Assembly: GCA_965652295.1 (NCBI GenBank)
Contig: CBFGTS010000007.1
Span: 128,001-192,000, forward strand
Direction of reading: 5' to 3'
Source: an uncultured Haloferula sp.
GTDB lineage: Bacteria; Verrucomicrobiota; Verrucomicrobiia; Verrucomicrobiales; Akkermansiaceae
DNA length: 64,000 nt
Positions 1 through 64,000 of the stretch are shown here, piece by piece. The notes under the pieces are model-generated. The model ran no database searches. It saw only the letters and a program-made list of their open reading frames with translations, and was not told the origin of the DNA. How positions within the stretch are numbered: position 1 is the stretch's first letter; every line of letters begins with the position of its first letter. Position numbers and translations under genes: made by a program.

Positions 1-686
1 ATGCCGCCGCAGCCTTCCTTGACGTTCGGTTCCTGCAGGAAAACGGTGCGTGAGAATTTGCGATGGCGGCTGCGCAGGTCTTCGCGCCGGAGCTTGAAGA
101 AGGCTTCCTGGCCGCGCTTGGTTTCAACGGCGAGGCGTTTCCGGAAGTCGGCGAAAAGGGAGCGGTCGCCGGCGACGCGGCGGGCGTCCATGAGGGCGGT
201 CTTCACCTCCTGATCGAGCCGCGACTGCTGGATGCATTCGGCGGTGGAGCGGACGGCGTGGCCGACCTTGAAGCCGACGTCCCACAAGAGGTAGAGCACT
301 TCGTGGACGACCTCTTCCAATTCCTTGGGCAGCTTGTGCGAGGCGCGGGGGACCAGGAAGAGAAGATCGACGTCCGAGCAGGGGTTGAGGGTGCTGCGAC
401 CGTAGCCGCCAACGGCGACGAGCGAGAGGCTTGAGGCGAGATCGCGCTGCTTCAGAGCGCCGTGGAACACCGCGCGGAGCACGATATCGAGCAGCTCCGA
501 ACGGGCGTTGGCGATTTCCAGACCGCCGGCACCGGCCTGGTGCCGGAGCTTGATCCGGTGTTCCTCGATTTTGAGGAATCGTTTGAAGACCTTGAGCCTC
601 TCGCCCGCGGACAGGCGGCCTTCCTTGGCCGCCTTGAGGGCGGTTTTGGCGTGGTCGGCGAGGGTCTTGAGGTGTGGAGAAGCCAT
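1..686 (-). CDS. glnD: [protein-PII] uridylyltransferase, N-terminal part (runs off window start)
   Basis: Not in the ORF track because it has no stop in the window. Manual translation from ATG 686 gives MASPHLKTLA...LVAVGGYGRSTLNPCSDVDLLFL...LYLLWDVGFKVGHAVRS...LQEPNVKEGCGG, which are GlnD nucleotidyltransferase motifs. Confidence 0.92.
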   Translation of the reverse strand, partial: MASPHLKTLADHAKTALKAAKEGRLSAGERLKVFKRFLKIEEHRIKLRHQAGAGGLEIANARSELLDIVLRAVFHGALKQRDLASSLSLVAVGGYGRSTLNPCSDVDLLFLVPRASHKLPKELEEVVHEVLYLLWDVGFKVGHAVRSTAECIQQSRLDQEVKTALMDARRVAGDRSLFADFRKRLAVETKRGQEAFFKLRREDLRSRHRKFSRTVFLQEPNVKEGCGG

Positions 687-742
687 GCGCGCCGGGAGGA
701 TGGAGGGGGAACCTCCGGCGGTCTATCCCGGATTGCCGGGTC

Positions 743-1600
743 TCATGCACGGAGCTTCGAGTATCCCCGCAGGTAGCCGGCGCATTGGGCGATCTCGGGT
801 AGGGAGGTCTTCCAATTGTGCTCGTACTCGATCGACACGTTGCCGGCGAAGCCGTGCTTGCGGACTTCGTCGAGAATGGCACCGAGTTCGACGATGCCGG
901 TACCGAAAGGGCGGTCGTGGGTCCACTCGGTGATCGAGGCGCGGTCCTTCATGTGGAAAGCGTGGACGCGCGGGGCGATCGAGCGAATGACCTCGAGCGG
1001 GTCGAGGCCGGAAGTCGCCCAGTGGCCGAGGTCGGCGCAGAAGCCGAGCCGTTCGTCGCGCCCCTCAAGGGCTTTGGAGACGGTTTCCGGATTCCACAGG
1101 GCGGTGGGCTTCGGGTGGTTGTGGAAGCAGACCTTGAGGTCGAATTCCTTGGCTAGCTTCTCCAACAGATCGAGCGAACCGAGGGCTTCGGTGGTGATGC
1201 CGTAGAGTCCGAGCTGCTTGGCGAAGGTGAAGATCTGACGCGCTTTGGCTTCGTCGTTCGGCACGTCGGTCACGCCGAAATTCACCGGGGTGATGCCATG
1301 GTCGGAGCAGTGCTTGAGGACGGCGGGAACCTGCTCGGAAGCCTTCGAGGGATCGAGCCCGGCATCACCGAAGTCGCCGCCGATTTTCTGCCCGGGGAAG
1401 AGCTCGACGGCCGTGGCGCCCGCCGCCGCCGCCATTTCGATGGCTTCGAAAAGCGTGAATTCCTTGAAGGACCAGCACTGGACGGAGATCGCGAAGTCGG
1501 CGTCCGTGGCGGCTTTCTTCGGAATCGGGGCGGCTCCGGAGCGGGCGGCGAGGGCGAGGGACGTGGCGGGCAGGAGCTTCAAGGCGTTACGGCGTTTCAT
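743..1600 (-). CDS. Sugar phosphate isomerase/epimerase (xylose-isomerase-like TIM barrel) with Tat-like leader
   Basis: MKRRNALKLL leader; FHNH, DLGHW, HMKD and SIEYE metal-binding motifs. Confidence 0.85.
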   Translation of the reverse strand: MKRRNALKLLPATSLALAARSGAAPIPKKAATDADFAISVQCWSFKEFTLFEAIEMAAAAGATAVELFPGQKIGGDFGDAGLDPSKASEQVPAVLKHCSDHGITPVNFGVTDVPNDEAKARQIFTFAKQLGLYGITTEALGSLDLLEKLAKEFDLKVCFHNHPKPTALWNPETVSKALEGRDERLGFCADLGHWATSGLDPLEVIRSIAPRVHAFHMKDRASITEWTHDRPFGTGIVELGAILDEVRKHGFAGNVSIEYEHNWKTSLPEIAQCAGYLRGYSKLRA

Positions 1601-1669
1601 GGGAATGGACAGGATTCGTGTGGATACGGTGACTTGATCGGAATCTCGCGGGGAAGTGGAAAATCCTCT

Positions 1670-2632
1670 TCATTGCGCCGCCCGCGGCACCCGCAACAGT
1701 CGGTCGGAGGAAGTGAGGTAGATGTGAGACGGGGAGAGGGCGACGTTGGCAGTGGGTCGGGTGCAGAGGATTCTGCCGAGCAGTTTTCCGGAAGGGGAGA
1801 TCACCAGGAGTCCGCCGGGGCCGGTGGCGAAAACGGTGCCGTCGGCTGCGGTTTTCAGCCCGTCCGGTGCGCCGGGCCCCTTCAGCCCACTGGCATCGAA
1901 GAAGACGCGACTCGGCCCGAGTCCGCCGTTCTTAAGCACAGGGAAGCTGAAGATGGTGGGTTGGCGGCCGCTGGATTGGGCGACATAGAGGGTCTTCTGG
2001 TCGGGAGAGAAGGCGATTCCATTGGGCCATTCGATCTCCCGGGTGAGCAGGGTGGTCTTTCCCTCGGGATCGATCCGATAGACCCCGCAGAAATCGAGTT
2101 CGCGGAAGGGATCATTCGCACCCTTCGGCAGGCCGTACGGGGGATCGGTGAAATAGATCGAGCCATCGGCATGCAGCGCGAGGTCGTTGGGGGAATTGAG
2201 CCGTTTTTCTTCGAAGCGGTCGGCGAGCGTGAGTTTGCCGCCGCCCGGCTTGAGAATGGAGACGCGGCGGTCGCCATGTTCGCAGCAGAGCAGATGACCG
2301 GAGGCATTGATAGCCAGGCCGTTCGAGCCCGGCTCGCGACCGCTGAAGTCGAGTCCGGTGAAGCCGGCTGGCTTCATGAAAACGGTGCAGCTCTGGTCGG
2401 TGGCGCTCCAAGCGTGGATGACATTGCCGGGAATGTCGGAAAAGAGGAGCCGTTGATTGTCCTCGTCCCAGACCGGGCCTTCCGTCCAGGTGAAACCGGT
2501 GGCGAGGGTCTCGATCTTCGCGGCCGGGGGAATGAGGTCATCGAACGCGGGATCGATCCGCTCGATCGATTCGGGCCCGCCGAGGAGCACGGAAGGAAGG
2601 AGGGCGAGAAGGAGGGTCGACCGGGATGTCAT
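1670..2632 (-). CDS. SMP-30/gluconolactonase family protein, secreted
   Basis: WTEGPVW, GSNGL, NSPNDL, YFTDPPYG, PNGIAFSPD and PDGL motifs; signal peptide from MTSRSTLLL (start chosen at 2632). Confidence 0.9.
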   Translation of the reverse strand: MTSRSTLLLALLPSVLLGGPESIERIDPAFDDLIPPAAKIETLATGFTWTEGPVWDEDNQRLLFSDIPGNVIHAWSATDQSCTVFMKPAGFTGLDFSGREPGSNGLAINASGHLLCCEHGDRRVSILKPGGGKLTLADRFEEKRLNSPNDLALHADGSIYFTDPPYGLPKGANDPFRELDFCGVYRIDPEGKTTLLTREIEWPNGIAFSPDQKTLYVAQSSGRQPTIFSFPVLKNGGLGPSRVFFDASGLKGPGAPDGLKTAADGTVFATGPGGLLVISPSGKLLGRILCTRPTANVALSPSHIYLTSSDRLLRVPRAAQ

Positions 2633-2696
2633 GAGGTGAGGCTCGGCTGGACGGGACGCGATGTCCATTTGCAAACGGTCCCAGCCGGAGCCTCTT

Positions 2697-3938
2697 TCAG
2701 AAATAGCAGCGGGTACCCAGCCAGTAGGTGACACCGTCGTAAACGCGTTTGGAATCGGAGCGGATCAGATCCCACTCGACCCCGCCCATGAACTTGAGTT
2801 GGTGGCCGCAGGGGAGCCAATTGAGGCCGAGGTAGAGCCCATGTTGCTCGTCGCCGCGGATGGCGGGAGTCGGGGTGACCTCCTGAGAGACGGCGACGGG
2901 GATGTAGCGGCTGTAGGGCGTGATCGCCTGGGGTTGGCGGGAGCCTTGGTAGTGGTAGCGACCGACGATCTCGAGACGGTCCTCGATGAGCCATCGTTCG
3001 ACGGTGCCGACCGCGCCCCAGACGCGCCCGTCGCGGCGGGGGTTGGCGGCGTCGGCTTCGCCGAAGAGGACGTTTCCCCGGAAAGTCCACGGGCCTTCTT
3101 CGATGATTGTCCAGGCGGAGGCCATCCAGTTGAGGTTTCCGCTGAGGGCGTCGTCGCGGGCGTCGGTGTGGTTGGAGTAAAACGCCAGCGCGGCGAGGGC
3201 GGAGTCGCTGCCGGTGAGGGCGGAGATATCGCGCTGGATCTGGAGGATCCAGGCGGTGCCGTCGTCCCAATTTCCCCAGTAGGCAGCGGTATCGGTGGAG
3301 TAGAGGCCGGCGAAGGATTCCCAGCGGCCGGTTTGATGCCGCAGCCAAACACCGAGGGGGGCGGAGCCTTGCGAGGTGGTGATGAGGGCGCGGTTGCTGA
3401 CGGCGGAGCGCTCGACGACGGGCAGGAACTTGGAGGAATCCAGGACTTCCTCGGCGAGGGGCAGGCAGCGTTTTCCGTAGCCGACCCACCAGGAGCCGCC
3501 GCCGATGCCCGGGAAGGTTTTGTCGAGCTGCCACTCGGCATAGCAGGCCCAGTTCGCGAGATAGCTGAGATCGCGATCGCCGCCGCGAGGGCGTTGGTCG
3601 TCCTCAAGCATCATTTCGTGGTGAAGGGTGAGCGCGCCGTCCGCCAGCGTGGCGCGCAAGCCCGGCCAGAAGCGGCGGATCTCGCCGCGGCTGGCATACC
3701 AGAAATCACGGCCGGCAGCCTCGCCATCAATCCACGCATATTGGTAATGGAAGCGGGCGAAGATGGTGAGGCTCTGGAGAAACGGGTGGGCTGGGTCCTG
3801 GAAGAGCGTGCCGGAAGGAATCCAGTTGCAGTCATGATCGGGTGAAGCGGCCGTGGGCAGGGCGCACTCCTGGGCCGACGCGGCGGTGACGATCACCCAC
3901 AGGCACCCACCCAGCCAGCAGCCTTTGCTTCGTTTCAT
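2697..3938 (-). CDS. Outer-membrane porin (phosphate-selective OprO/OprP-like)
   Basis: Signal peptide, alternating beta-strand pattern, VERS motif, YLGLNW, C-terminal aromatic end (RCYF). Start uncertain (3938 or 4037). Confidence 0.65.
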   Translation of the reverse strand: MKRSKGCWLGGCLWVIVTAASAQECALPTAASPDHDCNWIPSGTLFQDPAHPFLQSLTIFARFHYQYAWIDGEAAGRDFWYASRGEIRRFWPGLRATLADGALTLHHEMMLEDDQRPRGGDRDLSYLANWACYAEWQLDKTFPGIGGGSWWVGYGKRCLPLAEEVLDSSKFLPVVERSAVSNRALITTSQGSAPLGVWLRHQTGRWESFAGLYSTDTAAYWGNWDDGTAWILQIQRDISALTGSDSALAALAFYSNHTDARDDALSGNLNWMASAWTIIEEGPWTFRGNVLFGEADAANPRRDGRVWGAVGTVERWLIEDRLEIVGRYHYQGSRQPQAITPYSRYIPVAVSQEVTPTPAIRGDEQHGLYLGLNWLPCGHQLKFMGGVEWDLIRSDSKRVYDGVTYWLGTRCYF

Positions 3939-4169
3939 TTCGTGCGCGGCATAGGCAGATCGGCCGGTTTTTCGCCATGGCGGAGCAAAGGAGGCCGACA
4001 AGTTCGCCTGATCTGCGAAGGGGCTGATGTACGGCATGCATCGTTTTTCGGTGCGTGAAACAACCCGCGCGTGGGAAATGCGAAGAGACGAAGAGCGGAG
4101 GGACGCAATGTGGGCAAGGCTCGACGGCAGTGCGGGCGGGGAATAGGTTCCGGCCGCTAGAAAGCTGTT

Positions 4170-5777
4170 ATGAATTCGATCGAGGTTCTATTCGGGAACC
4201 CGCTTTTCGCGCTGTTCATCGTTATTGGTGCAGGCCTCTTGCTGGGTTCGATCAAGATCAAGGGCTTGAGCCTCGGTAGCTCCGGTGTCTTGTTCACCGG
4301 CCTGCTGTGCGGGCATCTGGGGTTCACTCTGCCGGACATCGTCGGGACCATCGGGCTGGTGCTTTTCGTTTACTGCGTGGGCATTTCCGCCGGCAGTCGG
4401 TTTTTCGGAGCGTTGGCCCGGGAGGGTGCGACGCTAGCCAAGCTGGGCATCCTGATCGTCGGCATCGGTGCGGCCATCACCTGGGCATGCCACCAGTGGA
4501 TGGGAATTCCCCGGGACCTGGCGGTGGGGATTTTCGCCGGAGCGATGACCAGCACGCCGGCGCTGGCGGCGGGGACGGAAGGACTCGGCGAGGCGGGCTC
4601 GAACGTGATCATCGGCTATGGCATCGCATATCCTTTCGGCGTGATCGGTGTGGTGCTCTTCGTGCAACTGATGCCGCGCCTGCTGCGACAGGATCTGGAC
4701 AAGGAGGCGGAGGAATATGCGGCGGAGAGCTCGCAGTATGACGCCGTGTTGACCGCGTTGGTGGAGGTGAGAAATCCGAACCTCTATGGAAGATCGATCT
4801 CGGAGGTGGTGAGCGGGTCGCTGGGGGCGGTGCAGATTTCCCGCAAGCTGGAAGGGGAGAGGCTGACGCCGCTGAAGTATGATGACGTGTTTGCTGAGGG
4901 GCAGCACCTGTTCCTCGTGGGGCGTCAGAAGGACATGGAGCTGGCGATTGGATTCCTGGGAGTGAAGAGCGATCGCGCATTCATCAAGGACGTGGAGAAT
5001 CAACAGCGCAGGTTGGTGGTGACCGAGGCCTCGATCGTGGGTCTGGAAATGCAGCAGCTCGCACCGTTGCGGGAGTATGGGGTGATGATCAGTCGAGTGA
5101 CGCGGATGGACGTAACCTTCGTGCCGACGCCGGACACGCGGATCGAGCGACGGGATATTTTCACGACGGTGGGTAACCCCGAGGATCTGGACCGCTTTGC
5201 GAAGGCGATCGGGCATCGCTCCCAGGCTTTCGATGAAACCGACCTGCTTTCGCTTTCGATCGGGATCTCGCTGGGAGTCGTGGCGGGGATGATTCCGCTG
5301 GCGCTGCCGGGTAGCGAGGGCATCACGCTGGGGATGGCGGGCGGGCCGTTGTTCGTGGCTCTGGTGCTGGGCCACGTCGGTAAGATCGGTCGGGTGGTGG
5401 GGCACATCCCACGGCCGACGCGGCAGCTTTTGCAGGAGCTGGGCCTGGTGTTTTTCCTGGCGAATGCCGGGGTGAAAGGCGGAGCGGCGATGATCGAGAC
5501 CTTGAGGGAATATGGACCGGTGCTGTTCCTGGCGGGGGTGTTGATCACGCTCACGCCGATGGTGTTGACGTATCTATTCGCGGGCCGGCTTTTCAAGCTG
5601 AACAACCTCCAGATGCTGGGCGGAATCTGTGGGGGGATGACGTCCACTCCTGCGTTGGGGGCGATCACGGCGCGGACGGATTCGCAGCTGCCGGTGCTGA
5701 GCTACGCGACGGCGTATCCGGTGGCGCTGATCGTGATGACGATTTTCGCGAAGCTGCTGATCGCGGTGATGGGGTGA
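4170..5777 (+). CDS. Aspartate:alanine exchanger family transporter (YidE/YbjL) with TrkA-C domains
   Basis: Duplicated GAMTSTPAL / GGMTSTPAL and YGIAYPFG / YATAYPVA motifs with central soluble domains. Confidence 0.9.
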   Translation: MNSIEVLFGNPLFALFIVIGAGLLLGSIKIKGLSLGSSGVLFTGLLCGHLGFTLPDIVGTIGLVLFVYCVGISAGSRFFGALAREGATLAKLGILIVGIGAAITWACHQWMGIPRDLAVGIFAGAMTSTPALAAGTEGLGEAGSNVIIGYGIAYPFGVIGVVLFVQLMPRLLRQDLDKEAEEYAAESSQYDAVLTALVEVRNPNLYGRSISEVVSGSLGAVQISRKLEGERLTPLKYDDVFAEGQHLFLVGRQKDMELAIGFLGVKSDRAFIKDVENQQRRLVVTEASIVGLEMQQLAPLREYGVMISRVTRMDVTFVPTPDTRIERRDIFTTVGNPEDLDRFAKAIGHRSQAFDETDLLSLSIGISLGVVAGMIPLALPGSEGITLGMAGGPLFVALVLGHVGKIGRVVGHIPRPTRQLLQELGLVFFLANAGVKGGAAMIETLREYGPVLFLAGVLITLTPMVLTYLFAGRLFKLNNLQMLGGICGGMTSTPALGAITARTDSQLPVLSYATAYPVALIVMTIFAKLLIAVMG

Positions 5778-5788
5778 TCGAGGCGCTA

Positions 5789-5915
5789 TGGAGTGCTCCG
5801 GCATGACGGAGCTTTGAGGGGAGTTGTCTCGCAGCCGCCATGTCGGCTCCGGGATGACGGTCACGAGCGATGTGGACCTCGTCGGTGAAAGCTCCGACAT
5901 GTCGGAGCAGTCCGA
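5789..5915. repeat. Inverted REP-like doublet between convergent genes
   Basis: tggagtgctccggcatgacggagcttt (5789-5815) and its near reverse complement aaagctccgacatgtcggagcagtccga (5888-5915); each arm is internally palindromic. Confidence 0.75.
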
Positions 5916-5935
5916 AGGAAGAGACGCCGGATTCG

Positions 5936-7336
5936 TCAGTGCCGCTTGAGTTTGCCGGAGGCGGTCAGGGGAAGCTGATCCACGAAGATGTAACGAAGCG
6001 GCACCTTGTAGGCACTGAGGTGGAGACGGCAGTGCCTTTGGAGTTCGACGGCCTTGGGTGGGTCGGCGGGATCGGTGGGAATGATGTCGGCGACGGCGAT
6101 CTGGCCCATGTGGGGGTGGTCTTTTCCGGAAACAAGGCTGCGACGGACGCCGGGGTGGTCGTTGAGGCAGGCTTCGACTTCTTCGGGGAAAAGCTTCATG
6201 CCGGCGACGTTGATGACGGACTTGTTACGACCGACGAGGGTGAGGTGGCCATCGGGATCACGCACGACGAGATCGCCGCTGGCGAAGAAGCCGTCCTTGA
6301 GCGGGGAAGGATTCCACGGGACGAGGTAGGCGTCGAGGATGCCGGGACCGCGGACGTGGAATTCGCCGGGGGTGTCGTCGGGAACCTCGCGGCCGGAGTC
6401 GTCGAGGAGGCGGACATGGTAGTCGGGCAGCGGCTTCCCGAGCGAGGTCGGCTTCTCAGCAGGGGCATCGAGATTGAGAACCGAGAGGCCGACTTCAATG
6501 ATGCCGAGCCCTTGGACGATGGATTGGTCGAAACGCTGCCGAAAGGCGCGGGCGGTGGCCTCGGGCAGGGCGGCGGCGGTGGCGACGGGGAGTCGCAGGC
6601 TGGGCCAGCGGAAGCTGCCGGGATCGGCGGCGAGGAGCGCGAAGTGGAACGGGGAACCGTAGATGACGGTGGCGTGGTGCTTCTCCGCGGTGGCGAGGAT
6701 GGCCTCGCGGGTGGGGGAGGACTCGAGGATGGTGACGGCACCGACGTGGAGATAGAGGACGATGCTGACGGCGAAGTGATGGGCCATCGGCAGCATCCAG
6801 AGGATGCGGTCGTCTTGCGTGAGCTGGAGTCCGCGGTTGGCGGCGGTGATGCGGGCGAGGAGGGTTTCGTGGGAAAGGACGACCCCCTTCGACGTGCCGG
6901 TGGTGCCGGAGGAAAAGCGGATGAAGGCGGGGTTGAGGGCCTGGAAGTCCTTTTCAGGAAAAGAAGGTGTCGAGGAGGCGACGGGCTCCAGCGTGTGGCG
7001 GGTGCCGGTTTCATAGCCGGCGCTCCTGACGATGAAATCGAGGGCGGTGGTGCGGGTGATCTGATCGCGCTCGTCGGCGGTGAGCTCTTCGGCGAGGGGG
7101 ACGAGGCAGGCTCCGGCGAGGAGGATGCCCATGGAGAGGATGATGTAGTCGACGCCGTTCGGGCAGTGAAGGCCGACGCGGGGGCGGCGGCCGAGTTTTT
7201 CCGCGGCGGCGCCGATTTCAGCGGCGATGGGTGCCGCGGAGCTACGAAGCTCGCCGTAGGTGACGCGCCGCTCGCCGGAGATGATGGCGAGGGCGTCGGC
7301 GGGGTGGCGATCGAGGATGTCGGCGATGAGGTTCAT
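5936..7336 (-). CDS. AMP-dependent acyl ligase (class I adenylate-forming enzyme)
   Basis: FSSGTTGTSKG P-loop, GLGIIE, SGDL, GRNKSVINVAG, PLTASGK. Confidence 0.9.
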   Translation of the reverse strand: MNLIADILDRHPADALAIISGERRVTYGELRSSAAPIAAEIGAAAEKLGRRPRVGLHCPNGVDYIILSMGILLAGACLVPLAEELTADERDQITRTTALDFIVRSAGYETGTRHTLEPVASSTPSFPEKDFQALNPAFIRFSSGTTGTSKGVVLSHETLLARITAANRGLQLTQDDRILWMLPMAHHFAVSIVLYLHVGAVTILESSPTREAILATAEKHHATVIYGSPFHFALLAADPGSFRWPSLRLPVATAAALPEATARAFRQRFDQSIVQGLGIIEVGLSVLNLDAPAEKPTSLGKPLPDYHVRLLDDSGREVPDDTPGEFHVRGPGILDAYLVPWNPSPLKDGFFASGDLVVRDPDGHLTLVGRNKSVINVAGMKLFPEEVEACLNDHPGVRRSLVSGKDHPHMGQIAVADIIPTDPADPPKAVELQRHCRLHLSAYKVPLRYIFVDQLPLTASGKLKRH

Positions 7337-7350
7337 GCGAGACAGGCGGG

Positions 7351-8643
7351 CTAAGGCTCGCGGTCCGATTGGAGGTCTGCGAGGAGCGTGGACTCTAGCA
7401 TGAGGAGGTCGTGCTCGCTGAGGCTGCCCTCGCGCCACGAGAGGGTGGCGGTGAGTTGGTCGTCGAACTCGGAAAAGAAGATGCCGACCCCGGGCGGAGC
7501 CGAAACGGTGGGGATATGGCAGGCGTGGGTGATCGTGCGGCCGAGCAGGGTGCGGGTGCGGGCGGGGAACGTGCCGGTATGGGAATGGAAGAGGGAGCAG
7601 ATCTCACCCTTGAGATAGAAGGAAGCAGGCTTGAGGTAGAGGCGCGAGGGGCAGCGGTGCATGAGCACCATCAGGGCCTCCATGGCGGGGGGCAGCTTGC
7701 GGCGCATGAAGGAGGCGTACTTTCTGTAGAGCGCTTTGGTGGCTCCGGGGAGGTCGGCGAGCTCCTCGTGGGTGAGCAGCAGCGACCAGGCGGTCATGTG
7801 GTTTTGGAAGAGGGGGCGCTTGTGCGCGTGGGTGACGCGTTGGACGGGGAGGGAAAGAAGAATCGCGGTGGGCTCCTCAGGGTGGCGGGAGGCGATGAGA
7901 GCCTTGACGGCGCGGGCGGCGGCGGCGGCGAAGTACGGCAGAAGGAGTAGTTCGCCGGCGGTGGTGGCCATCTTCTGGCGGATGGCGGTGGTTTCCCCAC
8001 GGGTGAAACGGATGATCTTGAAAGCGGGATCGCCCGCATGACGGGCTTCGTGAGCGGAGCGGATGCGCCAGGCGGGGAAGGTGCGCATTTCCTCGACGAT
8101 GGGTTTGGCGGTTTTCCAAGCATCGGCGGGCGGTGGCGTCTTCGCCGTTTCGCCCCAGGCTTCGGTGGGGTTCGTGGCGGTGGAATCGAGTTGGTCGAGG
8201 AGCAGGTCGATGCCGACGGCGTCGAACAGGACGTGCGGCCAGATGAGAACGAGGGCGGCGGAGCCATCCGCCCGGGCGACGAGGTGAAGTTCGAGATTGG
8301 GGCCGGGCTGGAAGACGTCGATGACGCTCTGGCTGAGGAGTCGTGCGACAAGAAGGGTGAGATCGGCGCTGTCCGACGAGTGATGGGAGACGGGGACGGC
8401 GGAGGTTTCCCCCGGATGCCACGCGGCGAGAAAGGTGGGGAAGTGGCGGCGGACGTGGGCGTGGAGCAGCGGGTGACGGTGGCCGAGGGCCGCGGCGGCG
8501 TGTTCGAGCGTGCCGGGCGCGGGTGGTCCGTCGAGCTCGATGACCGAGGCGGCGAGGTGGCGTCCCTGGCCGGTGCGCCGCATGAGGGATTCGAGGGCGA
8601 GTAGAAAGCCGTCGCTGGTGGTGGTGGGGACCAAGTCGATCAA
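7351..8643 (-). CDS. Stand-alone condensation-domain-like / CoA-dependent acyltransferase
   Basis: RHPLL near the N-terminus and an HxxxD-type motif (WPHVLFDAVG); overlaps the ACP gene by 4 nt. Confidence 0.6.
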   Translation of the reverse strand: MIDLVPTTTSDGFLLALESLMRRTGQGRHLAASVIELDGPPAPGTLEHAAAALGHRHPLLHAHVRRHFPTFLAAWHPGETSAVPVSHHSSDSADLTLLVARLLSQSVIDVFQPGPNLELHLVARADGSAALVLIWPHVLFDAVGIDLLLDQLDSTATNPTEAWGETAKTPPPADAWKTAKPIVEEMRTFPAWRIRSAHEARHAGDPAFKIIRFTRGETTAIRQKMATTAGELLLLPYFAAAAARAVKALIASRHPEEPTAILLSLPVQRVTHAHKRPLFQNHMTAWSLLLTHEELADLPGATKALYRKYASFMRRKLPPAMEALMVLMHRCPSRLYLKPASFYLKGEICSLFHSHTGTFPARTRTLLGRTITHACHIPTVSAPPGVGIFFSEFDDQLTATLSWREGSLSEHDLLMLESTLLADLQSDREP

Positions 8644-8867
8644 GCTTTGGATTTCAGAAGCGCGGCGATGGTTTCCACGGTCTGGAAGTGATCGCGGGAA
8701 AGATCGGTGGGTTCGAGAACGATGCCGAAGGCTTCCTCGATGGCGAGGACGAGCTGCATGATGCCCATGGAGTCGAGGCCGGCCTCGAAGAGATCAGTGC
8801 GGGCGTCGGCGACGGCGTCGGGTTCGAGGATCTGGTCGCGGAGGATTTCGAGAAGTCGGGCTTCCAT
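8640..8867 (-). CDS. Acyl/peptidyl carrier protein
   Basis: 75 aa acidic protein with the phosphopantetheine site GLDSM and IEEAFGI. Confidence 0.9.
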   Translation of the reverse strand: MEARLLEILRDQILEPDAVADARTDLFEAGLDSMGIMQLVLAIEEAFGIVLEPTDLSRDHFQTVETIAALLKSKA

Positions 8868-8869
8868 GG

Positions 8870-9703
8870 TCAGGCGGGTGCGAGGGATTCGAGGGCGGTT
8901 TGTCGGCCGGCTTCGTAGCAGACGGGCGCGAGGCGGTTGGTGAGGATGGAGGGAAAAGGGGTGGTGGAAACGACTTCGATGACGGTTTTTCCTCGCTCGG
9001 CAGCGAGGCGCAGTCGGTGCTGGTGGAGAGCCTTGCAGCCGGTGTGGTGGGTGCAGCCGACGGACTTGGCAACGGTCTCCCAGTTGACGACAGGGCTGGA
9101 ATTTTCCACGTACTGGATGCGATGGATGAGGATGGTGTCGATGTCATCGCGGTGGATGAGGTGCTCGAAGGGATACTCGGCGGCGATCCCTCCGTCGAGG
9201 TAGCGGTGGCCTTCGACGTCCTGGATGGTGAAGAGGCCGGGAACCGCGCAGGAGGCCATGACGAGTTCGGGCAGAGGGCCGGTGTCGCGGATGACGATCT
9301 CGTTGGCTTCGACGTCGGTGACGGCGATATCGAGTTGGCGCTCATCGAGGCGGACGTCGCCGAGGAGTTTGCGGAGGTGGCGGACCTTGCCTTTGCCGTG
9401 GAAAATGCCGGTGGCCCAGAGAACGGTGCCCACCCCGGGCATCCGCCAGAGGAAGCCGGGATCGAAGTAGGACCAGCGCATCTTGGGGTCGATGGCGGCC
9501 TTTTTCAGGTCATCGCCCCGGAGCCCGCAGGCGTAGAGGGCACCGGCGAGGGCACCGGCGGATGCGCCAGCGATGCGGGCGGGCTCGAAGCCGCGGGTGT
9601 GGAGGCCGTTGAGGAATCCGGCATGGGCATAGACGCCGAGAAGCGAGGAGCCGAGCACGACGGCGGTGCGGCGGGGGTCGGGGCGGAAGGGCGTGTCGGG
9701 CAT
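8870..9703 (-). CDS. Patatin-like phospholipase
   Basis: GASAG nucleophile elbow, ASCAVPGLF and LDGG motifs. Confidence 0.88.
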   Translation of the reverse strand: MPDTPFRPDPRRTAVVLGSSLLGVYAHAGFLNGLHTRGFEPARIAGASAGALAGALYACGLRGDDLKKAAIDPKMRWSYFDPGFLWRMPGVGTVLWATGIFHGKGKVRHLRKLLGDVRLDERQLDIAVTDVEANEIVIRDTGPLPELVMASCAVPGLFTIQDVEGHRYLDGGIAAEYPFEHLIHRDDIDTILIHRIQYVENSSPVVNWETVAKSVGCTHHTGCKALHQHRLRLAAERGKTVIEVVSTTPFPSILTNRLAPVCYEAGRQTALESLAPA

Positions 9704-9767
9704 CGGCGGGCGTAGTTTGTGAGTTTTCGGTTTTCAGTTTCAAGGATGCGGGTGATTTTCCGGCCGG

Positions 9768-10133
9768 ATGACAGACGCGGTGGTGAATTTCAGAACGGGC
9801 AACGAGAAGCTGATCAAGGTGCTCGACGGTGCCTCGGCGCACTTGCGCGGCCTGCTGGAGAAGCAAGGCCGGCCGGAGGGGGCGCTGCGGATCGCGGTGA
9901 TCGGGGGCGGATGCAGCGGGCTGCAATACAAGATGGACCTGGTCGATGGTCCGAGGGACCGGGACATTCTCGTGCCCAGCAACGGCGTGCAGGTGGTGAT
10001 CGACCCGAAGAGCGCGCTCTTCGTGAGCGGCAGCGAGCTGGATTACTCGGACGACCTCCAACAGGGCGGCTTCAAGGTCACCAACCCGAACGCCGTGGTT
10101 ACCTGCTCGTGCGGGGAGAGTTTTGCGGCGTGA
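9768..10133 (+). CDS. iscA: A-type Fe-S carrier protein (IscA/HesB family)
   Basis: GGGCSGLQY and NPNAVVTCSCGESF. Confidence 0.92.
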   Translation: MTDAVVNFRTGNEKLIKVLDGASAHLRGLLEKQGRPEGALRIAVIGGGCSGLQYKMDLVDGPRDRDILVPSNGVQVVIDPKSALFVSGSELDYSDDLQQGGFKVTNPNAVVTCSCGESFAA

Positions 10134-10666
10134 TGGATGCGTTCGCAGAGCTGGGCCTGGAGCGGCGGCTGGGGGTCTCCGAGGAGGAGATCCGGGCGGC
10201 GTTTCGCGAGGCGGGAAAGGTAAGGCACCCGGATGCGGGTGGGGACGCGGCGGATTTTGCAAAACTCCAGGAGGCGTTGGCGGTGGTGTCGAATCCGTCC
10301 GCGCGGCTGAAGCACTGGTTGGAACTGGAGGGGATCGAAGGCGGAATGCGGGGAGCGGTGCGGGGCGAGCTCATGGAGCTTTTTTCGCGGATTGGCCCGG
10401 TTTTGCAGGAAGCTGATGCGGTGATCCGGGAAAAGGAAGTGGCGCGCTCGGTTCTGGCGAAAGCTTTGCTGGAAGGGAAGGTCCAGGCTTGTCGTGAGCG
10501 GCTGGAGGAATGCCAGGAGTGGGTGGAAACGAACGCTTCGGGGCTGTGCGGGGATTTTGCGCAGGTCGAGCAGGGCTTGACGGACGGCTGGGAGTTGGCC
10601 CGCGAGTTGGCCTTTTTGGGGAAGTGGGCGGCGGAGCTGCGGGCGCGTTACGCGGCGTTGTGGTGA
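10133..10666 (+). CDS. hscB: J-domain co-chaperone, HscB-like
   Basis: MDAFAELGL...HPD J-domain followed by a helical C-domain; ATG overlaps the iscA TGA. Confidence 0.72.
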   Translation: MDAFAELGLERRLGVSEEEIRAAFREAGKVRHPDAGGDAADFAKLQEALAVVSNPSARLKHWLELEGIEGGMRGAVRGELMELFSRIGPVLQEADAVIREKEVARSVLAKALLEGKVQACRERLEECQEWVETNASGLCGDFAQVEQGLTDGWELARELAFLGKWAAELRARYAALW

Positions 10667-10710
10667 GCCGGGCGCGTTGACAGGAGGCACGGGGGCTTTA
10701 AAACCCGGTC

Positions 10711-12168
10711 ATGACGAGGCAGTTGTTCGGATGGGTTGTCGCGCTGGCGCTGGCGGTCCCGCTGGGTGCGCGTGAAATGCGAACTTTCGCCGATACGCAG
10801 GGCCGGAAGTTGGTCGCCCAGGTGGTCGGCTTTTCCGAAGGTAAGGTGAAATTGCGGCGCAACGACGGAAAGGTGTTCGAGCTGGAGGAGTCGCGCCTTT
10901 CGAAGGAGGACCAGGAGTATCTCAATGGTCTGCGCGAAGCCTCCGCGGCGGAGGTGGACAAGCTCAACTCGGCTGCCGGGCATCCGCTTTTCACGAAGAA
11001 GCCCTTGCTCCAACGACCGGCCGAGGAGGTGGCGCGGACACTGGGGTTGAGACCGGAATCGAAAACTTCGGGGCTTTATTCCTGGCGCTTGTATGCCGCC
11101 TTCTATGGTGGACCGGACGGCGGAAAGCCGGGTAGCTACCGGCTTTTCGGTGCGATGCCGTTTTCCCTGGCACTCTATGCGGATCCCTATGGTTCGGTGA
11201 GTCATTTGTCCGCCGTGTTCGCAAACAAGGGCGATTTCGGTTCGTCCGCCGGCTTCGGCGAGGATCACTTCGAGGAAGGGGAATCGCAGGAATCCGGCAG
11301 CCTTGAGGATGCGATGGAGCTGGATTTCAACACCATCACCGCGCGCCTCACCGAAGCCCTCGGAGTACCCGAGACGCAACGTTTCGGCGAGGGGAAGGAG
11401 CGCCGCACGGTTTCCCGCTGGGATGCACAGGGCGTTTCGATTCTGTTGGCGATGGAGGACGAGGAATTCGTCAACCTCTCGATCGTGCCCGTGGAATTCG
11501 CCGAGAGAGGCGGCAAGACCGAGCGGGTCGATGACAGCGCGATCAAGCAGCGGGTGGCGGCGGCGGTGAAGCGCGGGGACAATGGTGACGTGATCATCAC
11601 CGGCATCCCGATGGTCGACCAGGGTCCGAAGGGCTATTGCGTGCCGGCGACCTTCGAGCGGGCGATGCGTTTCATGGGCATGGAGGCGGACATGTATCTT
11701 CTGGCGATGGTCGGGCAAACCTCCGCCGGCGGCGGGACCTCGCCGAAATTGCTGATCGATGAGGTGGAGTCACAGGTTTACCGCAAGGGCCGCCGCACCC
11801 GCGATGATGAGACGAAGAAGCTGGCGATCTCGAAGATGAAGCGTTTCCTCGACGACGGAATCCCGGTGATGTGGCGGATGTATTCGTTGGATGCCTACAA
11901 CGAGATCGCCAACAAGAACACCGAGGCACGGGCGAAGGTGGAGGACTGGGCGGACTGGGCGGCGAAAGTCGCGGCCCAGTCGGACGACTATTCCAAGCGC
12001 GAGCCGACACCGGACGCGCATCACATCTGCATGATCATCGGCTACAATGAAGCGACCGGCGAGTTGGCGGTGAGCGATTCGTGGGGTGCGCGCTATGAGC
12101 TGCGCTGGGTGCCGGAGGGTGTCGCGCAGTGGGTGAACGGCGGCGGGCTGTTCATGATCCTGCCATGA
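10711..12168 (+). CDS. Secreted SHD1-domain protein with C-terminal C39/papain-like cysteine peptidase domain
   Basis: Signal peptide; RTFADTQGRK...LSKEDQEYL (SHD1-like); QGPKGYC, HICMIIGY and DSWG giving a Cys-His-Asp pattern. Confidence 0.7.
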   Translation: MTRQLFGWVVALALAVPLGAREMRTFADTQGRKLVAQVVGFSEGKVKLRRNDGKVFELEESRLSKEDQEYLNGLREASAAEVDKLNSAAGHPLFTKKPLLQRPAEEVARTLGLRPESKTSGLYSWRLYAAFYGGPDGGKPGSYRLFGAMPFSLALYADPYGSVSHLSAVFANKGDFGSSAGFGEDHFEEGESQESGSLEDAMELDFNTITARLTEALGVPETQRFGEGKERRTVSRWDAQGVSILLAMEDEEFVNLSIVPVEFAERGGKTERVDDSAIKQRVAAAVKRGDNGDVIITGIPMVDQGPKGYCVPATFERAMRFMGMEADMYLLAMVGQTSAGGGTSPKLLIDEVESQVYRKGRRTRDDETKKLAISKMKRFLDDGIPVMWRMYSLDAYNEIANKNTEARAKVEDWADWAAKVAAQSDDYSKREPTPDAHHICMIIGYNEATGELAVSDSWGARYELRWVPEGVAQWVNGGGLFMILP

Positions 12169-12800
12169 GCGCGCTGCCCGAGCTGATCGCCTTTGCCGGC
12201 GTGATGGCGGTCGGGCAGTTCAGCCCCGGGCCGGACCTCTTGTTGGTGACGCGGACGGCGCTTTCCGACGGCACGGCGGCCGGAGTGAGGACGGCGGCGG
12301 GCATTGCTACGGGGTTGATCGTACACGCCTCGCTGGCGGTGGCGGGTGTTTCGGCGCTCTTCCGCGCGCAGGGTGGGTTGGGGAAAACGGTGGCCTGGGT
12401 GGGTGCGGCTTATCTGTTCTGGCTCGCCATCGGACTGGTGCGGAAAGCGGGGCAGGTTCCTGAGGCGGGTGGGGCCCGACCGGGACATGCCGTCTACGTC
12501 CGGGGACTTCTATGCAATCTTCTCAACCCGAAGGCGCTGTTGTTTCTCGCTGCGGTGAGCAGTCCGTTTCTTGCCGGAAGGAGCGAAACTTGGTGGCCAT
12601 GGGCGATCGCCGGCGTGGCCGTGATCCAGGGATTCGCACTGTGGTGCGGCTGGGCGGCCGTGCTTCAGTGGCCGCCGGTTCAGCGCGGATACCGGCGCGC
12701 GGCGAAATGGATCGACCGGGTCTTCGCCGTGATGCTCGCGGCCCTCGCGGTAGGGCTGCTGGTGGAGGTGGGGAGCTTGAGCGGGATGGCCATTCGGTAA
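12165..12800 (+). CDS. LysE/RhtB family amino-acid exporter
   Basis: SPGPD, GAAYLFWLA and NLLNPKA motifs. Confidence 0.9.
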   Translation: MSALPELIAFAGVMAVGQFSPGPDLLLVTRTALSDGTAAGVRTAAGIATGLIVHASLAVAGVSALFRAQGGLGKTVAWVGAAYLFWLAIGLVRKAGQVPEAGGARPGHAVYVRGLLCNLLNPKALLFLAAVSSPFLAGRSETWWPWAIAGVAVIQGFALWCGWAAVLQWPPVQRGYRRAAKWIDRVFAVMLAALAVGLLVEVGSLSGMAIR

Positions 12801-12859
12801 GCCTGCGGGCAGTTTACAAGAAACGGATACACCAGGGTCAACTCGCTTGAATGGGCCTT

Positions 12860-15800
12860 CTAGGTCCTGAGTTCCGCCACGAGGAAGGGCGCGGTGGCGG
12901 AGCGTTTGGAGCGTGCGATCTTCTCGGGCGGGCCTTGGGCGACGATCTTGCCGCCGGCGTCGCCGCCTTCGGGGCCGAGGTCGAGGATCCAGTCGGCCTC
13001 GGCGGCGACGGCCATGTGGTGCTCGATGACGACGACGGTGTGACCTTCATCCACGAGGCGGTGAAGGACGTCGATGAGGCGTTTCACATCCTCGAGATGG
13101 AGGCCCACGGTGGGCTCCTCGATGAGGTAGAGGTTGCTGGTTTTTAGCTCGCGGGTGGTGAGCTGGGCCTTGGCCGAGCGGCCGCGGATGAGCTGGGAAA
13201 CGAGCTTGATGCGCTGGGCCTCGCCGCCGCTGAGGGTGGGTGAAGGTTGGCCGAGCTGGAGGTAGCCGAGGCCGGTGTCGGCAAGGAGTTGGAGGGGGGT
13301 GGCGATGCGCGGTTGGCTTTCGAAGAACCCGGCCGCCTGCTCGATGGTCATCTTGAGGATCTCGCCGATGTTCTTTTCCCGGAAGCGGACGTCGAGGGTG
13401 GCGGAGTTGTAGCGGAGCTCGTCGCAGGCTTCGCAGGGGACCCAGGTGGTGGGGAGGAAATCCATCTCGAGCTTCACTCGGCCGTTGCCCTCGCAGACGG
13501 AGCAGCGTCCATCGCCGGTGTTGAAGGAGAAACGGGAGGCATCGTAGCCGCGCATCCGTGAGTCGGGCAGCTGGGCGAAGAGCTTGCGGATGTCGTCGAA
13601 GACCTTGACGTAGGTGGCGGGGCAGGAGCGGGAGGTCTTGCCGATGGGAGACTGATCGACTTCGTAAACGGACTTGATGCCCTTATGCCCGGAGACACGG
13701 GAATAGGTTTTGGCCGAGGAGGCCTGGCGGTTGAAAACCGCCGCCACGCATTGGTGCATGAGCGTGGATTTCCCGGATCCGGAGATACCGGTGAGAACGG
13801 TGAGCCGGCCGAGCGGAATCGCGGCGTCGAGGTTCTTGAGGTTGTTGGCGGTGCAGCCGGTGAGTTTGAGGAAGGGGTGGGATTTGCCGATAGGGCGGCG
13901 CCCGCCGCGCATCGGGTGGGCGATGGGATGGGTGAGGGCTTGGTAGGTCGGTGAGTTTGCGAGTTGGAAGTTTTCAGTTTTCAGGGAAGACGCTTCGCGT
14001 TTGGCAGTCTTCTTCTGTTTTTTACTGAAAACTGAAAACTGAACACTAGCAACTTCCGGAGGCGGACCTTGATACACGACCTCGCCGCCGAGCCGACCCG
14101 CACCCGGACCGAGATCGATGAGGTGGTCGGCGCGGGCGATGGTGTCTTCGTCGTGCTCGACGATGATGAGGGAATTTCCGCGGTCGCGGAGGTGGATGAG
14201 GGTGTCGAGGAGCTTGGCGTTGTCCCGGGGGTGGAGACCGATGGTGGGTTCGTCGAGGACGTAGAGGACGCCCTGGAGGTTCGAGCCGAGCTGGGCGGCG
14301 AGGCGGATGCGCTGGCTTTCGCCGCCGCTCAGGGTTTTCGCGGAGCGATCGAGCTGGAGGTAGCCGAGACCGACGTGGTCGAGGAAGGCGAGGCGCTGGG
14401 TGATCTCGGGGAGGATGTCGCGGGCGATGAGATGTTCGCGCGGACCGGTGAATTTGACTTTGGAGAAATGGCTGGCTGCGTCGGCGACGGGGAGGCGGGA
14501 GAGGTCGGCGATGCTGACGGAATCGCGGCGGGCCGCCGCTCCCACGGCCTGCCCCGGGCCGGGGTAGCCACTGAGCCGGACGGCGCGGGACTCGGGATTG
14601 AGGCGGGAGCCGTGGCAATCGGGGCACTCGACGAGTTCGACCTCATCCATGCGCTCGATTTTCCGGTCGGCGTCGAGTTCGGCGGCGAGGACGGAATCGT
14701 GCCGCGAGACGTCGAGGTGGAGCCGGCGCTTCGGCGTGCGGCCGTGGCCGCGGCAGGTGGGGCACCAGCCGTGGGGGGAGTTGAAGGAGAAAAGACGCGG
14801 ATCGAGTTCGTCGAAGGAGCGCTGGCAGGAGGGGCAGGCGGCCTCGGTGGAGAGGATGAGGATCTTCTTGTCCGGCGTGATGAGCTTGAGGGTGCCTTTG
14901 CCGATTTCGAGGGCGCGGGAGATGGCGGATGGGAGGTCAGTGGGAGAAGAGGGTTTTGGCGGGACGCCAAAACCTGCCGGCGAGACGCCGGCGCTCCCCT
15001 CCCAGACGACGACGTCGAGGTCGTGTTCCTTGAAGCGTTCGAGGCGGGTGAAGCCTTCGGCGTTGCGGAGCTTTCCGTCGACGAGGAGTTTGGTGAATCC
15101 GTGCTTGAGCGCCCAGTCGGCGACTTCGGTGTGATAGCCTTTCCGCCCGCGGATGATGGGGGAGAGGATGGAGACCGGGCCTTTCTTGAGGTGGCCGCGG
15201 ATGGTGGTTTCGATGGCGGCGATCGATTGCTTCTCCACCGGAACGTCGCAGTCCGGGCAGTAGCGGGTGCCGAGCTTGGCGTAGAGGAGACGGATGAAGT
15301 TCCAGAGTTCGGTGACGGTGGCGACGGTGGATTTCATGCCGCCTTGGGAGACCCGCTGCTCGATGGCCACGGTGGGAGGGAGGCCGCTGAGCAGGTCGAG
15401 GTCGGGCTTTTCGAGCTGCTCGGCGAACTGCCGGGCGTAGGCGGACATGGAGTCGAGGAAACGGCGCTGGCCCTCGGCGAAGAGGATGTCGAAGGCGAGG
15501 GTGGATTTTCCGGAGCCGGAAAGGCCGGAGACGACGACGAGCTGGTCGCGCGGGATATCGACGGAGATGTTCTTGAGGTTGTGCTCGCGGGCACCGCGGA
15601 GGCTGATGGCGGTTTGGGAGATGGAGGGTGGGAGGTGCTTGCCTGAGGACACAGGCGGGACGCCTGTGCTCCTTTTTTTGAGGAAGCGGGCGGTTTCGGT
15701 GTTGAGTTTGGCGACCTTTTTGGGCGGGCCCTGGGCGACGAGTTGGCCGCCGTCCTTGCCGGCACCGGGGCCGAGTTCGATGAGCCAGTCGGCGGATTTG

Positions 15801-18712
15801 ATGACGTCGAGGTTGTGCTCGATGACGAGCAGGCTGTGGCCGTGATCGACGAGCCGCTGGAAGACCCCGAGGAGGCGTTCGATGTCGGTGAAATGGAGCC
15901 CGGTGGTGGGCTCGTCGAGGATGAGAAGCTTGGAACGCCCGTGCCGGGCGTCGGTCTTCTTGCCGGTGTCGGCGATGATCTGGCAGAGCTTGAGACGCTG
16001 GGATTCGCCGCCGGAAAGGGTGTTGAGGGGTTGGCCGAGCTTGATGTAGCCGAGGCCGACTTCGCTGAGCGGGAGCAGCGCACCGCGGATGGAACTGTGA
16101 CGTTTGCGGGTCGAGGTGGTGGACGAAGGGTCGTCGGCGTAGAAACGGAGGGCTTGGTCGATGGTGAGTTCGAGGACGTCGGCGATCGATTTCCCACGAT
16201 AGAGGAAATCGAGCGTGGACGGCTTGTAGCGTCGGCCGGAGCAGTCGGGGCAGGTGACCTGGATGTCGGAAAGGAACTGCATCTCGACCTTCTCGAAACC
16301 GGCACCGGAGCAGCGGTCGCAACGGCCGTCGCCGGAGTTGAAGGAGAAGAAGCCGGTGTTGCAGCCGTGGGCCGTGGCGTCCGGCGTCTGGGCGAAGAGC
16401 TGGCGGATTTCGTTGAAGGCACCGAGCAGGATGGCCGGAGTGGAGCGCGGCGTGCGGGCCAGCGGGGATTGATCGACGATGAGGACGTCCTTCAAATACT
16501 GCGTGCCCCGTAGTTCCTTGAGGGGTGCGGGATCGAGTTCGGGAACTTCCTTTTTAAGGCGTTTCGCCAGGTTGGCGAAGAGGACGTCGTGGGCGAGCGT
16601 GGACTTGCCGGAACCGGAGACGCCGGTGAGGCAGACGAAGAGGCCGAGCGGGAGATCGAGGTCGAGCTTCCGGAGGTTGTGGCGGGTGGCTCCGCGGACC
16701 GTCAGAAGCGCGTCACCCGGCTCTCGGACGGTCTCCGGCGGATGAATCTGCTTTTCACCCGAGAGCCAGGGCAGCGTGCCGGTGGAGTCTGCTAGTTGGC
16801 AGTTTTCAGTTTTCAGGGAAGACGCTCCGCGTTTGGCGGTCTCTTTGCCTTTGCTGAAAACTGAACTCTGAACACTCGCACACTCCCGGAGGGCTCCCTG
16901 ATAGATGAGGGTGCCGCCGTTTTCGCCGGAGGCGGGGCCGAGGTCGATGAGGTGGTCGGCGGCGCGCATGACGGACTCCTCGTGTTCGACGACGACGATG
17001 GTGTTCCCCTTGTCGCGCAGGTCGTGCATGACGCCGACGAGGCGTTCGACGTCGCGCGGGTGGAGACCGACGGTGGGTTCGTCGAGGACGAAAAGGGTGT
17101 TTGAGAGGGATGCGCCGAGGCAGGTAGTGAGGTTGACCCGCTCGATTTCGCCACCTGACAAGGTGCGTGCGGGCCGGTCGAGGGTGAGGTAGGCGAGGCC
17201 GACCTGATCGAGGTAGCTGAGGCGGGAGGTGATCTCGGTGAGGACCAACTCCAGCGCGGAGTGCGGAGCGGGGAGCGCGGAGTGGAAATCCCTGAAGAAG
17301 GGGAGCAGCTCGGAGACGGGGAGCTGCCAGAGATCGGGCAGGGTTTTGTCGGCGACCTTGAAGCAGAGGGCTTCGGGCTGGAGGCGCTTGCCGCGGCATT
17401 TGGGGCAGGCGGTGTAGGAGCGGAAACGGCTGAGGAAGACGCGGACATGCATCTTGTAAGCCTTGGTTTCGAGCCAGTCGAAGAAGCCCTTGATGCCGTA
17501 CCAGCCGCCGTCGCGCCAGAGGTCCTCCATTTCTTCCATGGTGGCCTCGGGGCGGTCGCCGTATTTCACCCACTCCTGGGTGTCCTGGTCGAGGTTCTCG
17601 AAGGGGGTGGTGACGGAGATGTCGCGCTCACGGCAATTGCGCAGGAGGTCGCGCTGGCATTCCTCGCCGCGCTCGCCTTGGAAGGGCCGGATGGCTCCTT
17701 TTTTCAGACTGAGGGAGGGGTCGGGAATGGCTTTGTCGAGATCGATGCCGATGACGCGTCCGAAGCCGCGGCAATGAGGGCAGGCTCCGAGGGGGTTGTT
17801 GAAGGAGAAGAGGGCGGGGGAAGGGGGGCGGAGGGTGAAGCCGGTGGCGGGGTTCTGCCAGGCGCTCGAGAACGAGCGCTGGATGGAAGATGGTGGATGG
17901 TGGATGGTGGATTTCCCCTTGCCCAGGGTGAAGGCGTGTTCGAGGGCTTCGAGGAGGCGGGCGCGGGTCTTGTTGGAAACGGTGAGGCGATCCTGGATGA
18001 CGGTGGCGATGCCGGTCTGCCGCCGACGAGTCGGGGGAACAAGACCGGCGCTCCCTGTGGGTTCGTCGGTGCGGAGGATTTCGCCCTCGGGGGTGAGGAT
18101 GCGGAGGTAGCCTTGTTGGTTGAGGAAGGGGAAAAGGTCGTCGGTTTTCGTGTCCGCGGGGATGGGGACGGGGAAGGTGACGAGCACTTGCTGGCCATCG
18201 AGGTTTTCCATGGCCCAGTCGGCGGCGGACTCGGGCGAATCGGGGCGGATCTCCTCGCCGGTCTGCGGGTCGAAACCGGTGGCCGCGCGGGCGAAGAGGA
18301 GCTTCAGGTAATCGTTGAGCTCGGTGAGGGTGCCGACGGTCGAGCGGGTGGTGCGGATGTTGTTCTTTTGCTCGATCGCGATGGCCGGCGGGATGCCATC
18401 GATGCGATCGACGTCCGGCTTGTCCATGCGATCGAAGAACTGCCGGACGTAGGGCGAGAAGGTCTCGACGTAGCGGCGCTGGCCCTCGGCGTAGAGGGTG
18501 TGGAAGGCGAGCGAGGATTTTCCGGAGCCGGAGGGACCGGTGACGACGGTGAGCTGGCCCAGAGGGATGTCGAGATCGAGGCTCTTCAGGTTGTGCTGGC
18601 GTGCGCCGCGGATCTGGATGGAGGAAGCAGGCTTGGGTCCGGGGACGGCGGACGAGCGGGCGCGCTTTTTGGCGGCCTGTTTTTTCGCAGCGGTCTTCTT
18701 TTTCGCGGGCAC
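12860..18712 (-). CDS. uvrA: Excinuclease ABC subunit A, tandem double-length form (1950 aa)
   Basis: Four Walker A motifs ([32 protein letters not shown]), four LSGGE signatures and repeated CxxC zinc fingers, i.e. two UvrA units fused. Confidence 0.95.
13969..14047. repeat. In-frame heptamer inverted-repeat element inside uvrA (copy 1)
   Basis: agttttcagttttcag...ctgaaaactgaaaactgaacact; translates as [29 protein letters not shown]. Confidence 0.8.
16801..16876. repeat. In-frame heptamer inverted-repeat element inside uvrA (copy 2)
   Basis: agttttcagttttcagggaagacgctccgcgtttggc...ctgaaaactgaactctgaacact, closely similar to 13969-14047. Confidence 0.8.
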
Positions 18713-18774
18713 GGCGGGAGATTAGGCGGGAGGGGGAGGGTTGCCAGTGGAGTTTGCAGGCACTATGCCGGGTC

Positions 18775-19152
18775 ATGGAAACACTGGAGCAAGTGGTCGC
18801 GCGGGAGCTGGGACCGGAAGGGATCGCGGCGCTGGTGGCGGCGTTCTACCGCCGGGTGCCGGGCGATGATCTGATGGGGCCGATGTACCCGGAGGAGGAT
18901 CTGGCCGGGGCGGAGGAGCGTCTCAGGGATTTCCTGAAATTCCGTCTGCTGGGGGATCCCGTGTATCAGTTCAAGCGCGGGCATCCCCGGCTGCGGATGC
19001 GGCACGCGCCCTTTGCCATCGGCGAGGCGGAGCGTGATCGCTGGCTGGAGCTGATGGAGGCGGCGATGGAGGAAACGGCGGTGAGCGCGGAGGCCCGGCG
19101 GGTGCTGAGGCCGTTTTTCGCCCAAGTGGCGGATTTCATGCGGAACCGGTGA
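18775..19152 (+). CDS. Group II truncated hemoglobin (globin)
   Basis: LVAAFYRRV, GHPRLRMRHAPFAI, ERDRWL, ADFMRN. Confidence 0.9.
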   Translation: METLEQVVARELGPEGIAALVAAFYRRVPGDDLMGPMYPEEDLAGAEERLRDFLKFRLLGDPVYQFKRGHPRLRMRHAPFAIGEAERDRWLELMEAAMEETAVSAEARRVLRPFFAQVADFMRNR

Positions 19153-19209
19153 AGCGCCCGGGCTCCGGGGCCCCCTGAAGGGGGAACTACGTGCAGCCGG
19201 AGGCGACTT

Positions 19210-19605
19210 TTATTTCCGGGGCTCGGGCATCGGCATGACCTCGGCGAGCTCGAAGTCGATGAGGCAGAAGTGGCCGGTTTTGTTGTCGTAGGTGACGTTG
19301 CGGCGTTCGGCGTCGAGGTGACGGACGCCATAGGTGTGCTCGAGGTCGGCGAAGAGGGCGAGCGCTCTTTCCTTGCTGATCGTCGGGGCGGGTTGGCCAC
19401 AGGAGGTGGTGACGAGGTAGAGTTCGTCCGGATGCTCTTCGAGGACCTTCGGGACATAGGGACAGCCGCGTTCTTCGAGGACCTTGAGGACCATGACTTC
19501 GGTGGCGTAGCGCTGCTCGGCATCGGTGCCGCGGAAGCGTTTGTGCACGCGGCCGGTCCAGTCGAGCCGCACTTCGGAGCGGATGCCGTCTTTGAGTTCT
19601 CGCAT
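19210..19605 (-). CDS. Small protein-kinase-like fold protein (RIO/Kdo/APH-like core)
   Basis: 131 aa with VHKRF, a conserved Glu, HLDAERRNV catalytic-loop-like motif and LIDFE. Confidence 0.6.
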   Translation of the reverse strand: MRELKDGIRSEVRLDWTGRVHKRFRGTDAEQRYATEVMVLKVLEERGCPYVPKVLEEHPDELYLVTTSCGQPAPTISKERALALFADLEHTYGVRHLDAERRNVTYDNKTGHFCLIDFELAEVMPMPEPRK

Positions 19606-19609
19606 GATA

Positions 19610-21010
19610 TCAGAGCCCGAGGAGTGCGCGGGCGACGGTAAAGTAGATGACCATCCCGGAGACGTCCACAATGGCCGCAATGGCGGGGGCGGAAACCACG
19701 GCGGGGTCGAGCCGCATGGCGCGTGCGCCGAAGGGCAACAGTGAACCGAGGAAGGTGGCGGAGGTGACCTGCGCGGTGAGGGCGACGGCGACGGAAAAGG
19801 CGAGGTGGGGGTAGCCGAGGCCGCCGGGGAGGCCGGGCTTGAAGGCGGGCAGGACGAAGGCCGTGAAAAGGGCCATGCAGATGCCGAGCAGCAGCCCGAG
19901 CATGAAACCGGTGCGGAGTTCCTTCCACGCGACGCGGGCACCGGTGCCGGGGACCAGCTCGTTGAGCGACATCGCGCGGATGACCATGGTTGTGGCTTGG
20001 CCGCCTGAATTTCCGCCGGCGGCGACGACCATCGGCAGGAAAAGCGAGAGGATGAAGACCTCGCTGAGCATGGTGCCGAAGCGCATCATGACGTAGCCGG
20101 AAAGGATCGACACGAAAGCCAGCCCGACCAGCCAGCCGGCGCGGCGGCGGAAATGATTGAAGGGATTGGCGGAAAGGTAGGTGGATTCGTCCTGATCGCC
20201 GGCGATACCGCCGAAGCGCTCGAAGTCCTCGGTGCTCTCTTCCTGGAGGATCTCCATCGCGTCATCGTGCGTGATGATCCCGAGCAGGTGGTCGAACTCA
20301 TCGACGACCGGCAGCACGATGAGGTCGTATTTCAAAAGCAGATGGGCGGCCTCCTCCTGGTCGGCGGTGGCGAGCACGCGCTGCTCCTGCCCGACCTCGG
20401 CCATGATGTCGCGGATGGGCGTGTCCCAGGTGTTGAAAGCGAGGTCGCGGAGGCGGACGCGGCCGATCAGGTGGCCTTTGGCATCGACCACGAAAATCCG
20501 GGAAAGCGTCTCGGTGTTGTCCTGGTCGCGACGCAGGTATTCGATCGCCTGCTTGACCGTCATGCTGGCGAAAAGCCGACCGAAGCGGGTGGTCATGCGC
20601 CCGCCGGCGGTGTCGTACTCGTAGCGCAGCAGGCTGCGGGTCAGCTCCTCGTCCTCCGGCCCGAGTAAGCCGAGGTAGCGCAGACGTGCCTCGTCGCCGA
20701 CGGCTTGGAGCAGGTCCACTCGGTCATCGTCTGACAGCTCGCGGAAGAGGACTTTCAGTTCGCCGGGGCGGAAATGGTCGAGGGCCTCCTCGATGAGCGA
20801 CTCGGGCAGTTCCACGACCATGTCCGCGGCCAGCTCGGGGCCGATGGACTTGAGGAAAACGGGATGCTTTTCCTCCTCAAGCTCCAGGTAAGCCTGGGCG
20901 AGGTCGGCGTAGTGGGTTTCCGACGCGAGCGAGTGGATGGCGCTCTGGTCATCGGCCTCGACCGCGCGCAGAAGCGCTTCGGTGGGGCTGGCGACGGCGT
21001 CCTCGGGCAT
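19610..21010 (-). CDS. mgtE: Magnesium transporter MgtE
   Basis: N-domain, CBS pair (TAGGRMT; PVVD...GIITHDD), GGNSGGQ, DPAVVSAP...VD. Confidence 0.95.
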   Translation of the reverse strand: MPEDAVASPTEALLRAVEADDQSAIHSLASETHYADLAQAYLELEEEKHPVFLKSIGPELAADMVVELPESLIEEALDHFRPGELKVLFRELSDDDRVDLLQAVGDEARLRYLGLLGPEDEELTRSLLRYEYDTAGGRMTTRFGRLFASMTVKQAIEYLRRDQDNTETLSRIFVVDAKGHLIGRVRLRDLAFNTWDTPIRDIMAEVGQEQRVLATADQEEAAHLLLKYDLIVLPVVDEFDHLLGIITHDDAMEILQEESTEDFERFGGIAGDQDESTYLSANPFNHFRRRAGWLVGLAFVSILSGYVMMRFGTMLSEVFILSLFLPMVVAAGGNSGGQATTMVIRAMSLNELVPGTGARVAWKELRTGFMLGLLLGICMALFTAFVLPAFKPGLPGGLGYPHLAFSVAVALTAQVTSATFLGSLLPFGARAMRLDPAVVSAPAIAAIVDVSGMVIYFTVARALLGL

Positions 21011-21058
21011 GCGGGCAGTCTTGTCCCCGCTTCCGTAACCCGCAAGCCCGGGCGGCGG

Positions 21059-21583
21059 TTAATCCCGTGGCGGATTCGTCGCCCGAAGGCGTGGGACGGC
21101 TTTCGGGATGCCGGCGGCGAACCGTTTCACCGCGCGGGCGACCGGTTTCACCGCCCAGACCGTCAGCTCGATGCGGTCGGCGTCATCTCGGACCCACTCC
21201 AGCACGAGATCGCTGCTGATGCCCTCGCACTCGATCGGGAACATGGCCTTCTGTCGCGTGTGCGGTTTGTGGAGATCGATGCGCTCCAGCAGCGATTTCA
21301 CCTGTTCGTCGCCGAGGCCGCGGTCGATCGACTCGCGGATGCGTTCGATGAGAAACGGCAGGTATTCCGTCTGCGTGCGGACCACGATCTGGCGGCGGTG
21401 GATGAAGCCGTAGCGCAGTTCGTTGAGCATTTCCTCGCTGGTGAGGTCGTCCGGGTGTTCGAGCCGGTGCATGCGCTTTTCCGCCAGGTGACGGAGCAGC
21501 AGGTAGAGCCCGATCCCCAGCGGCCACGCGCTGGCGACGGCGATGAAAAGGAACCAGGAGAGGTATTTCGGGGCATCGGTCAC
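21059..21583 (-). CDS. Hypothetical protein with N-terminal transmembrane helix
   Basis: Plausible ORF between mgtE and pheT; no family recognised. Confidence 0.6.
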   Translation of the reverse strand: MTDAPKYLSWFLFIAVASAWPLGIGLYLLLRHLAEKRMHRLEHPDDLTSEEMLNELRYGFIHRRQIVVRTQTEYLPFLIERIRESIDRGLGDEQVKSLLERIDLHKPHTRQKAMFPIECEGISSDLVLEWVRDDADRIELTVWAVKPVARAVKRFAAGIPKAVPRLRATNPPRD

Positions 21584-21665
21584 GGATGATCGAAGCTAGC
21601 CCGGTTTCCTGAATTGGAAAGGTTGCGGTGGCGGCGGAATCTTTTGGGAGAGGGGACGCCGGGAT

Positions 21666-21722
21666 TGGAACGCGAGCTTCAGCTCGCCCGGGCTTCGGTG
21701 GCGAGCTGAAGCTCGCGTTCCA
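21666..21722. repeat. Perfect 22-bp inverted repeat (REP-like doublet or terminator) downstream of pheT
   Basis: tggaacgcgagcttcagctcgc ... gcgagctgaagctcgcgttcca; a related half-site lies at about 42712-42731. Confidence 0.75.
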
Positions 21723-21727
21723 GTGTC

Positions 21728-24103
21728 TTAGCGGAACCGCACGGGAAGGGATTTATCAAGGTGATCGAGCACAGCTTTGTGCGCTTGGTCGATTTCCTGC
21801 GCGTTCAACGTCTTGTTAGAGGCGCGGTAGTGCATGCGGTAGGTGATGGCCTTGCGGTCGGTGGCGAGTTTCTCACCGCTGGGATCGGTGAAGAGATCGA
21901 CGCACTCGAAGGAAACGAGGAGCGGCTGCTGGAGTTTGGCGAAGGCCTTCTCGATCTCGGCGTTGGTGAGGGAGGCGGCGGCATCGAGCGAGACGTCGCG
22001 CGAGGAACCGGGGAACTGCGGGAGGTCGGCGATGTCGAGGGAGACGGCGGCGAGCTTGCGCAGTTTGGCGAGGTCCAGCTCGGCGACGAAGATTGGAGCG
22101 GGCGAGTCGAGTTCGCGCTGACGGGCGGGACTGACCATTCCGAAGGAGCCGACATTTTGGCCACCGGCCTGGATGTCGGCACCGAGTACGTAGCCGGGGC
22201 GCTCGCGGGGCGAGAACTGGATGGCGACGCCGGGAATGAGAACCTGGATGATGGCCTTGAGGTCGTAGAGGTCGGCCTTGGCGGGCTTTTGCGTCCAGCT
22301 GGTGGCGTTGCGGTTGCCGGAGATGAGCAGGGCGAGGCTTTCAGCTTCGAGGTCCTTGGCCCTGCCGCCGCCGGCGTTGCGGAAGAAACGGCCCATTTCG
22401 AAAAGATGGAGGCTCTCGGCTTGTTGGCGGAGGTTGCGTTCGGCCGAAGCGATGAGACCGGGGACGAGGCTGGGGCGGAGCACGGCGTGGTCCTCGCTGA
22501 GAGGGAGGGCGACGCGGATGGTGTCGCCGGGTTGCAGCGGCTTGAGCGGGAGGGCGTCGGCGAGCTGGGTATCCGCGATCAGCTTGATGGTCTGGCACTC
22601 GTGGAAACCAAGGCCGGCGAGTCGTTGGCGCAGGCGCATGTCGGCATCGTAGTCGTGATCGACCGGGCTGGAGGGGACGAAGGTGCCTTGGAGGCGCGAA
22701 GGGACGGCGTCGAGGCCTTTGACGCGGACGATCTCCTCGACGAGGTCGATGTGGCGCTGGAGGTCGGCACGGAAAGCGGGGACCTGCCAGAGGCCGTCGA
22801 TGGCTTTCGAGAGGCCGAGGCGTTCGAGGATGATCGCGGCTTCGTCATGGGAAATGGACGAACCGGTGAGTTGGTCGAGCTTGGCGAGGTCGAGCGCAAC
22901 GGGGCGGGTGAGTTGCGGGGCATCACCGGCGGCGATGGTCTTTCCTTCGACGCTGCCGCCGGCGATTTCGGTGATCAACCGGATGGCGAGAGCGGCCGCG
23001 GGCAGGACGCCTTCCGGGTTCGCGCCGCGCTCGAAGCGGTAGGACGAGTCGGAGGAAAGCGCGAGCCGGCGCGAGCTGCGGCGGATGCGGGACGGGGTGA
23101 AGTACGCCGATTCCAGTAGGATGTCGGTGGTGGCTTCGGTCACGCCGCTGTCCTCGCCGCCCATGATGCCGCCGAGGGCGAGGGCGGTGCCGGAGGTGTC
23201 GGAAATCAGGCAGTCGTCGGCGGTGAGGGTGTAGGTTTCCTCGTCGAGCGCTTGGAAGCTTTCGCCCTCGGCGGCGTGGCGGACGACGATGCCGCCGGAG
23301 ACCTTGGCGGCATCGAAGGCGTGGAGCGGGTGGCCGAGTTCGTGAAGAACGAAGTTGGTGATATCGACGACGTTGTTGATCGGGCGCAGGCCGATGGCTT
23401 CGAGCCGCTGCTTGAGCCAGGCCGGGCTTTCGGTGACCTTGACGCCGCTGATCCGGGTGAGGGTGTAGAAGGGGCAGGTCTCGGGTGCGTCGATGCGGAC
23501 GGCATTGCCCGTGGCGGCTTCGAGCGCCGGGAGATCGAGCGGTTTCAGCGGGACTTCGAGCAGCGTGGCCATCTCGCGGGCCATGCCGTAGTGGCTGAGG
23601 AGGTCGGGGCGGTTTGGGGTGACCTCGACTTCGAGCAGCACATCACTTTCGAAAAGCTCCTTCACCGGTTTGCCGATTTCGGCGTCGGGCGGCAGGATCA
23701 TGAGGCCGTCCTCGCTATCGGTCAGGCCGATTTCGGAGGCGGCGGCGAGCATGCCTTTGGATTCGACGCCGCGCATCTTGGTCTCGCCGATGACGAAGCC
23801 GCCGAGGTCGGCACCGGGGAGGCAGCAGGGAACCTTGTCGCCGACCTTGTAGTTCTTCGCGCCGCAGACGATCTGGCGGAGTTGGCCCTCGCCGGCGTCG
23901 ACCTGGGTGACCTTGAGCTTGTCGGCGTTGGGGTGGGGAACGGCTTCCTTGATCTGGGCGACGACGATTTTGTCGGAGGGCACGCCCTTGACCTCGATGC
24001 CTTCGACTTCGACGCCGGCGAAGGTGAGGAGCTTGTCGAGTTCGTCGGGGGTTTTGCCCTTGAGATCGACGTGGGTGGCGAGCCAGTTGAGAGAGACGTT
24101 CAT
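21728..24103 (-). CDS. pheT: Phenylalanine--tRNA ligase beta subunit
   Basis: HPNADKL, IVCGA, TPNRPDLLS, SYRFERG, DLVEEI and C-terminal FDX-ACB domain. Confidence 0.97.
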   Translation of the reverse strand: MNVSLNWLATHVDLKGKTPDELDKLLTFAGVEVEGIEVKGVPSDKIVVAQIKEAVPHPNADKLKVTQVDAGEGQLRQIVCGAKNYKVGDKVPCCLPGADLGGFVIGETKMRGVESKGMLAAASEIGLTDSEDGLMILPPDAEIGKPVKELFESDVLLEVEVTPNRPDLLSHYGMAREMATLLEVPLKPLDLPALEAATGNAVRIDAPETCPFYTLTRISGVKVTESPAWLKQRLEAIGLRPINNVVDITNFVLHELGHPLHAFDAAKVSGGIVVRHAAEGESFQALDEETYTLTADDCLISDTSGTALALGGIMGGEDSGVTEATTDILLESAYFTPSRIRRSSRRLALSSDSSYRFERGANPEGVLPAAALAIRLITEIAGGSVEGKTIAAGDAPQLTRPVALDLAKLDQLTGSSISHDEAAIILERLGLSKAIDGLWQVPAFRADLQRHIDLVEEIVRVKGLDAVPSRLQGTFVPSSPVDHDYDADMRLRQRLAGLGFHECQTIKLIADTQLADALPLKPLQPGDTIRVALPLSEDHAVLRPSLVPGLIASAERNLRQQAESLHLFEMGRFFRNAGGGRAKDLEAESLALLISGNRNATSWTQKPAKADLYDLKAIIQVLIPGVAIQFSPRERPGYVLGADIQAGGQNVGSFGMVSPARQRELDSPAPIFVAELDLAKLRKLAAVSLDIADLPQFPGSSRDVSLDAAASLTNAEIEKAFAKLQQPLLVSFECVDLFTDPSGEKLATDRKAITYRMHYRASNKTLNAQEIDQAHKAVLDHLDKSLPVRFR

Positions 24104-24106
24104 GGC

Positions 24107-24137
24107 GATGGTGGATGGTAGATGGAGGATGGTGGAT
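24107..24137. repeat. Heptamer tandem array (GATGGnn x4) left of the four-helix-bundle gene
   Basis: gatggtg gatggta gatggag gatggtg gat. Confidence 0.75.
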
Positions 24138-24199
24138 CCCGGGGGGCGGACAGGATGAGGACGCGGGCTGTCTTGGTGGGGAAAACCGATAATGGAATT

Positions 24200-24607
24200 C
24201 TAGGTGCGATCCGGATCGTGCTGGCGTTCGACTCCTTTGATGAAGAGGTAGATGGATTTGGAGAGGTCGGAGAGACGACCTTCGAGATGATTGAAAAGAT
24301 CCGTGTCGGTGAGGGAACCCGTGTCGTGGAGAGTTTCCAGGTGATCGATCGTCTCCATGCAGGAAGCGTAGGAGAAGTCGAGAAAACGGATGTAATCCGC
24401 CTTGTAGCGCCTCCGACCATGACCCTCGACGATGTTGGATTTGACCGATTTCATGCTACGGCGGATCTGGCTGCCCTCCTCGTAGAGCTCGAATTTCGGG
24501 AGTTTTGTCAGGCTCATCTGATGGATTTCAACTGTCAGGTCACGGGCGATCTGCCAGATCTTGAGCTTCTTGTGTCCGAAAGGCACCGAGTCCATGGCAT
24601 CCATCAT
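24200..24607 (-). CDS. Four helix bundle protein (23S rRNA IVP / TIGR02436-like family)
   Basis: [39 protein letters not shown]. The real start may be 24595. Confidence 0.9.
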
Positions 24608-24629
24608 CTTTCATCCACCATCTACGATC
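24595..24629. repeat. Degenerate heptamer array, inverted relative to 24107-24137, right of the four-helix-bundle gene
   Basis: Reverse complement reads gatcgta gatggtg gatgaaa gatgatg gatgcca. Confidence 0.65.
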
Positions 24630-24639
24630 TCAGCCCGCC

Positions 24640-25656
24640 TCACGCGAATTGCTTGAGGAACCGGACATCGTTCTCGATCAGCAGCCGGATGTCCTTGATG
24701 CCCCAGCGGATCATGGCGAGGCGGTCGAGGCCCATGCCGAAGGCGAAGCCGGTGACGTTTTCGGGATCGAAAGCGTCGTCCTTGCGGCTCTTGTCGATCG
24801 ATTCGAAGACGGCGGGATCGACCATGCCGCAGCCAGCGACTTCGATCCACTTGGGGGCCTGGCCCTTGGCGTGGAGTTTGACGTCGATCTCGAAGCTGGG
24901 CTCGGTGAAGGGGAAGAAGTGGGGACGGAAACGGACCGCGGTGTCGGAGCCGAACATTTCGCGGAGGAAGTATTCGAGGGTGCCCTTGAGGTCGCCCAGG
25001 GAGACGTCGCGATCGACGTAGAGACCTTCGAGCTGGTTGAACACGGAGAGGTGGGTGGCGTCGATCTCGTCGCGGCGGTAGGCGGAGCCGGGGGCGATGA
25101 TGCGGACCGGAGGGGCCTGGGTTTCCATGGTGCGGATCTGCACGCTGGAGGTGTGGGTGCGGAGCAGCTTGCCGGAGTCGAAATAGAAGGTGTCCTTCTC
25201 GTTGCGCGCGGGGTGGTCGGCGGGGGTGTTCAGCGCGTCGAAGCAGTGGAACTCGTCCTCGATCTCGGGGCCATCGGCGAGGGCGAAGCCCATGCGGCGG
25301 AGAACCTCGATGGCCTGATGGCGGATGAGGGTGAGGGGATGGAGCGAGCCGTGGTGGAGGGCGCGGCCGGGCAGGGTGAGGTCGATGCCTTCAAGCGCCC
25401 TGGCGTCGGCGATGGCCTGGAGGGCCTGTTGCTTGGTCTCGAGCGCCTCGGTGATGGCGGTCCGGGAGGTGTTGAGGAGCTGGCCGATCTCGGCCTTCTG
25501 CTCCTTGGGCACATCGCGCATGCCGGCGGACACTTCGGTGAGCGAGCCCTTTTTCCCGAGGATGGCGACGCGGGCGTCTTCGAGGGCGCGGGCGTCGGCT
25601 GCGGCTTCGATGCGGGCAAGGGCTTCGGCCTGGATGGCGGCGATCTTTTCCTTCAT
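24640..25656 (-). CDS. pheS: Phenylalanine--tRNA ligase alpha subunit
   Basis: HPAR..DTFY, LRTHTS, FPFTEPS, GFAFGMGLDR. Confidence 0.97.
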   Translation of the reverse strand: MKEKIAAIQAEALARIEAAADARALEDARVAILGKKGSLTEVSAGMRDVPKEQKAEIGQLLNTSRTAITEALETKQQALQAIADARALEGIDLTLPGRALHHGSLHPLTLIRHQAIEVLRRMGFALADGPEIEDEFHCFDALNTPADHPARNEKDTFYFDSGKLLRTHTSSVQIRTMETQAPPVRIIAPGSAYRRDEIDATHLSVFNQLEGLYVDRDVSLGDLKGTLEYFLREMFGSDTAVRFRPHFFPFTEPSFEIDVKLHAKGQAPKWIEVAGCGMVDPAVFESIDKSRKDDAFDPENVTGFAFGMGLDRLAMIRWGIKDIRLLIENDVRFLKQFA

Positions 25657-25779
25657 GGCAATGCGGGGGCGCAGGGGATAGCGGGAAGCGGGCGGGAGGT
25701 CAAAGCCCGGATGGTGGTGTTTGGGATGGGGAGGGCTTTTGAGGTGAGGCGGTGCCGGTCTCATGACCGGCGCTCCACG

Positions 25780-25815
25780 AAAAAACGCCGTCCGGCGAAC
25801 CGGACGGCGTTTTTT
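25780..25815 (-). terminator. Intrinsic terminator after rplT (potentially bidirectional)
   Basis: aaaaaacgccgtccgg-cgaa-ccggacggcgtttttt. Confidence 0.85.
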
Positions 25816-25836
25816 GAATCGGAGACCGGTAACCGA

Positions 25837-26211
25837 TCAGGCGGCGGCACCCTTCTTTTCGAGGGCGGCCTTGGCCTGGGCGATGATCGCCGAGAACGCG
25901 GCTGCGTCCTGGACGGCGAGGTCGGCGAGGATCTTGCGGTCGGCTTGGATGCCGGCGGCATTGAGACCCTCGATGAAGCGGGAATAGGTCAGGCCTTCGT
26001 TGCGGACGGCAGCGCTGATGCGCTGGATCCACAGACGGCGGAACTGGCCTTTCCGCTTCTTCCGGTCGCGGTACTCATAGATGTGGGCCTTGCGGACGGC
26101 GTCCTTGGCGTAGCGGTAGAGCTTCGAGCGGAAACCGCGGAAGCCTTTGGCACGCAGGAGCACCCGCTTGCGGCGGGCGCGTGAGGCCGGGCTGTTGGTG
26201 GCGCGTGGCAT
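25837..26211 (-). CDS. rplT: 50S ribosomal protein L20
   Basis: MPRATN..., [34 protein letters not shown]. Confidence 0.98.
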
Positions 26212-26355
26212 TGGTGCTTATCAGTTCGGACAGGCCGTTGGTTGTTCTTACCTCCCGCAGTCTCGCTTGTCCGTTGGTACCCTTGCGGGTCAGGCTGCGA
26301 TGGAGGCCGTCCGAGGCGCGGACGGGGGCGTGGTGATGTCGCTACAGTGTCAGGT

Positions 26356-26565
26356 TCAGGCGAAAGGAAGGTTCTCCTTTACGTTTTTGATGTCAGCGTC
26401 GGAAACGAGCGTCACCTTACCCAGGTGGCGCTTGCGCTTGCGGCTCTTGCATTGGAGCAAGTGTCGCTTGCCTTGTTTGCGACGCAGGACCTTCCCTGTG
26501 CCTGTCACCTTGAAACGTTTGGCGACAGCCTTCCGGGTCTTTGCTTTTCCTGCGATCCGTGGCAT
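26356..26565 (-). CDS. rpmI: 50S ribosomal protein L35
   Basis: KTRKAVAKRFKVTGTGK...GKRHLL. Confidence 0.96.
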   Translation of the reverse strand: MPRIAGKAKTRKAVAKRFKVTGTGKVLRRKQGKRHLLQCKSRKRKRHLGKVTLVSDADIKNVKENLPFA

Positions 26566-26764
26566 GGGGCGGCGAAACTAGGGGGCGGCCGGGGGTTGGC
26601 AAGACAAAAGTAGCTGTTTTCCCGCTCAAACCGCGTGGTGTCCGGCAGGGGACTCGGGAGAGGCCCGGGGACGATGGCTCCAGCTTCCCGCCTCATTTTC
26701 GATCACCCAACATGAGGGTTTGGGGTTGAGGGTGATGGCTTCGGCGTTACGATCCGCCCACTTC

Positions 26765-27715
26765 ATGAATCGCATTCTGGTCTGGATTTCCGCCGTTCTT
26801 TCCGCGTTGACGCCTCTCGTTGCCGAGGAGGCCGTGATGGTCGTGGAGGCTCACTCAGGGAAGGTGCTCATCGGGCGCAACACCACGGTGAAACGGCCGG
26901 TGGCCAGCCTGACCAAGGTGGCGACGGGCGTGCTGGTGGTCGATTGGGCGGAAGCCGCCGGAACCGATCTGGCGACGACCCAGGTGGTGGTGCCGAACTC
27001 GGTGATCGGAGCCGGCGGGGCGAATCCGATGCAGCTGGTACCGGGCGAGCGGCTGACGGCGCTCGATGCGTTGTTTTCCGCGATGCTGGGCAGCGACAAC
27101 GCCGCCGCGCTGACACTGGCGGATCATGTGGGACGGGAGTTTCTCCGCCGCCACGGCCGGTCGGGGGATCCGGTGGCCGCTTTCGTGCAGGAAATGAACC
27201 ACCTCGCCGAGGCTCTCAACATGCGGAAGACCAAGTTCGTCAATCCCCATGGCTTGGAAGCCCCGGACAAAATCGGTCTCTCCACCGCGGCGGACATCGC
27301 CAAGCTCTCGATCTACGCGATGCGCCGGCCGGGCATGACTTTCGTGACCCGGCAGCCGTCCCGCAAAGTCACGGTGCAGGGTGTCGGCGGTGCCCGTTCC
27401 TACCAGATCAAGAACACCAATGAGCTGGTTTCCGAACACATCATCGGGGTCAAAACCGGCACCACGGCGGCGGCGGGCGAATGCCTCTCCGTATCGGTCG
27501 AGCGCGAGCCGATGATCCGCACCAAAGCCGACGGCACCAAGGGCGTGACGCCGCGGCGGTTGATCATCGTGTTGCTCGACTCCCAGGATCGCTTCACCAA
27601 GGCGCGCGGATTGATCAAACAGGGGTGGGGGATCTACGATTCCTGGGTGGCATCCGGAGCGGTGGTGACCAACCCGGAGCGGGAGATTCTCACCGTTCCC
27701 GACCCGCGCGGGTGA
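26765..27715 (+). CDS. D-alanyl-D-alanine carboxypeptidase (peptidase S11)
   Basis: SxxK (ASLTK), SxN (SDN), NPHGL and KTG motifs; signal peptide. Confidence 0.9.
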   Translation: MNRILVWISAVLSALTPLVAEEAVMVVEAHSGKVLIGRNTTVKRPVASLTKVATGVLVVDWAEAAGTDLATTQVVVPNSVIGAGGANPMQLVPGERLTALDALFSAMLGSDNAAALTLADHVGREFLRRHGRSGDPVAAFVQEMNHLAEALNMRKTKFVNPHGLEAPDKIGLSTAADIAKLSIYAMRRPGMTFVTRQPSRKVTVQGVGGARSYQIKNTNELVSEHIIGVKTGTTAAAGECLSVSVEREPMIRTKADGTKGVTPRRLIIVLLDSQDRFTKARGLIKQGWGIYDSWVASGAVVTNPEREILTVPDPRG

Positions 27716-27770
27716 TGAGGACATTTTTTTTCCTTATCAAACCCAGAGAAATTAGAGAGAGCCGGTGCCG

Positions 27771-28844
27771 ATGCGTATCGGAATTCTGAATAGCGGAGGC
27801 GACTGCCCGGGCCTCAATGCGGTGATTCATGGGGTCGTGGGTGCAGCCACCCAGTTGGGCTGGGAGGTGATTGGCTTCAAGGATGGCTTCGAGGGGCTGC
27901 TGCCGCCCGGAGATTTCACCATCCTGAAGTCCGAAGACACCACCGGCATTCTCAAGCTCGGAGGCACCATCCTCGGCACCACCAACAAGGGCCACTTCGC
28001 CGCCAAGGTCGGCAAGGGCGACATCGCCGAGGTGCCGGCGGACATCGTGGCCAAGGCAAAGAAGACTCTCGACCAGCTCGAGATCGGAGCGCTGGTGATC
28101 GTCGGCGGCGACGGTTCGCTGACCACCGCCTTGCAGCTCTATCGTGAAGGCTGGCCGGTGATCGGCGTGCCGAAGACGATCGACAACGACCTTCAGGCGA
28201 CGGCGATGACCTTCGGTTTCGACAGTGCGGTGAGCACCGTGGTCGATGGCCTCGATCGTCTGCACACCACGGCGGACAGCCACAAGCGCGTGATGGTGCT
28301 GGAGGTCATGGGCCGTCACGCCGGGTGGATCGCCCTGTGGGGCGGGATCGCCGGTGGAGCGGATGCGATTCTCCTGCCGGAGATCGGGTTCAGCCTTGAG
28401 AAGGTGGCCGACCACATCAAGCAACGCGACGCCTTGGGGCGCCACAGCTCACTGATCGTGGTGGCGGAGGGAGCCAAGCTTCCCGATGGCGACATCGTCA
28501 CGATCGCCGAGAACGCCGGCGGGGAAGTTCGTCTCGGCGGTGTGGGCGATGTGGTGGCGAAACGCCTCGAGCAACTCACCGGCAAGGAAACCCGCTCGTG
28601 CACGCTGGGGCACCTCCAGCGCGGCGGGGCTCCTACGGCGCTCGACCGGATTCTCGGAACCCGCTTCGGGGTGATGGCCGTCAAGCTCGCCGCCGAAGGC
28701 AACTTCGGCCGCATGGTCAGCTATCAGGCCTACCACGTCGACTCGGTGCCGATCGAGGAGGCTGTGCACCAGCTCCGCTTGGTGACGCCGGATGGCGAAA
28801 TGGTGAAAGCCGCCAAGGCGGTCGGCATCTGCCTGGGAGACTGA
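27771..28844 (+). CDS. pfkA: 6-phosphofructokinase
   Basis: SGGDCPGLN, GGDGS, PKTIDND, EVMGR, LGHLQRGG. Confidence 0.95.
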   Translation: MRIGILNSGGDCPGLNAVIHGVVGAATQLGWEVIGFKDGFEGLLPPGDFTILKSEDTTGILKLGGTILGTTNKGHFAAKVGKGDIAEVPADIVAKAKKTLDQLEIGALVIVGGDGSLTTALQLYREGWPVIGVPKTIDNDLQATAMTFGFDSAVSTVVDGLDRLHTTADSHKRVMVLEVMGRHAGWIALWGGIAGGADAILLPEIGFSLEKVADHIKQRDALGRHSSLIVVAEGAKLPDGDIVTIAENAGGEVRLGGVGDVVAKRLEQLTGKETRSCTLGHLQRGGAPTALDRILGTRFGVMAVKLAAEGNFGRMVSYQAYHVDSVPIEEAVHQLRLVTPDGEMVKAAKAVGICLGD

Positions 28845-28910
28845 TCCCTTTTTTCCGAAGCCGCGGGGAGCACTTGCTTCTCGCGGCTTTTCTTTTTAGT
28901 TCCGGGCACC

Positions 28911-29396
28911 ATGTCGATCGACCCCTTGCTGGATCTCCTGCGCCGGAAGGCGCGCCACACGCACCGCCAACTCGCAGAGCTGCTCTCGCTGAGCGAGGAG
29001 GAGGTGAAGGCGCGGATCGCCGAGTGGGAGAAGGACGGCACCATCGCCGGCTACCAGGCGGTGATCGATCCCGAGCTTGCCGGTGATCAGGACGTCTCGG
29101 CTTTCATCGAGGTGAAGCTCACTCCCGAACGGGGCGGTGGCTTCGACCGGCTGGCATTCCGCATCGCCCGCTTCGACCAGGTGGTGAGCTGCTACCTGGC
29201 CAGTGGAGGCTATGACCTGATGGTGGTGGTCGAAGGCAGCGACCTTCGGGAGGTCGCCCGATTCGTCTCCGAAAAGCTCAGCACGATGGATGGTGTGCTT
29301 TCCTCGGCCACCCATTTCCGCCTGAAAACCTACAAGGAGAACGGTTTCCTTCTCGAGCACCAGGATGCGCCCGAGAGGCTCGCGGTGGCTCCGTGA
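28911..29396 (+). CDS. Lrp/AsnC family transcriptional regulator
   Basis: N-terminal HTH and C-terminal SGGYDL RAM domain. Confidence 0.9.
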   Translation: MSIDPLLDLLRRKARHTHRQLAELLSLSEEEVKARIAEWEKDGTIAGYQAVIDPELAGDQDVSAFIEVKLTPERGGGFDRLAFRIARFDQVVSCYLASGGYDLMVVVEGSDLREVARFVSEKLSTMDGVLSSATHFRLKTYKENGFLLEHQDAPERLAVAP

Positions 29397-30293
29397 TCAG
29401 TGCGCCATCGGCGTGCCGATGCGGGCGTAGAGTTCGACCTGCTTGGCGCTGTTCTCGAGCAGATCCTCGGCGAGCGTCACCGCACCCGGCTCGAAGAGGG
29501 TGATGGTGGAGGAGCCGCCGAAGGCGAAATAGCCCTTCTCCGCACCCTTCTCCACCGGCTGGCCCTCGGTGTAGGTCTGGTGGATGGAGCCGACACAGGT
29601 GGCACCGATCTCGACGACGAGAACGAGGCCGAGGTGGGGCGTCTCCACACGGGTGAGGGTGCGCTTGTTTTCCCACAGGTAGTGGAGGTGCCGGCGCAGG
29701 GCGATGGGAGAGACGGAGTAGAGCGGACCATCGATCATTTCCGCCGGTCCGGGCGTGCCGGCGCAGGGGAAATGGAAGCGGTGGTAGTCGACCGGGCAGA
29801 GCCGCGACAGCACGAGCGAGCCGTGGGCGAAGCGCTCGGCGAGGTCGTCCGAGCCCAGCAGCCCGCGCAGGTCGAAGCGCTGGCCTTTTGCGAAAAACGC
29901 CTCGATTTCCGAGATTCTCGGAAAGCCGAGGTGGCGGCCATCGGCGGGGAAAACCACGGGAGCCGCGGGATCGATCGGGCGCGCCTCGGGCTTGAGTTTC
30001 CGGTAGAAGAATTCGTTGAAGTTGCGGAACGAATCGACCGGAGCGGCGAAGTCCGCGGGATCGAGATCGTAGTCGCGGATGAACGGAGCGATCTTCGTCC
30101 GGCTGGCCGGCGCATCCATTTTCCGACCGTACCATCGGGAAAACGCGGCGCGCTTGATAAGGCCCTGGAGCGGCAGGACGCCGAGCGGGTGCTCGTAGAC
30201 GAAGCGCAGGAAGCCCTCCCCGTAAACCTTCTCGGTTTCGGTGCGCAGGGTGTGGCGGTTGAAGAACTGGATGTCGTCCACGACCCCCGGCAT
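29397..30293 (-). CDS. psd: Phosphatidylserine decarboxylase
   Basis: FNEFFYRKLK, PADG, RLCPVDYHRFHFP, NKR and the FGGSS cleavage motif. Confidence 0.92.
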   Translation of the reverse strand: MPGVVDDIQFFNRHTLRTETEKVYGEGFLRFVYEHPLGVLPLQGLIKRAAFSRWYGRKMDAPASRTKIAPFIRDYDLDPADFAAPVDSFRNFNEFFYRKLKPEARPIDPAAPVVFPADGRHLGFPRISEIEAFFAKGQRFDLRGLLGSDDLAERFAHGSLVLSRLCPVDYHRFHFPCAGTPGPAEMIDGPLYSVSPIALRRHLHYLWENKRTLTRVETPHLGLVLVVEIGATCVGSIHQTYTEGQPVEKGAEKGYFAFGGSSTITLFEPGAVTLAEDLLENSAKQVELYARIGTPMAH

Positions 30294-30389
30294 ACGGCAG
30301 GGTTTTCTCCGCGCAAAGCGAAAGCTGGGTTGGAAGCCGTCGTCCGGTAGGGCTTGCTTGCGGTGGCAAGGGGGGGTATCGGGCTGGGC

Positions 30390-31004
30390 ATGAGCCGCTT
30401 GGTAACGCTGCTGGCCGCTTCGCTCCTGGTTTCCGGGTGCGGAAAGCGCGACGAGGTGACGGTCGACGGCACCCGTCCGCGGACGATGCGCGACGAAAAC
30501 CTGAAGCCAACCGCGGACGACGGCGAGCGCTTCAGCAGTGCGGCGCATGCCGCACCGGGTGGCATGATGGGCGGCACCCCCGCCGCAGCCCCGGTGGTGG
30601 CCGGAACAGTGCCGGAGGGCTGGCAGGAAGCTCCGCCGAACATATTCCGCCTGCTCAACTACACTTTCGGCGAAGGTGGCGAGGTCTATCTCTCGCTCAG
30701 CCGCGGTGGCGTGCTGGAAAACGTCAATCGCTGGCTGGCGCAGTTCGGTGCCGCCGCGCTGGCCGATCTTGAGGGCCAGGAGCGCATCGAGGCGGCGGGA
30801 TACTCCGGCGTGTGGGTCGAGGCGGATGGGGCCTTCGGCGGGGCGATGGGTGCCGCGGCGAAGGACGACTGGGCGTTGCGGGGCGTGGTTCTGGAAAAGG
30901 ATGGCGAGATTTTGACCGTAAAGATGATGGGTCCGGCGGCCGCGATGGCCGAAGAGGAGACGAAACTGCGCGCGTTTCTCGCTGATCTGAAGCCGGCCCC
31001 CTGA
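30390..31004 (+). CDS. Lipoprotein upstream of the cytochrome c biogenesis genes
   Basis: Lipobox LVSGC; NVNRW..Q motif; first gene of an apparent operon. Confidence 0.7.
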   Translation: MSRLVTLLAASLLVSGCGKRDEVTVDGTRPRTMRDENLKPTADDGERFSSAAHAAPGGMMGGTPAAAPVVAGTVPEGWQEAPPNIFRLLNYTFGEGGEVYLSLSRGGVLENVNRWLAQFGAAALADLEGQERIEAAGYSGVWVEADGAFGGAMGAAAKDDWALRGVVLEKDGEILTVKMMGPAAAMAEEETKLRAFLADLKPAP

Positions 31005-31015
31005 CGACTCTCCTG

Positions 31016-32203
31016 ATGAACCGCCCGACCTTCCTCACTGCCTTCTGGAAATGGATTTCCGGCTTCGGTTTGGCCACCGTGCTGCTGGTGCTGCTGGGCG
31101 TCGAGACGTGGCTGGCGACCTTGGAAATGGTCGATGCGGGCCTGCTGGCGACACTGCGGAAATACTTCCACTGGACCTCCGTGATCCTCGTTCCGGAGAT
31201 CAACGGCAAATCGCTGCTCCTGCCGCTGCCTGGTGGCTACTGGGTCTGCGCGCTGCTGCTGGTGAACATGGTCTGCGGCGGCCTGATCCGCGCCCGCAAG
31301 GGCTGGAAAACCTGCGGTGTGATCCTGGCCCACTTTTCCATCGTCTTCATGGTGGCGGCGGGAGGAGTCGCCCAGCTTTACGAAAAGCGCGGCGTGATGT
31401 TCCTGATCGAGGGCCAGCAGGCCGATTACGCGGTCTCGCTGACGGATCCCACCGTCGAGGTGATCGAGTTCAAGGATGGCGAGCCGGTGGGCGAAGTCGT
31501 GGTCGCGGGCGAACCGGTGATGCGCGGCTTGAAGCCGGACCACGAGCGGGTGCTGGATTTCAAGGCGTTGCCCTTCGATCTGGAAATCACCGGTTGGCAG
31601 ACGAACGCGATGGTCCGCAAGGAGGGCGATGCGTGGTCGCTGCGGCCGCTACCGGTGCAGCCCGAGGGCGAGATGAACTCGCCCGGCTGTGTGGCGCGCG
31701 TGATCCGCGGGGATGGCACCGCGGGCGAGTCGTTCATTCTGGCCGTGCCGCCTGTCAGCACCGGCGAGGAAAGCTACCCACCGCGCTTGGTCGAGGTCGG
31801 CGGGCGCACCTTCGGCGTGCGGCTGGTGAAGGAAACCATCCCGGTGCCGTACACGGTGAAGCTGGATGACGCCGTGGCGGAATACTACCCGAACTCGATG
31901 CGTCCGAAGTCCTTCAGCAGCTCGATCCAACGCATCGGCGAGCGGGCCGTGCCGGTCGAGATCTCGATGAACGAGCCGATGCGATACGGCGGGTTCACGT
32001 TTTTCCAGCGGACCATGAGCGGAGCCGCGCAGATGAACCAAGGCCCTGAATTCTCGGGCTTCGAGGTGGTTTCCAACCCCGCCGACAAATGGCCGGAGTG
32101 GAGCCTCTATCTCGTCACCGCCGGTTTGTTGATCCACTTCATCACCAAGCTGGTGACTTCCATCAAGGCCGGCATGAGCCGCCGTACCCCCAAGGCAGCA
32201 TGA
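31016..32203 (+). CDS. Cytochrome c biogenesis protein, ResB/CcsB-like
   Basis: N-terminal TM helices with His (GVILAH), ISMNEPMRYGGFTFFQ, C-terminal TM. Confidence 0.8.
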   Translation: MNRPTFLTAFWKWISGFGLATVLLVLLGVETWLATLEMVDAGLLATLRKYFHWTSVILVPEINGKSLLLPLPGGYWVCALLLVNMVCGGLIRARKGWKTCGVILAHFSIVFMVAAGGVAQLYEKRGVMFLIEGQQADYAVSLTDPTVEVIEFKDGEPVGEVVVAGEPVMRGLKPDHERVLDFKALPFDLEITGWQTNAMVRKEGDAWSLRPLPVQPEGEMNSPGCVARVIRGDGTAGESFILAVPPVSTGEESYPPRLVEVGGRTFGVRLVKETIPVPYTVKLDDAVAEYYPNSMRPKSFSSSIQRIGERAVPVEISMNEPMRYGGFTFFQRTMSGAAQMNQGPEFSGFEVVSNPADKWPEWSLYLVTAGLLIHFITKLVTSIKAGMSRRTPKAA

Positions 32204-34230
32204 AAAAAGCGGCACGTTGGATTCTGTTTTCGCTCGGTTTACTCCTTTTCGCAGGAGTGCTGCTGACGGCTGCCCGCGACGCGCGGCCGCCCTCGACGGT
32301 GCGGGTGGTGGAGAACTATGCGCCGTGGAGTGAGGAAACGCTGGCACTCGCGGAATCGATCCCGGTGCAGGACGGCGGCCGGATCAAACCGCTGCGCACC
32401 TACGCCGGTTTCACGATGCTGCGCCTCCACGGTGCGCGCTCGATGAAGGTGGCGGCCAGCGAGGGGGGCGATGAGATCCGGATCGAGCCGCTCGGCTGGA
32501 TGCTTGATATCTATTTCCGCCCGCACCTGGCGATCCATCAGCCGACCTTCCGCGTGGAGGATTCGAGCGTGTTGACGGCGATCGGGGTCGAACCGCGCGA
32601 GCGGCGTGATCACTACAGTTATGCCGAGATCGAGCCCGGGCGTGACCGGCTTTTCGAACTCGCGCAGGGCTACGACGCGATTCCGAAGAAGGAACGCACC
32701 GGTCTGGAGCGACAGGTGCTCGACCTGGCGGAGAACGTGCATAGCTACGAGCAGGCGCTGGGCGCGTTTTCGATGGTGCGCTCCGGCCTGCGTATGATTC
32801 CGGTGAGCGGATTGCCTGAAGGAGAGGGCGAGGAACCGAAGTCCGCGGGCGTGGGGGAAGTAATGGCCACCGCCCCGATCATCCGACAGGTTCTTCAGGA
32901 ATCGCAGGCGGCGGGGAAGGAAATGCCACCGCATGTCCGCCACCTGCTCGAGCAGCTCCTCGACGGAGCGAACGCGTCCAAGGCCGGGCCGTTCCTCTTT
33001 CCGCCGGCGAATCCGGAGGACGAACACTGGCTGAGCCCGGGAGAGCGGGTGATGAACGTGATGGAGATGAAGACCCGCGATGTCGAGGGCTCCATCGCCG
33101 ACATCAAACGCATCGAGGAGGTGTCGCGGGCGATCTTCGAATCCGAGGCGGAGTTCCGCACCGAGTTGGGCGAGTTGAAGGACGATCTTGTGTCCCGTGC
33201 CGAGGCCCGGAGCGAGTATGACAAGGTGCCGCTGGAGGCCGAATACTACCGCCGGAACTGGCTGCTCTATGCATTGGCTTTCTTTCTCGTCGGCACGTTG
33301 CTGGCGATGGGCATGTGGATGACCCGCGGGACTGCGGCGCGAATCCTTGGTTGGGGTGTGTGGGCCACGACGCTGACCGCCTGGGTCATGGTTGTCATTC
33401 CCATCGTGAAGCGCTCCATCATCATGGAGCGTCCGCCTGTTGGTAACCTTTACGATACGATCATCTTCATCACCGCCGCGGTGGTGGTCTTCGGCTCGGT
33501 GGTCGAGTGGTTCACACGCCGTCGCCTCGCGCTGGGCACCATGCCGATCGCCGGCGTGCTGCTGATCCTGCTGGCCCGGCTTTTTGAAGTCGGTGAAGCG
33601 CGCGATCACATGGACCCGCTGGTCGCCGTGCTGCGCTCCAACTACTGGCTCACCACGCACGTCATCACGATCGTGCTCGGTTATGCCAGCGGGCTGGTCA
33701 CTGCCGTGCTCGGGATCGTCTATGTCCTGCTGCGCGGGCTGGGGCTTGATGGCGGCGATAAATCCCTGCGGCGCTCATTGACCCGCGCGGTTTACGGCAT
33801 GGTCTGCGTGACCTTGTTTCTTTCCCTCGTCGGCACCGTGCTTGGTGGCATCTGGGCGAACGATTCGTGGGGACGCTTCTGGGGGTGGGACCCGAAGGAG
33901 AACGGCGCACTGATGATCGTGCTGGCGAATCTCGCGATCCTTCACGCCCGCCTTGGCGGCTACATCAGGGAATGGGGCCTCCATCTTTCGGGCATCTTCA
34001 TGGCGGCCATCGTGACCTTTTCGTGGTGGAACGTGAACATGCTCGATACCGGCCTGCACAACTACGGCTTCACCGATGGAGCGGGCTACATCCGGCTGCT
34101 CTACGCATTGGTTGGTGGCCTGATCGCCTTCGGTTTCGCGGCGCGGTGGTGGGAGATCGCGCGGGATCGGCAGGCGAAGATCGACTTTCCTGGCAAGCTT
34201 CCCGAGGGGGAAAAATCCGCGAACTCCTGA
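32200..34230 (+). CDS. ccsA: Cytochrome c biogenesis protein CcsA/ResC (system II)
   Basis: WLTTHV and the WWD motif GGIWANDSWGRFWGWDPKE; GLHNYG. Confidence 0.92.
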   Translation: MKKAARWILFSLGLLLFAGVLLTAARDARPPSTVRVVENYAPWSEETLALAESIPVQDGGRIKPLRTYAGFTMLRLHGARSMKVAASEGGDEIRIEPLGWMLDIYFRPHLAIHQPTFRVEDSSVLTAIGVEPRERRDHYSYAEIEPGRDRLFELAQGYDAIPKKERTGLERQVLDLAENVHSYEQALGAFSMVRSGLRMIPVSGLPEGEGEEPKSAGVGEVMATAPIIRQVLQESQAAGKEMPPHVRHLLEQLLDGANASKAGPFLFPPANPEDEHWLSPGERVMNVMEMKTRDVEGSIADIKRIEEVSRAIFESEAEFRTELGELKDDLVSRAEARSEYDKVPLEAEYYRRNWLLYALAFFLVGTLLAMGMWMTRGTAARILGWGVWATTLTAWVMVVIPIVKRSIIMERPPVGNLYDTIIFITAAVVVFGSVVEWFTRRRLALGTMPIAGVLLILLARLFEVGEARDHMDPLVAVLRSNYWLTTHVITIVLGYASGLVTAVLGIVYVLLRGLGLDGGDKSLRRSLTRAVYGMVCVTLFLSLVGTVLGGIWANDSWGRFWGWDPKENGALMIVLANLAILHARLGGYIREWGLHLSGIFMAAIVTFSWWNVNMLDTGLHNYGFTDGAGYIRLLYALVGGLIAFGFAARWWEIARDRQAKIDFPGKLPEGEKSANS

Positions 34231-34276
34231 GGCGGGCCGTGCTTGCCGCAGTCGTTCCCGCCGGTAGCTTCGCGGC

Positions 34277-35503
34277 GTGACGGATCCGGCGCGACGCGAA
34301 CGAACCCCCGTGGCCGTCATCGGACGGCTTTGGTGGGTGTTCTTCGTGATCGGGATGTCACCGGGCTTCTACTATCCCGCCCTGACCAACATCCTCACGG
34401 CCCGTGGGCTCGACAGCGCCTTCATCCAGTGGTCGTGGCTCGCCGGGCCGATCGCCGCGCTGATTTCGCCGGTCGTCGTCGGCTCGCTGGCGGACAACCG
34501 CTTTTCCGGACAAAAAGTCCTTGGCTGGCTCAGCATCCTGAGCGCGGTGCTGCTGGCGATCGCCTTCCGGCTTCTGGATTCCGACGTTTCACCGATCTGG
34601 TTTCTCGTCTTCCAGTTCGCCAGCGCGATCGTTGGAGCGCCGCAGTGGAGCATGATGGCCAGCCTGTGTCTGGTTCACCTGAAGGACGGCGACAGCGAGT
34701 TTCCGATCGTGCGCCTCGGCGGGACGCTGGGATGGGTGGCAGCCGGCCTGATCCTGAGCTTTGCGATGAATGCCGATGCCTCACCGGTGGCCGGCTATCT
34801 CGGGGCGGGGGCGCGGGTTCTCGCCGGTTTTTGCGCTTTCGCGCTGCCGGCCACTCCACCGCTCGGAAGTTCGCGTTCCATCCGTTCGCTGCTGGGACTC
34901 GATGCCTTCGCGTTGCTCAAGGAGCGCGATCATCTCGTGTTTTTCGTGGTCACGGCGCTGCTCTCCATGCCGCTGACGGCTTTCTACATGTGGACGCCCC
35001 GGCATTTGGCCGAGCTCGGCGATCCGCACGTGGTCGCAACGATGGCCTTGGGGCAGATCAGCGAAGTGGTGGCCATGCTGCTCATGGCCATGCTGATCCG
35101 GCGGTTCCGGGTGAAGACGCTGCTGGTCGTCTCCCTGCTGCTCACCGGACTTCGATACGGCCTGTTCGCCTGGAGTGGGGAAACAGGCATGCGCCTGGGG
35201 TTGATCGCGGGAGTCACGCTCCACGGCCTTTGCTACACCCTCTATTTCATCACCGCTCAGCTTTTCCTCGATCGCCGCGTCCCGGTCGGCATGCGGAGTC
35301 AGGCACAGGGGCTGATTTCGCTGTTCTCCAATGGCATCGGCAGCCTCGCCGGAATGTTCGCCGTGCGGCTGTGGTATGACCACACGGTGGGCGCGGGAAA
35401 TGGCGGATGGACGCTCTTCTGGGGAGTGCTTGGAGCCTTTCTCGTGCTGCTCACGATCGCCTTTGCCCTCGCCTACCGCGGGGTCGCTCCCAAGGAAAGG
35501 TGA
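34277..35503 (+). CDS. MFS transporter (nucleoside:H+ symporter-like)
   Basis: 12 TM pattern; GSLADNRFS, FPIVRLGGTLGW, GQISEV, LHGLCY. Confidence 0.85.
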   Translation: MTDPARRERTPVAVIGRLWWVFFVIGMSPGFYYPALTNILTARGLDSAFIQWSWLAGPIAALISPVVVGSLADNRFSGQKVLGWLSILSAVLLAIAFRLLDSDVSPIWFLVFQFASAIVGAPQWSMMASLCLVHLKDGDSEFPIVRLGGTLGWVAAGLILSFAMNADASPVAGYLGAGARVLAGFCAFALPATPPLGSSRSIRSLLGLDAFALLKERDHLVFFVVTALLSMPLTAFYMWTPRHLAELGDPHVVATMALGQISEVVAMLLMAMLIRRFRVKTLLVVSLLLTGLRYGLFAWSGETGMRLGLIAGVTLHGLCYTLYFITAQLFLDRRVPVGMRSQAQGLISLFSNGIGSLAGMFAVRLWYDHTVGAGNGGWTLFWGVLGAFLVLLTIAFALAYRGVAPKER

Positions 35504-35513
35504 CTCATGGCAG

Positions 35514-36230
35514 TTATGGCAGTTTCCATTCCGCGCGCCGCCGGTCGTATTCCGCCTTCGGCAGAAGAACGTAGAGCGGCTGTCTGGCCGGATCGATCCA
35601 TGCGATGAGCTGGCGCAGGTGTTCCTCCGGCATCGTGGTGCAGCCGGCGGTGGGCTTGGATCCGCCGCCGCGCCAGATGTGGAAGAAGATCGCACTGCCT
35701 GCCCCCGGAACGACCTGCGGCGGAGCGTTGTGGGCGATGAACAACTTCAGCGAGTGGGGGTAGTCGTCCTGCCGCATCTGCTGCTTTTTCTCCCAGGCCG
35801 TGGCCGGCTCGTGATCGAGGACGAGGTGACGGTTGTAGCTCTGCGATTTCGGGTCCTCCACCCACAGATCGCGCGAGGTCACCTGGCGATAGAAGAGATT
35901 CGGGTGCTTGCGGATCGCGGCGTCGTATCCCCACGCGCCGCCGATGCGGAAGACGCCGGCTGGCGCGCGGCCATCGCCTTCTTTCTTGGTCGCACCACCC
36001 TGCGCAGGATGGATCCCGCTGCCCCAGACGAGCCCGCTTTTTCCGAGCCGCCCTTTCCATGGGCCCATCACCCGCTGCCATTTGCCGCCACGCTTCTCGT
36101 AGGCGGCAAGGGTGACGTGCGAGCTGTTCCAGTCATCGGCGGTCCCCACGACACACTGGCTGGAGGGTGCAGGGAGCTCGAAGCCGAAGCTGAGGCCGGC
36201 GGCCGCGAGGAAGAGCAGGAGGATTCGCAT
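35514..36230 (-). CDS. L,D-transpeptidase (YkuD-like) family protein
   Basis: KEGDGRAPAG, GSAIFFHIW, TAGC; signal peptide. Confidence 0.82.
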   Translation of the reverse strand: MRILLLFLAAAGLSFGFELPAPSSQCVVGTADDWNSSHVTLAAYEKRGGKWQRVMGPWKGRLGKSGLVWGSGIHPAQGGATKKEGDGRAPAGVFRIGGAWGYDAAIRKHPNLFYRQVTSRDLWVEDPKSQSYNRHLVLDHEPATAWEKKQQMRQDDYPHSLKLFIAHNAPPQVVPGAGSAIFFHIWRGGGSKPTAGCTTMPEEHLRQLIAWIDPARQPLYVLLPKAEYDRRRAEWKLP

Positions 36231-36246
36231 GGGTTCTCCGATCGCA

Positions 36247-37224
36247 TCATCGACACCCGGTTTCAAGGACGAGAAACGCGTCGCCCGCGCCGTGACTCGT
36301 GGTGAGAAATCGATCCTGGTCGGACTCCCGCACGTGCGGAGCCAGGAACTCCGCCTGAGTCCGGAGGGAAAGCACGTTCGAGTGATTTTCAGACCAGCGG
36401 GCGAGGTCGGTGAAGTTCACATCGGCGGTCAGGTCCTGATGACCCGGGCGGGCGAGCGCTTCGCCGCCGGTGAAGCACTGGTGGTGGAAGTAGGCCCGCA
36501 GGCTGCCGTCCGGCTGCCGATGGTAGAGGCCGGCGAGTTCGGCACCGTAGTCGAGGGTCAGCATCCGCCCGGCTCGCCAGCCGACGAGGTTTTTCTCCAG
36601 CCAGTCGCGGTGGCTTTCGTGGACTTCGACGATTTGCCCGGGAGGCCAGGGGCGCTCGAAAATCGAGGAGTCAGGCAACTTCTCGCACGGCGTCCAAAGC
36701 GACGAGGCGGGCAACACGTGCTGCTCGGACCAGCCGTCGGTTTCCTTGCGGAAACGGCGGACGGGGAAGGCATCGACGAACTCGTTCGAGTAGATGCAGG
36801 CTTTTCCCGAACACGCCTGGAGGGCGGCGGCGAGATCGTCATGCCATTGCACCCGGCCGCCGAGGGCTTCCTGCTGGCGCTCGCGGAGCGGCACGGAGCG
36901 TTCCACCAGATGGAGGCGGGGTTTCCTCCACCACGGGAAATGCCGCATCACCTCGCGGGCCAGGCTGCCGGTGCCGGGTCCGAGTTCGATGAGGTCCCGG
37001 CAGGCCGTCACCCGCAACGTCTCCCGCGCCCATGCTCCCACGGCCCGACCCAGCAAGCCGCCCAGGGACGCGCTGGTCGAGAAGTCGCCCCGTGGCCCGA
37101 CCTCCCGGATACGGCGTCCGTAGTAGCCGCGTTCCGGATCGTGCAGGGCGGCCTGCATGAAGACATCGAACCGCAGGGCTTCGTCGCGGGAACGCCAGGG
37201 GAATGGGGATGCATCAGGTGGCAT
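36247..37224 (-). CDS. SAM-dependent methyltransferase, MidA/NDUFAF7 family
   Basis: GYY..., GDFSTS, ELGPGTG, SNEFVDAFP, DYG, DLTADVNF. Confidence 0.88.
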   Translation of the reverse strand: MPPDASPFPWRSRDEALRFDVFMQAALHDPERGYYGRRIREVGPRGDFSTSASLGGLLGRAVGAWARETLRVTACRDLIELGPGTGSLAREVMRHFPWWRKPRLHLVERSVPLRERQQEALGGRVQWHDDLAAALQACSGKACIYSNEFVDAFPVRRFRKETDGWSEQHVLPASSLWTPCEKLPDSSIFERPWPPGQIVEVHESHRDWLEKNLVGWRAGRMLTLDYGAELAGLYHRQPDGSLRAYFHHQCFTGGEALARPGHQDLTADVNFTDLARWSENHSNVLSLRTQAEFLAPHVRESDQDRFLTTSHGAGDAFLVLETGCR

Positions 37225-37290
37225 TTTGCTGAAATCGTTGCACGAGAGGTTCTTGACCCGTCGCTAAGCCTTGGACGAGTGTTTCTTAAG

Positions 37291-37767
37291 ATGAGGCAAG
37301 GATGGCTCATGATCGCCGGGTTGGTGCTGGTGGCGGGGTGCGATCGGCCGGTGCAGGTGCCGGAGACGCCCGAGAAGAAAGACGCCCCGGCGGTGGAGGT
37401 CCTCAAGGAAGTCGGCCGCTCGCTCGATGAGATGGGCGACCGGATCGTCAACCCGGTCGAGCCGGCGAAGCCGAAAGCGGACGTTCCCGTTGAAAAGGAC
37501 GATCCGGCCAAGGCAGAGGACGCCGTCGAGGCTCCGCCCGTCACTCCTTCGGTCGTTCCCGTGGCCGAGCCCGCCGAGGGCAAACCGGGCTACATCGTCA
37601 GCCCCTATTCGGGGAAGATTGTCGATGTGCGTGGCATTCCCGCCGGCACCTTGGTCCAGGACCCGGACTTTCCGTCGGCGGAGAAGAAGTATTTCCGCGT
37701 GCCGGCCGAACTGGAAACCTTGGACGCCGGAGCGGAGGAAGAGAACGAGCGAGTGCCCCAGGACTGA
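37291..37767 (+). CDS. Hypothetical lipoprotein
   Basis: Lipobox VAGC, Pro/Glu-rich linker, C-terminal GKPGYIVSPY...DVRGIPAGT...DP domain. Confidence 0.7.
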   Translation: MRQGWLMIAGLVLVAGCDRPVQVPETPEKKDAPAVEVLKEVGRSLDEMGDRIVNPVEPAKPKADVPVEKDDPAKAEDAVEAPPVTPSVVPVAEPAEGKPGYIVSPYSGKIVDVRGIPAGTLVQDPDFPSAEKKYFRVPAELETLDAGAEEENERVPQD

Positions 37768-37836
37768 GGGGCGTCGGCAAAGCGGCACCACGCTCTCCAG
37801 GGTTGCGCAGGAGCGGGATGCAGGGCAAACGGGGGC

Positions 37837-38604
37837 GTGGACCGCTGGGCGCTCATCATTGCCACCCTGTTCGCCGCGATCGGCGGGGCGAACGGAATGC
37901 TGTCATTGCGACACGGACACCGGTCCAAAGCGACGATCTTCTGGATGGGCGGTGCGCTGGCCGCGCAGCTCGTTTTTCTTTCGATCCGCGGGCAGCAGCG
38001 CGGGGCCTGTCCGCTGATGGGCACGGGGGAAATCCTGGCCTTTCTGGCGTGGTCGCTGACCGTGTTCTACCTTCTGGTGGGATCGACCTACCGGCTGTCG
38101 TTGCTGGGGGTGTTTTCGGCGCCCGTGGTGGTGATTTTTCAAGCGGTGGCGCTGATCCCCGGTGTGCTGGAGGCGGACCCCGAGCGGTTGCCGTCGACCG
38201 ATGCATGGCGGGAAACGCACGCGGCGATGTCGGTGCTGGGCTACGGCGCGCTGGCGCTGGCGGCGGTGGCGGCGGTGATGTTCCTGGTGCTCGACCGCCA
38301 GTTGAAGAGGCACCACCTGACCTCGGGGCTTTTCAAGAACCTGCCGCCGGCGCGGACGTTGCTGGTGTCGCTCCGCCGGCTGTTATGGGTCGGCTGGCTG
38401 ACTTTGAGCGTGGGGGTGGTCGCGGGTTTCCGGATGCCGCACGGGGAGGGGGCGGAGGCGCATCTCGCCGCCGCGGCGGGCGTGTGGCTGGCCTACACGC
38501 TGTTGCTCGGAGTGTTGCAGTTGAGGGGGATCACGGGGCGGCGGCTCTCATTGATCACCGTGGTGCTTTTCGTTTTGTCCCTGTCGGTTTTCGCGTCGGT
38601 CTGA
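37837..38604 (+). CDS. Cytochrome c assembly / HemX-like membrane protein
   Basis: 8-TM protein with a His-containing helix, translationally coupled to hemA. Confidence 0.75.
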   Translation: MDRWALIIATLFAAIGGANGMLSLRHGHRSKATIFWMGGALAAQLVFLSIRGQQRGACPLMGTGEILAFLAWSLTVFYLLVGSTYRLSLLGVFSAPVVVIFQAVALIPGVLEADPERLPSTDAWRETHAAMSVLGYGALALAAVAAVMFLVLDRQLKRHHLTSGLFKNLPPARTLLVSLRRLLWVGWLTLSVGVVAGFRMPHGEGAEAHLAAAAGVWLAYTLLLGVLQLRGITGRRLSLITVVLFVLSLSVFASV

Positions 38605-39596
38605 TGGAACTGGTTTGCTACGGCCTCAATCACCGCAGCGCTCCGGTGGAGATTCGGGAGCGGTATGCCATCGCGGCCCCGCGGCTCGGCGAGCATGCGC
38701 TGGCGTTGCGCGAGTTGGAGGGGATCGAGGAGGTGGTGGTCCTTTCAACCTGCAACCGCACCGAGTTCTACCTCGCCGGAGAGTCGGCCGAGTACGCGCT
38801 GGCGTCGCTGCGGTCCAGGCTGGGCGAGGGCAGCGATGAGCATTGGTATGAAATGCAGCGGCTTGAGGTCGCGCAGCATTTGTGCGAGGTGGCCAGCGGG
38901 CTGGATTCGATGGTGCTCGGGGAAACCGAGATCTTCGGCCAGTTGAAGACCGCCTACCGCCATGCGCACGAGGCCGGGGCGACCGGTGGAGTGTTGAACC
39001 GGCTGTTCCAGCGGGCCTTCGGCGTGGGGAAAAAGGTCCGCACCGAGACGGCGATCCAGGAGGGAGCGACCTCGGTGGCGGGCACGGCGGTGGAGTTGGC
39101 CGAGAAGATTTTCGGAAAACTCGATGGCTGCCGGGTGATCGTGATCGGTGCGGGCGAGACCAGCCGGCAGACGGCGCAGGCGCTGGTTTCGCGCGGGGCA
39201 TCGACGGTTTTCGTGACCAACCGCTCGCACGATCGGGCGGTGGAGCTGGCGGACGAGCTGGGCGGCCGCGCGGTGAAGTTCGACGAATGGCAGGGCGTGC
39301 TGGCCGGGGTGGACGTGGTGATTTCCTCCACCGCCGCGCCGCATCACGTGGTGCAGCCGTTTCACGTCGAGGCGGTGCGGCGGGTGCGGAAATTCCGGCC
39401 GCTGTTCCTGATCGACATCGCCGTGCCGCGGGACATCGACCCGGCAGTGGGAGACATCGAGGAAGTCTACCTTTACGATATCGACACGCTGGACCAGCTT
39501 GCGCGGGACGCACGCGGACGGCGCGAGCGGCAGATCACGGAATGCCGGGAGCTGATCGCGCGGGAGCTGGAAAAACTGAATTTGCCGGGAACATGA
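38604..39596 (+). CDS. hemA: Glutamyl-tRNA reductase
   Basis: GLNHRSAP, STCNRTEFY, GLDSMVLGETEIFGQ, GAGE, DIAVPRD. Confidence 0.96.
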   Translation: MELVCYGLNHRSAPVEIRERYAIAAPRLGEHALALRELEGIEEVVVLSTCNRTEFYLAGESAEYALASLRSRLGEGSDEHWYEMQRLEVAQHLCEVASGLDSMVLGETEIFGQLKTAYRHAHEAGATGGVLNRLFQRAFGVGKKVRTETAIQEGATSVAGTAVELAEKIFGKLDGCRVIVIGAGETSRQTAQALVSRGASTVFVTNRSHDRAVELADELGGRAVKFDEWQGVLAGVDVVISSTAAPHHVVQPFHVEAVRRVRKFRPLFLIDIAVPRDIDPAVGDIEEVYLYDIDTLDQLARDARGRRERQITECRELIARELEKLNLPGT

Positions 39597-40522
39597 CAAC
39601 GGAGCAGGTGGTGATCGGAACACGCGGCAGTGCGCTGGCGCTGGCGCAGGCGGAACTGACGGAGTCGGCTCTCGGGATGGCGTTTCCGGCGCTTCAGGTC
39701 GCGCGGGAGGTGATCAAAACCACCGGCGACCGCCGCACCGACGTGGCTCTGAGCGAGGTGGCGAAGGCCGAGGGCGTGATCGATAAGGGCGTTTTCACCA
39801 AGGAGCTGGAGCTGGCGTTGGAGGCGGGAACCATCGACATCGCCGTGCACTCGCTGAAGGACGTGCCGACGGTGCTCGACGCGCAGTTCGTGATCGCCGG
39901 AACGCTTGAACGCGCGCCGATCCGCGATGTGCTGGTTTCCAAGATCCCCGGCGGTCTCGACACGCTGCCTGCGGGCGCGGCGGTCGGGACCAGCAGCGTG
40001 CGGCGGGCGAAGCAATTGCTGTGGCTGCGGCCGGATTTGAAAGTCATCGACCTGCGCGGAAACGTGCCGACGCGGCTCTCGAAGGTGGCGGGCGCTGACT
40101 ACGATGCGATCCTGCTGGCCGAGGCCGGATTGGTGAGGCTGGGGCATGACCTTTCAAAAACCCAGCTCGTGGAGGGCGTCGAGCTGCACTTCGCGCCGCT
40201 GGCCGAGCAGGTGTTTTTCCCCGCCGCGGGGCAGGGGGCGATCGGTTTCGAGGTTCGCGCGGCCGATGCGGAGGCGAGGGAGATCGTGAAAGCGATCAAC
40301 CACCCTGCGACCTTCGTGCGGGTGACGGCGGAGCGGGAATTCCTGCGCCTGCTGGAGGGCGGATGCCACACACCGGTGGGGGTTTTCACCACGCTGGATG
40401 GCGGCCTGATCACGATGGAAGCCCGGGTTTTCCCGGAAGAAGGCGGTGACCCGAAAACGGGCAGTGCCGAGGGATGCGATCCTCTGGAAGTCGCAAAGGA
40501 ACTCTTTGAATCACTGGCATGA
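39593..40522 (+). CDS. hemC: Hydroxymethylbilane synthase
   Basis: GTRGSALA, KGVFTKELE, VHSLKD, GTSSVRR, RGNV, LEGGC. Confidence 0.96.
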   Translation: MTTEQVVIGTRGSALALAQAELTESALGMAFPALQVAREVIKTTGDRRTDVALSEVAKAEGVIDKGVFTKELELALEAGTIDIAVHSLKDVPTVLDAQFVIAGTLERAPIRDVLVSKIPGGLDTLPAGAAVGTSSVRRAKQLLWLRPDLKVIDLRGNVPTRLSKVAGADYDAILLAEAGLVRLGHDLSKTQLVEGVELHFAPLAEQVFFPAAGQGAIGFEVRAADAEAREIVKAINHPATFVRVTAEREFLRLLEGGCHTPVGVFTTLDGGLITMEARVFPEEGGDPKTGSAEGCDPLEVAKELFESLA

Positions 40523-42039
40523 GCGGCAAAAAGAACGAGGGAATCTGTTATCTGGTCGGAGCCGGCCCCGGCGATCTGGGACTGGTCACGCTGCGCGCCA
40601 GGGAGTGCGTGGAGAACGCGGACGTGGTGATTTACGACGCGCTTAGTAGCCCGCAGATCCTGCGTTGGATGAAGAAAGGCGCGGAGAAAGTCTACGTGGG
40701 CAAGCGGGCGAAAAACCACGCGCTGAGTCAGGATGAGATCAACGCCTTGATCGTGGATCGCACCAAGGCCGGACTGAATGTGGTGCGGCTGAAGGGTGGC
40801 GACCCGATGATCTTCGGCCGCGGCGGCGAGGAGGCCGCCGAGCTGGCGGAGGCGGGCGTGGCCTTCGAGATCGTGCCGGGCATCAGTTCATCGATCGGCG
40901 GTCCGGCCTACGCGGGCATCCCGGTGACGCACCGCGACCATTGCTCGCAGCTGACGATTTTCACCGGCCATGAGGACCCGACGAAGGAGGAAAGCTCGAT
41001 CGACTATGCCCAGATCGCCAACGCCCCGGGGACCAAGGTTTTTCTGATGGGTGTGGCGCGGCTGCGCTCGATTTGTGAGTCGCTGGTGAAGGGTGGCGCG
41101 AAGCCGGAGACGCCGATCGCGCTGGTGCGCTGGGCCACGACCGGGTCGCAGAAAACCATGGTGGGCACGCTTGCGGACATCGCCGATATCGCCGAAGCGC
41201 AGGATTTCCAGAGTCCGGCGGTGGCGGTGATCGGGGACGTGGTGAAGGAGCGGGCGAAGATCAACTGGTTCGAAAAGCGGCCGCTTTTCGGCAAACGGAT
41301 CGTGGTCACCCGGACCCGCGAGCAGGCGGGCGGGCTGAGCCGCGAGTTGGCCGGCCTGGGTGCCGACGTGATCGAGCTGCCGACCATCCGGATCGAGCCG
41401 CCCGACGACCGCCAGGGCTTCGCCGACACGGTGACGCATGCGCACGAATACGACTGGCTCGTTTTTTCCAGCCCCAATGGAGTCGAGCGGTTCTTCGATG
41501 GGTTCTTCTCGGTCTTCGAGGACGCCCGGACTTTGGGAAATCCGAAGATCGCGGTGATCGGCGAGGGGACGGCGGCGAAGGTGAAGGAGTACCGCTTTGG
41601 TGTGGACCTGATCCCGAAACGCTTCGTGGCCGAGGGCTTGGTCGAGGCATTCGAAGAGGAATCGATCGAGAACCTGACCGTGCTTTGGGTGCGGGGGCAG
41701 GAAGCGCGGGATGTGATTTACGACGGCTTGTTGAAACAGGGGGCGATCATCGATGAATGCATCGCCTACAAGACCGTGCCGGAAACGGATGACCCGACCG
41801 GTGCCGCGGCGGGGCTGGAGGAGGAAGGTGCCGACCTGATCACCTTTACCTCGAGTTCGACGGTGGAGCATTTCTTCAAACTCGGCGTGCCGTGGCCGGA
41901 AGGCTGCGTGGCCGGGAGCATCGGGCCGGTGACCAGCGAGACGCTGCGTAAGCACGGCGTGGAACCGGCGTTCGAGGCGAAGAAGCACGACATCCCGGGC
42001 CTCGTCGCAGCGATCCGGAAGTGGGCGAAAGCGAAGTGA
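40519..42039 (+). CDS. cobA: Uroporphyrinogen-III C-methyltransferase / uroporphyrinogen-III synthase fusion
   Basis: GAGPGD, RLKGGDP, GIPVTHR, followed by HemD motifs VTRT, FSSPNGV, FTSSSTV, SIGPVT. Confidence 0.93.
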   Translation: MSGKKNEGICYLVGAGPGDLGLVTLRARECVENADVVIYDALSSPQILRWMKKGAEKVYVGKRAKNHALSQDEINALIVDRTKAGLNVVRLKGGDPMIFGRGGEEAAELAEAGVAFEIVPGISSSIGGPAYAGIPVTHRDHCSQLTIFTGHEDPTKEESSIDYAQIANAPGTKVFLMGVARLRSICESLVKGGAKPETPIALVRWATTGSQKTMVGTLADIADIAEAQDFQSPAVAVIGDVVKERAKINWFEKRPLFGKRIVVTRTREQAGGLSRELAGLGADVIELPTIRIEPPDDRQGFADTVTHAHEYDWLVFSSPNGVERFFDGFFSVFEDARTLGNPKIAVIGEGTAAKVKEYRFGVDLIPKRFVAEGLVEAFEEESIENLTVLWVRGQEARDVIYDGLLKQGAIIDECIAYKTVPETDDPTGAAAGLEEEGADLITFTSSSTVEHFFKLGVPWPEGCVAGSIGPVTSETLRKHGVEPAFEAKKHDIPGLVAAIRKWAKAK

Positions 42040-42054
42040 TGTTTCCGTTCCACG

Positions 42055-42687
42055 CTACCGCTCGGCGATCAAGCCGGGCGGAGTGCCGTAGCCGACGAGC
42101 CGGGATTTCGAGTCGGCGCGGGGCACCCTGAGATCATACACGCCGAAGCCGCAGCGGGGGACGCCGCGGTAGCTGCGGCCGTCGGTGGAACCGATCATCA
42201 CCGCCCGGCCGTCTTTTTCCCGGCCGAGGAACATCTGGACGTGGGTGATCTTGTTGGTCCGGCCGTCGGTGGGTTCGTAGGTGCCGGACCAGAAGATGAG
42301 ATCGCCGGGCTGGAGCTTGGAGAATGCGGGGTGGGTGAGGTCGCGGGCTTCGGCGGGGACGGTGGTCAGCTTGCCGGCGTCCTTGATCCAGTCGTACTGG
42401 CCGGCGGAAGTGCGGGGCGGGTCGATGTCCGCCTTCTTTAGCAGGAAAAACATGGAGCCGGAGCAATCGAAGCCTCCGCGCGTGGGATCGGCGCTGCCGT
42501 AGATGTATTCGTCGAGGGCGAACTCGCGGGCGGTGTCGAGCGCATCACTGATGAGTTGCTTTCGTTCGGGGGCGAGGTCGGCGGGCAGCGCGAGGGCATC
42601 GATCGCGATCACGGCCGGCTTTTCCCTCGGCGCGGCAGCGGCGGGAAGGAGGAGCAGCAGGACGGCGGCGAAGAGACGGGACACCAT
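42055..42687 (-). CDS. NlpC/P60 family cell-wall peptidase
   Basis: GFDCSG, PRTS, PGDLIF, HV; signal peptide. Confidence 0.88.
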   Translation of the reverse strand: MVSRLFAAVLLLLLPAAAAPREKPAVIAIDALALPADLAPERKQLISDALDTAREFALDEYIYGSADPTRGGFDCSGSMFFLLKKADIDPPRTSAGQYDWIKDAGKLTTVPAEARDLTHPAFSKLQPGDLIFWSGTYEPTDGRTNKITHVQMFLGREKDGRAVMIGSTDGRSYRGVPRCGFGVYDLRVPRADSKSRLVGYGTPPGLIAER

Positions 42688-42725
42688 GCGAGCACGTTAG
42701 AGGCGATCTGGTTGGACTGCGAGCT

Positions 42726-45242
42726 TCAGCTTGTTTCAGCGGGCAGCACGAGGCTGACGCAGGGCGGAGCGGCAAGCAGGCGAGCGGCGGCTTCGCGGAC
42801 CTCGGTCGCGGTCAGCGCTTGGTAGATGCCGGTCAGCTCGCGATGATGCGTGGCGGGCAGGCCGAAGAGCGTATCGATGGCGGCGTGGCGGGCGATGGAG
42901 CCGGGCGATTGCTGATCGAGCGCGGTGGCGGAGAGCACGGTGGCGCGAACGCGCTCGAAAGCCTCGTCCGGGATGCCGGCGGTGGCGAGCTTTTCGATTT
43001 CCGCGACCAACTCACGGCGGGCGAGCTCCACCTGCCCGGGATCAGTGGCCATGTAGAAGGCGAATAGACCGGTATCGAAGCCGTGGAACTGGGTGGCACC
43101 GACGCGGTAGGCGAGCCCGAGGTCCTCGCGGATGCGCATGAAAAGCGGTCCGGCCATGTCGCTGCACCATTCTTGCAGGAAGCGGAGCGCGTGGCGGTCG
43201 GCATCGAGCGCGGCGCAACCGCGGTAACCGAGGGCGAGCACGGCCTGCTTTTTGTCCAGCCGACTGATGCGTTCGGCGGGATCGGGGATCTGCGAGGAAC
43301 CGGGCAGCCAGGGAGCGCCGCCGGGGAGGTTTTCAAATGCGGCGGTGAAAAGCGTGCGGGCCTCGGCGGGATCGAAGTCACCCGCCAGGGCGAGCGCGAC
43401 ATTCGGGCCGCGGAAATGCAGCGAGTGGTGGGCGGCCAGCGCGAGGCGGTCGAGGGCGGCCAGCGATTCCTCGGTGCCGAGCGAGGAGAGCCCGTAGCCG
43501 GAATCACCGAAAACCAGCCGGCGCATTTCGCGGAAGCCGCATGACAACGGGTCGTCGAGACTTTCGCGCAGCGAGGCGAGCTGTGAGGCCCGCTCGCGAT
43601 CGATCGCCTCGGAGGGCAACGCGGGCGAGCCGAGGATTTCCCCGAACAGCGGCACCAGCGTGGCGAGGTCGCCGGAAAGGCCGGACAGCTGGGCGATGAT
43701 CGAATTGTTCCCGGCGGAGGCGTGGAACGAGGCACCGAGAGATTCCAGCAAGCGGGCGAGTTCGGCCGCGTCGAGGCGCAGGGTGCCGTGGGGCAGGGTG
43801 GCGGCGAGCAGGCGGTTGACGCCGGCGGTGGCGGGGGTTTCCGCGGGGGCGCCGGAGCGGATCGCCGCTTGCAGCGAAATCAGAGGAACCCGCGGATCGG
43901 GCAGCAGGGAAAGCGTGACGCCATTCGGCAGCGTGAAGGTCTCCGGTGCGGGTGGGACCGACGCGATCTTGAGCGTCGCGGCGGGCGCGGGTGCGTCCTC
44001 GGGATCGAGGAACGTGACCGTTGCTGGGGTGGAAAGCAGGCGGGCGATGGCGCGGCGGACGTCGGCCGGAGTGACCTGATCGAGCGCGTGCAGGTAGTGG
44101 CGGGTGAAGTCGAGGTCGCGGGCCTCGTGCCAGTTCGAGGCGAGGTCGGAGGCGCGGCCTGAAACGGTGGTCAGCGTTTTGAACTGGGCGCTGGCGATCT
44201 GGCGGCGGGCTTTGTCGAGATCCTCCTGAAGCTCGGTGGCGGGGAAGGCGGCAAGCAGCTCGCGGATGGCGGCGAGGAGTTCGTCGCGATGCTCCGGCAG
44301 GACCTCGGCGGAGACGGCGAAGAGCCCGGTGGCCGCGGCGGGCGACCACGACCAGGCGCTGATTTCCAAGGCCAGGGGGCGGTCTTCACGCAGCGCGCGG
44401 TAGAGTCGCGCGGAGCGGCCTTTTCCCAGGATGGCGGCGGCGAGATCCAGCGCGGGCTGGTCCTCGTGACCGGCGGGCGGGGTTTTCCAGGCGAGGGTCA
44501 GGCGTGTGGCCGGGACGGCGAAGGTGGCGCGGCCGAGCCGTGGCGAAAGCTGATCCGGCTCCGTCGGGGGTTCAGGCTCGGCGGCCATGCCGCGGGGCAG
44601 GGCACCGAAGAGGGCGTTGATCTTTTCCCGGACCAACGCGGGGTCGAAATCGCCGGCGAGGCACAGGCACGCGCGGTTCGCGGTGTAGCGCGCGGCGTGG
44701 TAGCTACGAAGGTCGTCGTAGGTGATGAGGTCGAAGAGCTCGCGGTGGCCGATGACCGGCTGGCGGCGGGCGTCGCGGGTGTAGACCGTCTCGAACAGCA
44801 GCCGGTGGTCGCGGTCGTCGGGATCGTCCAGCCCCATGTCGATCTCGCGGCGGATGACGTCCTTTTCCTTCTCGAACTCCGACTCGGGCAGGTGCGGGTG
44901 GAAGACCATGGCGGCGAGCACTTCCAGAAAGGCATCGAGTCCGCTCGCCGGGCCATCGATGTAGTAAACGGTGCGATCAAAGGTGGTGTAGGCATTCCAA
45001 TGCCCGCCGGCGGCCTGCACCGACTCGGCCAGCTCGCTGGAGCTGAAGTCACCCCCGCCTTTGAAGACCATGTGCTCAAGGAAGTGCGAAACGCCGGAGC
45101 CGAGCAGGCGGTTCTCGTGGATGGAGCCTGTTTCCACCCAGACCTGGGCGGAGACGACCGGTGCGGCGGGCGACGGATCGAGGATCAGGGTGAGGCCGTT
45201 GGAGAGCGTTTCGAGCGTGGCAGAGGTCGCGGGGAAATCCAT
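42726..45242 (-). CDS. M16 family zinc peptidase (pitrilysin-like)
   Basis: HFLEH inverted zincin motif, NAYT, and an inactive second half; start taken at MDFPAT. Confidence 0.92.
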   Translation of the reverse strand: MDFPATSATLETLSNGLTLILDPSPAAPVVSAQVWVETGSIHENRLLGSGVSHFLEHMVFKGGGDFSSSELAESVQAAGGHWNAYTTFDRTVYYIDGPASGLDAFLEVLAAMVFHPHLPESEFEKEKDVIRREIDMGLDDPDDRDHRLLFETVYTRDARRQPVIGHRELFDLITYDDLRSYHAARYTANRACLCLAGDFDPALVREKINALFGALPRGMAAEPEPPTEPDQLSPRLGRATFAVPATRLTLAWKTPPAGHEDQPALDLAAAILGKGRSARLYRALREDRPLALEISAWSWSPAAATGLFAVSAEVLPEHRDELLAAIRELLAAFPATELQEDLDKARRQIASAQFKTLTTVSGRASDLASNWHEARDLDFTRHYLHALDQVTPADVRRAIARLLSTPATVTFLDPEDAPAPAATLKIASVPPAPETFTLPNGVTLSLLPDPRVPLISLQAAIRSGAPAETPATAGVNRLLAATLPHGTLRLDAAELARLLESLGASFHASAGNNSIIAQLSGLSGDLATLVPLFGEILGSPALPSEAIDRERASQLASLRESLDDPLSCGFREMRRLVFGDSGYGLSSLGTEESLAALDRLALAAHHSLHFRGPNVALALAGDFDPAEARTLFTAAFENLPGGAPWLPGSSQIPDPAERISRLDKKQAVLALGYRGCAALDADRHALRFLQEWCSDMAGPLFMRIREDLGLAYRVGATQFHGFDTGLFAFYMATDPGQVELARRELVAEIEKLATAGIPDEAFERVRATVLSATALDQQSPGSIARHAAIDTLFGLPATHHRELTGIYQALTATEVREAAARLLAAPPCVSLVLPAETS

Positions 45243-45354
45243 GTGCGGCCAACAGGCCATCGGGCGCGGGCGGGGGAAAGGGGAAATTTCGACGTCCGGC
45301 CGTGGACGGGTTTCGCTCTTGGATTCCCGCCGGGTCCCGGCTAGTTCAGGATGC

Positions 45355-45801
45355 ATGAATCGAAACGTGGCGATGTGGTTGTGGTTGGGCGTGCTGGCGC
45401 TGATGCTGCTCGGGTCCGGTGCCATCGGTTACAAGCTGTATCGCCGCGCGCAGGCGAAGAAGCTGATGCAGTGGGAGGGGAAGATGGTGCTGGCCACGCC
45501 CGAGGGGATGCCGGTCGAGAAACTCGCCGAATGGGCCGGGGAAATGGACGCACGGATGGATCGCGACGAGGTCGTGCGGCCGGTGGTGGAGGAGCTCCAG
45601 CTCGTTTCGCGCTGGCAGCTGCCGGATGAGCCGGCGGCCATGGAGCGGTTGAAAACCTCGACCCGCATCATTGTGGAGAACAATCAAATCGTGTTTGCCG
45701 TGCGGGATAAGGACAAAGAACTGATCACCGGCCTTCAGAAATCGCTGGGCCAATCCTACGACCGGGTGGTGAAAGCGGAGCAGGGACTGGATTCCCCATG
45801 A
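45355..45801 (+). CDS. Hypothetical protein with N-terminal membrane anchor
   Basis: Plausible ORF overlapping the next gene by 4 nt. Confidence 0.65.
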   Translation: MNRNVAMWLWLGVLALMLLGSGAIGYKLYRRAQAKKLMQWEGKMVLATPEGMPVEKLAEWAGEMDARMDRDEVVRPVVEELQLVSRWQLPDEPAAMERLKTSTRIIVENNQIVFAVRDKDKELITGLQKSLGQSYDRVVKAEQGLDSP

Positions 45802-46184
45802 GCGACGAGCTGGATCCGTATGCGCCGCCGGCGGATCTGGGAAAGGACGCGCGGGCGGAGAAGGCGGCTTTCAAGGAGCTGGTGGTCGCTTGGGAGAAGC
45901 TGCGGCTCGTTTACAACGCGCTGCTGCTGGTTCCCGGCCTGGCCGTGCTCGGTGCCTATCTGGCGCAGGATCTGATGAGCCTGGGAGCTGCGATTTTCAG
46001 CGGCGTGGCGGTGGCTGTGGGAGCGAACGTGGCATTTCTGTTAGGCCCGCTGGCCGAGCTCTACCTGCGCGGCTTGTTTCGGAATGGCGAAGCGCTCGGC
46101 CGCGGCCGATGGCTGATTTTCGGCGCGGGCCTGGTCGTTTCCGCCGGGGTCTTCGGGATCTCGCTGCTGGTGGCGCTGGCTTGA
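45798..46184 (+). CDS. Hypothetical membrane protein
   Basis: DPYAPP N-terminus, WEKLRLVYN, 3 TM helices. Confidence 0.7.
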   Translation: MSDELDPYAPPADLGKDARAEKAAFKELVVAWEKLRLVYNALLLVPGLAVLGAYLAQDLMSLGAAIFSGVAVAVGANVAFLLGPLAELYLRGLFRNGEALGRGRWLIFGAGLVVSAGVFGISLLVALA

Positions 46185-46326
46185 AGAGAGCGGCGCCGAT
46201 GGAGCGCCGATTATGAAATCGGCACGGATGGTCCTGTGAACCGATATTCTCAAACCATGGTGGGATCGATCTTCGCAGCAGTAGCATGGCCGAGGCCGGG
46301 ATCGTTGTGGACTCCGGCGTTCGGGA
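46100..46326 (+). repeat. Diverged direct repeat, copy A (3' end of upstream gene plus palindromic element)
   Basis: Aligns by eye with 47390-47615; core ggagcgccgattatgaaatcggcacggatggtcc is identical. Confidence 0.85.
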
Positions 46327-46529
46327 AGGTTTCGGACTGTGGAACGGTTTCGCTTCTCGGAAGGAGTAAGTCATCTGCGCCAGGCCGATTTTTAACGATC
46401 CGCCCGTTCTCATCCAATTCATCCTGATTATCGGGTTCATCATGCTTTCGACGTCCTTTGATGCTGTCTGGTTTCTGATAGAGAAACTTTGATTCTTATG
46501 CTGAGTCTTTTCGGGTTTGACATGGAAGG

Positions 46530-47348
46530 ATGATTGTTGGCGGTATCTCCGGCGTGAAAAAGATGATGATTCCCGTGGGTTTGACGGCGCTTCTGACAAA
46601 TGCCGCCGTTGGGACGGTCCTCACTGATTTCAACAGCGGCTCAGTCGTTGCGGATTTCCTGTTCGATGACGTGAACGGGACGTCTATCGAAAGCACGGTG
46701 AACTCGGCGAATGGTTCGCTGACGTGGGACACCGATCTGGACATGGGGGGCGCGACTACGAACGGATCCGGGCAGTTCGACGGGTCGGGCAAGGCCAATA
46801 CCGAGTTCGCTTCTGTCTACGTCGATGTCGCCACCATCACCACCGGAAGGGTGATCGCCCTATTCGAGGTGAGTTGGGACTTCAACCAAACGATTTATAA
46901 CCCGGCGGAGGACGAGGAATTCCGGTTGTCACTGATCACCTTCGATCCTCGTTCCACCTTCGTGACCACGGAGATCTACTTCCAGCGGACATCTGCAGAG
47001 CAGGTGACGCTCTTTGGTAATGCCGTCGGCACGGGGGCCTCAGATACGCCGAACGTGGTCTTCGGGGCAAGTGGTTCGCTCCTAACCCTCTTCGACGTCG
47101 ATCTCGATGCGGATACCGCCGAGCTTTTCTACTCCTCGGACAGCGGCGCCAGCTTCACCTCCGCCGGCTCGGCGGCACTCGATCCCGGCCGAGGTGTCGA
47201 CTCGCTTCGTCTCGTACTGAACGAGGATTTCGGTGACGACACGCTGCTGATCGAGAGAGTCGCACTTTCCGTGGTTCCGGAGCCCTCGGCTCTCATGCTG
47301 GTTTTGACCGGCCTACTTCCGCTGCTGAATCGCCGCCGCTCGGCGTGA
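46530..47348 (+). CDS. PEP-CTERM surface protein
   Basis: Signal peptide and C-terminal VVPEPS-TM-RRRSA; start may be 46554 or 46563. Confidence 0.88.
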   Translation: MIVGGISGVKKMMIPVGLTALLTNAAVGTVLTDFNSGSVVADFLFDDVNGTSIESTVNSANGSLTWDTDLDMGGATTNGSGQFDGSGKANTEFASVYVDVATITTGRVIALFEVSWDFNQTIYNPAEDEEFRLSLITFDPRSTFVTTEIYFQRTSAEQVTLFGNAVGTGASDTPNVVFGASGSLLTLFDVDLDADTAELFYSSDSGASFTSAGSAALDPGRGVDSLRLVLNEDFGDDTLLIERVALSVVPEPSALMLVLTGLLPLLNRRRSA

Positions 47349-47389
47349 TCGGTCTTGCCGAAAGCGGCTTGCCCAGCGCCGGTTCGCAC

Positions 47390-47615
47390 CCGCGGGCGAT
47401 GGCTGACTTTTTCGGCGCGGGTTTGGTCATTTCAACCGGCGTCTCTGGATCTCGCTGCTGCTGGCACTGGCTTGAGGGGAGCGTGATTGGTGGAGCGCCG
47501 ATTATGAAATCGGCACGGATGGTCCCTGAACCGATTTTCTCCAACAAAGGTGGATTCGTCCTCGCAGCGGTAGCATGGGTGCGGTCGACATGGTTGCGAA
47601 CTCCGGCGTTTCGGA
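47390..47615 (+). repeat. Diverged direct repeat, copy B
   Basis: Second copy of 46100-46326, including a frameshifted copy of the 3' end of the 45798-46184 gene. Confidence 0.85.
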
Positions 47616-47669
47616 TGAAGCGGAGGGAAAAGCACTCGTCGTGCTTCTGGTTCGGAGCCTCTGCTGGAT

Positions 47670-48269
47670 TCAGTGCCTTCTGCGTCGCGCCACAACCATG
47701 AGCGCCGAAAGCCCGAGGAGACCAACAGACGCCGGTTCTGGAACCAAGACCTGATCGCTGATCTCAAGCGAAAAGCCACCAAGGTAGGTCGTGCCGCCGT
47801 CGGTATCGTCGGTGAAGGTTCCAACCGTCAGCCACTCATAGGGCAGGGTGGTGGTCAGAGTGGTCACGCCCGAGGCCGAATAGGGTTCATTGAGAGACAT
47901 CACGCCATCGACATAGATTCGGAAGTCATCCTGATTGTCGCCGGTCGAGTCATTGTCCACTTGAATCCCGATGATCGACACAGTGTTCGTGATCGGAATC
48001 GGCGTGGTGAACATGTGATCGCTGTCGCTCGGATCGAAGGTATCGCTGAACGGGTTTCCCGTGAGGCCAAGCCACTGCTCGCCGAACGTGATTCCGTTGG
48101 TCAGCTGCGACGTGTGAGAAGATCCGGTGACGCCGCTTCCTGCGACGGCAACCACGGTGCCGCCGCTTCCGTCCGGGTGGAGCGTGATCGAAAGCGCGGC
48201 GTTTGCTTGGCTGGCTGAGAAAAAAGCTGAAGCGAACGCAATGGTGGGAAGAAGTGAGGATCTGGACAT
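47670..48269 (-). CDS. PEP-CTERM surface protein
   Basis: Signal peptide and C-terminal VPEPAS-TM-RRRH. Confidence 0.88.
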   Translation of the reverse strand: MSRSSLLPTIAFASAFFSASQANAALSITLHPDGSGGTVVAVAGSGVTGSSHTSQLTNGITFGEQWLGLTGNPFSDTFDPSDSDHMFTTPIPITNTVSIIGIQVDNDSTGDNQDDFRIYVDGVMSLNEPYSASGVTTLTTTLPYEWLTVGTFTDDTDGGTTYLGGFSLEISDQVLVPEPASVGLLGLSALMVVARRRRH

Positions 48270-48499
48270 GGGTCGGGATTCTAGACTTGGGGTGGAGGGA
48301 CGGTCAGGCCGTCTTCAAGTCCTATCGCGGACGTCGGGGTGGACATTTCACGTTTCTTAACAAAATTCGCTCTTCGATTGCGCGATTTTGCCGCTTCTCT
48401 ACCGCTTCGATCGGCAATTGCGATGCTGAGTCTGCTCAGATCCTGTCGAATCGGAGGTCCGGAAACGGGCTCACGATCCCATCCCGAAGCGCCGCCCCG

Positions 48500-48583
48500 T
48501 TCTGAGGTGGAAATGATTACCCATCAGCGCCCAGACATGCACCCGCCTCGTGATTTTCACAGGCATGCCCCAGTCGCTCCAAC
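48500..48583 (-). pseudogene. Fragment of REP-associated HUH/Y1 tyrosine transposase (RAYT-like)
   Basis: Manual translation gives LERLGHACENHE, a frameshift, then RVHVWALMGNHFHL, the MxNHxH HUH motif. Confidence 0.7.
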
Positions 48584-48899
48584 CGTGTCACGCGACCACA
48601 ACCGCGTCTCAAGTCGCTCTCGGCGTGAATTCAGAATTCTCGGACCCTCTTTCGCGCGCTGGGATCGGTCGCGACGAGGCGAAGATGGTGAATCGCAGCA
48701 GGAAGGACAATGACGGAAGAGCCCGATTCCGCCTCCTCATTTTTTGGGAAGCAGCGGCCCCGGCCAGGCAATTGGAGCTTCGATAACGTCGCGCATCTCG
48801 GCACACTTCTTCGGCATAGATACGCCCTGGTCGTCAAGAATCCAATCTTGCACGATCCACCCGCTCCATCCGTGTGGATAAAGTGCTTGCGGAAGACGC

Positions 48900-49195
48900 G
48901 GGCAATGGGGGCCCGGCGTCGCCTTGAAACGACGTGATCGGCGTTCGCCACCAGCAGCCGACTCACCGCCGAGGGCACCCGTCCCGGGCGCGGCCCGCGT
49001 GCCATTGATACCGCCAGTTCGAACCGGCCCGTCCGGCTCGATCCGCCCCCGAACGCCCTCGAAGTCAACTTCAAGAAATCCCTTGCGAAGCTCTGGTACT
49101 ACTGACCCCGAACGATTGACGGCGGGGGAGTTGGCGGGGTGCGGAAAGTGGCTGGACGAAGTCACTGCTGGCATCGTTGGTCCGGCGTCGCACCA
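48900..49195 (+). repeat. 296-bp near-identical direct repeat, copy 1
   Basis: Matches 50692-50987 with scattered substitutions. Confidence 0.92.
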
Positions 49196-49199
49196 GGGG

Positions 49200-49348
49200 A
49201 GGGCAGTGCTTGGAGGGGCGGAACGGCTCGGGCTTCGAGCGGGGGGTGATATGACACGAGAGCTGCGGCGGGTGAGGCCGGAGAGGAGCTTGAAAAGAGA
49301 GTTGGAGAGGCTGGACGAAATGCTCAATATCTCGGACCGGCCCCGATC
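49200..49348 (+). pseudogene. Probable C-terminal remnant of a RAYT-like transposase
   Basis: AERLGLR...TRELRR...LKRELERLDEMLNISD helical tail ending in ggaccggcccc; the same terminus recurs at about 51003-51030. Family assignment is by recall only. Confidence 0.45.
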
Positions 49349-49358
49349 GGGGGTCGCC

Positions 49359-49829
49359 TCAATCGCCTTTGGGTTCTGCTTTCTTCGTTTCTAGGTTGGA
49401 ATCCGCGACGTAGTGAACGCCCATCGAGTGTGCCCCAAGTATAACCACCCTCTTGTAGCCAACCTTCAGCATCTGCTTGGTGACCTCGTCAGCTCGCTCA
49501 CGGATGAACTCGTTATCGTCCCACATAACCGTCTTGTCGAAATAGACTACGATCAGAGACTTGTGCTTCTCGTCGGTCAGAAATTGCTCAATTTGATCAA
49601 ATTTGAGCTCAATCGGTGACCGAGTTCCACCTGTGATCACGCCGAGGCCAAGATCGAAATCCCTCGCCTTGTCATATCCGACTACTCTGTCCGCACTCTT
49701 CTCTAGCGTCCACATCGCATCTGCGGTGGCAGCATCTCCGTCGGCGAGAATCGGGTAGAAACCAAGGTTGAGGTCGTCAGCGCAGGCCTGTGAAGCGACT
49801 AATAGCAGTGCCAGAATTGAGCATTTCAT
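49359..49829 (-). CDS. Secreted hypothetical protein, integron-cassette-like
   Basis: Low-GC ORF with signal peptide MKCSILALLL; ATG lies 5 nt after an attC-like GTT core. Confidence 0.7.
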   Translation of the reverse strand: MKCSILALLLVASQACADDLNLGFYPILADGDAATADAMWTLEKSADRVVGYDKARDFDLGLGVITGGTRSPIELKFDQIEQFLTDEKHKSLIVVYFDKTVMWDDNEFIRERADEVTKQMLKVGYKRVVILGAHSMGVHYVADSNLETKKAEPKGD

Positions 49830-49834
49830 TTTTT

Positions 49835-49944
49835 CTGCAACGTAGAAGTAGTGACGCGCTCCACAAGGCGGAAACCGGGCCCCGGACCGAGGATCGAATT
49901 CAACTCGGGCGCTGTAGGGCGTCGCCACCCATGGCTTGCTCTGC
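49835..49944 (-). other. attC-like recombination site
   Basis: Minus strand reads GCAGAGC-aagccatgg...imperfect palindrome...acGTTGCAG, sitting between two same-strand ORFs. Confidence 0.55.
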
Positions 49945-50382
49945 TCGTTTGGTTTTGGATGTGAGGTGCCGCTGAACGAGTGCGCTGAAGAAGCCTGTTG
50001 CGCCTCCACAGATAGCAGCTAGAAGCCAGAGAAGGCTGAATGGATAGGCGCTGTTGAATCCACTACGACCCGCCATGATGAGAAGCCCCGCCACTGCGAA
50101 TAGCGGAATGCAAACCCACGGCCTCCAAAACACGCTGGCAGGGTGGACGAAGAGGAACAACGGAAGGACGAGAAGTAACCAGGTGAGGCCGACATACCAA
50201 ACTGAATACTGGCCGACAGTGAGAGGCATGAAGAACCACTGCGGTGACACGTCCGAGTAGGAGTAGTAGCGCAAAAACAAATAGACGAGCATCACGACCC
50301 ACCCTGCCAGAGCACATCCAAAGCTAAAGATCCCGCGATGAATTGCCCGAACGTCGGAGGGTCTGTTGTGGCGTGTCTTCAT
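49900..50382 (-). CDS. Hypothetical membrane protein, integron-cassette-like
   Basis: 4 TM helices, low GC; starts 5 nt after GTTCTGC and reads into the next attC-like site. Confidence 0.65.
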   Translation of the reverse strand: MKTRHNRPSDVRAIHRGIFSFGCALAGWVVMLVYLFLRYYSYSDVSPQWFFMPLTVGQYSVWYVGLTWLLLVLPLFLFVHPASVFWRPWVCIPLFAVAGLLIMAGRSGFNSAYPFSLLWLLAAICGGATGFFSALVQRHLTSKTKRAEQAMGGDALQRPS

Positions 50383-50387
50383 TCCTA

Positions 50388-50504
50388 GCAGAACGTCGAG
50401 GCCTCCTACGCCTGACCGGGGGCGAGGATTCGACTGTGGATTGAAGTTGTAGTGGTCATGGCGGCTGGAGCTGGAGGCGGGTCAGGCGTTAGGAGTCATG
50501 GCTT
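50388..50504 (-). other. attC-like recombination site (outer left box eroded)
   Basis: Minus-strand arms ctcctaacgcctgacc / ggtcaggcgtaggag pair with one unpaired base, followed by cctcgacGTTCTGC. Confidence 0.65.
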
Positions 50505-50691
50505 CCATGGAAGGCAGTCAACAGGGAATTGAAGTTCACTTCAACATTTCTTCACGACAACTGGGACGGACGGATCGCCCCCGGTCCGACCCCGGCGGAC
50601 GACGCCGGAGCACGGACCACGGCCGCAAGGTACTTCGCCACGAGCGCCTGCGCAGGCCGCCGGCCATGATGGCTCGTCTTACCAGTCCGCC

Positions 50692-50987
50692 GGGCAACGG
50701 GGGCACGGCGTCGGCTTGAAACGACGTGATCGGTGTTCGCCACCACCAGCCACCTCACCACCGAGGGCACCCGTCCCGGGCGCGGCCCGCGTGCCATTGA
50801 AACCGCCAGTTCGAACCGGCCCGTCCGGCTCGATCCGCCCCCGAACGCCCTCGAAGTCAACTTCAAGAAATCCCTTGCGAAGCTCTGGTACTACTGACCC
50901 CGAACGATTGACGGCGGGGGAGTTGGCGGGGCGCGGGAAGTGGCTGGATGAAGTCACTGCTGGCATCGTTGGTCCGGCGTCGCACCA
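50692..50987 (+). repeat. 296-bp near-identical direct repeat, copy 2
   Basis: Matches 48900-49195. Confidence 0.92.
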
Positions 50988-51287
50988 ACCGATCCCGATC
51001 AGAAAATGCTCAAAATCTCGGACCGACCCCCAATCCGACCCCCAATCCGGACCGACCCCCAATCAGGAAAACGGCAGGCGAGCCGAATGCTCATGAAAAC
51101 GACCCCATTCAGAGGCAAATCCGCCCGGAAAGTTGAGCGGCAAGTCGCGCACAAGCCATTGATTGTCAGCAGGCCCCCGCGTCCAAAACTACAGAATGCC
51201 TGGCATCTTTTCCTGGCATCTTTTCAGGCATCTTTTCAGGACAATCTGATGCAGGATTACGAGGCGTGTTGAATCACCAAGGTTGAT

Positions 51288-52718
51288 TCACATGTAGAAC
51301 CGGTAGGAGGCTTTGGGCGGATTGCCCTCAGGGAGCCAACGTAGGATGTTTCCTACGGTTCTCGCTGCGGTGATGGTTATGGGCATGGTAGAGTCGATCT
51401 GGACGTTGTTCCAGTTGGTCTTTGAGAGCACCATGAGCTCTTCCATCAATTGCCGCATCCCGGTGTCTTTGCTGGGAATTTTGATTCCGAGCGTTCGTGG
51501 CACGTACATTCCGGGATATTCTTGATAGAAGTCGACGGATCCACGGGTGTAGAGGAATGCGTTTTTCTCATCGGCTTGTAGGTAGGTTCCGCGGAGTGGT
51601 GGATAGTATCCCTCCCGGAAAAGCCGTAAGTTGTCCCGGCTCATTGAGAGGAAGTCGCGGATATCGATTCCTGACGTGTCCAGGGCTTGGTTGAATCCAT
51701 CCAGTTCCCCTTGGCTGTAGGGTGAGGATTTGTGGATGACGACGCGGGCAGGTTGGTGTTTGTGCTCAGCTCGGAAGGCCTTGAGGCAGTCGGTAATGAG
51801 TGCTGCCGAGTCCTCGGGGGTGAGGTGGTATTGTCGGTCGTCTTTTGAAAGAACAGCATCCCGCCCCCGGACTGCGAGCCCGTGGCCGCGTTCGTTGAAA
51901 ACGTTGGCGATGCTGGTTCGGACCTGGCTCTTGTCGGGTGTGACGTAGAAGCTGATTCCAATGTAGCAGGTTTTGTAGTCGGCCTCGGGGCGTGGAACAC
52001 GATATGGGAACCCGCCGGCTTTGTAGTAGAGGGCGGTGTGAAAGTTCCACGCTCTGGTGGCTTCGTCCTGAAGGGTTCGTTGTTTGGAACGCTCGTCTTT
52101 CTCAGCCGACTTTTTCTTTGGGTCGTAGGTCGAGGGTCGAATAACCTGCACGGGTTTCCCGGCCTTCATCGAGAGGCCTTTGACGAGGTCATGGAATTCG
52201 AGCTTGAGCCGGGTTTTGTCCTTGGGGCGTTTGGATTCGGCTTCGTCGAGGTAATTGACCAGCTCCAGTGGCATCGCGAGTAGGATCACGTCTGGTGATT
52301 TGTCTGCGAGTGTTTCGATGCCCTCAGCGAAAACCCTGGCCGCATGTTCGATCCGATTGTCGTAGGGCCAGTCTTTTCCACTACTGGTGTATTCCCGGGC
52401 TGCAAGAGACTGGGTAAGTGATGAGTCGGTGGTGACAGTGGAGCGGAAGCAGCAGCTTTCGTTGAAACCCGGAAATGCGGGAAAGAGGTTTTTCTTTTGG
52501 CTGTCCTTCCGGGGGATGATGTCTCGGCACTTCTCCAACCATTGGGAGGCACCATCGATCGTTTCCTGCGAGCCGATGATGGCCAAGCGGATCTTTTCGG
52601 GTCTGCGATTTTGATCGAGGTCTTGGGGGCCGTAGTCGATCAGGCCATAGCGGATATCGACGTGCTGGCCGCCGTCTCCGAATTCAAGTGGGGGTTCTGG
52701 GATGTGGGAGACTACCAT
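51288..52718 (-). CDS. Short prokaryotic Argonaute (MID-PIWI, catalytically inactive)
   Basis: 476 aa; EPPLEFG N-terminus, FPAFPGF, FHDLVK..VQVI, QDEATRAWNFHTALYYKAGG, CYIGISFY, RVVIHKSS, YPPLRGT, LYTRG, YPGMYVP, LSKTNWN, PIT. No DEDX tetrad is evident. Confidence 0.92.
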   Translation of the reverse strand: MVVSHIPEPPLEFGDGGQHVDIRYGLIDYGPQDLDQNRRPEKIRLAIIGSQETIDGASQWLEKCRDIIPRKDSQKKNLFPAFPGFNESCCFRSTVTTDSSLTQSLAAREYTSSGKDWPYDNRIEHAARVFAEGIETLADKSPDVILLAMPLELVNYLDEAESKRPKDKTRLKLEFHDLVKGLSMKAGKPVQVIRPSTYDPKKKSAEKDERSKQRTLQDEATRAWNFHTALYYKAGGFPYRVPRPEADYKTCYIGISFYVTPDKSQVRTSIANVFNERGHGLAVRGRDAVLSKDDRQYHLTPEDSAALITDCLKAFRAEHKHQPARVVIHKSSPYSQGELDGFNQALDTSGIDIRDFLSMSRDNLRLFREGYYPPLRGTYLQADEKNAFLYTRGSVDFYQEYPGMYVPRTLGIKIPSKDTGMRQLMEELMVLSKTNWNNVQIDSTMPITITAARTVGNILRWLPEGNPPKASYRFYM

Positions 52719-54082
52719 AGTTCAGGTTGGTTCGGATCTTCGCTAGGTTCGGTCTCATCGTCGTCGTCATCCTCTTCGCTAAGTAGTTCAGCGATTCCAG
52801 TTCGTTGCCATGCATTGTCGTCGATTCCGGTGCCCAGCTCAAATTGAGCGGGCGGATCGAATGAAATAAGGTCGTAGCGTTTGGTGAGGTCACGGTCAGT
52901 GAAGATTGCTCGCCATAGCAAGAGGCTTCCTCGAACTGACGGATGGCGCTCTATTTGTTTGATTCCAGAGAGCAACTTCTCGGAGTTCCAGTATTCGGCG
53001 CGGCCGTCACTGGTAAAAAAGTAGGTTGGGGTGACTTCGAGGAACCATTTTCCACCGAGCCGCACGAAATTGGTGATAGCGGCTTTGTGACGGAAGTATC
53101 CCTCTCCCTCGTTACGATTTGAGGGGTGCCATTCGGCTGCCGACTGGGTGCCCGATTTCTGTAGCGACTTGGCCCTAATTTTACGCGGGTCTTTTTTGCT
53201 CTCCCAGATGAAGTAGTTGAGTTTCTTTTCCCCGTAATAGGCGACCTTTTGTTCGAATAGGTATTGTTTGAGGCAGAGGTTGAGCAAGTGGACGAAATGC
53301 CGTTTAAGATCTGGGTCGTCGGCAAGCGCCCAGTCTTCAGAGGAATTTTGTTCTATGGTGCCCGCTTCAACGAGTCGATTGAGCGGCCCATTGTTCAGGT
53401 CGAGGAAAGAGTAGACGGTTTCACTATTCAGGAAAAACTCCCTGAGGTGCAGGTTGTTTCCTGGGAGTTCTTTCAGTTCTTGGTAGAACCTTTCCCGGTC
53501 TCGATATTTCGCGGTTGCCGACCAGATCGTTTCGGGAAAGCTGGCGACAGGAAATAGGTTCGAGATGAGTTTCTCTTTCTTTGGAAGCGGGCCTAGGTGA
53601 CTACCCCCGCCGGGCTTTGCCAGGTCTGCGAGGAGTTGCGCTGCCGAGCTATCGAATTTGTCAGCCGATTTGTCGAAACGGACGGTATTTGTGTCCTTGT
53701 TTTTTGGGTTGTCGAAGTAGGCTTTGATGTCCTTCCAGTAGGCCTCTTCAGTGCTCGGTTTGCAGACGATGAGGATGACCGGCACGTTGCTGTTCAGCCA
53801 GTAGTCGATGTCGGGTGGGCTACAGGTGAAAGAAAATGCGTTCTGCGAGTTGGATTGGAATTCAGTCGAAGTCGCTTTGACTTGGGCGTGGATTACCCGG
53901 CCGGTAGCTACGCGACTTGCGGATTCAACGATTTCAATGGTGCCGTCGATGCCTTGGTCGATGTTGGTAGGGTTCCATGCAAACCCCATGTCGAGTACGG
54001 CCTGTTCGACAAGATTGACCCCTTGCTGCCCAGTCAAACCGGTCAGCCCGAATTTCTTTCGGCGGTGGGAACGTTTGCGCAT
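52712..54082 (-). CDS. DUF4365 PD-(D/E)XK nuclease-APAZ effector partner of the short pAgo
   Basis: N-terminal DQGIDGTIE...HAQVKAT...IDYWL..NVPVILI (DUF4365-like). C-terminal EKLISNL...RHKA...FVRLGGKWFLEVTPTYFFTSDG (APAZ-like). Overlaps the pAgo start by 7 nt. Confidence 0.85.
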   Translation of the reverse strand: MRKRSHRRKKFGLTGLTGQQGVNLVEQAVLDMGFAWNPTNIDQGIDGTIEIVESASRVATGRVIHAQVKATSTEFQSNSQNAFSFTCSPPDIDYWLNSNVPVILIVCKPSTEEAYWKDIKAYFDNPKNKDTNTVRFDKSADKFDSSAAQLLADLAKPGGGSHLGPLPKKEKLISNLFPVASFPETIWSATAKYRDRERFYQELKELPGNNLHLREFFLNSETVYSFLDLNNGPLNRLVEAGTIEQNSSEDWALADDPDLKRHFVHLLNLCLKQYLFEQKVAYYGEKKLNYFIWESKKDPRKIRAKSLQKSGTQSAAEWHPSNRNEGEGYFRHKAAITNFVRLGGKWFLEVTPTYFFTSDGRAEYWNSEKLLSGIKQIERHPSVRGSLLLWRAIFTDRDLTKRYDLISFDPPAQFELGTGIDDNAWQRTGIAELLSEEDDDDDETEPSEDPNQPELW

Positions 54083-54089
54083 TTGTATT

Positions 54090-54323
54090 TTACCCGGTGG
54101 CGATTTTGACGAGGACGGCTTCGATCACGGCGATGCTCATGGACTTCCCGGAGTCACGGATGGAGGACAGGGCACGTTTCCAGCGGGAGTCGCTGCGTGC
54201 GTTTTCTAGGAACTGGTGGCCTCGGTAGGTCAGGTCAGTGACCCGAAAAATGGACGGGAATCCTTGCTCGTCTCCGGGCGAGGGTTCAATCCCCGTTTCT
54301 CCGATTCTGCTTCTTTCTACCAT
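54090..54323 (-). CDS. DUF2513-like small protein, probably 5'-truncated
   Basis: LTYRGHQFLENARSDSRW motif; stop codon 7 nt before the nuclease-APAZ start. Confidence 0.55.
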   Translation of the reverse strand: MVERSRIGETGIEPSPGDEQGFPSIFRVTDLTYRGHQFLENARSDSRWKRALSSIRDSGKSMSIAVIEAVLVKIATG

Positions 54324-54739
54324 GGTGCGGAGTCGTAATAAGCAATACCTGCGGCTCTGTCGTATATGATAGTCTCGCCCCCGCCATCACTCTCGATCCT
54401 CTGGTAGATGAGGCCCGACCTTGCAGTCTTCGATCCATGGTCAGGTACTCCGGCAGGTCTCTTCGAAGAATCACCGAAAACATCACCTTCGTATGCGATC
54501 GGTTCAATGATTTCGGCAAATTCCCTCGGAGCGAACAACGAGCGAAATTCGATCTCTGAAATCATAAATTTCGCAATCCTACTGTGTCCATCATCCCAGT
54601 AGTGAATCGCAGAGGCGCTTTGCGGTAAGCTGAGAAACGTGACTTCACTGATCGATGCATCTGAAGAGGTTCGTGGTGGTGCTCCTTTACAACCGAAGAA
54701 GATAAACGTAGCTAAAAGGATAGCGCCAAAATCCTTCAT
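54317..54739 (-). CDS. Hypothetical lipoprotein, cassette-like
   Basis: Lipobox-like FFGC after a hydrophobic leader; low GC; followed by aagaaGCAGAAT. Confidence 0.65.
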   Translation of the reverse strand: MKDFGAILLATFIFFGCKGAPPRTSSDASISEVTFLSLPQSASAIHYWDDGHSRIAKFMISEIEFRSLFAPREFAEIIEPIAYEGDVFGDSSKRPAGVPDHGSKTARSGLIYQRIESDGGGETIIYDRAAGIAYYDSAPW

Positions 54740-54984
54740 TTCTTGCAAAGTTTTTATTCGTAGGGTCGAGGCTGGTTATATCCAGCGACTCTTTTTCGGG
54801 AGAGTGGCTGGAAATGCTTGATTCACAAGGATTTTTCCGGGCTGAGTGCGTGTATCGGCTGAGGTAGGAGTGTGTTTCAGGGGATGGAAGCGGGAGGGTG
54901 ATATAGGCGGTCTTCGGCCGATGGTGGGGTGCCGCGGAGTCGGGTAATGACGATCGTCGCAGGGACACTCCGCGTCACCCGGGA

Positions 54985-55100
54985 TGCATTCACAACCATG
55001 CCGGCCGCGGGCATGCTACCGCTGCGGGGATAGATTCCGACATTTCGGGTGAGATGGAGAGGCGGGGACCATGCCATGCCGATTTCATAATCGGCGCTCC
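54985..55100 (-). repeat. Inverted copy of the ~120-bp element found at 46201 and 47492
   Basis: Reverse complement reads ggagcgccgattatgaaatcggca..atggtccc...cgcagcggtagcatg...catggttgtgaa, colinear with the left copies. Confidence 0.8.
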
Positions 55101-55118
55101 GTGAAGGGCGCTCGGTGG

Positions 55119-56102
55119 TCAACGCTCCAGGGCCTGGACGATGATCCGGGCGACTTCGGTGCCGGAGTAGTCGCGGTGGTTGCGTTCCCAGCCTTTGCGG
55201 GCGATGGCGTTGCGGGCGTCGCGGTCGGCGGCGAAATGGCGGACTTTTTCGGCAAGGTCGTCGATGCCATCGAAATAGACGATCTCGTCCTCGGCGTAGA
55301 GTTTCTCAAGTCCGGCTCCGCGCGGGGTGAGGGTCAGGATGCCGTTGCCCATCAGCTCGGCGATGCGGGAGGACGAGTAGAGTTCGACGTCGCTGCGGCG
55401 GCTGAGATTGAGCGCCATCTTGGAGTGGCGGATCACCTGCTCCTTTTCCCAGCCCATGATGAGCGGTTGATCGAGGCAGCCGTAGTAGCCGACGTCCAGG
55501 CCGGGGAGCTTGTCGCGCAGCTCGGCGAGGAAGGCTCGGCGCTCGGGCTGGCCTTTGTCGCGACCGAAGAAGAGGAGGTCGTGCCGCATCTCCGTTTCCG
55601 GGGTTTCGAAGGAGCGGTGGCACTCGATGCCGGCATCGACGGCGCTGGGGATGAAATGGGTGGGGCAGCCGGGACTGGTGAACGACTCCAGCAGCGGGCC
55701 GCCGGTGGAGCAGAAAAGCCCGTCGAGCAGCGGAGCGCGGTCGCGCAGGTGCTGCGTGGCTTCGGCATCCCAGAGGGGATCGACGTACCAGAGGCCGATG
55801 CGGATGTGGGGGAGGAGGTCCCGGATTTCGCGCAGCGTCGCGGGCGAAATCCACTGGGCGTGGCCGAGAATCAGCAGGTCCGGGTGGACGTTGCGGCAGG
55901 TCTCGATGAGCGCCTTGTTGGCTTTCTTTTTCCCGAAACTCTTGCTGCCGGTGGGCGAGAGCATCCGCGCGCGGTCGTTCAGGGAGAAGGTGTAAACGAA
56001 ATGCCCGAGGCGGATGAGGCCGTGGTGGATTTTCTGGTCCTGATTCCAGAGGTGTGCGCCGTCCTTGTCGAACTGGAGGTTGCAGGCGTGAACGATGCGC
56101 AT
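55119..56102 (-). CDS. Glycosyltransferase (CgeB/GT-B-like)
   Basis: WYVDP, SKMALNLSR, YSSSRIAE..GNG, EIVYF, IARKG. Confidence 0.8.
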   Translation of the reverse strand: MRIVHACNLQFDKDGAHLWNQDQKIHHGLIRLGHFVYTFSLNDRARMLSPTGSKSFGKKKANKALIETCRNVHPDLLILGHAQWISPATLREIRDLLPHIRIGLWYVDPLWDAEATQHLRDRAPLLDGLFCSTGGPLLESFTSPGCPTHFIPSAVDAGIECHRSFETPETEMRHDLLFFGRDKGQPERRAFLAELRDKLPGLDVGYYGCLDQPLIMGWEKEQVIRHSKMALNLSRRSDVELYSSSRIAELMGNGILTLTPRGAGLEKLYAEDEIVYFDGIDDLAEKVRHFAADRDARNAIARKGWERNHRDYSGTEVARIIVQALER

Positions 56103-56151
56103 GGGCGGAGGCTAGGCTGACGATCGGCGACCTGCCAAGTTTCGGGAAATT

Positions 56152-56238
56152 GGGACCGGGATGGATAGGATGGATGGGATTTCAAAAATGATCAGCCGGG
56201 ATCCCGACCATCCTTTCGATCCTATCCATCCTGATCCA
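56152..56238. repeat. Nonamer-array inverted repeat element
   Basis: gggatggataggatggatgggat ... atcctatccatcctgatcc; same family as 62794-62886. Confidence 0.7.
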
Positions 56239-56311
56239 AATTCCCAAGGCTCTGCGTCAAGGATGTCTGTGGAACTTGAAAGAAGGGACTGGTTCGGCTG
56301 AGACTTCGGGC

Positions 56312-57352
56312 GTGTTCCGGATTTGTCATGTGCTGGCCAGCGTCGGGGAAAAGGGAGGGCTGGAGAAGAACGTCATCGAGCTGGCGAACCGCCAGGCGGA
56401 GCTGGGGCATGCGGTGAGCGCGGTGGCGGATGAGACGATGCGGTCGCATTTCGCGGACAATGTGGATTTCGTCGCGCATCCGATGTCGGCTGGAAGACTG
56501 AATCCGTTCAACCGGGCGGCGTTGAAGAAGCGGATCGCTGCGACCGGGGCGGAGATCGTCCACGCCCACGCGAACAAGGCGGGGCAGCTTGTGAGATCGA
56601 TCCGTCACGGGCTGAAAGGCATGAAGCGGGTGGCGACGGTGCAGAACATCAAGCGCAGCGCGGCCCCCTTTCGCGACTACGACGCGGTGATCACGGCCTC
56701 GGCGCAGGTGCGGGATTCGCTCGGGGGAATCCCGGCGACGGTGATCTGGAACTCGATCGAACCTCCGGCGGCGGGCACGAAGGAGGCGGCGCTGGCGACG
56801 AATCCGCCGTGGCTGGGTGGCGGGGAGCCGGTGTTTTGCACGGTGGGGCGGCTGGTGCCGGCGAAGGGGATGGATCTGCTGCTGGAGGCCATGGCGCAGG
56901 TGCCGGGCTTCAAGCTGTGGCTGGTGGGCGAAGGCCTGCAGCGGCCGGAGCTGGAGGAGATCCTTGGGAAGCACGGGCTCGGGGAGCGCGTGTGGATGGC
57001 CGGGCATCGCGACGATGCGGTGGGGCTGATGGGTTGCGCGGATCTGTTCGTGGTCGCTTCGCGAAACGAAGGTGGCCCCTACACGCTGGCGGAGGCGCTG
57101 CACATGAAGGTGCCGTGCCTTTCGACGAAGGTCGGCTTTGCGCCGGAGTTCCTGCCCGAGGAGGCGTTGATGGAAACGCACTCGGTGGACGAACTGGTGC
57201 GCGGCCTGCGGTTCGCGCTGGAGAAACCGGACGAACTGAAAGCCCTGATGGAAAAGCCCTACGACCTGGTCGCCACCGAGGTGACGCTGGAGGCGATGAC
57301 CCGCAAGGTCCTGGCGGTGTACGAGCGGGTGATGGCAGGTGGGCGGAGGTAG
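56312..57352 (+). CDS. Glycosyltransferase family 4
   Basis: GGLEK, VHAH, VGRLVPAKG, SRNEGGPYTLAEA. Confidence 0.9.
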   Translation: MFRICHVLASVGEKGGLEKNVIELANRQAELGHAVSAVADETMRSHFADNVDFVAHPMSAGRLNPFNRAALKKRIAATGAEIVHAHANKAGQLVRSIRHGLKGMKRVATVQNIKRSAAPFRDYDAVITASAQVRDSLGGIPATVIWNSIEPPAAGTKEAALATNPPWLGGGEPVFCTVGRLVPAKGMDLLLEAMAQVPGFKLWLVGEGLQRPELEEILGKHGLGERVWMAGHRDDAVGLMGCADLFVVASRNEGGPYTLAEALHMKVPCLSTKVGFAPEFLPEEALMETHSVDELVRGLRFALEKPDELKALMEKPYDLVATEVTLEAMTRKVLAVYERVMAGGRR

Positions 57353-57392
57353 CGGCGGCGAAGGCGGTCCGGGGACCGCCCCGCCGGGGTTG

Positions 57393-58577
57393 TCAAACCA
57401 GCAGCTTCATCCCGAAGCCCGGGGCGTCGGACACGGTGATCTTGCCGTCCTTGAGCGGGTAGTCTCCGAAGTCGACGTCGTCGGACTCGCAGGTGACGCC
57501 TTCGATGGTGCAGCAGTTGCCGAGGCCGGCGGCGAGGTGGACGGTGTAGTTCGTTTTGAACCGATCCCCCCATGCGTGCGGGCTTGCGGAGGCGTTGGCT
57601 TCCACGAGTTTGGGCATGAGTTTCCGCCATGGCGTGAAACCGTATCCCTGGGTGTCGTGGAGCACGGCATCGAGGATGTTCTCCCGCGCCAGCTCCAGGC
57701 AGAAGGCGGGGTCGGGATTGGCTTCGCCGTCGGCGACGAGGGTTTTCCCGCGACCGTTGGCGTGCATCCAATCGCGCAAGCGCTTGGTCTTTTCGCGGTC
57801 CTCCCGGAAGGGTTCCTCGAACCAGAACAGCGGCACGCCTTCGATGCCTTCGAGGAAGGCGATGGCGTCCTCCACGCTGTAGGCATCGTTGGCGTCGACC
57901 AGGATCTCGACGCCGCGGTCCTTGAAGGTTTCGTGGATGCGGTTGACGATCTCGATGTCGGTGGCGAGGCCTTCATCGTGCGGGTACCACTTGCCGCCGC
58001 GGCCGATCTTCACCTTGAGCTGGCGGTAGCCGTGGTCGAGGTCCCAGGCGCAGTTCTCGATCACCTTGTCGAGGCCGGCCGGGTTGTCTTGGGGTTCGAG
58101 TTCGTCGAAATAGATCATCCCGCTGTAGAGCAGGTTTTCCTTCGGGCCCTTCGCGCCGAGCAGTTGGTAGACGGGCTTGTCGAGAATGATGCCCGCGAGG
58201 TCGTGGAGGGCGAAATCGAGGAAGCGGAGTTGCGGGTTGAGGATGCCCTCGGCGGGATCGATGAGATCGGATAGGCGTTTGCCTTCGATCAGATCGGCGA
58301 GGCCGTCGTCCGGTCGCCAGGAGGTGCCCCAGCCCGTCGCGCCCTGATCCGTGTGGACCACGGCGACGGTGAGCCGGTGGTGCTGTCCGTGGACGTCGAG
58401 ACGCGAGTTCTTGCCAACGAGTCTCGGCCAGTTGAACCGGACTTCCTTGAATTCGATCTTGTCGATCCGGTGGCCGGAGAGGGTTTCAAGCGTCTCGTTT
58501 CCGGCGGCATGGGATCGGCCGATGAGGGCGGCCGTGGCTGCGATGCTGGTACTGTGGAGGAAATTCCTGCGTTTCAT
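57393..58577 (-). CDS. Mandelate racemase/enolase-superfamily enzyme with Tat signal
   Basis: MKRRNFL leader; KVKIG, VDAN, WFEEP, ADGE, PHAWG, PGFG. Confidence 0.85.
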   Translation of the reverse strand: MKRRNFLHSTSIAATAALIGRSHAAGNETLETLSGHRIDKIEFKEVRFNWPRLVGKNSRLDVHGQHHRLTVAVVHTDQGATGWGTSWRPDDGLADLIEGKRLSDLIDPAEGILNPQLRFLDFALHDLAGIILDKPVYQLLGAKGPKENLLYSGMIYFDELEPQDNPAGLDKVIENCAWDLDHGYRQLKVKIGRGGKWYPHDEGLATDIEIVNRIHETFKDRGVEILVDANDAYSVEDAIAFLEGIEGVPLFWFEEPFREDREKTKRLRDWMHANGRGKTLVADGEANPDPAFCLELARENILDAVLHDTQGYGFTPWRKLMPKLVEANASASPHAWGDRFKTNYTVHLAAGLGNCCTIEGVTCESDDVDFGDYPLKDGKITVSDAPGFGMKLLV

Positions 58578-58658
58578 GGGTTGTAGGTTGGGTAGCATAC
58601 ATCCCATGCCTCCCGCTCCTTGCAGAGGGCTGAAAAACGCAAGGCTTTCTTCGCTGGC

Positions 58659-61600
58659 TCAGCTCGAGAGCTTGAGCATGTAGGCGAGGAGGTCTTTGAG
58701 TTCGTCGGGATTCAACCGGTTGATCAGGCCCGGGGGCATCGGCGAGGCGGGCGATCGTTCGCGCCGGATCACATCGGAGGTGAAGATCTCTGTCCGCACG
58801 GTGGGATCGAAGGCATTGGTGGAAACCGCGATGGTTTCCTGGGTTTCTTCGATGATCCGGGCGGTGAGCTGCGAACCGTTGCGGAGGCTGAACGTTTCCC
58901 AGGCATATTGGTCCGAGATGGTCTTGCCGGGTGTCACGATCGCGTCGGCGAGGTCGTAGAGGGAAAATCGTCCCCCTACGGCCGTGAGATCGGGACCGGC
59001 TGAGCCGCCACTGCCGTCGAATCGATGGCAGGCGGAGCAAAGCGCGGCCTGAAACATTTTCCCGCCAGCTTCCTTGCTACGGTTTTCGAGGCCGCTCTCC
59101 GCGAGTGCGACGATTTCGTCCACGGTCCACGATCGCCCGGGGCCTTGGACGGATGGAAGGTCGGCAAGGGGATTCGACGTTCCTTTGCCGGCGTCGGCGT
59201 AGAGGCTTCTTTCCTCCGGGGTACAGGTGGCGAGGGTCTGTTCGCGGAGATCCTTGATGAAGCCGGCGTAGCTGCGTCCACCTTGGCGATTCAGCAGATC
59301 CTCGAACCAGCCGAAGACCCGGGCGCGTTCCTGCGGCGTCCATGGGCCGGGGACGACCCGCAGGCAGTAGAGGGCGTGAATGCGGTCGGCGGAGGGGAAA
59401 CGGGCGATCATCGCCTCGATATCGGCACCGTATTGAGGGTTGCGGCGGGCAAGAGGGAGCCAGTCCGGTGGGGGTTGGGGTCCGAGGTTGTCGGCCCAGT
59501 CGAGCACTTTCCCCACGATGCGCGGTGCGTTCAGGTAGCAGAGCATCCGACAGAGTTCGCGGTCGACGGATTGCTCTCCCGTGGGAAACGCGGGGGAAAT
59601 CCGGGAGATGAGAGCCTCGCGCAAGGGCTCGTCCGGCGGGTGGTGGCGGGCGAAGATGAGTCCGAAAGCCCGCAGCCAGTTGATGCGTGCCTGGGGTTCG
59701 AGCTTCGCAAAGTCGAGAGTCAGAAGCGCCGTGGAAGCGGTCGAGATCTCTTCTGCTTCGCCGGTCCGGGCGACGCCGATCGCGGCGGAAATCACGGCCC
59801 ACGGCTCCCGTTCGTTCTCAAGATGTCCGCTCCAATCCAAACCCTCTTCCATTTCCAGCCGGGTCCGTGCTTGGAAGCGTTCGATGCGATCGATCGAGCC
59901 GAGCTGTTTCCACGCCTCATCGATGGTGGGGGCGACAAGGTCACTGTCGACCAATGGTTTGAGGGGATCGGTGATCTCCGAGCCTTCGTAAGTGATCCTC
60001 CAAAGCGCGGAAGCGGCATTCCGGCCACCGGTCAGGAAATAGAGGGCACCATCGATTCCGACGACCGCATCGGTGAGAGGCATGCCGTTGCCCGTGAGGA
60101 ACTCGATGCTGGAGGGTGGTTCACCCGGTTCGAAGAGAATCGCGTGGATGGTGGCGTAGGTCCAATCGAAGGCAAAGAGCGCCCGCTGATAGCGCGCGGG
60201 GAATCTCGTTCCACGGCCGGAGATCAGGGCGGTCGGGGAGCCCGGGCCGATATTGAGTAAGGGAGGAAGGGAGTCCTCGTAGGATTCCGGCCATTTGCCG
60301 GTGCCGTTTCTCCAGCCGAATTCCGCTCCGGGAATCACGCGGCAGATCCGGGTAGGTCGGTACCAAGGCATGCCGAAATCCCACTCCATATCGGCGTCGT
60401 AAGTGAAAAGATCTCCCACCAGGTTGAAGTCGATTCCGAAAGAATTCCGCAGGCCGATGGCGACCAGAGTCCACTCGGAGCCGTCCGGGCGGAAGCGCGC
60501 GATCCAACCGCCGGGTGCCATGGTGTTGGCGGCGTGGCCGTTGGCGTCGGGGCGGCGGGGCAGCAATTGATCCTCCGCCCAGACCCGGGGCACCAGGGAC
60601 CGGTCGAGATCGGGAAGAGGGCAGTGGTTTCCTGCAACCAGATAGATGAACTGGCCGTCCGGCGAGGGTTTCAAGGTGTGGAGCCCGTGCTCGCCGCCAG
60701 CGGGGATGGATCTAACCAGCTCGGGCTCGCCCGGAGTCGATTGACTCAAATCCACCCGCCACACGCCGTTTCCGCCTTCGGGCGATTCGGTCGACGAAAT
60801 CCACAGCGTTCCCTTGTGCCAGAGGAGTCCTTGGGCGCTCTGGATCGGGATGCCGGTTTCGGAAATGATGAATTCCCCCTCGCCGTCCTGGCTGACTTTC
60901 CAAATCCCGCCGTACTGGCGGGCGCAGTAGAGGTTGCCCTGATCGTCCCGGGTGATCGCTACCCACGATGCCATTTCACCGGGCACATCGAAGATCTTTT
61001 CCAAGCGGAACCCATCCCGCAGGCCGGTCCCGGGCATTCCGGGCACCGGGACCATGGACGCTTCGTCCGGCGACCGGGGCCATTCCTCCAGAGGGCGCAC
61101 ACGGATCTCCTTGAACTCGACCGTCATCGGTTGTCCGACGTGTAGCTGGAGGCCGAGGATGCCATCGAGCGGGCGTCTCGAATCCGCCTTGTCATGATAC
61201 TCCGCGACGGTGACGCCGTTGATTTGATGTCGGTAGCGACGCCCCACGACCTGGATCCGGTAACGGTTCCATTCGCCCAACCGGGGTGGTGGATCCGGCA
61301 GTGGGGAAAGCGTCTCCCTGCCTTTTCCGGCGGTGACTTTCTCTCCGTGCTTGCAGATGATGCCTTCGCCTCGCTCGTCGTAGAACATCGCGAGGTAGTC
61401 GGGTTGCGGGTGCAGGTCGCACTGCATGCCGCCGATGCCCCACGGGACGTCCTCGACCTTCCAACTGCGATACTGGACGCCGGAATTCTCGCCAGTGACG
61501 CGGGCCATGAACTCCAGTTCGAAATCCCCCGGCAGATCGGCCCCGCAGAGAAGGTAGGAGTTCTGATCGATCTTCCGTTCGTTCGAATCCGTGCGGCCGG

Positions 61601-61757
61601 TCAGGACGCCATCCTCGACCGACCAAAGGCGTGGGTCGCCGGACCAGCCGTCGAGATCCCGGCCGTTGAAAAGGGATTGCCACCCGGCTGCGTCAGCACC
61701 GCGGACGGCACCGAGGATCAAGCCAAGGATACCGAAAGACAGCCTCAAACCATGCAT
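58659..61757 (-). CDS. DUF1080 domain fused to PVC-type beta-propeller/HEAT/cytochrome c (CxxCH) protein
   Basis: SLFNGRDLDGW...NSGVQYR...GLQLH...FKEIRV; then GEHGLH, GLRN, DADMEWD...PWYRPTR; C-terminal CSACH...GPDL...MPPGL. Confidence 0.85.
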   Translation of the reverse strand: MHGLRLSFGILGLILGAVRGADAAGWQSLFNGRDLDGWSGDPRLWSVEDGVLTGRTDSNERKIDQNSYLLCGADLPGDFELEFMARVTGENSGVQYRSWKVEDVPWGIGGMQCDLHPQPDYLAMFYDERGEGIICKHGEKVTAGKGRETLSPLPDPPPRLGEWNRYRIQVVGRRYRHQINGVTVAEYHDKADSRRPLDGILGLQLHVGQPMTVEFKEIRVRPLEEWPRSPDEASMVPVPGMPGTGLRDGFRLEKIFDVPGEMASWVAITRDDQGNLYCARQYGGIWKVSQDGEGEFIISETGIPIQSAQGLLWHKGTLWISSTESPEGGNGVWRVDLSQSTPGEPELVRSIPAGGEHGLHTLKPSPDGQFIYLVAGNHCPLPDLDRSLVPRVWAEDQLLPRRPDANGHAANTMAPGGWIARFRPDGSEWTLVAIGLRNSFGIDFNLVGDLFTYDADMEWDFGMPWYRPTRICRVIPGAEFGWRNGTGKWPESYEDSLPPLLNIGPGSPTALISGRGTRFPARYQRALFAFDWTYATIHAILFEPGEPPSSIEFLTGNGMPLTDAVVGIDGALYFLTGGRNAASALWRITYEGSEITDPLKPLVDSDLVAPTIDEAWKQLGSIDRIERFQARTRLEMEEGLDWSGHLENEREPWAVISAAIGVARTGEAEEISTASTALLTLDFAKLEPQARINWLRAFGLIFARHHPPDEPLREALISRISPAFPTGEQSVDRELCRMLCYLNAPRIVGKVLDWADNLGPQPPPDWLPLARRNPQYGADIEAMIARFPSADRIHALYCLRVVPGPWTPQERARVFGWFEDLLNRQGGRSYAGFIKDLREQTLATCTPEERSLYADAGKGTSNPLADLPSVQGPGRSWTVDEIVALAESGLENRSKEAGGKMFQAALCSACHRFDGSGGSAGPDLTAVGGRFSLYDLADAIVTPGKTISDQYAWETFSLRNGSQLTARIIEETQETIAVSTNAFDPTVRTEIFTSDVIRRERSPASPMPPGLINRLNPDELKDLLAYMLKLSS

Positions 61758-61805
61758 GGAGGCCGCCTACGTGAGACCGCGACCTGACCTTGCATGAGGT
61801 GCGGA

Positions 61806-62678
61806 TCAGTCGTCTTTCGGCTCCGGGTTCTTCCGATAGGCCTTCTGTTCCTTTTCCGTCCAACCGAAGGTCGCCAGCTCGGAGCGGTCGAGGTCTTTCA
61901 AATGAGGATCATTTGAGCGCGAAGGGGCGTCGGCGCGCACGTAGCGCCATTTGCGGTCGCCGAAAACCTCGCGGCACAGGTCGGCGACGGCGGGATCGTA
62001 GGCGATGAGTTCCTCGCGGGTGTTCACGTGGTTGTGAAGGGCGTCGTTCTCACGATTGGTGTCGAACCAGGATTGCACGGCCTCGGCCCAATATTCGTGA
62101 CGGTTCTCCGCGGCGTAGAGCCCTTTCCACAAGCCCTTCTCCATCGCGGCGCGATAGGTGGCCTCAAGACGTCCGTCGAAAGTGGGATCGACGATATCCA
62201 GTCCCATCTGGTGGATGGCGTGGGCGAACTCGTGGATCATGATGGACTCCGTCGGGTAGGGATCGCCGGGATTGTGGAGCAGGTTTTCCTCACCACAGGA
62301 AACGCACGGCCTGGAAGGGCTGGCTCCAAGCCCCCGGGCGCGGACATTCCAATAGGCGGAGGGTTTCAGGTCGGAGTGCTCCGGCAGGTCGCAGGTCCGT
62401 TCACTGACGGCCATGATCCCCAGCCGCACCTTGTTCTTTGCCAGGGCGGCGAGGATGTCGCTGCGGTCGTGGAGCATGGCGCGCACGTTGTGGGCGGCCT
62501 CCTCCAGCGCGGCATCGGGCACTTTCCGGGAGGCGACGATCGGGAAGTCCTCGACCAGCACGACCTTGCGGTAATGGGTGTCGAGGTCGAATTCCTTCCG
62601 CAGGGATTGCGAGGGCTTGGTCACCTGAGCTGATGCCACGGCGAGTAAGCAGACGGAAAGGAAAGCGAAGCGGAGCAT
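61806..62678 (-). CDS. Secreted zincin-like metalloprotein
   Basis: Signal peptide; HEFAH plus downstream EYWAE. Confidence 0.65.
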   Translation of the reverse strand: MLRFAFLSVCLLAVASAQVTKPSQSLRKEFDLDTHYRKVVLVEDFPIVASRKVPDAALEEAAHNVRAMLHDRSDILAALAKNKVRLGIMAVSERTCDLPEHSDLKPSAYWNVRARGLGASPSRPCVSCGEENLLHNPGDPYPTESIMIHEFAHAIHQMGLDIVDPTFDGRLEATYRAAMEKGLWKGLYAAENRHEYWAEAVQSWFDTNRENDALHNHVNTREELIAYDPAVADLCREVFGDRKWRYVRADAPSRSNDPHLKDLDRSELATFGWTEKEQKAYRKNPEPKDD

Positions 62679-62727
62679 GGGTCCACCCTAGCGGGCGAGG
62701 GATGCGCCCCGGAAGCTCCATTTGCTG

Positions 62728-62945
62728 GGGGCTTCCGCAGGGCTCCTACATTAGGGAGCGAGCCGGGCCCTGCTTGGAACAACATGGTTTTCGGGACCAG
62801 GATGGATGGGATGAATAGGATGGAAATGCAGGGAACCCGCATCCGGCAGTCTCAAAATATCCCATCCATCCTATCCATCCTGGTCCACCAACAGCCAGTG
62901 GTTCTCGTTTTCTCCCTAACGTAGGAGCCCTGGGGGCTTCCGGAA
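62728..62945. repeat. Nested inverted repeats (REP-like outer pair, nonamer-array inner pair)
   Basis: cagggctcctacattagggag / ctccctaacgtaggagccctg enclose ggaccaggatggatgggatg / catcctatccatcctggtcc. Confidence 0.75.
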
Positions 62946-62958
62946 ACGGGGAGGCGGG

Positions 62959-64000
62959 TCAGCGCTCGAACTTCTGGACCTCGTCAGGGCCGGGCGAGGC
63001 ATAGGCGGGGTCGAGGGCGCGGATGAAAACATCACCGTCGTCCTGCGTGCACACCTCGATGGGAACGATGGTGGTGCCTCGGGCATTGATCGTTTGAGCT
63101 TCGTCGGAGAGATCGCGGGTCTCGATGCCCTCACGCGCGAGTGGAGGCACGTTGGCGTTGAAGAACGCGGTGCACCACCATTTGCCGTCGCGTGTCCGGA
63201 ACGGCGTGCCGTGGCCGAGGAAGCGGCCGGCGAATTTCCGCGGTCCGTAGGGCCCGGTGATGTTACGGGAGGTGCAGTAGTAGAGATTGTAGGAGCCCTT
63301 GCGAAGGCGGTCGGTCGACCACGCGGTGCCGAAATGGACGTAGCGGTCGGCCACCTTGATCATCGTTGCGCCCTCGTGGCCGATTCGCGAGATGGGCTCG
63401 CCTCCGGGACCGGGCCGCGTGCCGGCGGGGTCGATCCTGACCGCCTTGGCGGTGAAGCGCGTGAGGTCGTCCGACAAGGGGGCGATGAGGGTGTTGCTCC
63501 ACAGCATCCACCATCGACCGTCATCGAAGAAGAGGGAGGGATCGTGCTTTCGTCCGAGGCGTGGACCCATCGGGTGGGTCCACGGGCCGTGAAGGTCAGG
63601 TCCGTCCGATAGCGCGAAGTTCGCCGTGGCTTCAGGGCAATGCACGAGAGCCCAGCGTTTCATGGACGGCAACCAGTGGAGCTCCGGAGCCCAGACGAGA
63701 TTGCCGGGCTTTTCGTGCCAGCTGTCGTTCATCGTGAATGGCGTGCCGAGATACTCCCAGTCGATCAGATCCTTGCTTTTCCAGATCTGAACGACGTCGC
63801 CGACGATCGATCCGTTGCCGAGTCCTATGTTATAGGGGTCGCTCTTTTGCCGTGGGTCCTGAGGACGCGGAGTCGTGCCGGTGAGATAGTAGATATCGTC
63901 CGGGCCGAGCGTGATATAGGGGTCCCGGATCCAGCCTTCCTTGATGAAGAGGGCCCGGTCGCGGGATTCGAGTCCGGCTTCGATCTGCTCCCGGGGCATG
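62959..64000 (-). CDS. Glycoside hydrolase family 43-like protein (5' end probably outside window)
   Basis: IRDPYI, YYLTGT, SKDLIDW, WAPELH, DPSLF, HEG five-bladed propeller motifs. Confidence 0.8.
   Translation of the reverse strand, partial: MPREQIEAGLESRDRALFIKEGWIRDPYITLGPDDIYYLTGTTPRPQDPRQKSDPYNIGLGNGSIVGDVVQIWKSKDLIDWEYLGTPFTMNDSWHEKPGNLVWAPELHWLPSMKRWALVHCPEATANFALSDGPDLHGPWTHPMGPRLGRKHDPSLFFDDGRWWMLWSNTLIAPLSDDLTRFTAKAVRIDPAGTRPGPGGEPISRIGHEGATMIKVADRYVHFGTAWSTDRLRKGSYNLYYCTSRNITGPYGPRKFAGRFLGHGTPFRTRDGKWWCTAFFNANVPPLAREGIETRDLSDEAQTINARGTTIVPIEVCTQDDGDVFIRALDPAYASPGPDEVQKFER

What the first reader, a model, noticed from the sequence alone, without database searches (positions are those of the whole stretch)
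51288..54082. Intact short-Argonaute defence operon with a DUF4365 nuclease-APAZ effector (SPARDA-like)
Seen: two overlapping low-GC genes. One is a 456-aa protein with a D-x-G-I-D...Q-x-K nuclease motif and an APAZ-like C-half. The other is a 476-aa MID-PIWI-only Argonaute whose catalytic positions are substituted (GISFY, HKSS). Established: short pAgos form heterodimers with effector-APAZ proteins (TIR in SPARTA, SIR2 in SPARSA, DUF4365/restriction-like nuclease in SPARDA) and trigger collateral activity on guide-directed target recognition. Inference: this is a working anti-plasmid/anti-phage nuclease system in a verrucomicrobial host. The two frames are open although neighbouring mobile DNA is decayed. 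The effector has a basic N-tail and a strongly acidic C-tail (EEDDDDDETE) that could be regulatory.
Basis: partly seen in the sequence, partly recalled or inferred. Interest (0 to 1): 0.85.

Follow-up and report, generated by a model that had tools for sequence, protein, structure and literature searches.

The report
Ordinary SPARDA Argonaute-nuclease defence operon
Two intact overlapping genes encode a known kind of bacterial immune system, in which a non-cutting Argonaute spots invading DNA and switches on a partner nuclease that destroys the cell's DNA; this is another copy of a well-studied system, here stranded among decayed mobile DNA.

Summary
52712-54082(-) encodes a DUF4365/DREN-APAZ protein (Pfam E 3.7e-31; catalytic D42/D46/Q67/K69 match E37/D41/Q60/K62 of NbaSPARDA). 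51288-52718(-) encodes a MID-PIWI short Argonaute (PADLOC pAgo_I E 1.9e-156; fold TM 0.86-0.91 to Eae, Xau and Nba SPARDA Argonautes). Both frames are open, under purifying selection (dN/dS 0.06-0.14, dS near saturation) and low in GC (0.54 vs genome 0.63). This is a new member of SPARDA, a family with crystal and cryo-EM structures and in vivo data. The 'regulatory tails' are family features: the acidic C-tail is the known occupant of the nucleic-acid groove. One real difference: the guide pocket is HK-type (E174/H176/K180/R194), like CrtSPARTA, whereas the three solved SPARDAs are RK-type. HK is the rule among its homologues and CrtSPARTA still binds 5'-A guides. Context: the operon is not an integron cassette. 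It lies in a decayed cassette array (attI-like leader, broken attC sites, IS1111 end, RAYT remnants). Its upstream DUF2513 gene lost its 5' half, so the native promoter may be gone; expression is untested. Low interest.

The parts
52712..54082 (-). DREN(DUF4365)-APAZ effector gene, 456 aa (P0001)
   Evidence: Pfam PF14280 E 3.7e-31; PADLOC Aga_REase-PNTD1-PNTD2 E 1.6e-122; PDB 9QBP_A, 9QBQ_A, 9JSB_D at E 2e-47 to 1e-41
53876..53959 (-). PD-(D/E)XK active site codons D42, D46, Q67, K69
   Evidence: Align to Nba E37/D41/Q60/K62 (catalytic roles from PMC12205087); D46 and Q67 in 120 of 120, K69 in 118 of 120, D/E42 in 120 of 120 sequences
52715..52777 (-). Acidic C-terminal tail of the effector (aa 436-456)
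   Evidence: Net charge -12 in last 30 aa, median -7 in 120 sequences; described as groove-occupying tail in XauSPARDA
51288..52718 (-). Short pAgo gene (MID-PIWI only), 476 aa (P0002)
   Evidence: PADLOC pAgo_I E 1.9e-156; PDB 9QBP_B E 1e-95; model pLDDT 87.1, TM 0.86-0.91 to the top SPARDA Argonaute chains
52137..52199 (-). HK-type guide 5'-end pocket: E174, F175, H176, K180, R194 (with Q217, N225, K233 further on)
   Evidence: Alignments to Nba/Xau/Eae (N-F-R...K, W) and to CrtSPARTA (Q-F-H...K, R); H176 in 114 of 121 sequences
54090..54323 (-). 77-aa frame holding the 3' half of a DUF2513 gene; its ATG overlaps the upstream cassette's stop by 7 nt and its stop lies 7 nt before the effector ATG
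   Evidence: Pfam DUF2513 E 1.7e-7, profile 64-98 only; 77% identical over 61 aa to the C-half of the full 116-aa gene upstream of SPARDA in L030; coordinates
54317..54748 (-). Integron-cassette-like ORF (143 aa), followed by a 6-nt attC R''-like stub at 54305-54310
   Evidence: No family hit; follows the attI-like leader; stub compared with the intact attC on contig C18. attC/attI names rest on recalled integron consensus
54749..54964 (-). attI-like leader; four more copies in the genome, one downstream of a broken integron-type integrase on C18
51199..51240 (+). 12-13-bp tandem repeats of the kind found upstream of RAYT (Y1_Tnp) genes in the genus
   Evidence: Y1_Tnp E 2.6e-11 for the gene beside one such repeat
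50691..51030 (+). RAYT-associated remnant (second copy at 48899-49344; RAYT N-terminal scrap at 48504-48545)
   Evidence: 96% direct repeat; tblastn of the RAYT-like ORF of contig C20 hits 49008-49331 E 5e-8 and 48504-48545 E 0.003
50502..50550 (-). Right end of an IS110/IS1111-like element that inserts in attC sites; transposase and left end absent from the window
   Evidence: 81-88% matches in 4 of 150 other genomes of the order, downstream of IS110-type transposase ORFs in L077-L079 (family name recalled from the sequence); no left end in window
50388..50501 (-). attC site lacking its R'' box, followed by two cassette-like ORFs (49900-50382; 49359-49829)
   Evidence: 78% to the intact C18 attC, which folds as a full hairpin, z -3.3, while the window copy gives z -1.5

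Best explanation
A canonical two-gene SPARDA (clade S2B). The short pAgo binds a short RNA guide in its MID pocket, probably 5'-phosphorylated, but cannot cut. [quoted passage not shown] Target pairing drives filament assembly and DREN tetramer formation, and the PD-(D/E)XK site then degrades DNA non-specifically, killing or arresting the cell (anti-plasmid, possibly anti-phage). Shown here: genes, domains, residues, fold, selection, predicted heterodimer. Inferred from Nba/Xau/Eae/Tmu: guide type, filament, collateral cleavage, cell death. The operon came in horizontally and now lies in a decayed integron-cassette region.
For: Profile and structure hits. All four catalytic positions are kept. 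The Argonaute departs from none of 121 columns conserved in >=90% of 120 homologues; the effector departs from 5 of 70, none catalytic. dN/dS 0.057-0.074 (Ago) and 0.089-0.136 (effector) against L030 and L025; window branch 0.085 and 0.131 (pS 0.66-0.73, near saturation). Predicted complex scored 0.84, best of 3 controls 0.00; this mark was reached by 116 of 157 solved complexes and 2 of 215 mismatched pairs; runs agree in at least 57% of contacts, partner pLDDT at least 78. Like complexes are solved, so this shows likeness only. The same gene pair occurs in L025, L030, L073, L074. Mechanism from PMC12205087 and bioRxiv 2025.04.08.647717.
Against: No expression evidence. The upstream DUF2513 gene has lost its 5' half, so the operon's own promoter may be deleted; the one sigma70-like match nearby is at chance level (1 found, 2.0 expected). 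dN/dS reports long-term history, not the present copy. No Pfam Piwi hit. Identity to solved SPARDA Argonautes is only 31-35%, and the guide pocket differs from theirs. Xau and Eae SPARDA gave no robust phage protection against 12 phages, so 'anti-phage' is not assured. One contig of run X3 over 51192-51848 has 25 gap letters whose place is not shown; they may lie in the downstream repeats or in the Argonaute.
Confidence: 0.85

Rival explanations
1. A recently silenced relic: the coding sequences are intact but the deletion that cut the upstream DUF2513 gene removed the promoter, so the host does not express the system.
For: DUF2513 is 5'-truncated against L030; every mobile element around it is broken; no promoter above chance.
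Against: The deletion left a coupled chain: cassette ORF, then the 77-aa frame (7-nt overlap), then effector (7-nt gap), then Argonaute (7-nt overlap), all behind an attI-like leader. No inactivating change has appeared; listed contig pieces over the operon from two further studies show 3 differences in 3511 nt (runs were chosen for holding this DNA; 32 of 198 pieces shown).
Confidence: 0.2
2. The operon is a true integron gene cassette, excisable by IntI.
For: It lies in the same orientation between an attI-like leader and attC-bearing cassettes; the genome holds a broken integron-type integrase.
Against: No attC follows the Argonaute stop; RAYT-type repeats do. The downstream attC was broken by an IS1111-like element. 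Close relatives lie in restriction-modification or AAA/WGR islands (L025, L030), with no blastn match to the window's attI or attC sequences.
Confidence: 0.05
3. The effector is a sequence-specific or target-restricted nuclease rather than a collateral one.
For: DUF4365 has a restriction-like fold; only about a third of Argonaute residues are shared with characterised systems.
Against: Nba, Xau, Eae and Tmu DUF4365 systems all cut non-specifically, and the catalytic residues are the same.
Confidence: 0.04

Closest known systems
EaeSPARDA and XauSPARDA (PDB 9QBP, 9QBQ, 9QBL, 9QCC; bioRxiv 10.1101/2025.04.08.647717)
   Same: Gene order, DREN-APAZ plus short pAgo, catalytic acidic-D-Q-K set, acidic C-tail, full-length homology (E 1e-95 Ago, 2e-47 effector), TM 0.86-0.88.
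   Different: 33-35% Argonaute identity; HK pocket with E174 and R194 where they have N-F-R...K and W; first catalytic acid is D, not E. Apo dimer and filament not tested here.
NbaSPARDA (PDB 9JSB, 9JSZ, 9JT2, 9VX1; PMC12205087, PMC12774872)
   Same: Same architecture; D41/Q60/K62 kept; guide contacts R221, Q224, N232, K240 kept as R214, Q217, N225, K233.
   Different: N181, which reads 5'-A, is E174; R183 is H176; W201 is R194; 31-32% identity.
TmuSPARDA / TmuRE-Ago (PMC10810196)
   Same: DUF4365-APAZ plus short pAgo with a Q-x-K active site.
   Different: Prefers 5'-U, 5'-OH guides.
CrtSPARTA (PDB 8IFK and others; PMC9097488)
   Same: Guide pocket Q-F-H-D-x-x-K...R resembles this one; binds 5'-A guides.
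   Different: Effector is a TIR NADase, not a nuclease; 22-24% Argonaute identity.

Membership tests
SPARDA (S2B short pAgo with DREN-APAZ) | Short pAgo with MID and PIWI only, no N or PAZ | tested here: met
   476 aa matched end to end by PADLOC pAgo_I and by 465-485-aa SPARDA Argonaute chains, TM 0.86-0.91. No Pfam Piwi hit.
SPARDA (S2B short pAgo with DREN-APAZ) | PIWI catalytic tetrad absent | tested here: met
   S256 and S331; no Asp at either column in 121 sequences; same GISFY as NbaAgo, which lacks the tetrad. That these columns are the two Asp positions is recalled, not aligned here to an active Argonaute.
SPARDA (S2B short pAgo with DREN-APAZ) | Upstream gene with N-terminal DUF4365 fused to APAZ, same operon | tested here: met
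   PF14280 aa 19-154; PADLOC Aga models incl. PNTD1-PNTD2 region; 9QBL_A (APAZ part only) matches aa 160-429 at E 3e-18; 7-nt overlap.
SPARDA (S2B short pAgo with DREN-APAZ) | Intact PD-(D/E)XK site | tested here: met
   D42/D46/Q67/K69.
SPARDA (S2B short pAgo with DREN-APAZ) | Guide 5'-end pocket residues | tested here: met
   H176, K180, Q217, K233; HK type is one of the two short-pAgo types (bioRxiv 10.1101/366930); differs from the RK type of solved SPARDAs.
SPARDA (S2B short pAgo with DREN-APAZ) | Heterodimer of the two proteins | tested here: inconclusive
   Model supports it: 0.84 vs best control 0.00; mark reached by 116 of 157 solved and 2 of 215 mismatched pairs; but like complexes are solved, so the pass may be from memory.
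SPARDA (S2B short pAgo with DREN-APAZ) | Target-induced filament and collateral nuclease activity | not testable with these tools
   Needs biochemistry.
SPARDA (S2B short pAgo with DREN-APAZ) | Placement in clade S2B by phylogeny | not tested
   No tree built: reference SPARDA sequences were seen only in alignments, not held as proteins. Similarity ranks SPARDA above SPARHA, SPARTA and SPARSA chains.
SPARTA / SPARSA | TIR or SIR2 effector domain | tested here: not met
   Only DUF4365 in Pfam; PADLOC TIR and SIR2 models match the APAZ half alone.
Integron gene cassette | attC site directly after the last gene | tested here: not met
   51150-51290 gives no attC-like hairpin (z -0.74) and holds RAYT-type repeats.

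The most novel reading that the evidence does not exclude
This belongs to an HK-pocket branch of SPARDA (E174/H176/K180/R194) that has no solved structure among the PDB hits and may read a different guide 5' end from the 5'-AU of Nba, Xau and Eae. In this host a deletion may also have put the operon under the leader of a decayed integron array, through a chimeric 77-aa frame that couples translation from the first cassette into the effector.
Probability: 0.25. Interest if true: 0.45.

Novelty: new member of a known kind. Interest (0 to 1): 0.22.

Why it matters
Modestly. SPARDA is already described in vivo, in vitro and structurally. This copy extends it to a probable verrucomicrobial host and offers a natural HK-pocket variant. 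That variant could test how MID-pocket residues set guide 5'-end choice, and might give a nucleic-acid detection enzyme with another guide rule. The locus also shows a defence operon staying intact while the mobile DNA around it decays.

Tried and rejected
1) The repeats at 51199-51240 plus an IHF-like match at 51152-51164 as an integrase att end: rejected. The IHF match (recalled consensus) is at chance level, 31 of 100 shuffles. The repeats lie just upstream of RAYT-like genes in 4 of the 13 other loci examined. 2) The junction near 54283-54304 as a tRNA 3' end: no tRNA in the window; DUF2513 homology runs to within about 11 codons of the attC stub. 3) The operon as cargo inside an IS1111 element: only the right end is present, no left end in the window. 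4) One attC split by the 3.8-kb segment: compatible with the two halves but not shown; the expected bases and IS left end are missing at the upper junction. 5) Expression: no RNA holder listed. 6) Phage carriage: no match in 50,697 phage records. 7) NCBIfam: no hits for 5 of 5 proteins. 8) Tmu and Cme pocket sequences: not found in the Tmu supplement text; bioRxiv supplements are closed and may hold alignments that bear on the HK/RK claim. 9) Earlier scan findings: none returned. 10) A gene-specific sweep: SPARDA pieces show 3 differences in 3511 nt against 42 in 2025 nt for the flank at 55017-56200, but the runs were selected by SPARDA words and the pieces cannot be linked to one strain, so it is a weak hint only. 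11) Literature on Argonaute systems as integron cassettes: one search listed 10 papers, none of whose titles or abstract starts reports one; not an exhaustive check.
Full report
OBSERVATION. Two minus-strand ORFs lie at 52712-54082 (456 aa, P0001) and 51288-52718 (476 aa, P0002), overlapping by 7 nt, both open. GC is 0.522 and 0.554 against 0.635 for the genome; 7 of 1548 windows of equal size are as low, and the wider 46200-55100 stretch is also low at 0.564.

IDENTITY. P0001 matches Pfam DUF4365 (aa 19-154, E 3.7e-31), PADLOC Aga_REase-PNTD1-PNTD2 (E 1.6e-122) and the DREN-APAZ chains of 9QBP, 9QBQ and 9JSB (E 2e-47 to 1e-41). D42, D46, Q67 and K69 align with Nba E37, D41, Q60 and K62, the positions whose substitution lowers or removes activity in Nba and Xau (PMC12205087; bioRxiv 2025.04.08.647717). 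P0002 has no Pfam or NCBIfam hit. It matches PADLOC pAgo_I end to end (E 1.9e-156) and PDB short pAgos (best E 1e-95); a profile of 33 relatives also reaches long Argonautes weakly (EcAgo E 6e-4, KmAgo E 2e-3). Its model (pLDDT 87.1) superposes on Eae, Xau and Nba SPARDA Argonautes with TM 0.86-0.91 for the top ten chains, ahead of SPARHA and SPARTA chains. The predicted complex scored 0.84 against a best control of 0.00; that mark was reached by 116 of 157 solved complexes and 2 of 215 mismatched pairs; the runs agree in at least 57% of contacts and the partner's pLDDT is at least 78. Like complexes are solved, so the pass shows likeness only. Tail residues 436-456 are not named in the interface, which is no evidence either way.

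INTEGRITY. Against the top 120 Argonaute hits (of 3633) the Argonaute keeps 121 of 121 columns conserved at 90%; against the other 119 listed effector hits (of 193) the effector keeps 65 of 70, with departures at S56, G61, A66, S98 and A315, none catalytic. dN/dS against L030 and L025 is 0.057-0.074 for the Argonaute and 0.089-0.136 for the effector, with synonymous sites near saturation. Near-identical DNA (half or more of the words) is held by 5 of 19 listed runs in two studies, with four more at 0.37-0.44 in a third. In the four runs laid, listed pieces over the operon from the two further studies differ at 3 of 3511 nt; one piece has 25 gap letters at an unshown place within 51192-51848; 32 of 198 pieces were shown.

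TAILS. The acidic C-tail is a family feature: 102 of 120 sequences have net charge of -5 or lower in the last 30 residues (median -7, query -12, 8 as acidic or more); 61 of 120 have +3 or more in the first 15 (query +7, 4 as basic or more). So both tails are at the strong end of a normal range. In XauSPARDA the negatively charged tail sits in the nucleic-acid groove and is displaced by the target, and in SPARTA it is autoinhibitory. In Nba the N-terminal K4 contacts substrate DNA.

GUIDE POCKET. The query has E174-F-H176-D-L-V-K180 and R194 where Nba, Xau and Eae have N-F-R-x-x-x-K and W. The Asn contacts the 5' adenine in Xau and Nba. The query's pocket resembles CrtSPARTA, which still binds 5'-A guides (PMC9097488). 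HK is a recognised short-pAgo type (bioRxiv 366930) and occurs in 114 of 121 sequences here. TmuSPARDA prefers 5'-U, 5'-OH guides, but I could not see its sequence nor that of CmeSPARDA. A changed guide rule is possible, not predicted.

DISTRIBUTION. The Argonaute query hits 5 of 34 other genomes of the genus, one at 80%, three at 38-40%, one partial at 27%. The partner is SMEK in L016 and TIR in L018. The effector hits 3 of 300 other genomes of the order at E<=1e-20. Related Argonautes lie on 102 of 72,556 plasmid records and on no phage record. These searches draw on overlapping collections, so hits are not additive. Close relatives lie in islands: L025 beside restriction and Mrr genes, L030 beside AAA and WGR genes. 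A verrucomicrobial host fits PEP-CTERM genes in the window, a named Haloferula record at 80% and Verrucomicrobiota as the commonest phylum in two of the three best clusters for a neighbouring housekeeping gene; no marker-gene test was run.

CONTEXT. Upstream lies the 3' half of a DUF2513 gene, 77% identical over 61 aa to the whole 116-aa gene before SPARDA in L030. It is joined to a 6-nt attC-like stub behind a 143-aa cassette-like ORF and a 216-bp leader that has four more copies in the genome, one downstream of a broken integron-type integrase. The junction is bridged by contigs of runs X1 and X7, so it is not an assembly slip; X1 may be the source sample. Downstream lie RAYT-type repeats and remnants, the right end of an IS1111-like element (such elements target attC sites, PMC11187229), an attC without R'' and two more cassette-like ORFs. 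The attI, attC, IS110 and REP names rest on recalled consensus plus these comparisons. No attC follows the Argonaute, so the operon is not a cassette. The deletion left a frame of 77 aa whose ATG overlaps the cassette stop and whose stop lies 7 nt before the effector start; this could carry translation from the integron leader into SPARDA (inference). No promoter above chance was found.

MECHANISM. By homology: RNA guide loading, ssDNA target pairing, tail displacement, filament assembly, DREN tetramer, non-specific DNA degradation, cell death. None of these steps was tested for this copy. Anti-plasmid action is the safer inference, since Xau and Eae gave no robust protection against 12 phages.

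PAPERS SEEN. bioRxiv 2025.04.08.647717: outline, Results parts 1-3 of 5, section 15, passages. PMC12205087: parts 1-3 of 7. PMC12774872: part 1 of 7. PMC10810196: passages and a supplement search. bioRxiv 2023.06.08.544223, PMC9097488, bioRxiv 366930, PMC11187229: passages only. Other titles: search listings only. bioRxiv supplements were not seen and may bear on the HK/RK claim.

VERDICT. Membership about 0.97; expressed and active in the host about 0.7 (my estimates). Interest 0.22.

Noticed in passing
window 54749-54964; L019 (G000:C18:1505-3001), L020, L021, L022: A 216-bp attI-like leader occurs five times in the genome, each in front of a different ORF; on C18 it lies downstream of a broken integron-type integrase in the same orientation as the cassettes.
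   Followed up: partly
window 50502-50550; L077-L079, L084-L087: An IS110/IS1111-like family of this order with ends ATTAG-ATGAGAAGGCA and TGCCTTCTCATGGAAG inserts just after the R'' box of attC-like sites.
   Followed up: partly
window 51199-51240; L048-L070: GGCATCTTTT tandem repeats occur in 7 of 35 genus genomes, often just upstream of RAYT-like genes and often just behind cargo genes.
   Followed up: partly
window 46190-46234, 47480-47527, 55073-55100: A REP-like 25-28-bp repeat is abundant in this genome and in 5 other genus genomes; copies bracket the low-GC region.
   Followed up: no
window 46530-47348 and 47670-48269: Two PEP-CTERM proteins lie in the same low-GC stretch, with a 220-bp duplication at 46100-46321 and 47390-47610.
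   Followed up: no
L016:8141-11040, L017:8056-10952, L018:7464-10348: Other genomes of the genus carry related short pAgos with SMEK or TIR/SEFIR partners instead of DUF4365, suggesting effector exchange.
   Followed up: partly
L033:86-2050: A HipA-like gene (name recalled from its sequence) whose 3' end is duplicated about 416 bp later, each copy followed by the same non-coding element that lies behind the Argonaute here.
   Followed up: no
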